64,000 nt of DNA from Macrostomum lignano (taxonomy: Eukaryota). Position numbers and translations under genes: made by a program. The stretch spans positions 62,001 through 126,000 of the forward strand of contig NIVC01002447.1 of the NCBI GenBank assembly GCA_002269645.1, in the 5' to 3' direction. This document shows, piece after piece, positions 1-64,000 of this stretch. The notes beneath the pieces are model-generated. The model was not told where the DNA came from. It saw only the letters and a list, made by a program, of their open reading frames with translations, and ran no database searches. Position 1 is the stretch's first letter; the number at the start of each line of letters is the position of its first letter.

Positions 1-866
1 TATAGATAGGGTCAATGTCTTCTAGATGACTATAGATACCAATGTCTTCTAGTCTAGATGACTATAGATAGCGTAAATGTCTTCTAGATGACTATAGATA
101 GCGTCAATGTCTTCTAGATGACTACTATAGATAGCGCCAATGTCTTCTAGATGGCTATAGATAGCGCCAATGTCTTCTAGATGACTATAGATACCAATGT
201 CTTCTAGTCTAGATGACTATAGATAGCGTAAATGTCTTCTAGATGACTATAGATAGCGTCAATGTCTTCTAGATGACTACTATAGATAGCGCCAATGTCT
301 TCTAGATGGCTATAGATAGCGCCAATGTCTTCTAGATGACTATAGATACCAATGTCTTCTAGTCTAGATGACTATAGATAGCGTAAATGTCTTCTAGATG
401 ACTATAGATAGCGTCAATGTCTTCTAGATGACTGTAGATACCAATGTCTTCTAGTCTAGATGACTATAGATAGCGTAAATGTCTTCTAGATGACTATAGA
501 TAGCGTCAATGTCTTCTAGATGACTACTATAGATAGCGTCAATGTCTTCTAGATGACTATAGATAGCGTAAATGTCTTCTAGATGACTATAGATAGCGTC
601 AATGTCTTCTAGATGACTACTATAGATAGCGCCAATGTCTTCTAGATGGCTATAGATAGCGTAAATGTCTTCTAGATGACTATAGATAGCGTCAATGTCT
701 TCTAGATGACTATAGATAGCGTAAATGTCTTCTAGATGACTATAGATAGCGTAAATGTCTTCTAGATGACTATAGATAGCGTCAATGTCTTCTAGATGAC
801 TACTATATATAGCGCCAATGTCTTCTAGATGGCTATAGATAGCGCCAATGTCTTCTAGATGACTAC
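1..866. repeat. ~30-bp satellite (aatgtcttctagatgactatagatagcg variants), open at the window edge
   Basis: Direct reading; monomers of 27-35 bp. Confidence 0.95.
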
Positions 867-1397
867 ACTATAGGTGGCTCCAATGTCTATTAGATAGCTT
901 TAGATGACGCTAATATCTAGGTGTGAAGTGGGCGCCATGCCAGTGTCTAATAGCGCTATTCTCTGGCCCCAAACGCAAGGCGGAGCTGTAAAAGCCGTCT
1001 ATTTGTAACGCTTTAGAATTTATTAGGCCAGTGAAAACTGCCAAAGCGAACATGCAAATGTATGCGAGCGCATGCAGGCTGACTGCAAGCATTGCGTAGA
1101 TCGATGAGATTTTTGTAATAATAATTAATAATATTATTATTGCAAATTACACAGACTGGCCATTGCACTCAGATGAAATCCGAAACTACAGTGTTGCTAT
1201 GCAATGTCACGACCAAATTCATGTCTGCTTCATCTGCATATCCAAAGTTTCATAACTTGACGAAATTCTGAAATCAAGGGCAAATTAGCAGTCATTCCAG
1301 TTCAGGCGCACCCGCAGCTCACCCAGGGTGTACAGCGGCCCCGACTTTCTCATAGTCAGGCGTTTACACTCTCTGTGACTTCGGGGTGACACAGGTT

Positions 1398-1646
1398 GCG
1401 TAGCATCTGACACAGATTGCATAGCATCTGACACAGATTGCATAGCATCTGACACAGATTGCATAGCATCTGACACAGATTGCATAGCATCTGACACAGA
1501 TTGCATAGCATCTGACACAGATTGCATAGCATCTGACACAGATTGCATAGCATCTGACACAGATTGCATAGCATCTGACACAGATTGCATAGCATCTGAC
1601 ACAGATTGCATAGCATCTGACACAGATCGCATAGCATCTGACACAG
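1398..1646. repeat. 21-bp minisatellite (gcatagcatctgacacagatt), ~12 copies
   Basis: Near-perfect tandem copies; explains the repetitive ORFs at 1285-1759. Confidence 0.95.
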
Positions 1647-2237
1647 CATAAGACACAAATATAGCCAGAATCTGACGCAGAATCAAATGTGGCTGATGCA
1701 GCAGTTTCCCAAATCGATCTTCTGGCACCGTTTGACTCCCAAGCGTTCGCCCCTACCAACTGAGCAAAGCGAATTTCCCAAAAAGAAACTTTTATTTACA
1801 AACGGGGGAATTTTCTAATTAACCGCGGAGCTTCCGCATCCGTCTCCGCTCATCTCCGACTCATTAGCAGACTCAATGAAGCAGCGGGAGGCTGGGTCCG
1901 GGCACTTCTTCATCTCGCACAGCTCTGGGCCCAGGCCGGGTCTGAGGAGACCCAGAGTTTAATGAATAAGTGAGGGAATTCAGTGAGCCGGGAGATGAGA
2001 TCAGCTCACCAGCGCCTTCCTATGGGGATAAAGAGCTGGGAAAGTGCGGCCGGCTTCTCTGCGGACTTCTCTGCGGGGCAGACCGGCAGGCAGACAGACA
2101 GATAAAAAAATACTCAGGAGCGCTGCGGGCCACCCTGGCGCAACGCCTTAGGCAATTTTGGCCATTGCGCTGACTATTGAGCACATGCAAGCAGTAAAGT
2201 GTAAAGTGGCCATTACTTTTTAAAGTGTCAGGCATGT

Positions 2238-2670
2238 ACAGACAGACTCGGACAGACTCGGACAGACTCAGACAGACTCAGATAGACTCAGATAGACTCA
2301 GATAGACTCAGACAGAATCAGACAGACTCAGATAGACTCAGACAGACTCAGATAGACTCCGATAGACTCAGACAGACCCAGATAGACTCGGACAGACTCG
2401 GACAGACTCAGACAGACTCAGATAGACTCAGACAGACTCGGACAGACTCGGACAGACTCAGACAGACTCAGACAGACTTGGACAGACTCAGACAGACTCA
2501 GATAGACTCAGACAGACTCAGACAGACTCGGACAGACTCAGATAGACTCAGACAGACCCAGATAGACTCGGAAGACTCGGACAGACTAAGACAGACTCAG
2601 ACAGACTCAGACAGACTCAGACAGACTCAGACAGACTCAGACAGACTCAGCTAGACAGACTCAGACAGAC
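2238..2670. repeat. 10-bp minisatellite (gacagactca / gatagactca / gacagactcg)
   Basis: Direct reading. Confidence 0.95.
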
Positions 2671-3183
2671 AGGCACCGGAGACCTGGCACTCATGGCCCT
2701 CAGCAGACAAATGAACTTCAAGCTCAGACAGTCCAATCGCCCCAGCTCAGCAGCTCAGACACAGCCGAGCCGATTAGCTCCAGCCTTAGTCGATAGCAAC
2801 TCAGGCGTGAATATTTAATGGCCAGTTTAAGCAACTGGGAGGCTGCACTGGACCGGGTTCGGCACTCGGGCTGCACTTTTGCATACCTGTGCAGGCAGGC
2901 TGAACACACAGTACAGCTAATGAAGTCAACAATTTTATAACTAAGAGCTGCGGTTTGCTGCTCCTAATGGGAAAGCCTTGCTTTCGAATTTCTGCTTCTG
3001 GACCGATTTAAAGAATTTAGCATACATTTTCCTTTCCTACCCTATGAATTGTGAAAACTGTTTATGGTCGGCGATTGACTTGCAGCTGATGGATGGGAAC
3101 TGCCAGTGGCCCTACCTATTTTTAGCCATTCTGCGAGAGGTGAACGAGCGAACTTGTGAATTAGTTGAACGGATATTTGTAAA

Positions 3184-3990
3184 GAGTGAATGGGTATCTA
3201 AAATGAGTGAATGGATATCTAAAATGAGTGAATGGATATCTAAAATGAGTGAATGGATATCTAAAATGAGTGAATGGATATCTAAAATGAGTGAATGGAT
3301 ATCTAAAATGAGTGAATGGATATCTAAAATGAGTGAATGGATATCTAAAATGAGTGAATGGATATCTAAAATGAGTGAATGGATATCTAAAATGAGTGAA
3401 TGGATATCTAAAATGAGTGAATGGATATCTAAAATGAGTGAATGGATATCTAAAATGAGTGAATGGATATCTAAAATGAGTGAATGGATATCTAAAATGA
3501 GTGAATGGATACCTTAAATGAGTGAAAGGATACCTAAAATGAGTGAATGGATATCTAAAATGAGTGAATGGATATCTAAAATGAGTGAAGGGATATCTAA
3601 AATGAGTGAATGGATATCTAAAATGAGTGAATGGATATCTAAAATGAGTGAATGGATATTTAAAATGAGTGAATGGAGACCTTAAATGAGTGAAAGGATA
3701 TCTAAAATGAGTAAATGGATATCTAAAATGAGTGAATTGATATCTAAAATGAGTGAATGGATATCTAAAATGAGTGAATGGATATCTAAAATGAGTGAAA
3801 GGATACCTAAAATGAGTGAATGGAGACCTTAAATGAGTGAATGGATATCTAAAATGAGTGAATGGATATCTAAAATGAGTGAATTGATATCTAAAATGAG
3901 TGAATGGATATCTAAAATGAGTGAATGGAGACCTTAAATGAGTGAAAGGATATCTAAAATGAGTGAAAGGATATCTAAAATGAGTGAATG
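3184..3990. repeat. 21-bp minisatellite (aaaatgagtgaatggatatct), ~38 copies
   Basis: Direct reading; the left half is homogeneous and the right half carries variants. Confidence 0.95.
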
Positions 3991-4529
3991 AAGACTTGAA
4001 TCGAGAGTGAACATTTGAGCAGCTGAATGAATTGATGAAGAACAGAGAACAGAGGCTCACTCAATTATTTACTTTCGTGGATTTTAGCAAAGATTTCCCG
4101 GCAGAAGCAGATAAGCTGGCAAAGTTTTTCCCGAGGCGGGCTGGCTGCTCAGGCGGTGCTCGCGAGCCAATTCATCCTGCAGAAATAAATGCATTTCTAA
4201 TCTGTTTCAGATCAGCGAGATTGCCATCAGCTTTATTCAGCGGCTGAACTTTCTTCTCCTAATGGTTTTTCTTGTTCAGAGCTGGCAGAAATTATCCAAA
4301 GTTGCTGTTGTGAGCCGCAAGCCGCGTGTCCCCAGGTCACCCCCGTGTCGGCCTTCTGCTGAAAAAACTTCACTCAGTAAAATTTATTAGGGAAACTGTT
4401 CACCCCCCGGACTGCTTTGAACTCGACTGACCTTTTGGCCAGCCATCAGCTGCGTGCCGAGGCTGTGGCGGCTGCGGCGCTGAAGGTCCATCGATTTCCT
4501 AGAAAGTTCCGCACGCTCAGGCTGTTACC

Positions 4530-5045
4530 TTTTACTCTCCCCACTCTTTTCACTCTCCCCACTCTTTTCACTCTCCCCACTCTTTTCACTCTCCCCACTC
4601 TTTTCACTCTCCCCACTCTTTTCTCTCTCCCCACTCTTTTCACTCTCCTCACTTTTTTCACTCTCCCCACTCTTTTCACTCTCCTCACTCTTTTCACTCT
4701 CCTCACTCTTTTCACTCTCCTCACTCTTTTCACTCTCCCCACTCTTTTCACTCTCCCCACTCTTTTCACTCTCCTCACTCTTTTCACTCTCCCCACTCTT
4801 TTCACTCTCCTCACTCTTTTCACTCTCCTCACTCTTTTCACTCTCCTCACTCTTTTCACTCTCCCCACTCTTTTCACTCTCCCCACTCTTTTCACTCTCC
4901 TCACTCTTTTCACTCTCCCCACTCTTTTCACTCTCCCCACTCTTTTCACTCTCCCCACTCTTTTCACTCTCCCCACTCTTTTCACTCTCCCCACTCTTTT
5001 CACTCTCCCCACTCTTTTCTCTCTCCCCACTCTTTCCACTCTCCT
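4530..5045. repeat. 18-bp minisatellite (ttttcactctcc(c/t)cactc)
   Basis: Direct reading. Confidence 0.95.
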
Positions 5046-5786
5046 ACCGTCTCTTCACTTTTTTTTCCTAGTGTCGCGTCGTTTAATTAAGAGTTCAACT
5101 GAGCAACACGATGATTTGGTATTGTAAATGAACGATGTCTCAGTCTCGATATATTAATCATAAACGATGCTAACACAAACGAAGCTCAATATATAACTAT
5201 TAACGCATTGGGGTGGCGGGGCGCACGGGGTACGAAATCGGGGTGGTGGGTACACTGGATGTACAGTCAATATTTCAATAGTCAATCAGCTAGTCACTTA
5301 GTCATAAGTACAGCGGTAGAATCCAGCGCTGCCTCACCTAGCTCTCCCATTATCCCAGCTGTCTTCCGCAGTCTATCGCCCTCTGTATCCATCTCTGAGG
5401 CGGAATAAAAAAACCGAAATCAAACGCTGATCTGTGAATGGACACAAGGCTACAAAATCACCCGCAGTCCACCCAACATCATGGATGCTGCAGCGATACT
5501 GAGCAGCCAGGGAGCGACCAGCCTCGCAATCGATGCCCGGCCGAGCCCGCCGTAATTGCCGCCGGTCACGCCATCGCTTTGAGCTGCGCCGCGACGGCAG
5601 TGGCAAGAAAAAAAAGAAATTGAGACGGGGCAGGACGCGATTGCGTAATCCACGATTGCCGCTGACCTCAGTGGCCACGGTGCACGGGAGCTGCGGCTGC
5701 TAATGATGACGCTGTTCGGGAAGCTGGGTACACTGATGAGGCGTTGAGCAGCTTCATGTGATCAATTGGAATTGCAACCTGCTGGA

Positions 5787-7357
5787 CTCTGATCTCCGAT
5801 CTCTGATCTCCGATCTCTGATCTCCGATCTCTGATCTCCGATCTCTGATCTCCGATCTCTGATCTCCGATCTCTGATCTCCGATCTCTGATCTCCGATCT
5901 CTGATCTCCGATCTCTGATCTCCGATCTCTGATCTCCGATCTCTGATCTCCGATCTCTGATCTCCGATCTCTGATCTCCGATCTCTGATCTCCGATCTCT
6001 GATCTCCGATCTCTGATCTCCGATCTCTGATCTCCGATCTCTGATCTCCGATCTCTGATCTCCGATCTCTGATCTCCGATCTATGATCTCCGATCTCTGA
6101 TCTCCGATCTCTGATCTCCGATCTCTGATCTCCGATCTCTGATCTCCGATCTCTGATCTCCGATCTCTGATCTCCGATCTCTGATCTCCGATCTCTGATC
6201 TCCGATCTCTGATCTCCGATCTCTGATCTCCGATCTCTGATCTCCGATCTCTGATCTCCGATCTCTGATCTCCGATCTCTGATCTCCGATCTCTGATCTC
6301 CGATCTCTGATCTCCGATCTCTGATCTCCGATCTCTGATCTCCGATCTCTGATCTCCGATCTCTGATCTCCGATCTCTGATCTCCGATCTCTGATCTCCG
6401 ATCTCTGATCTCCGATCTCTGATCTCCGATCTCTGATCTCCGATCTCTGATCTCCGATCTCTGATCTCCGATCTCTGATCTCCGATCTCTGATCTCCGAT
6501 CTCTGATCTCCGATCTCTGATCTCCGATCTCTGATCTCCGATCTCTGATCTCCGATCTATGATCTCCGATCTCTGATCTCCGATCTCTGATCTCCGATCT
6601 CTGATCTCCGATCTCTGATCTCCGATCTCTGATCTCCGATCTCTGATCTCCGATCTCTGATCTCCGATCTCTGATCTCCGATCTCTGATCTCCGATCTCT
6701 GATCTCCGATCTCTGATCTCCGATCTCTGATCTCCGATCTCTGATCTCCGATCTCTGATCTCCGATCTCTGATCTCCGATCTCTGATCTCCGATCTCTGA
6801 TCTCCGATCTCTGATCTCCGATCTCTGATCTCCGATCTCTGATCTCCGATCTCTGATCTCCGATCTCTGATCTCCGATCTCTGATCTCCGATCTCTGATC
6901 TCCGATCTCTGATCTCCGATCTCTGATCTCCGATCTCTGATCTCTGATCTCTGATCTCCGATCTCTGATCTCCGATCTCTGATCTCCGATCTCTGATCTC
7001 CGATCTCTGATCTCCGATCTCTGATCTCTGATCTCCGATCTCTGATCTCTGATCTCCGATCTCTGATCTCCGATCTCTGATCTCCGATCTCTGATCTCCG
7101 ATCTCTGATCTCCGATCTCTGATCTCCGATCTCTGATCTCCGATCTCTGATCTCTGATCTCCGATCTCTGATCTCTGATCTCTGATCTCTGATCTCCGAT
7201 CTCTGATCTCCGATCTCCGATCTCTGATCTCCGATCTCTGATCTCCGATCTCTGATCTCCGATCTCTGATCTCCGATCTCTGATCTCCGATCTCTGATCT
7301 CCGATCTCTGATCTCCTATCTCTGATCTCCTATCTCTGATCTCCGATCTCTGATCTC
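5787..7357. repeat. 14-bp satellite (ctctgatctccgat), built from two 7-bp subunits, >100 copies
   Basis: Direct reading; 7-bp slippage variants occur after ~6940. Confidence 0.97.
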
Positions 7358-7988
7358 AATATTGCCAGTGAATCCAAACCATTATTCTAGTTTTACCGCA
7401 AGCCAAGGGGTCAGCATGGGGCGGGGGGCGCCGGTTGCCCACCTCAGTTACTGACAGCAAGCCAGTGAACCACAGCCATCTCGCAGCTACAATAATGAGA
7501 GGCGCTTTCAGACATATTTTGGAACTTGTTGCGCGTGTTTTTGGGATTTGGGCTTTTTAAACCGCAAGACAGACAGACAGACGGGCAGTGACAGACAGCC
7601 CCCAGCAGCGACTTGCATTGTTACGTAATCAGTTCAATGGGGGCCGCTTCTAGGAGAAGAGAGGAGAGGCTTAGCCAGAGCCATAATGCCAAGAGATTTG
7701 CCGGCAAAGATAAAAAGGGCTGCAAAATCTGCTGCTTCTGCGGCTGCTGCTGGTGTAGATGGGGTGCCGGTCATCGCTGGACCCCTGCCACAGCCACAGG
7801 GGCGGAGGCCCTGGCGGGGGGATTTCGCTGACGGGCGATGACAGGCGAGGGGATTGGGGATAATCTCCTAGCGCTGCTGCCGCCAGAGATTTGAACATGG
7901 TCGGGTGTGCCAAAACCGGAGTGTCATGACTGCTTGAGGCTTGGTTGAGTTGGTCAACTGAGGAGAGCTGCACGTACGAGTGTTGGAC

Positions 7989-8282
7989 TATGAGCAATGA
8001 GCTAATGAGTATGAGCAATGAGCTAATGCGTATGAGCAATGAGCTAATGAGTATGAGCAATGAGCTAATGAGTATGAGCAATGAGCTAATGAGTATGAGC
8101 AATGAGCTAATGAGTATGAGCAATGAGCTAATGAGTATGAGCAATAAGCTAATGAGTATAAGCAATGAGCTAATGCGTGTGAGCAATGAGCTAATGCGTG
8201 TGAGCAATGAGCTAATGAGTATGAGCAATGAGCTAATGAGTATGAGCAATGAGCTAATGAGTATGAGCAATGAGCAAATGCG
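7989..8282. repeat. 21-bp minisatellite (atgagcaatgagctaatgagt)
   Basis: Direct reading. Confidence 0.95.
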
Positions 8283-8361
8283 TGTTAGTGGAGGCTTGGA
8301 TTTGAGAAGGTTTGTCTGTGAATGCAGGTAACAATCGCACTCGACATGTGTTTGGGAAGGC

Positions 8362-8660
8362 CTCGATCAATCGGTACTGGGACAGGCCTCAATCAGTCGG
8401 TACTGGGACAGGCCTCAATCAGTCGGTACTGGGACAGGCCACAATCAATCGGTACTGGGACAGGCCTCAATCAATCGGTACTGGGACAGGCCTCAATCAG
8501 TCGGTACTGGGACAGGCCACAATCAATCGGTACTGGGACAGGCCTCAATCAATCGGTACTGGGACAGGCCTCAATCAATCGGTACTGGGACAGGACTCAA
8601 TCAATCGGTACTGGGACAGGACTCAAACAATCGGTACTGGGACAGGACTCAATCAATCGG
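8362..8660. repeat. 26-bp minisatellite (tcaatcaatcggtactgggacaggcc)
   Basis: Direct reading. Confidence 0.95.
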
Positions 8661-9179
8661 TGTCCATCGGTACAACCCTAAATTTCTGTATTTTCCACAA
8701 TTGCCTTTTTACCTTTTTATACGAGTAGCTTCCCAGCTTCAGCCCGGTACAAGTCATCACCGATGAATCATATTGGTTGCCAGGCTGTTGCTTGGGATGA
8801 AGGGATATTAGGCGGTGAAACTGCAGGAGAGAAAGTGCTATCGGCTTATTGTACACCTGAAGAGTTTCACCTTCATTAATTACTAAGGCAAGCCCGCCTG
8901 GATGCCGGCTGAATAATAATGCCAGGCTAATCAACACTGCCTGTGCGGTGCCGCAAGGTGGGGCTTGGATTGACCCTGACTGACCTCTCACATTATTATA
9001 GTGTATTAAAAGCAACAGGGGATCATAAATTATAGCCCGAAAGACGCTTGGGAGTTTTCGGCACACTGGTGATAAAGCAAAGCGGATCCGGCTGGCTATG
9101 GATTTGCGTGTTTTTGTGCTAGCCAGGCCGGAGTGTCTGGGATGCGGAGGCTCAGGGCGGAACTGGGAGAGGCGCTGAG

Positions 9180-9600
9180 AAAGTGGAGATTAGAAGAGAT
9201 CTGGGATGCGGGAGAGATGGAGAAGAGAGGGGAGACAGGAGAGATGTGAGAAGAGAGGAGAAGAGAGAGATTTGTGAGAAGAGAGGGGAGACAGGAAAGA
9301 TAGAAGAGAGGAGACAGGAGATGGAGAAGAGAGGGAGAGATGAGAGGGAGAGAAGAGAGGGGAGACAAGAGAGGGAGAGAAGAGAGGGGAGACAGGAGAG
9401 GGAGAGAAGAGAGGGGAGACAGGAGAGGGAGAGAAGAGAAGGGAGACAGGAGAGGGAGAGAAGAGAAGGGAGACAGGAGAGGGAGAGAAGAGAGGGGAGA
9501 CAGGAGAGGGAGAGAAGAGAGGGGAGACAGGAGAGGGAGAGAAGAGAGGGGAGACAGGAGAGGGAGAGAAGAGAGGGGAGACAGGAAAGATAGAAGAGAG
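9180..9600. repeat. Purine-rich 27-bp minisatellite (gagagggagagaagagaggggagacag)
   Basis: Direct reading. Confidence 0.9.
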
Positions 9601-11785
9601 GCACAAGCAAGATGTGGGGTTGGTATGCAGCAGCAGCAGCAGCAGCAGGTTTCATTGTGGGGAAAACAGAATCCCAGAGAGCGAGACTCGTCATCGAGAG
9701 CTCAATAAAAAGCGTAGGCCTGCACTGGGAGAATGGGATCTGCAAAGGGCTTTATCCTGCATCCTCCCAGGCTTAAGATGTTCAAGACCTGAATCTGGAG
9801 TCTGGGGGCGGAGCCTGCGTAAGTGGCGCCATCTTCGTTTTGAGTGGCACTCAACTCGCCCCGCGCCTCTCCGTACCTCGGATTTTGCCCGGCTCAGCAG
9901 CAGCTGCTGCAGCAGGGGGACTAAAGGATTGCATCATCAACGGATGCGGACTCGGAGAAGGCGATTTGTGGCCCTTCCTGCTTGCTCAACGGAGGAGTGG
10001 GTGAGTCATTAGCGACTGTCCCCGGAAAGTGCTGCTGCAGGCTGCGTCGTCAATCTTTCAATAAAATAACCTTCAAGTCGAAAATGCACTGAACAAAATC
10101 CACTGCATGCGAGAAATCAAATACACGGTTTCGTGTGCAGGTACGTCTGAGCGTTGCGTGTGCGGGAAGGGTTACCTCAATCCGCAGAATCGGCGGGGGG
10201 GGGGGCAAGTATTAGCAGTGTTGGGTTGATTGGTGGAGTTTTCCAGGAACAGCTCCCATTGTAGCGACTTCTTTCCCAGTTCAATTCAGTCTGGCTGTGA
10301 TATCACAGGTTTGGGGCCTCAGCCGCCTTGTAAATGGGCTGAATGGCATGCAATTAGCGGAATTTGCTGATGGCTGCACAGAAATATTGATTGCCTGCAG
10401 GCACTGCGGCAGTCCAATTTTTTTATCACGTGCGTCAAGCAAAAGTGGGGAAAAGTGCGAACAAATTTTTTTCCTAGACGAACCAACCGAAGGCGAATAA
10501 GAAATCAATTTGACGAAAAGTACATTTCCAAATACGGACCGCATTTGGTTCTCTGCAGTTTATTGCCGGGAAAAATCCATTTTTATTATATGGATTGAAG
10601 CTAGCTTCTATCCGAACAGATTTACAGGAATCACAGGCTTATCGCAGCTTACGGTGAAGTGTACATTGCACACAAATAAGTACATTGCACGATGAAACAC
10701 GTAAACAAGTTTACTAAATAGTCAGTAGCTATGCCAGAAGACTTACACGAAAAAGATTTGATGTTTAACAAAGTACACAGGGAAGCGTTCAACATAGTAC
10801 TCGTATGCGACAGTTGCTTTTTTAAGAAAATGAATTTTATATGAATTTTGTGAAAAAATGAAATTTATGATTTACAACGAAACGGAATTACAAACACTGG
10901 GGCTGCATTGACAGATCTGTGAATCGGAGTTGAAGATGGAAAAAATACTTCTTCTTGTGTAGAAACATTGGCGGCGATATTATAAGCAAAGCTTCAGTGC
11001 AGATCCCCCGGTCAAGAGGGGGAGCACAGCGCGGTAAGCAATTTTCCTCGGGGAAAAGCATCAAAGAAGAGGCCCGGGTCGTCGGTAAGAGCCCAGCGGA
11101 TTAGCGATTGGGTTACAGCGGCGCGAGACGCACTGGAGACGAGAAGGAGAATACAAGGGGGGGGGTAGACGCAGACTGCAAAAGTGCAGGCAGCCGGAGC
11201 GTACACACTGAGAGAGCATGTGACAATCCATGTACATCTGATTGAGACTGCCGGACACGCAACGATGGAGATGGCCGGGAGAGGCTGGGGAGCTCACGCG
11301 TGGCAGGGGGAGATTTCGGTGAGCTGCTGCTCCTCTTGCCTCATCTTCCCCTCAGCGCATGCGGGGGCAGCATCTCCCTGCTCAGCTTGGTAATCCGGCC
11401 CCACTGCTGTGCTCACTCCAGCTAATTCGTACAGCTCAAATCCCCTGTCAACAGGTCAAAGCTGAGCCAATCTCTTGCTTTAATAAGTAAAGCTTGAGAC
11501 TTGATGAAGCCCTTAAAACTGACCCTACCTAGTCCATAAAATGATCAATTTGAAAGCTAAACTTGAAGCAGAGAAGCTCAGCAGTAATTAACATGCAATC
11601 AGCAATTCATCTGTAGCTCGTGCTCAAAATTGGCCTGCAGTTGCTTGTGGTGCAGTTCACGTCCGTGCGGTCTGAGTCTCCCCAAGGCCGAGCTGTACAC
11701 CCTGACAGCTCTGTGAGAAGAATGACTCTCAGTCAGTTTTCTAGCCGAAGGGGCCTTAGCGGGCCGCGGGAGACTCACCGATTGG

Positions 11786-13453
11786 TCAGTCGCAGCCGTT
11801 CACCCGACTCCGCGATCCGCCCGCAGACCCCGCCGCCTGCCTCAGCCGGACATCCGTAGCCGCTTCGGTTGTCGCCGACACCGAATTCGCTCGCCACAGC
11901 CGCGCGCTGAAGGCCGGCGAAGGTCCTCCTGTTCCTCCTCCGTTGACGTCGACGCCTCCCAGGTGGCCGGTCAGGCCGCGGCTCAGGGTGTACCGCTCCT
12001 GTATCTGGCGCTGCAGGCTCACCGTCTCCTCGCTGGTGGTCAGGTAGTACAGAAACCGCTTGATGTCCTTCAGGCTCGGGCCGGCCACCTCCACGCGGCG
12101 CAGTCCGTCCGGCAGGTCCTGCGCCTCCTCCTGTGGCAGCAGCCGCAGGGTGCAGGAGTGCCGCCTGGCCAGCAGCGTCACGATGGTGTCGAACAGAAAC
12201 GACTCGGTCTGCGCCAGGTTCCACGTGCGCACGTGGAAGAAGTAGAAGGCGTGCTGGCTGCGGTCCCGGCGCGGCACCGGCAGGGGGCTCTTCGGCAGCG
12301 GGCCGTCCCGCGGCCGCGAGAAGGTGCGGCAGCGGCGCCGCAGGCTGGCCTCCTGGCGCACCTCGCCGATGCGCCGCGGCTGGCTGGCGTTGCCGTGGTC
12401 GGAGGCGCTCCGGCCGAAGTCGTCGGCGCCGTCGCCGCCCAACAGTTTGCTCGGACACGAGTCCCGACGTTGCCGACGCCGCCGGCTGCCACGCCGTTCG
12501 CTGGGATCGTCCAGGAGATCCAGACCGTCCTCGGGGTCCAGCTCGCCGAACAGGTGCAGCTTCTCCAGCCCTTCGACAAGGGAGCGGCGCTGGGCGAAGT
12601 AGCGCGGCCGGTACAGCACGGTCGGGTGGCTGTCGATCACCTCGTAGCCGCGCCCGGAGGAGCTCGGCGACCGCGACAGCGCCGGCAGGAAGCGCAGCCT
12701 GGGCAGGTCACGTGACCGCCGGCTCCGGCTGCGGCTCTTGCGCAGGGTGACCTTGAACTGCGAGTCCGCGCTGCAGGTGCTGTTGGTGCGGCGCATGAAC
12801 TGCACGATTGAGGTCAGGCTGCCGATGGCTCCGGGGACGCTCTGCTGCTGCTGCTGCTGCTGCTGTTGCTCCTGCTGCTCCCGGCTCCAGCTGTTCTTAA
12901 TCGGAGTCTCGGACAGCTGCGACGCCCGCGACTGATGATCGGCAGCCGGCCGGACCGGCGGCGTCGGCGGCGGCGTCGGGATCGGATGGTCGGGCGGCTG
13001 GGCGGCGTCCGCCGGCAGGTTGGTGACGAGCTGCGGCAGCGAGCCGACCTCGAAAGCGAAGGACAGCCGGTTGGCCACCGTGGCGAACCGCTGGGAGCCG
13101 GCGCTGCTCCGCCGGTCGTCCTGGCCGGGGTAAAAGTAGCTGCCGTAGAAGTCGGCCCGCGGCGCCACGCCAGCCGGTGGTGGCGGCGGCTTCCTGGGGC
13201 TGAGGCCGTAGCTGCCATGCGCGGGGCAGGGGGTCACCAGCTGCGGCCGCCTGCGCAGCGCCACGGAGCCGCCGGCGTCGCAGCCGGGCCGCCAGGATGC
13301 GGCAGCCGCGATGGTGGCCGAGTAGCCGCCGATGTGGCCGGACTGCGGGCGGCTGGCCGGGCCGACCCGGATGGCCAGCGGCTGCGTGACCGCCCGGCCG
13401 TGCGGCTGAGGCGGAGGCTCCGCAGCGCGCGACTTCCTTGAGAAGATGCTCAT
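11786..13453 (-). CDS. Probable host gene: long GC-rich ORF or exon, 555 aa, uncharacterised; low-complexity N-half (Pro-rich, polyQ) and an ordered C-terminal domain
   Basis: 1668-bp uninterrupted ORF, strongly GC3-biased, ATG in gtcgccATG context, GC-rich CCAAT-containing region upstream. No transposon motifs recognised. Confidence 0.7.
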   Translation of the reverse strand: MSIFSRKSRAAEPPPQPHGRAVTQPLAIRVGPASRPQSGHIGGYSATIAAAASWRPGCDAGGSVALRRRPQLVTPCPAHGSYGLSPRKPPPPPAGVAPRADFYGSYFYPGQDDRRSSAGSQRFATVANRLSFAFEVGSLPQLVTNLPADAAQPPDHPIPTPPPTPPVRPAADHQSRASQLSETPIKNSWSREQQEQQQQQQQQQSVPGAIGSLTSIVQFMRRTNSTCSADSQFKVTLRKSRSRSRRSRDLPRLRFLPALSRSPSSSGRGYEVIDSHPTVLYRPRYFAQRRSLVEGLEKLHLFGELDPEDGLDLLDDPSERRGSRRRRQRRDSCPSKLLGGDGADDFGRSASDHGNASQPRRIGEVRQEASLRRRCRTFSRPRDGPLPKSPLPVPRRDRSQHAFYFFHVRTWNLAQTESFLFDTIVTLLARRHSCTLRLLPQEEAQDLPDGLRRVEVAGPSLKDIKRFLYYLTTSEETVSLQRQIQERYTLSRGLTGHLGGVDVNGGGTGGPSPAFSARLWRANSVSATTEAATDVRLRQAAGSAGGSRSRVNGCD

Positions 13454-13987
13454 GGCGACGCCGCGGTCATCTCAACAGTTTTGAAGGCCGGCAGGGAGCC
13501 CCAAGCATGGGGGTTGGAGCGGCTCTCAGGTTGAGGAGGCCAAGCTGCCTGCCGGTACCCGAGCTCAAAGAGTTCCGTGAGCTCTCGGCTTACTCTCGGG
13601 GGTGGGGCTGGGTGGAAGGAAATCGAAAAGCTGTCGCAGTGTTTCCTACTGAGGGGGCAGCGCACCTCGGCTTGCTCACACTTTAATGCCCTGCCGCCGG
13701 GCTGGGGGGGGGAAGGAGAAGGCGAAGGGCGCTGAGGCGACAGCGCACTGAAGGCAGGAATTTCAGCCTCTCCTGCCTGCTGCCTCGGCCATTGGACGGC
13801 CGCTTGCCAATCAGGCAGGGCAGGGGGGGGGGGGCGCATGGCGCCGGAACCGGGCGGTGCAGCCTCAGCCTGCCCTGCCCGGCTGCGCACTGCAGCTCTG
13901 CCCCCCAGCCCGGGCAGTGAGGAATGTGCGGGGCTCACGGCTCTGCCACATCCGCGGCCTGCTCAAATTTCCTATGCCTGCCTAACT

Positions 13988-13998
13988 ATATCTATCTG

Positions 13999-14097
<99 letters not shown>

Positions 14098-14102
14098 GTC
14101 TA

Positions 14103-14170
<68 letters not shown>

Positions 14171-14207
14171 TCTGTCTGTCTGTCTGTCTATCTATCTGTC
14201 TATCTGT

Positions 14208-14253
<46 letters not shown>

Positions 14254-14278
14254 GTCTATCTATCTATCTATCTATCTG

Positions 14279-14361
<83 letters not shown>

Positions 14362-14378
14362 GTCTATCTGTCTATCTA

Positions 14379-14458
<80 letters not shown>

Positions 14459-14495
14459 TCTGTCTGTCTGTCTGTCTATCTATCTGTCTATCTGT

Positions 14496-14585
<90 letters not shown>

Positions 14586-14618
14586 GTCTGTCTCTTTGCC
14601 TGCCTGTCTGTCTGTCTT

Positions 14619-14708
<90 letters not shown>
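13988..14708. repeat. Compound (TATC)n/(TGTC)n microsatellite
   Basis: Direct reading. Confidence 0.97.
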
Positions 14709-14709
<1 letters not shown>

Positions 14710-15229
14710 CGTTTCACTCTGTCCTTTGCCAGTCGCCATTCATTCCGATCATGCAGCCCCTGGAAGCAGACAGTCGCAGGAAATGAAGTCTTGACAGTCA
14801 GTTTCAAAGAGATTTGGCTATCAGCCTGATTCACATGTTTTACCCAGCGGTCGCTGTCTTCACTGCAGCCTCTCCCGTGCTGTCTGAGTGGACTCTGCTC
14901 TCCTTATTCTCCTCTCCGCATCTCTCCCTCCCAGCACCCCCTCCGGCCTGCCAGTTCTTTCGTGATTTACCAGGAAATTTTCAGAGCAGATTTTCAGCGG
15001 GAAAAAATCATCCATCAAAAAATGAACGCTGCACTGGGACGTTGGCCCTGTTAACTCTCATGCTGCTCGAGGTTTTTGAGCTTGTGTGTTGTTCAATGCA
15101 TGCAATTTTAATTTGAAGACCACCTAACGCTAGATAAGCAGTTGGATCGGTTTTTGATGGACTGAGACCTAAATTAGCATTTGTGATGTTTCTGGTAGCG
15201 TGTTAATATTTATCAGTTTGACTTTTGGA

Positions 15230-16320
15230 ATATTCAGGATTCTCTAGCTTCTTAAGAGTTACTAAAACATTTGGGACCCTCTAGCTTCTGACCAAAACCT
15301 TCAGGATTCTCTAGCTTCTGATCAAAACCTTCAGGATTCTCTAGCTTCTGATCAAAACCTTCAGGATTCTCTAGCTTCTGACCAAAACCTTCAGGATTCT
15401 CTAGCTTCTTAAGAGCTACTAAAACATTTGGGACCCTCTAGCTTCTGACCAAAATCTTCAGGATTCTCTAGCTTCTTAACAGCTACTAAAACATTTGGGA
15501 CCCTCTAGCTTCTGACCAAAATCTTCAGGATTCTCTAGCTTCTTAAGAGCTACTAAAACATTTGGGACCCTCTAGCTTCTGATCAAAACCTTCAGGATTC
15601 TCTAGCTTCAGATAAAAACCTTCAGGATTCTCTAGCTCATGACCAAAGCCTTCAGCATCCTTTAGCTTCTTACCAAAGCCTTCAGCATCCTCTTGCTTCT
15701 TACCAAAGCCTTCAGCATCCTCTAGCTTCTTACCAAAGCCTTCAGGACCCTCTAGCTTCTTCTCAAAGCCTTCAGCATCCTTTAGCTTCTTCTCAAAGCC
15801 TTCAGCATCCTTTAGCTTCTTCTCAAAGCCTTCAGCATCCTTTAGCTTCTTCTCAAAGCCTTCAGCATCCTTTAGCTTCTTACCAAAGCCTTCAGCATCC
15901 TTTAGCTTCTTCTCAAAGCATTCAGCATCCTTTAACTTCTTACCAAAGCCTTCAGCATCCTCTAGCTTCTTACCAAAGCCTTCAGGACCCTCTAGCTTCT
16001 TACCAAAGCCTTCAGCATCCTTTAGCTTCTTACCAAAGCCTTCAGCATCCTTTAGCTTCTTCTCAAAGCCTTCAGCATCCTCTAGCTTCTTACCAAAGCC
16101 TTCAGCATCCTTTAGCTTCTTCTCAAAGCCTTCAGCATCCTTTAGCTTCTTACCAAAGCCTTCAGCATACTCTTGCTTCTTACCAAAGCCTTCAGCATCC
16201 TCTAGCTTCTTATCAAAATCCTCGGGACCCTCTAGCTTCTATCGAAATCTTCAGGACCCTCTAGCTTCTTACCAAGGCCTTCAGGACCCTCTAGCTTCTT
16301 ATCGAAACCTTCAGGATCCT
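15230..16320. repeat. ~30-bp minisatellite family (ttcaggattctctagcttctgaccaaaacc grading to ttcagcatcctttagcttcttaccaaagcc)
   Basis: Direct reading. Confidence 0.92.
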
Positions 16321-16979
16321 CTATCTTGTTCTTTCAACCTTCAAATTGTTCCAGGATCATCTGGTAAACCTGCTGAAAGCATCTACAATTCCTGATTTCA
16401 AGCTTTTCCGATTCAGAACGCCCCAAAAGCGCAGTGCAAAAACCAACGCCAAGTTGTGCACCCAGTCAACCACAATCTGATGAAGAGCAGGTGACGGCTT
16501 CTGCTTGAAGGGAAGCAGACTACAGCACATCCCCAATGCGTCAACAGTACCAGTGATTTGATGCAGATAAGTCTGAGCAAAACACTGTGCTGCTAATTTG
16601 AATTGGAGTCCATGTTTCTCATACATTGTTATTAATAATTTCCCACGGCATTGTTGCCATCAATCACACTGGCGGACGGATCAGTTCCAGGCGCTCTGCT
16701 TATGAAATGGCCTGCGCTGCAAACGATCTGTACTTGCATGTAGCGCTCGCCAGATTTGCTATACGAAATGTTTGCACAACCAGTGAACGCCTGTGATGAC
16801 TGCGCTGCATTGGGGTGGCTCTGTAAGCATTGATTGTTGACTTTATTTGGACACAGATTTCCGCTATAAATCTTTCCTTTATGGCGTTCCTTCACTCCGC
16901 TGGTTTAGACTTTAAAAGGCTTTGTCTTGTAGCCCTGCCTCTTGACTCCTGGTACCCGCGTTCCTCTACTCCGTTAATT

Positions 16980-17330
16980 TACCACCCCATCTCATTCCCC
17001 TTCTTTTTCCCCCCACTCAATCTATCTTTCACTCCCCTCTCACTCCCTTTCTCATTCCACGTCTCATTCTCCATCTCACTCCCCTTCCATTTCATTCTCA
17101 CTCTCCTTCTCACTCCCCTTCTCACTCCCCTTCCCACTCCACTTCTCATTCCCCTTCTCATTCCCCTTCTCACCCCCTTCTCACTCTCCTTCCCACTCCC
17201 CTTCTCATTCCACTTCTCACTCCCCTTCCCACTCCTTCTCCATTCCCCTTCTCACTCCCTTCTCACTCCCTTCTCATTTCTCTTCTCACCTCCTTCTCAC
17301 TCCCTTCTCATTTCTCTTCTCACCCCCCTA
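16980..17330. repeat. CT-rich degenerate repeat (ctcactccccttct)
   Basis: Direct reading. Confidence 0.85.
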
Positions 17331-17687
17331 AATGAGGGATAATGTCGCAGAACGCCAGCGTCAAAAGGAGCCAAATAAAGACAGGTGAAGAGGTGAAGAT
17401 CAGTGCAGGATGGCAGACACGGCCGTGTTGGAGTTATAAATAGGCCACCGATTCATTTATCGGATTCAATCTGAGCCCCGTCATGACTGAAATATATCAC
17501 TGATTGAAGCTGCAGAACCATTTTTGGAAATATACGAGCTACATCCGTGTATATTAGCATCCTATTTTCATGAACTTATCACACATTTTACAAGGTGAAA
17601 TATATATACGAGATGCTATAATTCACAGCTGCTATGATCAACAACCACAGTTTGACAGCCAAAATGCCTGAAGAAGTGCAGTGAGCA

Positions 17688-17886
17688 CTGGGGGCGCCAA
17701 CTGGTGAGCATCGGGGGCGCCAACTGGTGAGCATCGGGGGCGCCAACTGGTGAGCATCGGGGGTGCCAGCAACTGGTGAGCATCGGGGGCGCCAACTGGT
17801 GAGCATCGGGGGCGCCAACTGGTGAGCATCGGGGGCGCCAACTGGTGAGCATCGGGGGCGCCAACTGGTGAGCATCGGGGGCGCCA
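17688..17886. repeat. 23-bp minisatellite (ctggtgagcatcgggggcgccaa)
   Basis: Direct reading; the same peptide recurs in all three frames, as expected for a 23-bp period. Confidence 0.95.
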
Positions 17887-18469
17887 TGTTAACCGGGAAA
17901 AAACCAGAATATATACAAGTAGATCTCACACACAGACATTCAGAGCCGCTCCTGCCAGAAAAGTACAAAAGCCACGCCAAGGAATCGCAGCTAAGCAGCC
18001 AGCATTTACGCCCTGGGAATTCTTAGAAAAAGCTGGGGCGAGCTTTCAGATGCAGCTGCAGGCCTCCCTAAAATTATGAAAAGCCACACAGCCTCCCCCA
18101 GTTCATCATCAGAATTAAGCGATAAGAAATGTACTCGACGTTCTTCTTAACCGTCTCCCCTTCCTCGCCATTCAAGGCCACACAGGCAGTTAAGAGCTGC
18201 CCAGAATTTTGCTAATCGAGTTTTCTTGTGGGCCGCTCGCTGTCTCAGCAACCAACGGCCACGGCTATATGATGGCGGCGGTTAGCCGGTAGTTTGGGAG
18301 GAAAGGCAAAGGGGGTGAAGATCAAGATACTGCTGTTGCTGCCGGCTGCATGGCAGCTCCCCAGGAGGGTCTGCTGGGGAATAAATGCAAATTAGGGAAA
18401 AAACTGAGGTTGAGGTTGTCCTGTAGCTTGCAGCTGGGAGAAGCATCTTCGAGGGGAGGGGATTTTTGA

Positions 18470-18845
18470 ATGGTGAGATTAGAGATTTAGCAGAGGGTGA
18501 GACTAGAATAGATGAAGGGTGAGATTGAGTTAGACAAAGTGTGAGTCTGGAATAGCTTGAGAGCGAGATTGGGATAGATGGGAGATGAGAATGGGAAAGA
18601 TGAAGGGTGAGATTGGGATAGATGGGAGATGAGATTAGGAAAGATAAAGGGTGAGATTAGGAAAGATGAAGGGTGAGATTGGGTTAAAAGAGAGGTGAGA
18701 TAGGGTTTAGATGAAGGGTGAGATAGGGTTTAGATGAAGGGTGAGATAGTGTTTAGATGAACGGTGAGATAGGGTTTGGATGAAGGGTGAGATTGGGTTA
18801 GATGAAGAGTGAGATTGAGATAAATCAAGGGAGAGATTGGGATAT
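18470..18845. repeat. Degenerate ~20-bp purine-rich repeat (gatgaagggtgagattggg)
   Basis: Direct reading. Confidence 0.8.
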
Positions 18846-19324
18846 ATAAATGGGGTGACTGTGTCCTGATTGGAAATCTGCAAAATTTTTTTTTTAAACT
18901 TCACCATTGAACGCAGGTTCCACCCAGTACGCCGTCAACAGAAAACCAATGGTTGTTGGGCAGATAGCTAGTCAGATAAGATGTGAAGCCAGGCCCAGCC
19001 TCCTCTCATCCCCAGACAGTCCGCCTGTCCCTTAGCTAGCTATCAAGTTTCACCTCCTCTTGACAGCTCGGCTTGGTTGCCAAGTGCACTGGTAATAGCA
19101 GTTGGACATGGAGTGCCAGTTTAGTCTGGGCCAAGTGGGCCGGCCATCAGTGTTGCCAGGAGTGCAGAGGCGCTGATTGCAGCCAATAATGTTCTGGCAT
19201 GCAGTTATCGGCGCTCAATTGGAGTAGCAGCTGCACTGCTTCAGTCCTCGTAGCTTTCTTAGTCTGTCCGCTTGTATCTTGTCTGAGTTGTAGAAGACGG
19301 GGATGGTTGGACGAGGAGAGGAGA

Positions 19325-19905
19325 GGACAGGATATGACAGGACAGGACAGGACAGGACAGGACAGGACAGGACAGGACAGGACAGGACAGGACAGGACAG
19401 GATATGACAGGACAGGACAGGACAGGACAGGACAGGACAGGACAGGATATGACAGGACAGGACAGGACAGGACAGGACAGGACAGGACAGGACAGGACAG
19501 GATATGACAGGACAGGACAGGACAGGACAGGATATGACAGGACAGGACAGGACAGGACAGGACAGGACAGGACAGGACAGAGAGAAATACAAGACAGGAC
19601 AGGACAGGACAGGACAGGACAGGACAGGACAGAGAGAAATACAAGACAGGACAGGACAGGACAGGACAGAGAGAAATACAAGACAGGACAGGACAGGACA
19701 GGACAGGACAGGACAGGACAGAGAGAAATACAAGACAGGAAAGGACAGGACAGGACAGAGAGAAATACAAGACAGGAAAGGACAGGACAGGACAGGACAG
19801 GACAGGACAGGACATGACAAAGAGAAATATAGAACAGGACAGGATATGACAGGACAGGACATGACAAAGAGAAATATAGGACAGGACAGGACAGGACAGG
19901 ACACG
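19325..19905. repeat. (GACAG)n pentanucleotide repeat with interspersed agagaaatacaa and ggatat variants
   Basis: Direct reading. Confidence 0.95.
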
Positions 19906-20544
19906 ACACAGAGAAGAGTGAACGGAAAGACAGAAGGGAAGTCAAGAATAAGTCACGGAGGGCGCACAGGCCAGATGAGCCCTGCAGTTCCTCAAAAAAT
20001 GAAATGCCAGCAGAGGCTGCAGAGCTCCACACATCGTCAATCGGATTATTTGTTGGATTTTTTAAATTTGAAATTTTCAAAGCCCACGAGACTCTCTGGG
20101 GTTGAGCAGAGCTCAGGCCAATACCCTTTAATAATGTGAAAGTGTCATTCAGTCAATTTAATGAGGAAATGGCAGCACAGTTTATTGAAATTTTAATGCC
20201 AACCAGAAGCACAAGGCTGGATGAATATGCAGCTGGTTTGAGTCATGCAGGATGAGCTGCTGCACTCATCCACATGCGGGCTTCTGAGGTCAGGGCGATA
20301 AATATTTTATGGCTGTGAGCCGGGCAAGCGCTAGGAGCCACTTCAGTCTGATGGAGGATGCTGCAGCAGAGATAAACTGCTGGCACTCGCTGTAGACCCG
20401 ATTGCTCTAGTAGATTGCTAGATTGAAATTTTTGAGGACCCAGGGGTGGCGGTGTCCCTCTGTGTTTCGTTGCGGGCCTGTCTGGGTCTGCAATGCCGAT
20501 AGAGAGATGGGGGAAAGGAGCCGGCTATATGGGAATGAAAGGTA

Positions 20545-20745
20545 GAGGAGGGAAATAGGGAGAAGAAAGGGAGAAGAGAGCGAGAGGGAGAAGAGAGCGA
20601 GAGGGAGAAGAGAGCGAGAGAGAAGAGAGAGAAGAGAGAGAGAGAGAAGAGATGGAGGGAGAAGAGAGAGAGGGAGAAGAGAGCGAGAGGGAGAAGAGAG
20701 CGAGAGAGAAGAGAGCGAGAGCGAGAGAGAGGGAGAAGAGAGATG
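20545..20745. repeat. GA-rich repeat
   Basis: Direct reading. Confidence 0.85.
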
Positions 20746-21614
20746 ACTGACTGTCAGTGCTACAGCTTGTTAGCACATTGGGTTTGACCTTGGTCTGGCG
20801 AGAAGCAGACCTGCAAGTACTAGCATATACGAGAGTGTTTGAAATCTAGGTAGAACTAATCGAAAAAGCGGTTCGTGCAGATATGCGCGCATAAATTAAC
20901 GTTCAGCATGGCAGGTGGTGCTCTCATATGCGCCAACATGAACGCGCACTAGTGCTTAGCAGTGCTGACTTCACGCCTTTAGCAGCAGCTATTCGTGTCT
21001 CAGGGGAAGCTACCTACCCAAAAAAAAGTTAGTCAGTCCATTGCGCAGGCCAGTTCCAGCCCTAACTCGTATAGAGGTCACAAAAACACACTCAGCTGGT
21101 TCGCATGCAAGCTTTCAATTACCCTTTACATTTTGCTGCTGAGATGAAGGTAGATGGACGGCACCCGAAGTACGCATAGCAAAAAGCGTAACTGCAGCGA
21201 CAGCGCGCAATTAAGCCTGAAAATTGCAGGGTTTGGTTGCGTCACGCCGGGTTACAAACTGAACACAGACAACGGCAACAGCAGCAAAAAAGCAAGCAAC
21301 GTCGGCTGAGGGCTGAATTGCTTTCTTTAGTATTCTGGCTGGCTGGGCCAGGCTGGCTGTAGAGTGATGGAAACTCGATTTGCAGTAGCGAGTATGATAG
21401 ACTGCCGGCCTGTGGGGACAAGGCCAGAAAGAGAGGAGCCGAGTGCTGAGAGGTCATTTGGTGAAAAGGAAATTGGTTCGATAATTGTCAAAAGGGTTTT
21501 GAATAGATGTTGAACAGCCCGTGCTGATGTAACATCAGTGTGTTTTGGGTTGCGCCTTGGAATACTAGAAGTGAATCGATCAAAGGCTAGAATTCTAGCA
21601 GATCTGGGATAAGA

Positions 21615-21663
21615 AGAAGACAGACAGACATGGACAGAGAGACACTAAGATAGACACAGACAC

Positions 21664-21696
<33 letters not shown>

Positions 21697-21699
21697 CAC

Positions 21700-21748
<49 letters not shown>

Positions 21749-21749
21749 C

Positions 21750-21788
<39 letters not shown>

Positions 21789-21789
21789 C

Positions 21790-21860
<71 letters not shown>

Positions 21861-21869
21861 CACAGACAG

Positions 21870-21900
<31 letters not shown>

Positions 21901-21938
21901 CTCTGACAAACAGACAGACACTACAGACAGACAGACAG
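21615..21938. repeat. (GACA)n microsatellite
   Basis: Direct reading. Confidence 0.95.
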
Positions 21939-24074
21939 CAAAGCACTGGTATCGACAGAGACTGATGAAGATGGCAGAGTAGCCGGAAGCGCTGCTGAAT
22001 ACACTAAAAATAAAACACTAGAAAATGGAGGGCGCAAATGACCTACGACCGAAGCCCTGAGAGGCGAGGCGATGCAGCCGAACCGAGCCGGTCAGAATCT
22101 AATAAAAGCGGACCGGAGACGAAATTTAATTTTCTTCCCGGGGCTCCAAACAGCGTCTTCAGCCTCCCCCTTTCCATTTCCATCTCTACTCCCTCACACG
22201 AATTTTCTCTCCTAAAGGCTGTTGCGCCGCTCCCTCCTTGAATTCCGCGTTGTCAAGACTTTCACTCACTCACTCACTCGAAAGCTCGAAAGCAAAGTGT
22301 TAAGTCACGACAGGCGATGCCGATGCAGAGGGCCGATCTGCATGAATTCAAGCACTCTGCTCTTTCTCTGCTGGCTCTCTAGTGCTAATTCGCGCGACCC
22401 TTTCAACTTATCTTCCTTTTTGTTAGGTCTTTAGCTAGTCCTACATGTCAACTGCGAAGCAAATAGTTGTTTTTCTGTAAGATGTCGCGGGTCAGTTGAC
22501 AGGCAGAGAAAACTTGTAGTTACAGCATCTACATACCGGCAGCTTCTGGTTGACTAGCCATGTTTGTGTGTAACAGCTATCCATGGACAACTGTTGCGCT
22601 GTCGGCGACTCCAGCTGGAGACCAGTCGTACTGCCGCTGACACTGCAGGCACCCTACTGACGGGGACAGGAGTGTACTCGGCGTTTTGTCGATTGCCAGC
22701 ATGCTGACGCCGGCGCTGCGGAATGGGTCGCGGAGTTCTTGATGGAGTACGAGTAGTAGGACGCTACATTCGATTTTCTTATAAATCGAGCTGGAGGTTA
22801 AAGAACATATAATTGTCTTATCGATAGTGCATTTACTATGGTAATTGGGACCTCTGTGATTCATTATTATCCAGTATCCATAGAGATTGAATGGTAATAT
22901 ATCACAGGACTGTGCTGTAGGTATGCTCTGCAGTTATGCAGCGGGTGTGACCGAGTGGCATGCAAGTGCAATCGCGATATACATGTAATGCAGTTATCCA
23001 CATCACATCTAGTCTAAAAATCATGATCCCGATAACGAAATAAAGCTACATCGATCACCCGTAAGCTTGTAAGTTACTTTGCAGACGAATTGATTGATCG
23101 ATTTAAGCCGCTAGGCCTGCGTAAACTGAAGTTTTTAATAAACTCTAAAAATTAAGCAATGCATCATTTCTTGCAGGGCAAAATAAACTGCATATAAATA
23201 CACATGAATTTGGTAACTATCGTTCACCCGACTGTCGTGCTTTGCTTTCTCTGCTGCCCACCCATCTGAAATTGAAAAGAAAACTAGGGGCCTAGTTCTA
23301 AGTGTGGTAAGGCTCCTAGAATTCATCGTTTATATTACGCTAATTATTATTAATTACTAATGACTTCTGAGATCATACTAACGTGCGAAATTAATTCACT
23401 GGAAACTCATGCTTCACTGGTTACCGTATATGTGTGACAAGAGGTCTACCAGTTGTTTTACTGCACTGATTCTGCGGGTATATAAATATACGGTATATAC
23501 GGTACGGGTACGGGTACGGGTATATACGGTATATAAATATACCGCGCGACTACGTAATGCGCAGAAACTGCTGGGTTTTCAGATGTTTTGACGTAAAAAC
23601 GCAAATTATACTACAATACTATCTCAAAATGAAGTAAGTAGTATTTGAAAACGCTATCCTAAGCGTGATTTACATATACATAGCATATTTCTATATGTAC
23701 TAGCATATGTACATTAATCCCATGTACTTGCACTAATCCATATCTATCTCAAATTGTATATGTACATTCCCAGTGGGAAAAAAACTGGGGGCGACTGCGG
23801 GCGGCGCCGCCCAAACGGTCGCCCAAATATTTTTGGAGTTTGTTCTTAGAGTACTTTAATTGCAATCTAGAGAGCATTTTCAGCAAAAAATTGGTACTTT
23901 GGATGTTTTTCCTAAGCTCTTATGCACTTTCATTCGGTCGCCTCACGGTCGCCTTAAGGTCGCTCGGGGCGGCTGACTTGTCGTGATAAAAAATCGATTT
24001 CTTGTTTTGAAAGCTTTCGTCGACTACACGAAAAAACGCTTAAATATCCGGATTCTAATTGCTTCTAATTCTAG

Positions 24075-25168
24075 CTTCTTGATTCTCTCTCCCTGAGTCT
24101 CTTTTCATGATTATTTTTCCCAGATTATCTCTTCTTGATTCTCTCTCCCTGAGTCTCTTTTCATGATTATTTTTCCCAGATTATCTCTTCTTGATTCTCT
24201 CTCCCTGAGTCTCTTTTCATGATTATTTTTCCCAGATTATCTCTTCTTGATTCTCTCTCCCTGAGTCTCTTTTCATGATTATTTTTCCCAGATTATCTCT
24301 TCTTGATTCTCTCTCCCTGAGTCTCTTTTCATGATTATTTTTCCCAGATTATCTCTTCTTGATTCTCTCTCCCTGAGTCTCTTTTCATGATTATTTTTCC
24401 CAGATTATCTCTTCTTGATTCTCTCTCCCTGAGTCTCTTTTCATGATTATTTTTCCCAGATTATCTCTTCTTGATTCTCTCTCCCTGAGTCTCTTTTCAT
24501 GATTATTTTTCCCAGATTATCTCTTCTTGATTCTCTCTCCCTGAGTCTCTTTTCATGATTATTTTTCCCAGATTATCTCTTCTTGATTCTCTCTCCCTGA
24601 GTCTCTTTTCATGATTATTTTTCCCAGATTATCTCTTCTTGATTCTCTCTCCCTGAGTCTCTTTTCATGATTATTTTTCCCAGATTATCTCTTCTTGATT
24701 CTCTCTCCCTGAGTCTCTTTTCATGATTATTTTTCCCAGATTATCTCTTCTTGATTCTCTCTCCCTGAGTCTCTTTTCATGATTATTTTTCCCAGATTAT
24801 CTCTTCTTGATTCTCTCTCCCTGAGTCTCTTTTCATGATTATTTTTCCCAGATTATCTCTTCTTGATTCTCTCTCCCTGAGTCTCTTTTCATGATTATTT
24901 TTCCCAGATTATCTCTTCTTGATTCTCTCTCCCTGAGTCTCTTTTCATGATTATTTTTCCCAGATTATCTCTTCTTGATTCTCTCTCCCTGAGTCTCTTT
25001 TCATGATTATTTTTCCCAGATTATCTCTTCTTGATTCTCTCTCCCTGAGTCTCTTTTCATGATTATTTTTCCCAGATTATCTCTTCTTGATTCTCTCTCC
25101 CTGAGTCTCTTTTCATGATTATTTTTCCCAGATTATCTCTTCTTGATTCTCTCTCCCTGAGTCTCTTG
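24075..25168. repeat. 56-bp satellite, ~19.5 apparently identical copies, inside the EnSpm left end
   Basis: cttcttgatt recurs at 24075, 24131, 24187 and onward. Confidence 0.97.
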
Positions 25169-25710
25169 CCGTTGAAAGAACCTATTTAATAATGACAATG
25201 CCTGACTCAAAAAAATTAGGGGCAGATGTACACACTTGTTGAGTTTGTGCCTGCCTGCCTGCGTACAAGCTACGTATCTGTGTGTGTTTGTGCACGAGTC
25301 CGTGGAATGGGCTGAATTACCTGTGACTAGCTGCGGAACCAAATGATATACTAGTACCGCAACAGCCCTTCTGCAAGCATCCATAGTGAGAAACTTAAGC
25401 AACTTAACATGGATAAAATTTAGCTAGCATATAATTTTCTTTTCTTTATTGTTTAGAGTTTAGATGCGTTCCCAATCCTGATCCTGACTTCCTGGGATAA
25501 ATTGTCGGGGTTCAGTTGGGTTCACGGAAAGACACGATTTTTCTATGGAATCGTTTTGTAGTTCTATAGAATTCTATAGAATATTTGTTCCCACTGGTTG
25601 AAAGGCGGCCAATTGAGAGAACACTGACAGCCTCCCCCCACCAAACCGCAACCGGGAGAGAATGACACGGTGACGTGACAGTTGACAGTCAAAAGGCTTG
25701 TATACATTTA

Positions 25711-26006
25711 CAAGCTGTATCAGTAGCCTCAGCTTTGGGATTTTACACATTATTAGAATGTGCGAGTCGGTATCACCCGCAGAAAGAATCGTGTCTCTAG
25801 ATTAATCCGCTTTCCAGATATTCGAAGGCGGCGATTCGGGAAAATTCTAATGCATTCAAATAGGCAAATCCGGGAAAATCAATCAGGAATTGCCAAGCTG
25901 TATCAGTAGCCTCACTTTTGGGACTCTACACATCATTAGAGTGTGCCAGTCGGTATCACCCGCAGAAAGAATCGTGTATCTAGATTAATCCGCTTTCCAG
26001 ATATTC
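25711..26006. repeat. Imperfect ~113-bp direct duplication (25711-25823 and 25894-26006)
   Basis: caagctgtatcagtagcctca...ttccagatattc occurs twice. Confidence 0.9.
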
Positions 26007-26431
26007 ACCTGAAACATGAATTTCAACACATTTTTAGATGGAGCTAGTGGGTGTCTTGTGCGGAAACTAGTTATGTTTTTACACGTTCGATTTTTCATTT
26101 TTGAAGCAGCTTGAAAAGAGAGAAATGATGATTGAATAGTTGACGCTCGGTCTTTTTCTGTTGCTTCTTTGTCCCGAGATACTCAATCAGTTTTCATACA
26201 GTCCGTGGTCTGACTGAATTTCCTGTCCCCTGCACACAAAACTAAATCACCCAATTCCCGCTGTACATGTACATGGCGCTTGGTATCAGTCTTCTATAGT
26301 TTTCATAGTGTTTCTATAACTTTTCATGATTGCTTGGTTGGGACTGGGGGCTGGCTGTATTTAATGACCATATAAAAATTCATATATGTTCTGTGTGTCC
26401 CAAGCATATACTGCAGTATTAGCCCTAGCAT

Positions 26432-27527
26432 TTGTCTGACGAGTATACAAATTTTCTTTGTAGCGAAATGAGGCAGGGTTACCGTTTATCATCCTCTCAA
26501 AAAATGGACATTGGGAGAATGTTTTTATTAGAGCATAAAACTGTAAATGACGTTAGTAGGACTATTGGGGTTTCACAGTCTGCTGTTCGACGCCATCTAA
26601 TTTCTAAAAGAAGTACCATCACTCGAAGGGAGAACGAAACCAAGTGGGATTTTGAACATGCGATTTATATTGACACCCTTATTAAGAAATCTGAGGGACG
26701 CATCTCAGCTGGTCACATCTGTCTAAAAGTAAAGTCAGAATTCGGTCTCAAAATTAGCTCTAGCCCCGTTAAGAGAATAAGACGAAAGTTAGGGTGGATT
26801 AGAACAACGACTCAATACTGCCAAGTGATTAAAAGAAAAAACCAGCCTGTTCGGTGCCTCTGGAGCTTGACGAAATTAGCCCTTAACGACTCGTTTGAGA
26901 ATGTGATATTTACTGACGAATGCACAGTTGCCATGTCTCGCAGAACGCACCGCACTGTTTTTCGGAGAATGCATGCTACTCGTCCTAAAATGCAAATGCC
27001 TAAGCATTCATTGAAGGTGAGAACACTCTATAGGCAATATTATAGACAAGGCTTAAGCGACGAGGCAATGCTTGGAATCGTAACTTTTTTTCGATACACA
27101 TAACATGCATACTTTAGGTTCATGTGTGGGCTGGAATTAGCCGCAGAGGTGCCACTCAAGTTGTAATCTTCAAAGGGATCATGAAAGCCGAGTTCTATGT
27201 CAACGAAATTCTTGTCAGAGCTCTGTTGCCAACAATTCAGAGCATGTTTCCGAATGGCCACCGACTGTTTGCAGTAAGTGTTCGCTAGATGCGTGTACGA
27301 GCGTATATGTGTACAAGTCTCGTAGTTACTGGTCCTAGCTGTGTTAATTTTCTTATTCTAAAACTAATTGCCATGAAATATTATTCTTGCCTTGACTTGC
27401 TTTTTGCCTTAATAAGGACAATTATCCTAAGCATACCAGCCGGCTTGCTCGGAAATTCATTGAGGAGAACAAAATCAACTGGAGTCGAACGCCTGCTGAG
27501 TCTCCAGACCTGATGTCCCCAATAGAG
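26432..27527 (+). pseudogene. Tc1/mariner transposase with introns; C-terminal exon not found
   Basis: HTH N-terminus, VIFTDE (D1), then VHVWAGIS...RLFA|DNYPKH (D2) and SPDLMSPIE (E). Phase-0 exons: to 27016, 27118-27273, 27417-27527, each with GT..AG introns. Confidence 0.85.
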
Positions 27528-28413
27528 GTGAGTGAGTAGCTAATCCTATCGTGAATGAGCCCAACCAAACTATTCTTGCGCATTTAGTAGTAAAAGTCCA
27601 TATTTATAACCGTGAAGCAAACACAAAAACCTGTGTTTGCTTGATGCAAAAAAGTTAGCAAATTCATGCTTCAAAATAGAAGTTTGGGAGTCTATTGGTG
27701 GTCTTTGTTCCTCTTTGTTTTCTCTTAGCTTAAGAAAAACATAACTTCTCGAAGCCTTTTTTGTCGCTTCGCTTGCCAGTTTTCAACTACTAAAGCGGCT
27801 TGCGAGTGGTAGCTAGTTGAAAAGTAGCAAGCGAGCAAAAAGATCTCGCGTATATTTGTTTAAGCTAGTCATTTATAGTTAACAAGTATAGGGAGGTATG
27901 AGATCGAACTGGCTGACTGGACAAAACTCCCCAGCAGCCAAGCGTGCAGGGGCCTGTGTATTGGCGGGCTCCGCTCTCAGCCGTGCACCGATCTGGCCGC
28001 CACAATACGGAAAAATATGGTCTAAAATTACTATAGCTGTCATATATGGTCTGTAGTCAAATCGTACCCATGGATGAATCAGAGACCTGGTCCTGTTCAG
28101 ACCACAGATACTAGAACAATTAGATATGTCACTCGCAAAAAATGCGTTTTTCGACTCTTTTTTCAGTAGTAAAATTAGCGTTTTTTGCCTTTATTAAAGT
28201 GAAGGTAAAATTTATATAGTTTTAAACGAAATTTAAAGTTTTTAAAGGTGCAAAATTTGTCTCTGCCTTTCTACAAGCAGGTAATTAAATAAGCATGTCT
28301 GCCCAGTTTTACTAATTTAAAAAGAAATGAATTTAAGACTTAAGACTGTAGAAAAATACGAAAAATGTAAAAAACAGTTTAGTCAGGATATTCAGCTTCT
28401 AACTTATTGTCAA

Positions 28414-31314
28414 TTAATTAAATTTCTTTACTTTGCGAACTGCACACCGCTTATAAGCAGCAGCTTTCAAGCTGCGCATCTTTTCCCGGCACCAATGATG
28501 CAACCGCAAGCGAACAAATGCCAAGACAATACTGTTGTGCACATCAGAAAAATGTGCACTGCAAGCCGGAAATTGGATTTCATCAGACAGGAGTTTGCTA
28601 ACAATTTGTGCAGCCACCTTTGGAAGCAAAGCGCATGTTTCAATTTTTTCTAAAAAAGCCGCCTCCAATCTTGAAAACGCATGAAGGGCAGCGGCTGAAG
28701 GCTGCGTCACTCCGTTGACTGCATGGCTAAATAGCTTGTTCTTTAGGTGTACACCTCTAGGCTCTGCGGCAGTTAGCACCTGCTTGCATGCACAGCATTC
28801 CAGAACACGGCTTGTTTTGAGCACAAAGCCACCGACGTACTTAGTGGCTTCAGCAAGAATAGGATCTGGTTGAGATGGCTGCGATGCCTGCTGAGCAATG
28901 CTGGTCGTAGGAAAGTCGCTTGGAGATGCGCAGCTCGTGTCTGCAGCAGCAGGCGAAAGATTGGCTGTCACAGCCGCAGTGCACCCATCGTCTTCACAAT
29001 TCCGTGCTGCAGAATCAGGGCGATCAAGTCCGCTAGCTGCCACTGATCTCAATGCTCCGACAAATGCTGCCAGCTCGGGCTTCTCATTGAAACCATTTCG
29101 GCCTCTTATAATGCTGAAGAGATTCTGCAAAACGTTGCCATTTTTTGAATATTTAATTGATAACTCGCTATTTTAATTTATTATCATTAAAATTATTCTA
29201 CAACTCACTTCCACGTGATCCTGAGTCAGACTGCGAGTGCAGACGTAGTCGAAACTCTCCTCGTCGATCAGCGCAGTTGAGAGCTCACGAATCGATGCAG
29301 CTGAAAGGCGCCAAGCTTCTTTAAACTTCATAGTCGACTTTTCAGGCTTGCCGCTTTTCGGTAAAAATCGCAAGCTCTGCAGAAAGGCCTCAGCTTTGCG
29401 CAGCTCGTTAGTTTGTGCAGCTAGCGACTCGCGGCAGATCGGCCGCTTGAAGCCTTTGTCGTGCACTATTGCGGAGTTCAGCATATCGAACAGATCGTTT
29501 ACGCGCTGTAGAAACTCCGCCGTCTGCGAAGCGCTGGGCTCTATTTCCTGATAATGCAAAAGAGTTTGCATACCGCTGGCAACTGAATGACTGAGCACTT
29601 GAGCTGCTATAGACACGCGCATCTTCTGTCCAAGCGGTAGGGCGATATGAGCGTCAGTAAGTCGACTTGCCAATCGAAGTGAACGGCTACGATCGGCTTC
29701 AAAAAAATCCACAACATGCTGCCATTTTGCCAGTTTGTTTCCGTCAAAAGCCACATCGTTTTTCATAAGCGCATTGCGTAGATTCTTCAGACAATGTGGT
29801 ATGTCTACTATCACATACACCGGCTTTAGGCTCACTGGGTGACGAAAAAAAGGCGCAGATGGTGAGACCTGCAAATCACATTTAGGCGATTTAGCTTTCA
29901 TTTAATTACTCGGAATTTTGTAAATCAGTAAATGATATTTCAGATTTAGTTATATAGATATAGTCCCCGTATAGACTATATAGTCCTCGTATAGTCCCAC
30001 AAATACAAGTTAGTAGCCAAATAACTAACTTACCATTCGAGAGAGTAGTGCCCACTGTGTTGTCTCCTGGTCAGCAACAAGAGCAATGACTCGAATACCG
30101 ATAGCATGACTCGCATGGAGACAATTTTCGATTGCAGCGGCAAAGCCCGACTGTCCGAGAGTTCGATGAACTGGGTAATAGGCGATAGCTTGCTTCCAGT
30201 TTGCTGAAACGGCTCGCAAAACAGCAACGATGGCTTCCGTGATAGGCTTTAGAACTTGCTGAGCATTTTCAGTGGAGCTGCTTGTGTCAAAGCCGATGAC
30301 TTCATCTTTGTGTTGATCGTAGCGAACGCTAGGTGATAGGCTCATCCCATCGAAGCATAGGGTTGCTATTCGCTGATGTTCTGGGCCTGTGGCAAGTTTC
30401 TGTTTCAGCAGCATCAGAGTTGTTGAGCAGACTCCTGGCGATTTGAAGAACTGACATGTCCGGCGCTTGAGTGCAGACTCCGAAGGAAGGGGTAGCTGCC
30501 AATCTTTTCTGAGCATCCTGTATGCAGCCGGGTTTTTATGGTGGAGCCTTATTGTAGCGGTGAGGTCATCCTTTGACCATCTCATGCCGCGAGCTGCGAT
30601 GAAGTGAAGCTTCCTGCTGTTTGAGGCCATACGACGCATTGGAGTACTTCCGAATTTAATCCCTTAGCCTTGCAAATTTGCTGCTGCAGACGCTTGATGG
30701 TCGCTCGTTGTCTGCTCACGCGCTGACGTGTTTTTCTTAGCTGTACTAAAGTCTTGCTATGCCCAGCGGTTATGGCAGATTTTGCAACACACTGATTTCT
30801 AGACTGCGTAGACAGAATTAAATGAGGCATAGCTACCGCTACTGGATCTTTGTCCCAGCGCTCGAGCTGAGGTGGGTAGGTGTTATCTGCTTCTTCATCA
30901 CTTCTAGCTACCACTGGTTTGATATCGTAACGACTCAAGCGAGGCATCGTCAGTTCGAGGTCTGGAAGGGCGTCCCAGCGCAGCCGTGCTCCGGCACTGT
31001 CTTAAAGCTGGGCAGTTGTATGCGGTAGACAGGAAGTGCAAGCTGCAGACTCGCAGCTCTTTGGTGATCGTCAGAACATCAGATAAGATGTTTCTTGGAT
31101 AAGACATCCTTCCAGGGGCTCGTGTTTTGCCAGCTGACATTTCGAAGCGCATAATTCCCGGGATGGAGAGGAGAGGAAAACAAACATGTGGTATGAAATT
31201 GTTCTCGTTGTTTTTGAGCAGGGGAGAGGATATGGAATCAGAGCAGAGGGTAGGAGCAAGGGCAAAAACTTTTGAGTGGGGCACTGGGCAGTGAGTCAGA
31301 GTGAGTCCACTCAC
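28414..31314 (-). pseudogene. THAP/P-element (THAP9-like) transposase, spliced, with frameshift(s)
   Basis: THAP signature RVCSLHF; core motifs LPLPSESAL, LCFDGM, WKQAIAYY, DIPHCLKNLRN, KMRVSIAAQVLS, FDMLNS, LTQDHVE|NLFSIIRG. GT-AG introns near 30030-29870 and 29205-29130. Element termini not identified. Confidence 0.9.
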
Positions 31315-31555
31315 TCCACTGTATGCTTGTGCATTTCGAGAGCGTGCACACGCACACTGAGTTAGAAATTCATGTCAAATGTTATCTACGAGCCATAGAG
31401 TTATGGATATGATTCTTATCACAAGCGCTCAGAACGAGTAAGAGAGAAACCAAGACTTGTTTTCTTGACTGTACGCGGTTCCAGTGATAGTCATGTCTGG
31501 GTTTGGTAAGGGAATGAGACATGAATTTGGACTTTATAGTTCTCGTAGATCCTAG

Positions 31556-32370
<815 letters not shown>

Positions 32371-32373
32371 AAT

Positions 32374-32391
32374 TGGCGCCCAATGTGGGGC
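32374..32391 (+). promoter_or_regulatory. Primer-binding site, tRNA-Lys(1,2) type
   Basis: tggcgcccaatgtggggc versus the known Lys1,2 PBS TGGCGCCCAACGTGGGGC: 17/18 match, 3 nt after the LTR. Confidence 0.9.
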
Positions 32392-32553
32392 CTGCTGTGC
32401 CTGTGAGTTGTGAAGGCGAGTGTCTGTTGCATTGTTTATTGTTTATGGTGTTGACCGATCGTCTGGGGGTTATCGTTTTGCTGGCTGAAGCGAACTTGGA
32501 GCCGAACTTCTCAATCGTGCATCGGAACGTTCCGCACTGCTGTACTGTGACTC

Positions 32554-33516
32554 ATGGCGGGTATCGATGACCTGATTGGTGCGCTGACGGACAGGCTGCG
32601 CGAGAATTTCAACCATGGGCCCCCAAGAGTTGCGAAACCGATGAAGTACGTGACTGGAATGAATTTCCGCCTGTGGTTGAGGAGTTTCAACGAATTTTGT
32701 GAGGCTACTGGGATTGAAGAAGCGGATCGAAGGCCACATCTGATGAGTCTGCTGGATCTCAACACAGCTTATCTCGCGGTGGACAACCTTAATCTGGCGG
32801 ATGATCTGGAGTATGAGGAGTTTACTGAGCATCTGCTGAACAGGTTCACGCAGCATCGGACTCCGCAGGACTTCAGATTGGAGCTGGCTGGACGGGACCA
32901 AGACCAGAAGGAGTCGATGGAGGCCTACGGTGACGCCCTGCTCGAGATAATCCGGAACGCCTATCCGACGATTGATCAGGACGCGAGATCGGAGCTGGCC
33001 AAGGACCGATTCATGAAAGGTGTGCGAGTAGCCGAGCCAGTCCGAGAGAAGTTGTTTCTTAGCCAGCCGGAGAGTCTGGCTGCTGCGATCAGGAGTGCCC
33101 GTCAGCTGGACGCTGCAATTCGAGCGGCTCACGTCGGGCAGCCGGGCCGAGGCAAGACGGCGGCGTTCAACGCTGTAGGTGCAGCCGGGGAGGCAAATCA
33201 AGAGGACGTCGGCGCCCTGCGGGCCAGGATCGAGGAGCTGGAACGGCAGCTACGGCAGAGTCAGGCGTCAGGATCTGGCGGAGGGAAGAGTTCTCAGAGA
33301 CCACCGCCAGCGAATCAACAGAGCGATGTGGAGTGTTGGAATTGCCACGAGAAGGGGCACATGGCGAACCGCTGTCCGAAGAAAGCCGGAGGTCAGCACC
33401 AAGGAGCTCAAGCGGGACGCGGCATTCGGTGTCACCGGTGTGGCAAACTTGGTCACGTGGCTGCCAAGTGTCGATCGGAGGGAAATGGAGAGCGGGGCCC
33501 GCAGTGGGGGAAGTGA
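32554..33516 (+). CDS. gag: Gag with two CCHC zinc knuckles
   Basis: CWNCHEKGHMANRC and CHRCGKLGHVAAKC; capsid-like N-terminal region. Confidence 0.93.
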   Translation: MAGIDDLIGALTDRLRENFNHGPPRVAKPMKYVTGMNFRLWLRSFNEFCEATGIEEADRRPHLMSLLDLNTAYLAVDNLNLADDLEYEEFTEHLLNRFTQHRTPQDFRLELAGRDQDQKESMEAYGDALLEIIRNAYPTIDQDARSELAKDRFMKGVRVAEPVREKLFLSQPESLAAAIRSARQLDAAIRAAHVGQPGRGKTAAFNAVGAAGEANQEDVGALRARIEELERQLRQSQASGSGGGKSSQRPPPANQQSDVECWNCHEKGHMANRCPKKAGGQHQGAQAGRGIRCHRCGKLGHVAAKCRSEGNGERGPQWGK

Positions 33517-36500
33517 GCCCCGGAGGTCAGAAACGCCCCCAAATGGAGCCGTCGAGGAGAAGGGATCAAGCGTCATGCAACTCGTCATCAATCGTCCTAC
33601 CTGTTGCGTCATCAACCATCTCACCTGTTGTGTCATCAATCGTCCCACCTATTGCGTCATCAATCGTCCCATCTGTTGCGTCATCAATCGTCTCACCTGT
33701 TGCGTCATCAACCGTCCCACCTGCTGCTTCATCAACGTTCGCACCGGCTGCGACATCACAAACTAGAGCATCTAGCACCATCCGGAATCCGAGTATTTCA
33801 CAGGCCACCATCAACATCGTCCCGACGTCAGTCTATGTGAGTATAAGGATTGCAAAAGATAACCCCGTGTCAGCGCTGTTGGACTCGGGAGCCTCGTGTA
33901 CCATTATGTCGGAGGCGATGTTCTCGCGGTTGCGGTACAAACCAGAGCTCTTCCGGGGGTCATTCGCCAAAGTCACGACTGCAAATGGCAGTCCCATTCA
34001 AGTGATTGGTGTCACCACGTTGGACTTAGAAATTGATGAGAGCGTGCCGATCGACGTGCTGGTGGTGTCAGGAATTGGTTACGACCTCGTGTTGGGTTCG
34101 GACTTTCTGCAACGGCATGGCTGTCAAATCGATTACGCCAGAGCAGAGCTGCGACTCAGGAATGTAGTGCTTCCGATCCGGTTCCAACGGGAGCGACCAG
34201 TCGTGTGCCGGATTCGCCTGAATGAGACAGCAACGGTTAAGCCAGGCCACGAGGCGGTTCTGCTCGGCCGACTGGATAAGCGAAGAGGTCGAAATGTCCG
34301 AGTAGCAGGAATGATGGACCCGTTAAAGCACCCTAAGGGAACTGGAGTGGTTGCCGCGAGAGCGCTTGTGACACCGGATGAGAACGGAAAGATTGTGGTT
34401 CGTGTCTGCAACCTATCTGAGCAACCGGTGCGGCTGCGGCGAGGAGAGGCAGTTGGCTGGTATCGACCGCTGGAACTGGAAGAGCAGCCAAGGATCGCGG
34501 TGTTGCAGAGTGATTCAGAGGAACGTCCCAGCAAGACATTTAAGGCCGAGGAACGCAAAGACGACAAGGTTTGGGAGAAGCTTGGCCAGTGGGGCGACGG
34601 AATGGCGACTGAGAGGCAGCACCAGCGGTTTAAGAACTTAGTCGACGCGTACGGTGATCTTTTCGCGACGGACTCAGCACAGTTGGGTGTGACACCCTTG
34701 GTGGAGCACCAGATCGACACTGGAGAGGCCAAGCCGGTCAACATCCCGCCGCGGAGACTGCCCCCGCACCTTAGGCAAGAAGTGCATGCTCTCGTGGATG
34801 AACTTGAGGAGCAAGGACGCATTGAGTCAGCACAGTCTCCTTGGAACGCGCCAATCGTTTGTGTACGCAAGAAGGATGGCAGTTTACGGATGTGTGTAGA
34901 CTACCGTGGTTTGAATAAAGTAACGACGAGAGATGCTATTCCGTTGCCGAGGATGGACGATGCATTGGACGAACTGGCGGGAGCAAGAGTGTTCAGCTCG
35001 ATGGACCTCCACAGCGGCTACTGGCAGGTGAAAGTAAGACCGGAGGATCAACTCAAGACGGCCTTCTCGGTGCCTCTGAAGGGTCAGTACGTGTGGAAAG
35101 TGATGCCGTTCGGACTCGTCAATAGCCCTGCAACTTTCACGCGACTGATGGCTCTGGCAATGCGCGACGTGGCCTGGAAGACGTGCTTAATCTACCTGGA
35201 CGATATCCTGGTGTGGTCCAAGACGGTTGACGAGCATCTGGAAAGGTTAGAAGAGGTGTTCATACGGCTGCGGAAGGCTGGAGTTAAGTTGAAGCCGGAG
35301 AAGTGTCATTTTCTGATGAAGAAGGTAACGTTCCTGGGCCATCAAGTGTCGGAGGCGGGAGTGGAGACGGAGAGTGAGAAGGTCGAAGTGATCAGAAACT
35401 GGCCCCAACCGAAGAACACCAGAGACGTGCAATCGTTCATAGGATTGTGCAGCTATTACCGCCGTTTTATTAAAAACTTCTCGAGTGTTGCCGAGCCGCT
35501 GCTCAGGTTGACTCGCAAAGGTGTCGAGTTTGAGTGGGGACCGGACGAAGAGCGATCGTTTCGGGACTTGAAAGCGCGGCTGACGAGTACAGACGTGATG
35601 GCGTTTCCGGATTTTGGACCCGAGGCTGGCGAGTTCATTCTCGACACGGATGCGAGCTCATCTATTGGCGTTGGCGCCGTGTTGTCTCAGAAGCAAGTGG
35701 ACGGTAGTGAGAAGGTTATTGCGTATGGCTCAAGATCGTTGTCATCGGCAGAGCGGAACTATTGCACGACGAGAGTAGAACTGCTGGCGGTGGTGACGTT
35801 CATGGTCAAGTATCGGTACTACCTGGCGGGAAGAAGATTCTGCTTGCGAACTGATCACAACAACTTGAAGTGGATTCACAATCTGAAGGATCCGGAAGGT
35901 CAGTGTGCTAGGTGGCTGGAGAAGCTGGCAGAATTCGATTACTACGTGGTGCATCGCAGCGGGCTCTGTCATGGAAATGCGGATTCGTTGTCAAGGCGGC
36001 AGACCCGGCGACATGCAGGCTTCTTGGAATGTCCGTCCTGCTCAGATGTTGCACCAGTGATCTCAAATGGTGTGAGTGCGCTGAACGTGGCTGACGAGCG
36101 ACATGAACTGGTAAAAGCTCAGGACGAGGAAGACCAGATTCGATGGATGAAGGAGCTGGTCAGCGGAAATGAGAGCGTGAGCGAAAAGCTGAGATTGACC
36201 CCAGGGGGCAAAGCGCTCATGGCGCAGTGCGAGCTGCTCAAGGTGGACGGCGGGATATTGGTGCGGAGGTGGAAAGGCACGGACCAGATTGTGCTACCAC
36301 AGTGTCTGCTGCAGAGGATTGTGATAGACTGTCATAGCGGCGTGGCGGGCGGCCATTTCGGCCTGCAGAAGACAAAGCGAAAGGTCCTTGCACGGTTCTG
36401 GAGACCCGGGATCAGCCGCGAGATCGCTGAGTGCGTAAGGAGCTGCGAAGTCTGCGGCCGCTCGAAGTTGGCGAAGAAGGCTAGAGCTCCACTGGAGCCG

Positions 36501-37688
36501 ATTCGAACGGGCGAACCTTTTGAGAGAGTGATGGTGGACATTGTCGGGCCGTTGCCAAGGAGTGCCAGAGGTCATCAGTACATCTTAACGCTGCAGGATG
36601 CGTTCACTAAATGGCCGGTAGCGATCCCGATCCGTAACCAACGAGCATCAACAGTGGCGCGCGCCATATTTGGGCACTGGATTAGTATCTACGGTTGCCC
36701 GAGTTCGATTCACAGTGACCAAGGGCGGAACTTCGAGTCTCGAGTAATGCAAGAGCTGTGCACGCTGCTGAAAATCCAGAAAACCAGAACCACGGCCTAC
36801 CACCCAAGTGGAAATGGGCAGGTGGAGAAGTTCAATCAGATGTTGAAGTCAGTACTGCGGAGCTACATCGCTGAGGGAGCAGAGTCACACAAATGGGATG
36901 AACTAATCGACTCAGCCTTGATGGCGTACCGTTCAAGTGTGCATCGCGGCACTGGCTACACACCGTACTTCCTCCTGCACGGCCAAGAGATGCGATTACC
37001 ACTGGATGTAGCTTACAAAACACCACAAGAGCCGCTGGACGAGTCAACGTACGTGGCCGGCTTGAGAAAGCACCTCCATCAAGCACATGAAGCAGTGCGA
37101 CAAGCGACCGGCACATACCAGAAGTTGCAGAAGGACTATTACGACAAGAAAGTACGGGGATCCGCGCACCAACCAGGGGACCGAGTTTTTGTTTTCGTGC
37201 CAGCCAAGCCTGGGGAGGTGCCGAACAAGTTCCGGGTTGATTGGAAGGGACCAGTGGAAGTGGTGCGGAAGATTTCTGAGACCGTGTACGAAGTTCAGAA
37301 TCCGGCTAATCCAAGGAAGACCAAAAGAGTACATTTCAACAACCTGTCGCCTTTCAAAAAGTCGAAGTCAGCGACGAACGAAGCGAGACAGGAGGAAGGA
37401 GGTGCGGTGACAGAGGACGCGCAGAGCCAAGAAGATGAAGAGGAAGAAGCTGAGCAGGTAGGCCGACGTGGTCGACCACCACCAGCGGAGGTTGAGCCAG
37501 GGCTGGAGAACGAGGTCGATGGCAGCGTGAGAAGCTCGGAGTCGCCGCAAAGTGGCCTGCCGGAAGAATGGGAAGGACTAGATCCACCAGAAGAATGGGA
37601 AGGACCAGAAGCGCCCGCAGCGGAGACCTTCACCACCAGGAGATATCCGACTCGGCTCAGGCGACCGCCAGATCGGCTAAGGTTCTGA
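33333..37688 (+). CDS. pol: Pol (protease-RT-RNase H-integrase), in the -1 frame relative to gag; the true start is probably the frameshift near 33486
   Basis: LLDSGAS protease, YLDD RT, TDASS RNase H, HHCC zinc finger, VDIVG/SDQG/QVEKFN integrase, Gypsy domain order, no stops over 1451 codons. Confidence 0.97.
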   Translation: MLELPREGAHGEPLSEESRRSAPRSSSGTRHSVSPVWQTWSRGCQVSIGGKWRAGPAVGEVSPGGQKRPQMEPSRRRDQASCNSSSIVLPVASSTISPVVSSIVPPIASSIVPSVASSIVSPVASSTVPPAASSTFAPAATSQTRASSTIRNPSISQATINIVPTSVYVSIRIAKDNPVSALLDSGASCTIMSEAMFSRLRYKPELFRGSFAKVTTANGSPIQVIGVTTLDLEIDESVPIDVLVVSGIGYDLVLGSDFLQRHGCQIDYARAELRLRNVVLPIRFQRERPVVCRIRLNETATVKPGHEAVLLGRLDKRRGRNVRVAGMMDPLKHPKGTGVVAARALVTPDENGKIVVRVCNLSEQPVRLRRGEAVGWYRPLELEEQPRIAVLQSDSEERPSKTFKAEERKDDKVWEKLGQWGDGMATERQHQRFKNLVDAYGDLFATDSAQLGVTPLVEHQIDTGEAKPVNIPPRRLPPHLRQEVHALVDELEEQGRIESAQSPWNAPIVCVRKKDGSLRMCVDYRGLNKVTTRDAIPLPRMDDALDELAGARVFSSMDLHSGYWQVKVRPEDQLKTAFSVPLKGQYVWKVMPFGLVNSPATFTRLMALAMRDVAWKTCLIYLDDILVWSKTVDEHLERLEEVFIRLRKAGVKLKPEKCHFLMKKVTFLGHQVSEAGVETESEKVEVIRNWPQPKNTRDVQSFIGLCSYYRRFIKNFSSVAEPLLRLTRKGVEFEWGPDEERSFRDLKARLTSTDVMAFPDFGPEAGEFILDTDASSSIGVGAVLSQKQVDGSEKVIAYGSRSLSSAERNYCTTRVELLAVVTFMVKYRYYLAGRRFCLRTDHNNLKWIHNLKDPEGQCARWLEKLAEFDYYVVHRSGLCHGNADSLSRRQTRRHAGFLECPSCSDVAPVISNGVSALNVADERHELVKAQDEEDQIRWMKELVSGNESVSEKLRLTPGGKALMAQCELLKVDGGILVRRWKGTDQIVLPQCLLQRIVIDCHSGVAGGHFGLQKTKRKVLARFWRPGISREIAECVRSCEVCGRSKLAKKARAPLEPIRTGEPFERVMVDIVGPLPRSARGHQYILTLQDAFTKWPVAIPIRNQRASTVARAIFGHWISIYGCPSSIHSDQGRNFESRVMQELCTLLKIQKTRTTAYHPSGNGQVEKFNQMLKSVLRSYIAEGAESHKWDELIDSALMAYRSSVHRGTGYTPYFLLHGQEMRLPLDVAYKTPQEPLDESTYVAGLRKHLHQAHEAVRQATGTYQKLQKDYYDKKVRGSAHQPGDRVFVFVPAKPGEVPNKFRVDWKGPVEVVRKISETVYEVQNPANPRKTKRVHFNNLSPFKKSKSATNEARQEEGGAVTEDAQSQEDEEEEAEQVGRRGRPPPAEVEPGLENEVDGSVRSSESPQSGLPEEWEGLDPPEEWEGPEAPAAETFTTRRYPTRLRRPPDRLRF

Positions 37689-37808
37689 GCGGGTTGGGGA
37701 TTGTCGGCGGGTTAGGTGGTTGGAGCGGGTGGATGAGTCGGCAGGCACACGGACCAGGTTTAGTAGCGGAGAAATGAGAGTTTAACGGCTAGAAACGGCA
37801 CTCCGTAG

Positions 37809-38791
37809 ATGTCCTTGTACGACGAACTGGAGATCGACCAGTGGGTGGAGGCAACTGCAGTCAAGAGAGCCTATCGGCGGCTAGCCCTGAAGTATCACCC
37901 GGACAAGCACCCGGACCGAGCATTCGCAGAAGAGAAATGCAAAGCCCTCAACGTCGCGTATGAAATTCTCGGTTGCCCATTTCGGCGGTGGCTGTACGAC
38001 CTGTTCGGTGAGGAGTCCGTGTCTTTCAGTGGTGCGGTGGAGTTGGCTAGACAGGTTCAGCCCCCGCCAGGCATTCCCGTGCCAGAGGACATCCTGGAAG
38101 CAATCAGGCTGGAAGAGAGGACATGCCGAGCGAGGACGAGCAGTCGGATGCAGACGCCTGCGTTGGAGACGACGAACCCGTGGAAACCGACAGTGAGTCT
38201 GCCGTCAGCGACGGTAATCGGCCGCCCGACTGGGAGGCAGAGGAGCAGGGTTTTCGTCAGTCATTTGAGCGAAGCTATGCGCCAGACAGCGGCTATTGCA
38301 TCATTATCAGTGACGACGAAACAGACCAGATCGGAGAGATGGAAACAGACGGGGAGGACCTGACGGATGTCGAGGGTTGGAAGCTGGTACCGGTAGGGGC
38401 GACGACAGTCGAGATGGAGGAGCTACCGTTACCGAGCACAACGAGATTTGTGGAGCTGCGCCGGAGTCTGAGAACGGCACTGCTGAAGGGCGAGGAGGAA
38501 GAGATCGTGAACGTGTTTGAGGAGCTGGCTGACCTGTTTAGGGTGCGGCGAGAAGAGCCGAGTCGTTATCTGACGGCGGTGACACTTCAAGTGCTTAAAT
38601 TTCTGCGCCGGGACATTTCAGTGACGTGGTCCAAGGGACGCGGTCGTCGGAGCGGTTGGAAACGCGAATGTTTAAAGCGAGCAGCGCGAGTGATGCGGAA
38701 GGTGGTGATCCCTCGGTTCGAGCTGCTAGGTGCGGGTCAGGTCCAGGCGCTGCTGCGCTGGTGTGCTCGTGTGGTGGCGTGCGAGTGCTAG
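37809..38791 (+). CDS. ORF3: J-domain (DnaJ/Hsp40) protein with acidic linker and helical C-terminal domain; one -1 frameshift near 38120 (about 327 aa if repaired)
   Basis: YDELEI...VKRAYRRLALKYHPDKHP...AEEKCKALNVAYEILGCPFRRWLYDLFGEE matches J-domain helices I-IV with HPD. ORFs 37809-38363 and 38123-38791 join by adding one G at gagagg|acatg (EERDMPSEDE). Confidence 0.85.
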
Positions 38792-39260
38792 TGGGGTGCG
38801 AGTGTGGGTGTGCTGGCGGGGTGGCAGGCAGGTGCCCTTGAGGGTTGTCAGTTGTGTTGGCTCGCGTTCTCGGAAAGGGGTGCTGTTTCGGGTCGTTGGG
38901 TAGGGGGGCAACCGAGGTGATAGGGACAAGGCGGTGGCCGGTTCCGGAGCGGAGCGAGGACGGACCCGAGGCCAGGGCGGACGCCCACGCTGCACCCGGG
39001 CCCGGGGACAGGGCCACCGTTGCGGACGAAGTTGTGCTCGGACACCACCAAGGGAGGCGATTGGACCCTGCCTGAAGTGACCGTTCTATTTGTTCTATAG
39101 TTATCGTTCTATAGCTATCTATTTGTAATTCATCGTCTCATCACTTGATTTTTGGGGCCATGCCTAGTGTCATGTTTTTTGTTCTTTAGCATTATCTTTT
39201 GTGGTGGTGGGTAATTACGGTACTACGCGTTAATTTGCGAATCGTTGGGTTTCTTTTTTT

Positions 39261-39271
39261 GGAGGGCGGGG
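39261..39271 (+). promoter_or_regulatory. Polypurine tract
   Basis: ggagggcgggg immediately before the 3' LTR. Confidence 0.85.
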
Positions 39272-40086
<815 letters not shown>

Positions 40087-41594
40087 CTAGAATATTTTTT
40101 AGTCTTTTTTAACACCTTTAGGCCATGTATTTAAAATGAGGCTTGTGTCTCTCCGGTAAAGATTTTCGTGACAGAACAAAGAGAAGGGAAAGAGAGAGAC
40201 ATTCATACCATCGCAAGCCTTTTGCATAAAAAGTTCACAGAGCCATTGTTTTTTAGTTTTAGCCAATTTGCCTTTTTTCCTATCAAAAAATTTTCAATTT
40301 CCCAGTCAGCCCCAACAGACCAAGGAATAAAAATGCAGTTTCGATTTTGATAAGCAGGTTTGGAAGTGATCAACCCAATTCGTTGGAAATGCGCCTTCTT
40401 AGATACATTTACAATAAGGGAAAAAAAGAAACAAAGAACAAAGCTCCCTCGTGGAACAAAGACCCCAAGCCCCAACTGGGGGGAAAGACGGAGGGAGAAG
40501 CATTGCCCCCGTGTCCAGTTGCTTACTTACTCACGGGGTCCGCGCAACAGACCATATATTTTTCGATAAGGGCCTGCGGTTAAAACAGTCTTCCTGCCAT
40601 AAAACTGTCTATGACAGGATGATTGAGTGTCTGAGGTAGCGGAGCACAGCCGATATCTTATCTGTATGCCCGTATAGCCCCATGAACAGATGTAGAGTTA
40701 GTTCGTCTTTAGGTTTCCATATATATATATATCTTGCTTTTGATTCTAAATACTGAATGCAGGTGGCAACAAACAACTGACACTTCGTGCAAATGAAAGG
40801 CTTCAAAAATGAAATAGCTGGAATTTTTGTCTTGTATTTGTTTTAGGAACAACAGAGAAATGAATTATTCATAACCCAGACTCAAGACGTTCAAGCTCGA
40901 AAAAATGCAGAATTGAAAACGCTAACTCTCTCCTAAAAATATAAAAATACAAATATATTTCACTTCATGAGATATTCCGTAGCAAACATAAAAGAAGAAA
41001 CATTCAAAGATAAATAATCGAAATACCTAATGCGCTAAACGGGTATTCCTAGCAAACAAATTTCCATAGCATTCAGCTCAGACAATGTGCAAAATGTGCA
41101 AAAGCACGTGGGTATTGTATGTCATTATAATGTCACCGTACAGAACACTGGCATCAGACAGCAATCGGTTTATCAATGACTGAATGTTCCCAAACAATTC
41201 CCGAGCACCTGACAGCTGCAGATTCGGCAGTAAAAGCAGAGGAGTCGGAACACTTCCTGCATTGAAGATAAGGAGGTGCGAGAGGATTGTAACCCTACTT
41301 GCTCAATCTACTTCATTTATTTTATTTAGGGTACCTTGACATTCGATTCCCCCGAATCAGCAGATCTACCCAATCTGCTAGTCTATTCCTCTCTCCATCT
41401 TCATCGCCTCTTTCCCCTAACTTTCTCTACATAATCTCACTCTCATAAAATTCCCATCTCAGAATCTCACTCTCTGACAATTGGATATATATATATATAC
41501 ATTACTCTCCCTCTACTTCTCTATCTACTGCAACGTATCAACTTATCACTCTCAGTCTACTATATTTTCGAAATAAACTGCTTCGAAATCTCAC

Positions 41595-43591
41595 CTAATA
41601 TCCATCTTCTCCAGCCAGCGGAATCACGTAGAAGAGATCAGACCTCGCACAGTCGACATGCGGCAGAAGCCAGCACTTGCGGGTCGGACTACCAGTTGCA
41701 GACTCTTCAGTCAGGCGGTAGACACCAATGCCCAAAGTCAAAGATTTGTAGGGATAAGTGTACACGTTCTCCACAGGTTGCAGGACTCTCCCCTCCGCCA
41801 CAGCTCCACTGATGTAGTCGATTAAAACGACTTTCTTACCAATATAGCAGCAGTTGTCCTGCTTCTTGTTGGAAAACTGGATCAACGTACTGCATCGTCT
41901 GTAGTTAATTCTCGAAGCAGCAGAATTTGTTTCACTGAATGGGCAGCCATGTGTCGCGTAACTTTGATGCGCCGTTTGAGTCCGCCTAGGTAATTTTCGA
42001 AGGGAAATGTCATGATGTCTGCCAGTCCTCCATAGTGCCGGACGAAGTCATCCAGGTGCAGAAGTGCATGCATATTATAGCTAATGGACACCTGCCCGAA
42101 GTAAGTGGCACATTGCTGCACGAAAACCTCAATTGAAGTCTTTGCCTGAATGAAGCGCTTTGAGTGGCGAGGTGAGGAGTACACGAAGAGTGCGTAGTGT
42201 AGCAGCATGAAATTGTCGTACAGGTAGTCAGGCAGAACGCCCTTAAAAGTACAGGTGCTAGGTACAGAACCCATTGCCTGTATTCACTGGCCTTCAAGAA
42301 CTTGAGGTCCTTGTCCAATCTCCTGGGTCTCCGCTGAAATTCTGAAGGTGTCCAGCTGGCGATCGACTCTATCCTGTCAGACAGAAGACTAATCTTTTTT
42401 GGCTTAATCTTGCAGTTCCGGCCCTCATCCTTGTCAAACAGATAAGTAAACAGTCGACGAACGGTTCCCAAAAAACAGCATGCTGAACCTCGACCGGAAA
42501 GGACTTGACAAAGTCGACATTCGGAACATTCAGCAATGGCGACAGTCTTCTATTCACCTGATTGGTTTCCTGTCCTGCGCGGCATTCTTTTGCACTTCTA
42601 GGTGCTTCGACCTTCTTAGGAAAAGTCACTCTGCCCTGAACATAAAGCCCATGGGCTCGGCAATAGCTGCACCCATCGTAAGCAGTGTGTCCTGCGATTC
42701 TACACAGGTACGATCGAGCGGGGGTGTCCACAACGAAGCAAAAGCTTTTGAACATCATATCAATCGAGTCGCATATTTTCGCCGGCTGTCTTGACAGTTC
42801 TGTGGCCTCCTTGCAGAATTCGCGAAGATAGTCGTCAAGTGGGGCTTTGCCTTTGCCAGCATAAAGTCCAATAGCAAAGGGCCTGGCGAAGACCTCGGGA
42901 ATCCTCATCAGAAGAGGCCATAGACCAAAGTTGGACGACTTAAAAGTTGGGAGGCCGTCAGAGTTCACAAAAGCATTCAAGCTGTAGACTTTATATTCGT
43001 CCGTTGAACTCAAGGGACTGGCGTTGTGAGTCTTAAGAGACCTTTCGAGAATAGCCATTTGAGATTAGAGACTATAGAAATGTACCTGAAGTACCCCTCA
43101 CCAACTTTCACCATGGACATCTTCTGCTCCTTTCCTCCGGACTTGCTTTCCTCCAGACGACTCCGAATCACGTAAGCAGACTTCGGGGCCGGTACTCCAA
43201 GCTTGTTGAGTCCTTGGCAAAGGAAGTCAATGCCCTCCCGAGGGACATTGTAGAGAACGAAGAAGACAACGAGAAGGTCGAGCAGCTTCGTTTCCATGCT
43301 CCGCTGATCTTCCACGCGGAGTTCGGAGTCGAAAATGGCCTCTTCTTGCTCTAAGCCGCTTGTCAGAGGCTCCTCTGGCAGCTCGTCAACGCAAACAGGA
43401 TGGTCCAGTGATTCAGCAGCCACGTCCTGCAGCACGTCTTCAGCCTCTTGCGACTCTACCTGGCTCACAGCATTCACAGTGCACTTAGCATTTGTATTAG
43501 CCCTGCGGTCGGTACTAAACAGAAGATCAGTCAGCTGCTCAACACGCCGCCGCTTTTGCCTGCTTGTATATATTCTATCCATAGGGGTCAA
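41595..43591 (-). pseudogene. EnSpm/CACTA transposase, split by four 1-bp frameshifts
   Basis: NSDGLPTFKSS..LWP, DTPAR..GH..GC..C, QHAV, KASEYR, YNMHALLHL..V..G.L....FPFENYLG.LK, DNCC and C-terminal YVIPL. Each junction is repaired by adding a single base. Confidence 0.9.
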
Positions 43592-43909
43592 TATGATTTT
43601 TCTATTAAAGGAATAGTCTTTGTACCAGTATTATAGTAGAAATAATAGCATTATAGCATTACATTCTGTAGTAAGAAAATGTGACAACGAAAAATTCAAA
43701 TAGAAAGAGGGGTTGACGGAGGGGAGACGGAGTTGGGGAATGTGCAGGGAGCGGCTGAGGAAGTGATCCCAAACGTGAATCCTAGGCAGCCAATGAGCAA
43801 CCTGCATCGGGGGGGGCTGAGTAATAGATCGTTGAGTTGAGTTGAGCTAAGGTATATGAATATAGTGTCCTAACTATTCAGAAGCCAAACTCAACTGAGA
43901 GTCAACGAC

Positions 43910-46166
43910 ATGATGAAATTAATCGTAATTTTCAAAAAGGACAGACAGGTTGTGGAAGTTCCTGAGACCAACGTCTTCCTTCCCAGCGAAATGGAGGGAC
44001 GGTCGCGGGAGAAGTGGTTGGAGAAAAAAGACGCCCAGGAAGCCTGGATGTGCGACGCGACCTACGAAGGTGTAGCGTACAACGCGATCATCATCCAGGT
44101 GCACCTGGAAGATCTAAACCAGTTGGTGCCGACGGACACGGAGGTCAGTATCCGCTACGTCCGGAAACTGCTGCAGAAGAGAATGAGCATACCAGACATT
44201 CTCATGAAGCTGAGGCCGCGAGTCTTCGAGCCCTCGGACGCCAAGCTAGCCCGCCGTCTGTATCAGGCACAGGTTCGTTATATAATAAACGGAAAATAAA
44301 TTCCTGTATTATCTATCTATCTATCTATATACGATCCATATACGATCCTAAAATATTTGCAAATTGCTGTCTCGATTGCACAGGGTGAGAAGTCTGAGCA
44401 GTCAAATCTCGACAGCGATGCCTTTGTAAACGGGCGCGCCACCAAAGCAACTGCAGCGGTCGAGGACTCCGACGTTGAAGAGACCTGTCGGACCAAGTCG
44501 CTCATCGATTTTCAGCGAGGCCGCGCAACTACGGAGGCGCAACTTGCCCCTGAGGACGACGGCGAGTTGCAGTCATCGGACGATGAGGATTCTCGGACGG
44601 TGGCTGTATCCGTGGCTGCAGCGGACAGCGGCGCTGATGCGTCTTGTCGGCCGGAGTCGCCGACAGGGGCTGCAGCTGCGGCGGACAGCGACGCCGACGC
44701 GTCTTGCCGGCCGAAGTCCCCGACTGTGGCAGCAGCAGCAGCAGCAGCAACTGCAGCGGGTGATGCGATGGAGTTCGAACCCCGAGCCGATCTGGCTTTC
44801 CTCAATTGGCCGGGTAACGAGGTCATCCGTCGGCTAGGAGAGAAAGCCCAGGCTGCGATGAACTGCAGCCTGACGAGTTCAGAGGGCCACAGCTTTCTGT
44901 TTCTCTGCCTGCTGCGGAAACTGACCGACGAGCACGCCACCAGGGAAAGGGAGCAGTCGGCTCTGCGTCAGGAAATGGCTGGCTTGCGAGCTGCTTACGC
45001 AAGACTATCCGCTGCCTCAGTTGCGCCGTCGTCTGCTTCAGCTGCCGCTTCGGTAGGCGAGCCGGACACGGCAGGCGAGCCGCGGACAAGATTCTGGCCA
45101 ATTTCAAGTTGGCAGGATTATGTCCACTTTGCGATATCTCCCTTGGAGAACATTCGCGAATTGGTGAGCTCATTATATGTGGTGCAATAGGGTGTGTCGA
45201 AAAGATTTGACGCTGAGGTACTCTGATTGTACTCAGGTACAATAGGAGCACACATAATCGTAGCAATTTGCTCTCCCACCTGATTCACTAGAACAGGTGG
45301 CGTTGCTGCACTGCTGCCAGGGTGCAGATTTACGCTCCTCCGTGCGGATGATGTTGGACACCGCAATGACGCCAGCCTTCCAGTGCGGGGTAACCTGACG
45401 GGACTTGGGATGCCTGCCAGGGCTCAGCGAGAAGTTCCGACCGAGCTCAGTGAGAAACAGCTCAGCGTTCGGCAGAATTTCTTGGACCTTTTTGTCGGTA
45501 AGAATCAGTATTGCCTTCGGGAAAATTTAGATAAGAAGTGCCGTATACGAATAACATATTTCACATCATCTACTTTTCTTTATATCCTACTGCAAGTAGC
45601 AATCCTTAAACAACTTTAAAGAATTAAAGAGTACCAAATTCGAATTTCATGCCGCTACTGTATTTGTAAACCATACTACTAACAAGTAGCATGAGTTTTT
45701 AGGCATGCAAAAAAACGTAAATTTGTTAATAAGGTATTACCTTACTTCATTTACCACATCAGACACTGCTAAAGGCTTCTACAAGCCACCGGAAAAGCCG
45801 CCGCAGACGCTGAAGCATGATGTCAAGGAGGCCATTAAGGCCGTTCTAAAGCACGCCAGCGATCGATCAACGCCGAGAGTGCACAGGCGTCGAACTGATG
45901 GCCACCCGGCTCGTCTTCACACCGGCACGCCTGAGCAGGCGGCAGCGGGTTCATCAATCGGTCTCGCAGAGTCGCCGGCAGCAACGGGCTGCAGACTGCT
46001 CCTGACGCCGAGACCCGAGCCGCGTCAGCGCCTCAGTCTGGTAGCTTCGCCAGCTGCTTCAGCAGACGTGCAGCAGCCACGCAGCGGGCTGCAACCGCAA
46101 GCCAAGAGGCGCCGAACAATGGTGGCAATTATTTCGGATTCTTCGGACGAAGATCCGTCCAGCTGA
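43910..46166 (+). CDS. EnSpm accessory gene, DUF4806-like, four exons, divergent from the transposase
   Basis: Exons 43910-44272, 44384-45163, 45297-45497 and 45763-46166 have GT/AG ends and consistent phases (0,0,1), given one G restored in exon 3. GADLRSSVRMML..GNLTG and VKEAIKAVLKHASDR resemble DUF4806 by eye. Confidence 0.7.
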
Positions 46167-46282
46167 AAACTTTCTTTATTATACTGAAAGTGAAATCCCC
46201 TGAACTGAAAAATGCATTACTTTACTTGATTTTACATTTGAGCTTCGCACTTTTTACTTTAATTTATGCCATGTCTTGCGTG

Positions 46283-47023
46283 TGTTGTGTCTCGGCCTAA
46301 TGGCCGCTGGACGGGTCAGGGTTCGGGCCCTCCCGCCTGAGACACCCCGGTCCCAGCCCTCTACCCCGGCTACTCCTACGACCGCCTCGCTCGGTTCGGC
46401 GAGAGTTCGCCTGACCGACCACCCTGGGATCAGCGAGTGTTCACCGGTCCCAGGTCCCTACAGATCCGGCCCCACGCGGCAACCCGAAAGAAGAAAGCAC
46501 GCGCTCACCTCTTCTTGATGTATCGAGTTATTAACGAAGCGTTAGAATTGACGAAGCGTTTATTGGCACGAAGCAGTTATTGGCACGAAGCAGTTATTGG
46601 CACGAAGCAGTTATTGGCACGCAAAGGGCAGAGGTACGCCGAAGAACGAAAAAAAACAGTAAGAACGAAGCGCGTGGAGCGCAGCCCGCTTAGGGCTAGC
46701 CTTAAAATAATACACAAAAAAGGGGGAAGGGGTGGGGCAGACTGGAGAGGGCGAGCCAAACCCTGGGGCCCAGCCGGCTTATCAGCCAGCCAGCCAATAC
46801 GCGCAGCCCCAGGGTGAGGCGGGCAACGAGAGAGAGGGTGGGGTCGGCACCCAGATTGGACAGAGGTTGGGCCGGGGGCTGGGTGCAAAGGGCTAGGCCA
46901 GGGTTGAGACTTACGCCTCTCACAAACCCTGGCCCGGGCGCGAGACGGGGGACGGGGCGGGGTGGCATGAAAACTGAAAACACAAGTACGAGTACATACG
47001 CACTGAAAGGGCGCAGCCCAACA
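46283..47023 (-). mobile_element. Solo LTR (741 bp) of a Gypsy family related to the 31556 element
   Basis: TGTTG...CAACA ends, 4-bp CGTG TSD (46279-46282 and 47024-47027), AATAAA on minus at 46559-46564. Shares cacaaaaaaggggg and agggcgagc.aaa motifs with the reverse complement of the 31556 LTR. Confidence 0.85.
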
Positions 47024-47585
47024 CGTGTCATAACTTTATGTTGCATGTTCCATAATATTAGATGCAATTTTTATTTTACTACTAAAATTATAAATACAAT
47101 CGAAAATGCTAGCTTAAATAAAACATTTACGCCTCTCATACAGGGCATACTAGTTCCATTATGTTGCTGATGTGACGTACTGGCATAAGCGATTCAACGC
47201 GTAGTAACACGGGAATGAGTGGGACAGGAGCGGGTAGCAAGGAGCGGGTAGCGAGGAGCGGGTAGCAAGGAGCGGGTAGCGAGGAGCGGGTAGCGAGCGG
47301 AAAGCGGGAATGGGAAGCAGCTAGCTAGAAATCAGATTCATGCAATTTCATCACATGCTACTAATAGTAGACTGAAAGGATTTTAAGCTAAAAATATATA
47401 TAACAGTCGCCCGGGGCGGGCCTGCCCGGTGCGCCAGGCGTGCGGACATTAATACCGCCTAAAATCCGGTCGCCCGACCAAAAACGGACGGTCGCCGGAA
47501 CGTCAGGCGGAACGTTTTTTCCCACTGGGTTGTCTACTTCTATGTCTACCCCAATTCTATATGTACATTTTCTACTTGTACAGTA

Positions 47586-50500
47586 TGTTGTGTATGAGTG
47601 TGCATATGCATGTGGGTGACACTGAAGCTTGGGCTATATGAATAGTACTGTCTATGGTATAAATACACGTTGACGGCCTAGAGAGACGGCCACGCCCTCT
47701 GAGCTTTATTTTCATCAGACTGCGCGCTATAGAAGATATAACCCTCTCGGCTTCGCGATATATAACATGGCTTCGCAAGCAGCCAGAGAAGAAGCCCACG
47801 AATAAGAAGTCAAGGCTAAGCAAGAGCAAGATTGCAGAGCTGCAATTGTTCTGGGGCGTTCCTGTAGAAATGCCTCCAAAGCCGAAAATTGACTTAAAAA
47901 GCGCTCCACACTTCGACCTCGAATCTCAGAAGGCCGTATTCCCACAATGGAAGCAGTTGTGGGAGGCTTTCGAGGAACTATCAGGCCTGAACGACATCGA
48001 GCAAGAGGCCGAGAAGAAGAAGTTCCAACTCTTCGCTTTGCGACACTGCCTGCCTGAGTCTGGAGACCCTACGAGTGGTGGACAGCTTACCTCAGCTACT
48101 AGGAAAGGATAAAGACGACGCCAAGGAGATCATCAAGGCCCTGGAAGCATTCATCACCGGGCAGAAGAACGAGATATTCGAGAGGAGGGAACTCTGGCTA
48201 CGAAATCAAGCAGAAGGTAAGAGCTTCAATGATTGGTACGTGTCCATCAAAGAAATCTCGTCCAGGTGCAACTTCGAGCGATGCTGTGACGGGTGCGCCG
48301 AATACCAGCTCAGAGACAGAATTGTCATGGGACTGCGCGACCCCAGCACTGTAGAGAAGTTGCTAGAGGAAGGCAGTGAGCTAACGCTGGAGAGAGCAAA
48401 GACCATTTGTGAGTCGATGGAGAGTTCGAGGAAAAACTGCGCCATAATGAAGGGCGAGACACCGACCGTCTCCGCTGTGCGACACGCGTCAAGCTATCGG
48501 AAGGCCAAGCGGACTGGAGCCGCGGAGAATCGACAGGCAGGAAGACCTGTTCAACAGAGCCGGGCGAAACATCCTGGTCAAGCCTGCAAGTTCTGCGGAC
48601 GAGAGCACGAGGTCGGCAAAGAGAAATGTCCGGCCTGGGGGAAGTCGTGCACAAAGTGCGGCAAGCTCAACCATTTCGCTAAGCAGTGCAGAAGTGGACA
48701 GTCAGCCAAGCACGGCGAGAGAGTCCACTCAATTTTCGCCGCAACTGGCGCACAAGGGACCTCAGCATGCTGTGTGGAGGTAAAAATTCGCACCCCTGAC
48801 GGAACAAAGACCATCGCCGCCTTACCGGACACAGGCGCTTTCATAGATGCCATCCCTGAGAGCTTGCTGCCTATAGTAGGAGCAGATATGAACAACCTAC
48901 ATCCGTCAGACATCAAACCCAAGGCAGTCGACGGCCGGCTATTAAAAGCCAAGGGCTCGATTCAGCTGCAAGTATCCATGGGTGAGACTGAGCTGCAGTG
49001 TACGTTTCACGTCCTCAGCGGAATATCCATCATGATTCTATCAAGAGAAGCGTGTCGTGATCTGGGTATCATTCCAAGAAACTTTCCAAAGCAAATCGTG
49101 GCAAGTATGAATCAGCACGATACCAACGCTGGCACAGAGGAGGACCTAAAAAAAGAGTTTTCGGACGTGTTCACCGGAAAAGTTGGCAGAAGGGCTGGTG
49201 AGATGTTCAGAATTAAACTATCAGCGGACGCAAAGCCGTTTGCCATTTCGACCCCGAGAAGAATTGCGGAACCGCTCAAGTTACAACTCAAGAAGGAACT
49301 GGAGGATCTCGAGCGAGATGGGATCATAGCAAAGGTCACAGAGCCTACGGAATGGTGTGCGCCGATCACCGTGCAGCCAAAGAAAGGCCAGAGCAAGATA
49401 AGAATGTGCGTCGACCTACGGTGCTTAAACAAATACGTCATCCGAGAGCGCTACGTCAGCCAAACGCCATTTGAAGTTGTGTCAAGTGTACACAAGGGCG
49501 CCAGGTTCTTCACAACCGTTGACGCCACGAAAGGATACCACCAAGTGCCGCTGGATGACGCGTCACAAATACTGACAACTTTTATCACACCATTCGGACG
49601 GTACAAGTTCCTACGTGCCCCCTTTGGACTGTCGTCCATATCGGAGCATTACAATAGGCGTGTGGATGAAGTGCTAGAGGGACTGAAGAGCACCTATCAT
49701 ATTGTGGACGACGTACTGCTGGCTCACGGCGACTTTGACGAGCATCGCCGTGCCGTTCGCGAGTTTCTGCAGCGATGCAGGGACCGCGGCATCAGCCTGA
49801 ATCCAGAGAAGTTTGCGTTTGCTCAGCCCAGTGTGACATTTGCCGGATTCCAGTTGGACTCGAAAGGCTACGCTATAGACCCTGCCATAGTGAAGGCGAT
49901 TCGAGACTTCCCGAAGCCAGAAAATCTGACCGACCTCAGAGCGTTCTTCGGACTAGTGAATCAGATTGGGTTCTGTAGTGACAAGATAGCTTCCCTCGGT
50001 GAGCCGTTGAGAGAGTTGTTGAAACCGAGGAATGAGTTCATGTGGAGCTGCGAACACGAAAAAGCATTTGACAGCATGCGGAAAGAACTAAGCAATGTTC
50101 CTACAATGGCCTACTATGACCACACGAGGCAGACAGCACTGCACACGGATGCGTCTCGACTGAAGGGGCTTGGATTCGTGCTCAAGCAAAAGCAAAACAA
50201 TGGCATTTGGAAACAAGCAGGCTCGCGGTTCATTTCGGAGACAGAGAGGTGATACGCCATGATTGAACTGGAGCTGTTGGCAGTCGTATGGGCGGCAAAG
50301 AAATGTCGTCTGTTCCTCGAAGGACTGCAGAATTTTGAGATAATCATCGACCACAAGCCGTTGGAGCCGATTTTAAATAGATACACCTTGGATCAGATCG
50401 AGAATCCGAGGCTTCAGAGGTTGCGACAGAAACTGGATTGCTTTCAGTACACGGCTCGATGGGTGAAAGGCAGTGACCACAAAGCCGCCGATGCTTTGTC

Positions 50501-52118
50501 AAGAGCCCCGGTAGAGCCGGCAACCAAGGACGAAGAAATTGCGGAGGAGCACGAGAGCAATATCATCATGGCTATCGATGAGATTCAAGCTTCTGAAGCA
50601 GAGTTGACGCGGATTGCCAGAAGAGACCAGGAGTACCAGGAGCTGAAGCGATTGGTTCAGCAAGGATTCCCTAACGAGAAGGGAAACGTACCGGTCCATC
50701 TAAGACAATCTTGGAACATCCGCGACAAACTAGCAGTCGAGCATGACTTGATCGTTGTAGGAAGGCGATTGCTCATTCCCAAGGAGATGCGAGCAGAAGT
50801 CATGAATAGGATGCTCAAGATGCATCAGGGAATCGTTAAGATGAAAGAGAGAGCCAGAATGACTTTCTACTGGCCGGGAATCGACAACGATATAGAAATG
50901 TCAGCCAGGAAGTGTATCCCGTGCCAAGAGACTTTGCCTAGTCAAGTAAAGGAGCCGATGGTTGTGAGAAAGGAACCGGAACGCGTCTTTCAAGAAGTCC
51001 ATGCCGACTTGTTTCAATTCGCTGGGAAGATGTTCCTGGTGACTGTGGACGGAAAGTCTGGTTGGCCAACACTAGACTACTTCGGAACTGATGCCTCAAC
51101 GTACAAGGTGATCAACGTGCTGCGAAGACGTTTCTGTGAGAAGGGCGCGCCGGAGGTGTTATGGTCAGACAATGGACCGCAATTCACAGCCAAGCCATTT
51201 CTGGGATTCCTGCGTCGTTGGAATGTGGAGCAGAGGACATCATCCCCACGTACGCTCAGAGCAATGGGCGAGCGGAGGCAGCCGTCAAGGCAATGAAAAA
51301 GCTGGTGCGTGGAAATTGGAATCACGGAGCCAGAGAGCCGAACTGGGACGATCTCTGCCAGGGGATACTGATGTACTGCAACACTCCGCGATACGACGGC
51401 AGGTCACCAGCACACATGGTGTTCGGTCACGAGGTTCGCGATACCCTGCCAGTTCACCGGAGAGCGTTCGCCAAGGAATGGCAAGCAGCAGCAGATGAGG
51501 TGGACAACAGGGCAGCGGAGAAGAGGGAGAGGATGGAGGTGTACTACAATAGAGCAGCTCACCAACTCCCAGTCTTGCGAGTGCGAGACAGAGTTGCAGT
51601 GCAGGACGCCCAGACCAAGCGATGGGACAAGTACGGCGTGGTGGTCGAGCTAATGAAAAACAACGACTTTCTAGTCAAGCTGACCAGCGGCCGGGTTCTT
51701 CGGAGAAACCGGAAGTTCCTGCGGAGAAGGTTTCCAGCACATGCGGCAGAAGCTCGCTACCAGCCCAATACTGGCCCTGCGGACTCGCAAGGTACGAATG
51801 AAGCCAGAGGGCCGGAAGGACGATCAAGACCGTGGCATACGAGAAACCGTCGGCCACCCAACAGGCTTCAGATTGACCCCCGCAAAAGTTCGTACGACTG
51901 ACTGACAAGAAGTCACATTGTAACTGAAGGGGGAGGTGTTGTGTATGAGTGTGCATATGCATGTGGGTGACACTGAAGCTTGGGCTATATGAATAGTACT
52001 GTCTATGGTATAAATACACGTTGACGGCCTAGAGAGACGGCCACGCCCTCTGAGCTTTATTTTCATCAGACTGCGCGCTATAGAAGATTTAACCCTCTCG
52101 GCTTCGCGATATATAACA
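47586..52118 (+). mobile_element. Mag-like Ty3/Gypsy LTR retrotransposon (4533 bp)
   Basis: 182-bp LTRs at 47586-47767 and 51937-52118 with one mismatch, 5-bp CAGTA TSD, TGG directly after the 5' LTR, PPT gaagggggagg. Confidence 0.97.
47870..51901 (+). pseudogene. Disrupted single gag-pol ORF of the Mag-like element
   Basis: Mag-type C..C..H..CPA.GK.C..C.K.NHF knuckle, LPDTGA protease, VDD RT, TDAS RNase H, SDNGPQF integrase. Lesions: 4-bp cctg duplication at ~48050, in-frame TGA at 50250, 1-bp loss at ~51250. Confidence 0.92.
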
Positions 52119-52754
52119 CAGTACATACTTCTACATGTACAATAATCTATTTCTATGACAATTTCTATATGTACAGTGTCCTACATTAATCCCCAGACGG
52201 CCCCCGCTCTTGCATATTTGAATCGTCAACCCCACAAGATTATATGTACAATTTCAACTCGAAACATTAATTGTTACGTGTACAGCGCAGTATTGCGCAG
52301 AGGTGGGTCGGTGTGCGCGCGCCAGCTGTACGATCCCACCTACTACCAAATGAGTCAACTAATTGTGTAACTCACATCGTATATGTATAAACTATTCACA
52401 AACAGTATTTACAAAGAATATGTATTTACAATAAATCAGTAGCATATTAGATGAAATTATTTATGCACAACATTACCAGCGAATAGAATATACAGAATAT
52501 TTTGCATTGTTTTTCAATAATTTTCTCTTTATAAATGATTTTAAACAAGTCTGACACGCAAAATATGTACAATAGATTTTTACATGAATTGGCAATTTCG
52601 CCACATACAATACAAAAATGCTTTATGTACATTTGTATAGTCGGTTCCTCTTCAATAATTGACATGCAAAATATGTACAACAAATAGATTTTTATACTCT
52701 GATAAATTTAACAATACAATAATTTAAATTTAATAGTCAGTCACAAGGACTACA

Positions 52755-53085
52755 TTATTTATAACCGTAAGGCCTGCTGCAAGCCCCGTACACGCGTTTC
52801 GTCAGGACGCGCTGAAACGTCTTGTCCATATTGATCGTATGGATGGTACAAGACGCTTTGTTGCGCCTGAACTGTAGTTGTGGCAGCTGTAGAGAGCCAC
52901 CGTGTAGCAGGGTGTTGCGCAGGTCCTCACTGCGCTCCCGTATCTCAGGAGTCAGGCGGATGCCCTTGCACTTCAAGACCTGGCTCCGGACACCGGCCGC
53001 ATCCTCGACAATGTAAGTGTAGAGCTTAGGCCCTCTACTTACAAAGTCGGTCATCCGGCTGCCTGCGGGCACCTCATCGGTCCTG
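52755..53085 (-). pseudogene. C-terminal fragment of a protein-primed family-B DNA polymerase (Polinton/Maverick type)
   Basis: TDE..., DFVSRGPKLY, KCKGIRL and TKR..PYGY, typical of the pPolB C-terminus. Confidence 0.8.
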
Positions 53086-53099
53086 GAGTGTTTCCGATC

Positions 53100-54023
53100 G
53101 AGTGTTTCCGATCACCGGAATCCCGGCATGGATTCACTCCGATCAAGGGAAACAGTTCACAGGACACGAGTTCCGGCACTTCTGCGAAGTTTACGGCATC
53201 CGGCAGACCACGACGCCGCCGTATTCGCCATGGGCCAATGGACAAGCTGAGTCGTGCAATAAGAACATCAAGAAGGTGCTCACCTGTCTCCTAGAAGACC
53301 ATCAGCAATGGGACAAGATGTTGCCAGCCGCTTTAACAGCTTTAAGATCAGCAGTCAATCGTACAACCGGGTTCTCGCCGCATTATGTCATCTACGGAGT
53401 GCCCTACCGGTATCCGATCGAAAACACCCAAGACCGACTGGATGTATCAGCTGATCTCCCGGAGTACATTGCCAAACATCAGCGCAGACTGGCCGAGACA
53501 GAACGAATTGTGCGACAGCGACTCCGAGCCGAGATCCAGCGCCGAGAGGAGTACTACGAGAACCGGCCAAAGCCCGTGGAGCTGCAGCCCGGAGACCTGG
53601 TCTGCCTGGCCAACCCGAAGCTCGAACTGGGAGAGCTGCCTAAGTTCCACCGGCCGTACAAGAGCATGTACAAGGTCGTCAAGAAAGTCGGAGAAGTGGC
53701 GTATTGGATCAAGCCAGCGACAAGCCCGCCGAGGACGCCCAGCTGAAATGCTAGTTCACCGCAACAACATCATCAAGGTGCCGCAGATGATGGCAGATCG
53801 ACCACAGGAGCCGCCGCGCCAGACAGAGCGGCCAATGCTGCCCTATGAGTCGAGCGAAGACAGCGAAGTCGACCCAGCCGATCAGCCCGCGCCGGAGCAG
53901 CCGGCCACAGCTCAGCCTGACCTGCGAGGCAGTCAGCTGTTCGAGCCCAGCTTGCGCCACCCTGAGGTGCTCGCCGAAGGCGACCCGGACTTGCCTGACA
54001 TCGGCATGGAGATGGAGCTCTAA
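53100..54023 (+). pseudogene. 5'-truncated Gypsy integrase fragment (core plus GPY/F-like region and acidic tail) with a frameshift near 53740
   Basis: IHSDQGKQF, PYSPWANGQAES, TTGFSP, LQPGDLV, YKVVKKVGEVAY. Confidence 0.9.
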
Positions 54024-54185
54024 AAGGTATTTACCAGCGATTTAATATTGCGCCTAATAGCTAAATTACCGTTGCGCATTACTATGAGTAGTTAAGTTTG
54101 TGAACGCGTTCTGAATAAAAATCTTGCTGTAAGCTTTCTTTGCACCCGTTCTGTGCTGAAAGCAGTTTTTCAATTTTCCCCGCTC

Positions 54186-54392
54186 AATGTACTTTCCTTA
54201 TGCTTGAGGGATAAAAGCAACTAATTTTTCTGTCCGTTTCCTTATGCTTGATGGCAAAAGCAGTGTTTCTCAATGTACTTTCCTTATGCTTGAGGGCAGA
54301 AGCAACTAATTTTCTGTACTTTCCTTATGCTTGAGGTCAAAAGCAACTAATTTTCTGTACTTTCCTTATGCTTGAGGGCAAAAGCAACAAAT
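54186..54392. repeat. About five copies of a ~45-50-bp repeat (tactttccttatgcttgagggcaaaagcaactaattttc) downstream of the integrase
   Basis: Direct reading. Confidence 0.85.
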
Positions 54393-55209
54393 TTTCCCAA
54401 TTTCTGCTCCTTACGCTTTCCGATCAAAAGCCTTTGTACATTGTGCTCATGCTCAATTGGTGTCATATTTATTCAACGCGACCCGCACTTCTGCGTTCTG
54501 ATATTTAGCCTTAGGCTTGATGGAAAAGGCCAGCACCTACGCGAAAATTATTTATACGCATGCGATTTTTAATTTTGCTCGATTGCGTGTCATTAACTTG
54601 CGAAGTTTTTATTTCAGTTGTAAACCTTGCAGTCCTTGCTTATGGCTGAAGGTATCTCTTAATTTTGCAAGCCAATGTTGCTCTGTGCCCCCAGTCGTTT
54701 GCCCCGCTCAGGTCTAGCCACCCTGGTTCTAGGCCTTGTCCTCAGCGGAGGGCATCTGAGGTGAACGGCCCCCATTTTTCTTTGTTTTGACCGAGCCGAG
54801 CCTGGGAAAATTTGTAAGGGCGCCTGTCCAGCCCTTTTCCCAGTGCCTTTTGCCTTTCGTGTAACTCCGTATGGAGATCCAAATTCTAACTCAGCAGCCA
54901 TGCCTGTATCTATCTGCTATTCTAATTTTTAGGAACTACCTATGTTTCTTTACTATTTTTCTAAACTACTGTTTATGCGATTATTCAGCCCCCCCCCCTC
55001 TCTCTAACCGCCAGCCTGTTGTGAGCCGTGCGAGGCGCCCCATTTATTCATTCTGATTTTGGACCCCTGCCGCGCGGTTATCTATTTTATGACTCCTTGA
55101 TTCATGCGCCCACCCCAACTCTGTGTGCCACCTTAGAGTGCACGAGGGGTGATGGCTCAATTCCAGCGGTTGAATTTTATTTCCTCTGGTTGGTTTACAA
55201 TTCCACCAG

Positions 55210-56213
55210 TTGGAATATTTTGTGCCCTATTTAAAGGAGCCATTTTCTAATTTTTTCATCAATTCTGTTCGTCCGGCCGAAATTGCTCAGCGAGATTCCT
55301 ACATCACCTATTCTACTATGTTTGCCGACGATCCTATGGGAGACGAGTCTCCGCTCAGCCGCGAAATCCACGAGGCTTTGGAGCACGTCAACGGCTACGA
55401 AGCCGACAATGAGGAATTCGATCAGGACCTGCTCGCAGCCTTCGACCCCTTCAGCGAAGCCGCACCTGGCCTGGCCCCACCGGCTCCGGCGCCCTCGCCA
55501 GCGAGTAGCCTCGGCACCGGCCTGCACCGGCTGCTAGACCAGGTGGATGCCGTCCCCCTGGCCCAGGAGCCGGAGCCCGTCCGCGTGTTGGGACCAGACC
55601 CCTTCATCACCCCGCCATTTCCGCCGACGAATTGGACGAACGGGTCGAGCCAGCCGTCGCCAGTGGAGGCCGCAGTCGCTGCCCCCCCCCCCGGCCGAAC
55701 CAGTCCAGCACCTCGCCGAGTTGTTGCTGTGGGAATTCGCCGGGGACAGCAACAATCGGCGGATGTCAGACGGCCGCCACTGGCGCAGTTATGCCCAGAC
55801 CCGAGGGCAACCGGCTGTGGCCCGTGCCGTGTCCGCAACTGCCGATTTTCTGTGCGAACGGCTGCGGCAGTCAGCGGGAGGTCTGCCCTACGGGACATTC
55901 TGCGCGCTGGTCGGCCATTTCGTGGACAATGCTGCGACGCTGGGGCGAGGGCTGACCCCGGCCCTTCTGCAGCTCAGCCACCACGCTCGCGTCGCCAGCT
56001 CCGCCCAGTCCGACCCTGATGCCCCTGCTCGCCGAGGCCGGCCGGCGACACGGGGCCGCCGAACTTAAGAAGACGAACGGAGGCGCTCGTCAACTGTTGC
56101 CAGGTCCCCCCCGGCGCCCCCGCGCCTGTGGTAGGCCGGTCTACCACTGGGGCTCCTGCAACGGTTGGCGACGCGCGAAGCGCCTCCACCCGGTGGGATA
56201 ATTTTGACATCAC
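55210..56213 (+). CDS. Uncharacterised GC-rich ORF region (acidic, Pro-rich, then Cys-containing), probably frameshifted near its 3' end
   Basis: 269-aa ORF in a GC-rich block between AT-rich flanks; no family recognised. Confidence 0.4.
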
Positions 56214-57954
56214 TTCTGCTCCCCCGGATGAACTGTGCGCTTTCCCTTCGTTGCCCCCACCTTTGGTCCAATAGTTGCCCCTTCTCTTGGTCCCACTTTG
56301 TTTTGTTGTGTTCCTTCCGGGGTTTGCCTTTTTTCCCGCCAGTGTTCCCCCCGGTGTTCCCCTCGGTGTTTCCCCAATTGGATCTATGTATTATTTGTGT
56401 ATAAAAATCATTGCGTTTTACTACCATTTTTTCAATTCTTCTCTATCCCCCCTCCTGTTGGTTGTTGGTTAGCTTGTTTTGTTCTTTGTTTCTGGTCTTT
56501 GCTCAATTATCTCGCGTAGCTATAATAATTAACGATAATAATAATAATAAAGAAATCATAATAAGTTAGTAAATATTAATAATATTCATTCAGTTGTTCA
56601 GAATCGAAGCCTTTAGTTTTCTATTGAGTCATTTGCCCGCGGGCGTAAAATAACCAGTCAGTCTCAACTCAAAGAAAGCTCTGAGACCCTCAACGTTCCG
56701 TAAAACGACATTTACGGTGGTGGCAGCGCTACTTCACTACTGTTAGTAACCAAGCGAGCATTTTCGACGAACTACGAATTTTACGGTGTCCGAGGAACCA
56801 ATCTGAACGACCCGGGCCGCTACAAGACCGCTCGACTACGAACACGACTACCCTCCCCCCGGAATTGAGGACCCCGGCAGACGGAGTTTCCAAGGAGAAG
56901 ACTCAACGCAGCAATTTGTGCAATTTTCCGGCTTTACGTGCCGACGACAAACCCTAATTCTACAATTTCAAAAATTTTATTTTCTTCTCCACCCCCACCT
57001 CAAAAGGTAATTAGTTCCTGTTGTCAACAGCTACGGAAAACATTAACAAAACTAAACTTACTTTAAGATTTTATAACTTGTTTATGATAGAAGCAGGAGA
57101 GTTTTCAAGTTTTATCACAATACATTTAAAACTGAAGACTTTTTTACCAGAAAAAAATGTATCTAAGGTAGCACAACAGTTAAACTTTCAAATAAAGAAT
57201 CTTTTTTTAAAAAATACGATACATCAATACGGCACCGGTATACAATTGATCTTCGACTTCAATGACAATAAATATGACAGGAACTAAATGTGCTTCACCC
57301 CAAGTGTTACAAAAGATTACTATGTGATTAATATTAGTACTGCTAGACTCAAACCGTACCAAAAGAAAAACAAGCCAATAAAATAGGGACCATGAGTCCG
57401 TGACTTCATGAGAGTTACTTTAGGCCTGCAACTGCTACACTAATGGACTGCCACATCGCTAACTTGCAGGCGGTTGAGCTTACCCTTCAGACTACTACTG
57501 ATATTAGCAGCAGTGTGAGCTGCGAGCGCGTGCACGCAAGGGGCCTTCCCTGTGCATCTTAGTTTAGGCTATTGGCTAACCTAATATCAATTTGGCTTAT
57601 GAGTGGCTCTCCAATACATTATCGAGAGCTTAATCACTTAAATTCTTCAATCCCAAAATGAGCTACTGATTTAAAGTAATATGATTACAGACGAAGAAGT
57701 ATGGGTGCTAATACTAAAATTGAAAAAAATCATTTCCAGTGTTTTTTATTTATGTTCGAATAAATAATAATTTTTACTCTTTCGATACTACTTTTCTAAT
57801 ACGTGTATTTTCATCACTTAAACCAGCAATCCTTTAATCCTTATAATAATCCTCATTACCATAATTTAACGTTTGTTCACTCAAATTCTAATTTCTGCTT
57901 TTCTGCAAGTTCTGCTTTTTTACACGCACAATATTTACATTAAGATAATATTTT

Positions 57955-58026
57955 GTCTAGCAGGATTCGAACCTCAAACCTTCCAATTTCAAGTCAGGCC
58001 CACTGGCCACTCGACCAATTTTTAGC
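57955..58026 (-). pseudogene. tRNA-derived sequence (tRNA pseudogene or SINE head), Ser(TGA)-like loop
   Basis: On minus: A box TGGTCGAGTGG, B box GGTTCGAATCC 33 nt later, loop CT-TGA-AA; stems are degenerate. Confidence 0.65.
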
Positions 58027-59280
58027 GGTGTCTATTTTTAACACTCAGAGAATTCCCAGACTTCTCATTCCCGTCCGCGGGTGCACTCGACCAGCCCACC
58101 CTAGCCCACACGGACCAAAAGCAGCGTTCCTTAGCATATCTAGCGTACTATCACTGTGCGCACTGTGTGGACTCGCAAGGGCTAGCCTGTGTGGGTCCAC
58201 GGTGGAGCCACCTGGCTAGCCACGTATTTTTTGTTTAGTGGATTGTCTGGCTAGCCCACGGCCGTTAGGTGCCGAGCCTCTCCCCATGCGTCATTCTATT
58301 TTTAGACTGAGGGTTTCGCGGACCCCGTGTCCCGAACTTAACCCTCCCTTACGTGCAGCCTTGTGCGCACAAGCCCAAATTTGGCATGCTATTGTCACTA
58401 GTGGCTTGAGGCGACTGTCGGCGCTTCGTACAAGCTATTTCCCCCATGTTTAATCAATATCTGTTGTGCATCATTATCCGCACTTTTCGGCTGCAGTTCC
58501 ATGGTCAAGCCACGGAATGCCCAAACGCTCCACCCTCCGCGTTCTATATTAACGAATGCAGGCCCTCTTGTCTGAACTTTTCCTCAGAACCGTTTTGACC
58601 GCTGGTCAGACTCGTTGAGAATCTTCTCCGAGAAAGCGCTCTAGCGCCGGTTAACAGCGAAGCAAAGCTCCTGAGCAGGTCTTGGTAGAGCTATAAGCAT
58701 CGCTAAGCAGACGCAAGCTCCCGAGCAGGTCTTGGCAGAGCATTGCAGCGCTCAAGCAGAAAGCACGCTGGTAGAGCATTGCTAGTGCTATAGCTCTGGT
58801 TTTCCAGCCTACCCTATTGGCAGGAAAGCAGTGGGCTGAAGCCATTCTGCTAGTGTCTATTCGCGACAAAGGCGCGAATAAGAGTGAGAGTGAGTGTGCA
58901 GTCGCAGCACTCGTGCGCGATTCTAAGAAATAGCTGTTAGTTTATAGGCCTAGAGTCTATTGCTGCCGCAGGCGCATAGACCTATTTCCTCGCCGCCCAT
59001 TTGCGCGAGACGTAGCTATTAGGTTAGTAGGAGTTAGGGGTCCTCTGAGAGCTAAACTCAGACACGCTCAAGCGCGGACAATTGTCAGTGCCAGGACTGC
59101 GCCGCTCAGGCCATTTGCTACCATTGAGTCCTGTCACTTGGACATTGAAATCTCTGAGACTAGTTGTTCTAGCGTTATTTATTTGCATGGAGCCCAAACA
59201 GACCCCTTCATTGCGGATCCTACGGTTCCCACGCTGGTGAAATAGCAGTCCGCCTCACCCTAGCAGCAAGATAACTTCAC

Positions 59281-62225
59281 TGGTGATAGCGGTGGGATTC
59301 CAAGATCTTCAGGCCCAGATCCGAGCAACCCCAAATTCTTAAAGCTAAAGCACGTCACTGGTAGCAGCGATTGGGATTACGATACCGACTCCAACTCCAG
59401 ACCAAATAGTTAGGAAGGTTAATAGTGAAGCAGCTGTTGGGAATACCATACCAACAAGCTTCCCTAGTATATAAGCTATTAGTATTAGATCGCGCGAAGC
59501 TCGCTGCTAGTTAGAAACAGTTGAATTCTCGCCTTATAGAAGTGAGAATGTCATTGAACCGATCCCGTTCGTTAGAGAGTGGTTCAGAGCAAATTCCGAA
59601 TGAGAACAGGGGCGCAGCCGCCGCTGCAGCCGTATCTCGATGCGCTAGCCCTGATGGTGGCATATTTGGAGCAGACGCAGACTTCATTAGAGGTCTTGGC
59701 GCAGGCGTAAATGCTAACCTGCTAAAAACCTGCTCGTAAATATGAACCGGCAGATGAATCTGCAGATTAAAAAGCAGATTAAAATCGCCAAGTACAAGCC
59801 ATCAATGGACATTCGAATTTGGCTCGAAATGTTTGAGATGAAGTGCGAGAAGTGCTTTTCCAGAAGTGCTTTTATTTTAACTATAGGCCGCCTTGGCAAA
59901 GTTCGAAAAAGAAGTGCATGGTCCATGTTTGTGAAGCTAAGAGGATCCAGTAAGTTTAGCATATTTTATTCATTAAGTTTAAAATCAGTGACTTAAGCAA
60001 TTTAGTTTTCGTTAAACTGTTTGGATTTATCTTTCAGACCGCTTTTCGATGGAACCGATGTCTTTCTTAGCTAATGAGTTCAAGAAACTCACCGATGACG
60101 ACAGGGCCGTGCTAGAATGTTACCAAGGAGACAAATGAGCAGAGCCATCAGCGATGCCCATCGGGGCTTGAGTTGGAGGAACTGGTAATAATAGACAGTA
60201 TGGTAAAGCTAAGTACGATATGGAATTTAGCTATCAGAAATTTATTTTTTCGTAAATGATCAGATCGGCAGTTGGGCTGAACTGTTTTTCTCTCCCTCCA
60301 TAATGGCGTTACGCAATTCTTCCTCTAGGCCCGTGCGATGTTTAACAACTACCATGTAGTTGTTATTTCTAAGAAGCGCGACGGGACGAATCTCCGTGTA
60401 TGCGCGTCTCCAGGATTAGACGAATTTCTCCACGCGGAGTGTGGTCTTATTCAGGTAATTATAATAACAGTATTTAAGGACTAGCAAGAGTATGTCAAGA
60501 AAGAAATTCAGTAGGAATTTATATTTTAATATCCTTCCGTTTGGTTCTGCTTGTAATATCTAATGTATGGATACTGGTTATCTATTTAATCTTCTATACT
60601 AATCGACGCACAGCGTTTTTTTAGAAATTTGAACTTTTATCATCCGAAAATCAGCTTACGCAATCGTCAGGGCGACAACCTACGGTTGATTTGATGCGCA
60701 AGGAGGTTCGCGCTGCCGTGCGAATGGCTTATGGTGAGCCCTAAAACAATTCATTAAACTTTAAGTAGTCTATTTTAGGCGAGTTCTTTTTATTCTTTCT
60801 GCAATTATCCAGATTTTACTATACAATTTATTTTAGTTCATAATTCATCAAATTCATCATTTTAAATTATGAATTTCAGTTTCCGCCGGTATGGGTTGCA
60901 AAATTAACTTTAAGAACCTAAAAGGTGTTTTCATGCCGGAAATAAAAAAGCCGGGGAAATGAACTCAGCCGAGCTGCGGCGCGTGTACAGTTTTCGCAGC
61001 GAGCTAAGGTTTATACCTTTTTCAAGCGACGGCAACAGCGGCGGCCCCTCTGGCCGCTCTGCGGACGTCGCCGGTGGCGGCTCCTCTGGCCGCTCTGCGG
61101 ACATCGCCGGTGGCGGCACCCCTGGCCGCTTTACGGCCGTCGCCGGTGGCGGCTCCTCTGGCCGTTCCACTGTGACAGCGGGTGGCAGCTTCTCTGGCCG
61201 CTCTGCGGACGTCGCCGGTGGTGGCTCTTCTGGCCGCTCTGTGTACGTCGCCGGTGGTGGCTCTTCTGGCCGCTCTGTGGATGTCGGCTCCTTCGGCCGC
61301 TCTGCGGATGTCGCCGTTGGCGGCTCCTCTGGCCGCTCTGCGGATGTCGCCGTTGCGGCTCCCCTGGCGCCAATGCCCAGTCAGACAGTCACTCGTCAGT
61401 AAGTGACGCGGAGTGCGGAGGTTTCGTGGACACCTCCCCGAATCAAAAAATCCATGCGCGTGAGGCCGATCCGTACGTCACAGGCCGAGTTGCGAGTCGA
61501 GAGCTCCCTTTCTTGCTTAACAGCGGCAGCCGGAAAAAACTTTCTTGGTTCGTCAACCTGGGCCGCTATTAGACGTCGGATGCCTCGTTGTATTATATCT
61601 CATGCTATTCCCGATTGCGTAACTATGTATGATGGGACGCAGCTCCCTCTTGCTTGTAAGGTGACCATCCCCGTGGAGTTTGGTGATGTCGTCGCGGACA
61701 CCGAATTCCTCGTCACGGTCTCCGATTGTGAAAACTTGCTTGGCGTATCGTTTATGCGAGAGCACTGCCAGAAATTGGACTTCGCTCAAGGAATGGACTT
61801 TTAACAATGGCGCGTGCATCCCCGTTCGTTATTCGCGTCGTGAGCTTCAGACCTGCCGAGTGTACACCTCTGAGAAGTGCACCTTGCCGCCTAGAAGTTC
61901 AGCGCTGCTTGCCGTCAGACTGGATGACGGCCACCCTGAGAATCGAGGATCGCCATCAATTGTCAAGCTTGTTAAGTCGAGGCTGCATCCCAGCTGCAAC
62001 GCTCTGGAAGCAGCGCCTGCTCTGATGACGATGCCTGAAGGTCGCGGCTACATTGAGGTCGTCAACACCGCCGACAGCGAGGTGTTCCTGCAAGCCGGTA
62101 TCTGTGTTGGTGTTGCGACGCCGTTCCGAACTGCCGACCTAATGTATCTGAGCGAGACGCCTGAACCCGAAGTGCGACATCTCCCAAATACCTCTGAAGA
62201 GTCCAGCACAGCATGGCTTGAATAA
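59281..62225 (+). mobile_element. Degenerate Gypsy 5' portion: PBS, gag remnant, repeat linker, protease and post-protease region
   Basis: PBS tggtgatagcggtgggattc is 18/20 against the tRNA-Leu(AAG/TAG) 3' end. Also gag-like KYKPSMDIRIWLEMFE, protease-like ..NLLGVSFM..LDF, and a segment resembling the post-protease region of the 33333 Pol. Confidence 0.65.
61039..61360. repeat. 36-bp coding-like repeat (GGSSGRSADVAG), ~9 copies
   Basis: Direct reading and translation of ORF 60959-61402. Confidence 0.9.
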
Positions 62226-62439
62226 ATATGGAAAAAACCTAAACTATTTGATAGTTCCAATAACAAGAATAAAGAATGCAGCATATAAATTGGATTTCAG
62301 TTCTAAAACATTGGAAGACCATGTTGCAATTAAGTGGGGGAATTATACCAGTGGCGTTGTGTTTTTAAATGGATCTAGGTTTTAGGAACCATCATTTACA
62401 CTGTCTGAAGAAGCAGGATAAAACAGGAGCAAATAGAAA

Positions 62440-62638
62440 GATTTACTCATTTCTCAACGCTTTTGAGAAGTTTCGATCAACATTTTTGAAATATTTCAAG
62501 ATAGATTCTGCGTATTGCTTTTCCCTTTCTGGATTATCCTGGGCATGTGGGTTGAAATATACTAATGTGGAATTGCAATTACTTGGTGATAAAGAAATGA
62601 TATCCATGATAGAAAGTGGCATTCGTGGCGGTTTCTAG
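62440..62638 (+). pseudogene. Internal fragment of a Polinton-type pPolB
   Basis: FEKFRSTFLKYFKIDSAY..S..LSW..LKYTNVELQLL.D..M...IRGG is a characteristic pPolB segment. Confidence 0.8.
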
Positions 62639-64000
62639 GAAGTTCTTGGAGATCGATATAAAAAATGAATAACAAGTATTTAAAAAATTGCAAGCTGTTG
62701 AAACCCGCGGAATTTGAACCCGGGGAATTCCAATCCCCGAAACTATTTTTGCATGTATTCTGAAATCCGAGCCCATACTGAAACGAAAACTTGTTAATAG
62801 TTAGTTAGTAGGATAAAGGTAAACAAAATGGAGTACATTCGCAGTTGTAGTTGACAACTACAGGGTTGTACCTTGTAGAGTGCAGACGTAAGTTCTAAAA
62901 ATAAAACCCATGCCATGCATTCCACACATGCTTTACTTTTCGCATTGGTCTCTCTTTCCGCTTTGGCAACCCCAATCAACCATTAATAGAAAATTCTGCC
63001 TATAAATAGAAAATCTGCGGGTTCCCTTCTAGAAGGGAATATTCTAGAATATCCCAGAATATTCCATGGATTTCCGAGTACTACCGTATACCACAAAAGG
63101 TATATAAACAGCCGATTCACACCGCACCTCGCCCCGCCTTACCCTGCCCGCTCCGCCTCGTCACCCGACAGTCATATATATATAATATATATATTATCAT
63201 ATTATTTAGATTTGCTTATTATGGCTTCCAGAATACTTACTCTAATTAAAAGCATCAATAGTAAAGACCCGTCTAGCACAGAAATCACTATATCGAATGT
63301 TGCGGAAAATGAGAAAGTGTCCTTGATGAAAGCTCTAGAGCAAATAGACAAGTCGTCAGCAAAGAAAGAAAAAACTGGTAGCGATAGAAATTCTGACAAA
63401 GAGAAAGAACGCCGCGAAGTTCGCTTCATCGCTCGATTAAAGGAGAAGATTAGTAACATACACGTACAAAATGAAGAAATTATCATCAGAACTCGCTAAG
63501 ACTTTTTGCTTATTATTTTTACTATCTTAACTTTAACTTTATCTTAATCTTAACTTTGTGAAACCGATCAAAATTAGTTGAGGCTTTCATGCAGTCTGTT
63601 GAGGGTTTTGAGAATAGCTAGAGACAAACCTATTGACCTTATTCACATTATGATTCCATATTATTCTCTTTAGATTTGGAAACGCGAGAAATATGTGTCT
63701 TGGCCCTGTCCAAGCTGACGAGGGCAGTATGCATCTTCAATTTAACGCGTTAGAATAATTCGTTGCCGACCTTTAAGTGCTTGCCTGTTTGGCTAGGAAA
63801 AAGCAAGCTGAAGTGTTGACGGTGATAAAATATCATCTTGGGCTTTCCACCGAAGAAACTGCCAGGCGTCTCGGCATTCCAACCAAGATCAGGCAGCGCT
63901 TGTTCACATTTCATTCGCTGATGATGAAGTACCCGAACATTGTTTTCTCGGGGTACAGCTTTGAGAAGCTCCTCACCTTCAAAAGAACGATTGAGCAAGA

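What the first reader, a model, noticed from the sequence alone, without database searches (positions are those of the whole stretch)
37809..38020. J-domain (Hsp40) gene carried in the env slot of a young Gypsy retrotransposon
An intact four-helix J-domain with HPD lies between pol and the PPT, inside near-identical LTRs, so it is part of the replicating unit. J-domains recruit Hsp70. Polyomavirus T antigens and the Jiv insertions of cytopathic pestiviruses are viral precedents, but I do not know of a described LTR retrotransposon family with one. It may co-opt Hsp70 for particle assembly, uncoating or disassembly of host silencing complexes. This is the best candidate for an undescribed system in the window.
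Basis: partly seen in the sequence, partly recalled or inferred. Interest (0 to 1): 0.9.

Follow-up and report, generated by a model that had tools for sequence, protein, structure and literature searches.

The report
Flatworm retrotransposons carrying an Hsp70 co-chaperone
A whole branch of Gypsy-type jumping genes in a free-living flatworm has long carried an extra gene for a J-domain protein, the kind of adaptor that aims the cell's Hsp70 chaperone at a target, and may use it against the host's silencing machinery.

Summary
Confirmed, and larger than reported. An HPD J-domain (Pfam DnaJ, E 2e-16) starts a third gene between pol and the PPT of a young Ty3/Gypsy element (LTRs 99.8% identical, 4-bp target duplication). 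The full gene is about 327 codons: J-domain, acidic linker with a SUMO-interaction-like motif, and a five-helix domain with no database match. In this copy it lies in two frames; sibling copies hold it as one. It is not a one-off capture. It sits behind integrase in several families whose RTs are only 56-67% identical, all in one pol clade (97/98), with dN/dS mostly 0.1-0.3. One family adds an HP1-like chromodomain; others add a TatD-like fold lacking most catalytic residues. Families that lost HPD, the J part or the whole gene still made new insertions, so it is accessory. The host is Macrostomum lignano. Best reading: an adaptor bringing Hsp70 to a nuclear, SUMO- or chromatin-marked target, probably anti-silencing; the target is inferred, not shown. 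Ten paper searches found no description; Repbase, Dfam and GyDB were not searchable. The scan had not noted this before.

The parts
31552..31555 (.). Left target-site duplication, CTAG (right copy 40087-40090)
31556..32370 (+). 5' LTR, TG...CA; no three-unit heat-shock element
32374..32391 (+). Primer-binding site; tRNA-Lys type by recall, not tested
32554..33516 (+). gag, open frame, two CCHC zinc knuckles, weak PNMA-type capsid hit (E 0.015)
33063..37688 (+). pol, open stop-to-stop frame of 1541 codons: protease, RT, RNase H, integrase; overlaps gag in the -1 frame
37806..37808 (+). YAG directly before the ORF3 start; candidate splice acceptor
   Evidence: AG ends 0-1 nt before the ATG in 8 of 10 subfamilies (4 of 6 families); no spliced read seen
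37809..38018 (+). ORF3 J-domain, HPD at 37896-37904
38019..38120 (+). ORF3 two-helix extension after the J-domain; the frame of this copy changes near its end
38123..38419 (+). ORF3 acidic, disordered linker (second frame in this copy) with SIM-like IIISDD at 38300-38317
38420..38791 (+). ORF3 C-terminal five-helix domain with a basic loop; no family or fold match; stop at 38789-38791
39261..39271 (+). Polypurine tract
39272..40086 (+). 3' LTR

Best explanation
ORF3 is an old accessory gene of one Ty3/Gypsy clade that encodes a modular Hsp70 adaptor. Shown: an ancestor of the clade held a J-domain joined to a five-helix domain, and descendants kept both under selection. Inferred from J-protein biology: the HPD loop engages host Hsp70 and triggers ATP hydrolysis, so Hsp70 grips whatever the rest of the protein holds. 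Inferred from the motifs: the target is nuclear and marked by SUMO (hydrophobic strand + S/T + acidic run in the linker) or by chromatin (HP1-like chromodomain in family F5). Most likely the protein loosens or removes a host silencing complex at the element's own loci, in the way polyomavirus T antigen uses J + LxCxE to release E2F from Rb (recalled). It is probably made from a spliced sub-genomic RNA (inferred from the YAG at the start) and can act in trans, which would let families with damaged or deleted ORF3 keep moving. About 0.85 that it is a selected Hsp70-recruiting accessory factor; about 0.45 for the full nuclear anti-silencing reading.
For: HPD is kept in 15 of 17 element-type J rows. 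dN/dS is below 1 in all 27 estimable ORF3 comparisons of 30, with the upper bound below 1 in 23 of 27; J + extension gives 0.10-0.16 in six deep pairs. 15 of 16 element J-domains form one clade against 14 host J-domains (96/93), and holding all 16 together is not rejected (p-AU 0.56). The TatD-bearing families group in both the J tree (99/91) and the pol tree (100/99). A SIM-like motif occurs in 9 of 16 linkers against 0.13 expected from shuffles (pattern chosen after seeing the sequences). The F5 insert is a chromodomain (Pfam E 1.4e-12), best matching Swi6/HP1 (E 1.4e-10). No transmembrane segment. The gene is dispensable in cis, as expected of a counter-defence factor and not of a structural one.
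Against: No target is identified and the C-domain has no known fold or function. 7 of 16 linkers lack the strict SIM-like pattern, and the SIM reading rests on a recalled motif. The F5 chromodomain has valine at the third aromatic-cage position (cage positions recalled), so methyl-lysine binding is doubtful. Family F8 lost HPD and the acidic linker yet is young and numerous (13 matches at 100% and 7 more at 96-99%), and its degenerate J region is still partly conserved (0.16 and 0.65 in two pairs), so Hsp70 activation is not the only thing selected. Expression of ORF3 as its own transcript is not shown.
Confidence: 0.45

Rival explanations
1. ORF3 is a private co-chaperone for the element's own proteins: it brings Hsp70 to Gag or Gag-Pol to help folding, particle assembly or uncoating.
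For: This is the role proposed for J-domains found in 11 RNA virus families (10.1101/2022.02.15.480533, passage seen). HPD is conserved, and the C-domain could bind Gag or RNA through its basic loop.
Against: F9 (J and C deleted) and F10 (no ORF3 found) made separate new insertions with 98.7-100% LTR identity. The related family id38 has no ORF3. A chromodomain and a SIM-like motif are not needed for this role.
Confidence: 0.25
2. ORF3 acts at integration: it tethers the integration complex to particular chromatin, or brings Hsp70 to take apart the spent intasome.
For: Chromodomains guide integration in chromoviruses (recalled). F5 has one in ORF3. Clade B carries a TatD-like fold without most catalytic residues, which could be a nucleic-acid binder.
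Against: The chromodomain is in one family only and is not fused to integrase. No insertion-site bias was tested. ORF3-less families integrate with normal 4-bp duplications.
Confidence: 0.15
3. ORF3 tunes the host stress response, for example by titrating Hsp70 away from heat-shock factor, and so raises transcription of the element.
For: Other LTR families of this species are switched on by heat through heat-shock elements (PMC12801592, parts 1-2 read).
Against: No three-unit heat-shock element in any of 14 LTRs from this clade; only one two-unit site, in F2.
Confidence: 0.1
4. ORF3 is passively carried host sequence without function for the element.
For: It is broken in this copy and in several others, and lost in two families.
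Against: dN/dS far below 1 in J, C and TatD-like parts; kept across RTs 56-67% identical; only 38-48% identical to the nearest host J-domain sampled. pol is broken in many copies too.
Confidence: 0.03

Closest known systems
Bdelloid rotifer LTR retrotransposons with non-envelope ORF3 (GDSL esterase, DEDDy exonuclease; PMC5408684, passages seen)
   Same: Animal LTR elements with a family-specific, non-env third ORF in the env position; the paper states such ORF3s are typically expressed from spliced messages.
   Different: Their cargo is enzymes; DnaJ and chaperone occur 0 times in that text, and it reports no clear departure from neutrality. Here the cargo is a J-domain adaptor under clear purifying selection.
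J-domains in RNA viruses (10.1101/2022.02.15.480533, passages seen)
   Same: A virus-like replicon encodes its own J-domain.
   Different: Those are parts of polyproteins of Kitrinoviricota and Pisuviricota. This is a separate gene of a reverse-transcribing, integrated element, joined to a SIM-like linker and a helical domain.
Polyomavirus T antigens (J-domain named in the passage; the J + LxCxE mechanism is recalled)
   Same: N-terminal J-domain followed by an acidic linker with a short motif; the model for how ORF3 may work.
   Different: No LxCxE in 9 of the 10 proteins checked (one match, in P0007); no helicase or origin-binding domain; no T-antigen match among the 50 fold-search rows shown.
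Gmr1/Osvaldo cluster of M. lignano Ty3/Mdg4 elements (PMC12801592, family id38)
   Same: Same host; the J clade is sister to id38 (97/97) to the exclusion of the CsRN1 and Mag references; RT identity 51-52% against 42% and 37%.
   Different: id38 has no ORF3. The paper annotates only gag, PR, RT, RH and IN; DnaJ, Hsp40 and ORF occur 0 times in its main text.
Chromoviruses (recalled)
   Same: A chromodomain carried by a Ty3/Gypsy element.
   Different: Here it lies inside ORF3 of one family, not at the integrase C-terminus.

Membership tests
Ty3/Gypsy LTR retrotransposon | LTRs TG..CA, PBS, PPT, target-site duplication | tested here: met
Ty3/Gypsy LTR retrotransposon | gag, then pol in the order PR-RT-RH-IN | tested here: met
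Gmr1/Osvaldo cluster | Groups with cluster members in a pol tree | tested here: inconclusive
   Sister to id38 at 97/97, but only one reference each for three clusters, long outgroup branches, and no GyDB reference set
J-domain proteins (Hsp40/DnaJ) | Four-helix J fold with HPD between helices II and III | tested here: met
J-domain proteins (Hsp40/DnaJ) | Stimulates Hsp70 ATPase | not testable with these tools
   needs an assay
Class A/B Hsp40 | G/F region and DnaJ_C or zinc-finger substrate domain | tested here: not met
   Pfam gives only DnaJ above cut-off, plus Chromo in F5; the architecture is class C-like
env-bearing Gypsy elements | ORF3 is a membrane glycoprotein with transmembrane anchor | tested here: not met
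   Highest 19-residue hydropathy 0.94-1.56 in 10 proteins; no env family in Pfam
TatD nucleases (clade B ORF3 tail) | TatD profile match | tested here: inconclusive
   E 5e-5 to 2e-7; above the curated cut-off for 1 of 3 proteins
TatD nucleases (clade B ORF3 tail) | Metal-binding Glu, two His and Asp | tested here: not met
   Against 2gzx the Glu is kept; both His and the Asp positions are replaced in F8 (residue roles recalled)
HP1-type chromodomain (F5 ORF3) | Chromo profile match | tested here: met
HP1-type chromodomain (F5 ORF3) | Three-residue aromatic cage | tested here: not met
   Tyr and Trp kept, third position Val (cage positions recalled)
SUMO-interacting motif | Hydrophobic strand followed by S/T and acidic residues | tested here: met
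   9 of 16 linkers against 0.13 expected; pattern recalled and set after the fact
SUMO-interacting motif | Binds SUMO | not testable with these tools
   needs a binding assay

The most novel reading that the evidence does not exclude
A retrotransposon lineage has evolved its own chaperone-directed counter-defence: a separately expressed J-protein that finds SUMO- or heterochromatin-marked silencing complexes and has host Hsp70 strip them, with swappable aiming modules (SIM-like motif, HP1-like chromodomain, TatD-like fold) that turn over in an arms race and can be shared in trans among families.
Probability: 0.35. Interest if true: 0.92.

Novelty: new variant of a known kind. Interest (0 to 1): 0.78.

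Why it matters
Few proteins by which animal LTR retrotransposons push back against their host are known, and I found none that uses the Hsp70 machine. Here a clade has kept a J-protein through deep divergence and has gained and lost aiming modules along the tree, in a laboratory flatworm with transgenesis and published LTR reporter assays (PMC12801592). Families with HPD, without HPD, without the J part and without the gene coexist in one genome and form a natural control series. That makes the question of how animal retroelements counter silencing directly testable. The five-helix domain is also a protein family with no match in Pfam, PDB or the viral structure library.

Tried and rejected
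Complex prediction of the ORF3 linker (residues 148-190) with a host SUMO gave no verdict: score 0.24 against a mark of 0.34, controls not folded. It is no evidence either way.

RNA: no listed holder is on record as RNA. Four runs were laid, all as contigs, three only guessed to be RNA. They cover 26-30 of 30 bins and show no LTR-to-ORF3 joint; contigs cannot show strand or splicing. The joints into the J-domain there carry loose ends that translate to the F2 J sequence, so they are F2 contigs and not splices.

Fold of the C-domain: no Foldseek match at E <= 0.001 in PDB or BFVD; best VIA Z 7.8, within the background for helical bundles. ESM Atlas gave no usable hit.

Context of outside relatives: scans of metagenome contigs with P0007 and viral contigs with P0004 confirmed nothing. 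A word-index search with P0007 returned only itself. A search of the large protein set with the family alignment could not be made. So it is open whether P0003, P0004, P0007, P0008 and P0013 sit in retrotransposons and in which species.

Four of the 12 profile hits (P0009-P0012) were dropped as unrelated repeat or coiled proteins after reading them.

Also rejected: heat-shock elements in the clade's LTRs, an LxCxE motif and an env-like reading, and a host DNAJ gene interrupted by an insertion (the gene is intronless, internal to the LTRs and copied with them). No host donor for the J-domain could be named.

Full report
1. The observation. The flagged stretch encodes a full J-domain with HPD (Pfam DnaJ, 60 bits, E 1.9e-16). 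It lies 120 nt after an open 1541-codon pol frame (PR-RT-RH-IN) and before a polypurine tract. The element runs from 31556 to 40086. Its LTRs differ by two gaps and no mismatch, and it has a CTAG target duplication and a PBS. So the gene is inside a recently inserted Ty3/Gypsy element.

2. The whole gene. In the window the J frame leaves the family protein at about residue 103-104, and the remainder is read in a second frame ending at 38791. A DNA search of the genome found two more copies at 99-100% and three at 94%. Of these five, L001, L003 and L004 hold one 327-codon frame; L002 and L005 are broken elsewhere. The window, L001 and L002 have three different target duplications; L003 and L004 share one site. 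Two of the four runs laid had a contig across the break, and both read as the siblings do, so the break may be an assembly error or private to this copy; this is not settled. An AlphaFold model from a nine-row alignment shows the J-domain plus two extra helices (residues 1-104, pLDDT 84-91 in blocks to residue 100), a disordered acidic linker (113-202) and a C-terminal domain. Alone, that domain folds as five helices at pLDDT 89 and matches nothing clearly.

3. Spread in the genome. The J region gave 146 matches from 150 scored of 228 candidates. I fetched 60 loci picked by hand to cover the score classes. By my reading, 34 of 60 carry the element-type ORF3 and 26 are host DNAJ genes. Of the 34, 24 have pol pieces directly upstream on the same strand; 10 are truncated or rearranged. 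The families' RTs are 56-67% identical to the window's. I then fetched 20 loci chosen by RT similarity from the 102 matches. Seven are family F8 (558-residue ORF3: J without HPD, C-domain, TatD-like tail). Three are F9, a deletion form of F7 that lacks J and C and keeps the TatD-like tail. Four are F10, with no ORF3 found. Six are interrupted or decayed copies. F7 and L030 have HPD-J, C-domain and TatD-like tail. F5 has a chromodomain in the linker.

4. History. In an RT+RH+IN tree the 12 rows of these families form one clade (97/98), sister to the published Gmr1/Osvaldo family id38 (97/97), which has no ORF3. The clade splits into F1/F2/F3/F5/F6 (93/94) and F7b/F8/F9/F10 (100/99). In a J-domain tree 15 of 16 element rows form a clade against 14 host rows (96/93). 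F6 falls outside on a long branch, but holding all 16 together is not rejected (p-AU 0.56). F7, F7b and F8 group there too (99/91). The simplest reading is one old capture, then gain of the TatD-like tail in one branch (or its loss in the other), a chromodomain in F5, loss of HPD in F8, and loss of most or all of the gene in F9 and F10. No host donor can be named (best identities 38-48%).

5. Selection. Of 30 ORF3 comparisons, 3 are saturated and 27 give dN/dS of 0.10-0.65; the upper bound is below 1 in 23. The four exceptions are short, close pairs, including the J-domain alone between the two F1 subfamilies (0.38, bounds 0.08-1.72). Six deep pairs give 0.10-0.16 for J plus extension; C-domain pairs give 0.14-0.29. 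gag and pol controls give 0.04-0.34. Values with dS above 1 are rough. HPD is kept in 15 of 17 rows.

6. Outside this genome. A profile of the C-domain found 12 of 1.84 billion representatives. P0002 and P0005 are gene models named Macrostomum lignano that hold the F2 and F6 ORF3. Exact matches of three published LTR motifs (46, 22 and 75 places) confirm the host. P0003, P0004, P0007, P0008 and P0013 (with its fragment P0001) are unnamed J + linker + C proteins; P0003 is 39% identical to the window family over 353 columns. P0006 is a C-domain fragment. Their hosts and neighbours are unknown. Four hits were unrelated.

7. How it may work. Shown: fold, conservation, modular make-up, dispensability in cis. 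F9 and F10 copies have distinct 4-bp duplications and 98.7-100% LTR identity. Inferred: Hsp70 recruitment through HPD; a separate spliced mRNA, because AG ends 0-1 nt before the ATG in 8 of 10 subfamilies, 4 of 6 families; and a nuclear target, from a SIM-like motif in 9 of 16 linkers against 0.13 expected (pattern set after the fact), a basic loop and an HP1-like chromodomain. Against this: the chromodomain cage is incomplete, seven linkers lack the strict motif, and the HPD-less F8 is young and numerous. I put anti-silencing at 0.45, help for the element's own proteins at 0.25, a role at integration at 0.15, stress-response tuning at 0.10 and neutral cargo at 0.03.

8. Literature. Ten searches (listings and abstract starts only) showed no LTR element with a J-domain gene. 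PMC12801592: parts 1-2 of 6 read, main text searched, supplements searched by term. It has no DnaJ, Hsp40 or ORF in the main text; the six 'DnaJ domain' rows of its table are transcript-cluster rows, not LTR-family rows. Passages only: PMC5408684, 10.1101/2022.02.15.480533, PMC13524379, PMC7264820. Not seen: Repbase, Dfam, GyDB, the earlier classification of this species' LTR elements cited in PMC12801592, subscription journals and bioRxiv supplements; any of these could hold an annotation. T-antigen mechanism, chromovirus targeting, tRNA types, SIM and cage definitions and TatD residue roles are recalled.

9. Verdict. Real, old, selected and apparently undescribed: a new variant of a known kind (Gypsy elements with a non-env third gene). 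Interest 0.78.

Noticed in passing
L035 and L036, ORF3 residues 151-201; also P0008: HP1/Swi6-like chromodomain inserted in the ORF3 linker of family F5, not at the integrase end; third cage residue not aromatic.
   Followed up: partly
L074:6778-8451, L017, L030, L069:2956-3498: TatD-like domain lacking most catalytic residues at the end of ORF3 in one branch; F9 keeps only this part.
   Followed up: partly
PBS of window, L004, L013, L014, L036, L048, L065, L068, L069: The primer-binding site differs among families, even between the two 94%-identical F1 subfamilies; by recall two Lys types, a His type and one more.
   Followed up: no
L017 and L030, start of the J-domain: No ATG at the usual start; GCAGTG stands there, so the start may come from an upstream exon or a GTG.
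   Followed up: no
P0002 and P0005: Public gene models fuse pieces of pol, ORF3 and, in P0002, other sequence; P0002 is labelled 'J domain-containing protein', so these element genes may be counted as host Hsp40s.
   Followed up: no
window 47586-52118: A second LTR element with 182-bp repeats at 99.5% and long gag/pol-like frames at 47991-51898.
   Followed up: no
window 28417-30663, minus strand: Pieces of a transposase-like frame just left of the element; P-element/THAP type by recall, not tested.
   Followed up: no
window 5628-7350: Array of a 14-bp unit, over 100 copies.
   Followed up: no
L014 and L015 LTRs: F3 LTRs differ by a block of about 100 bp between the 5' and 3' copies.
   Followed up: no
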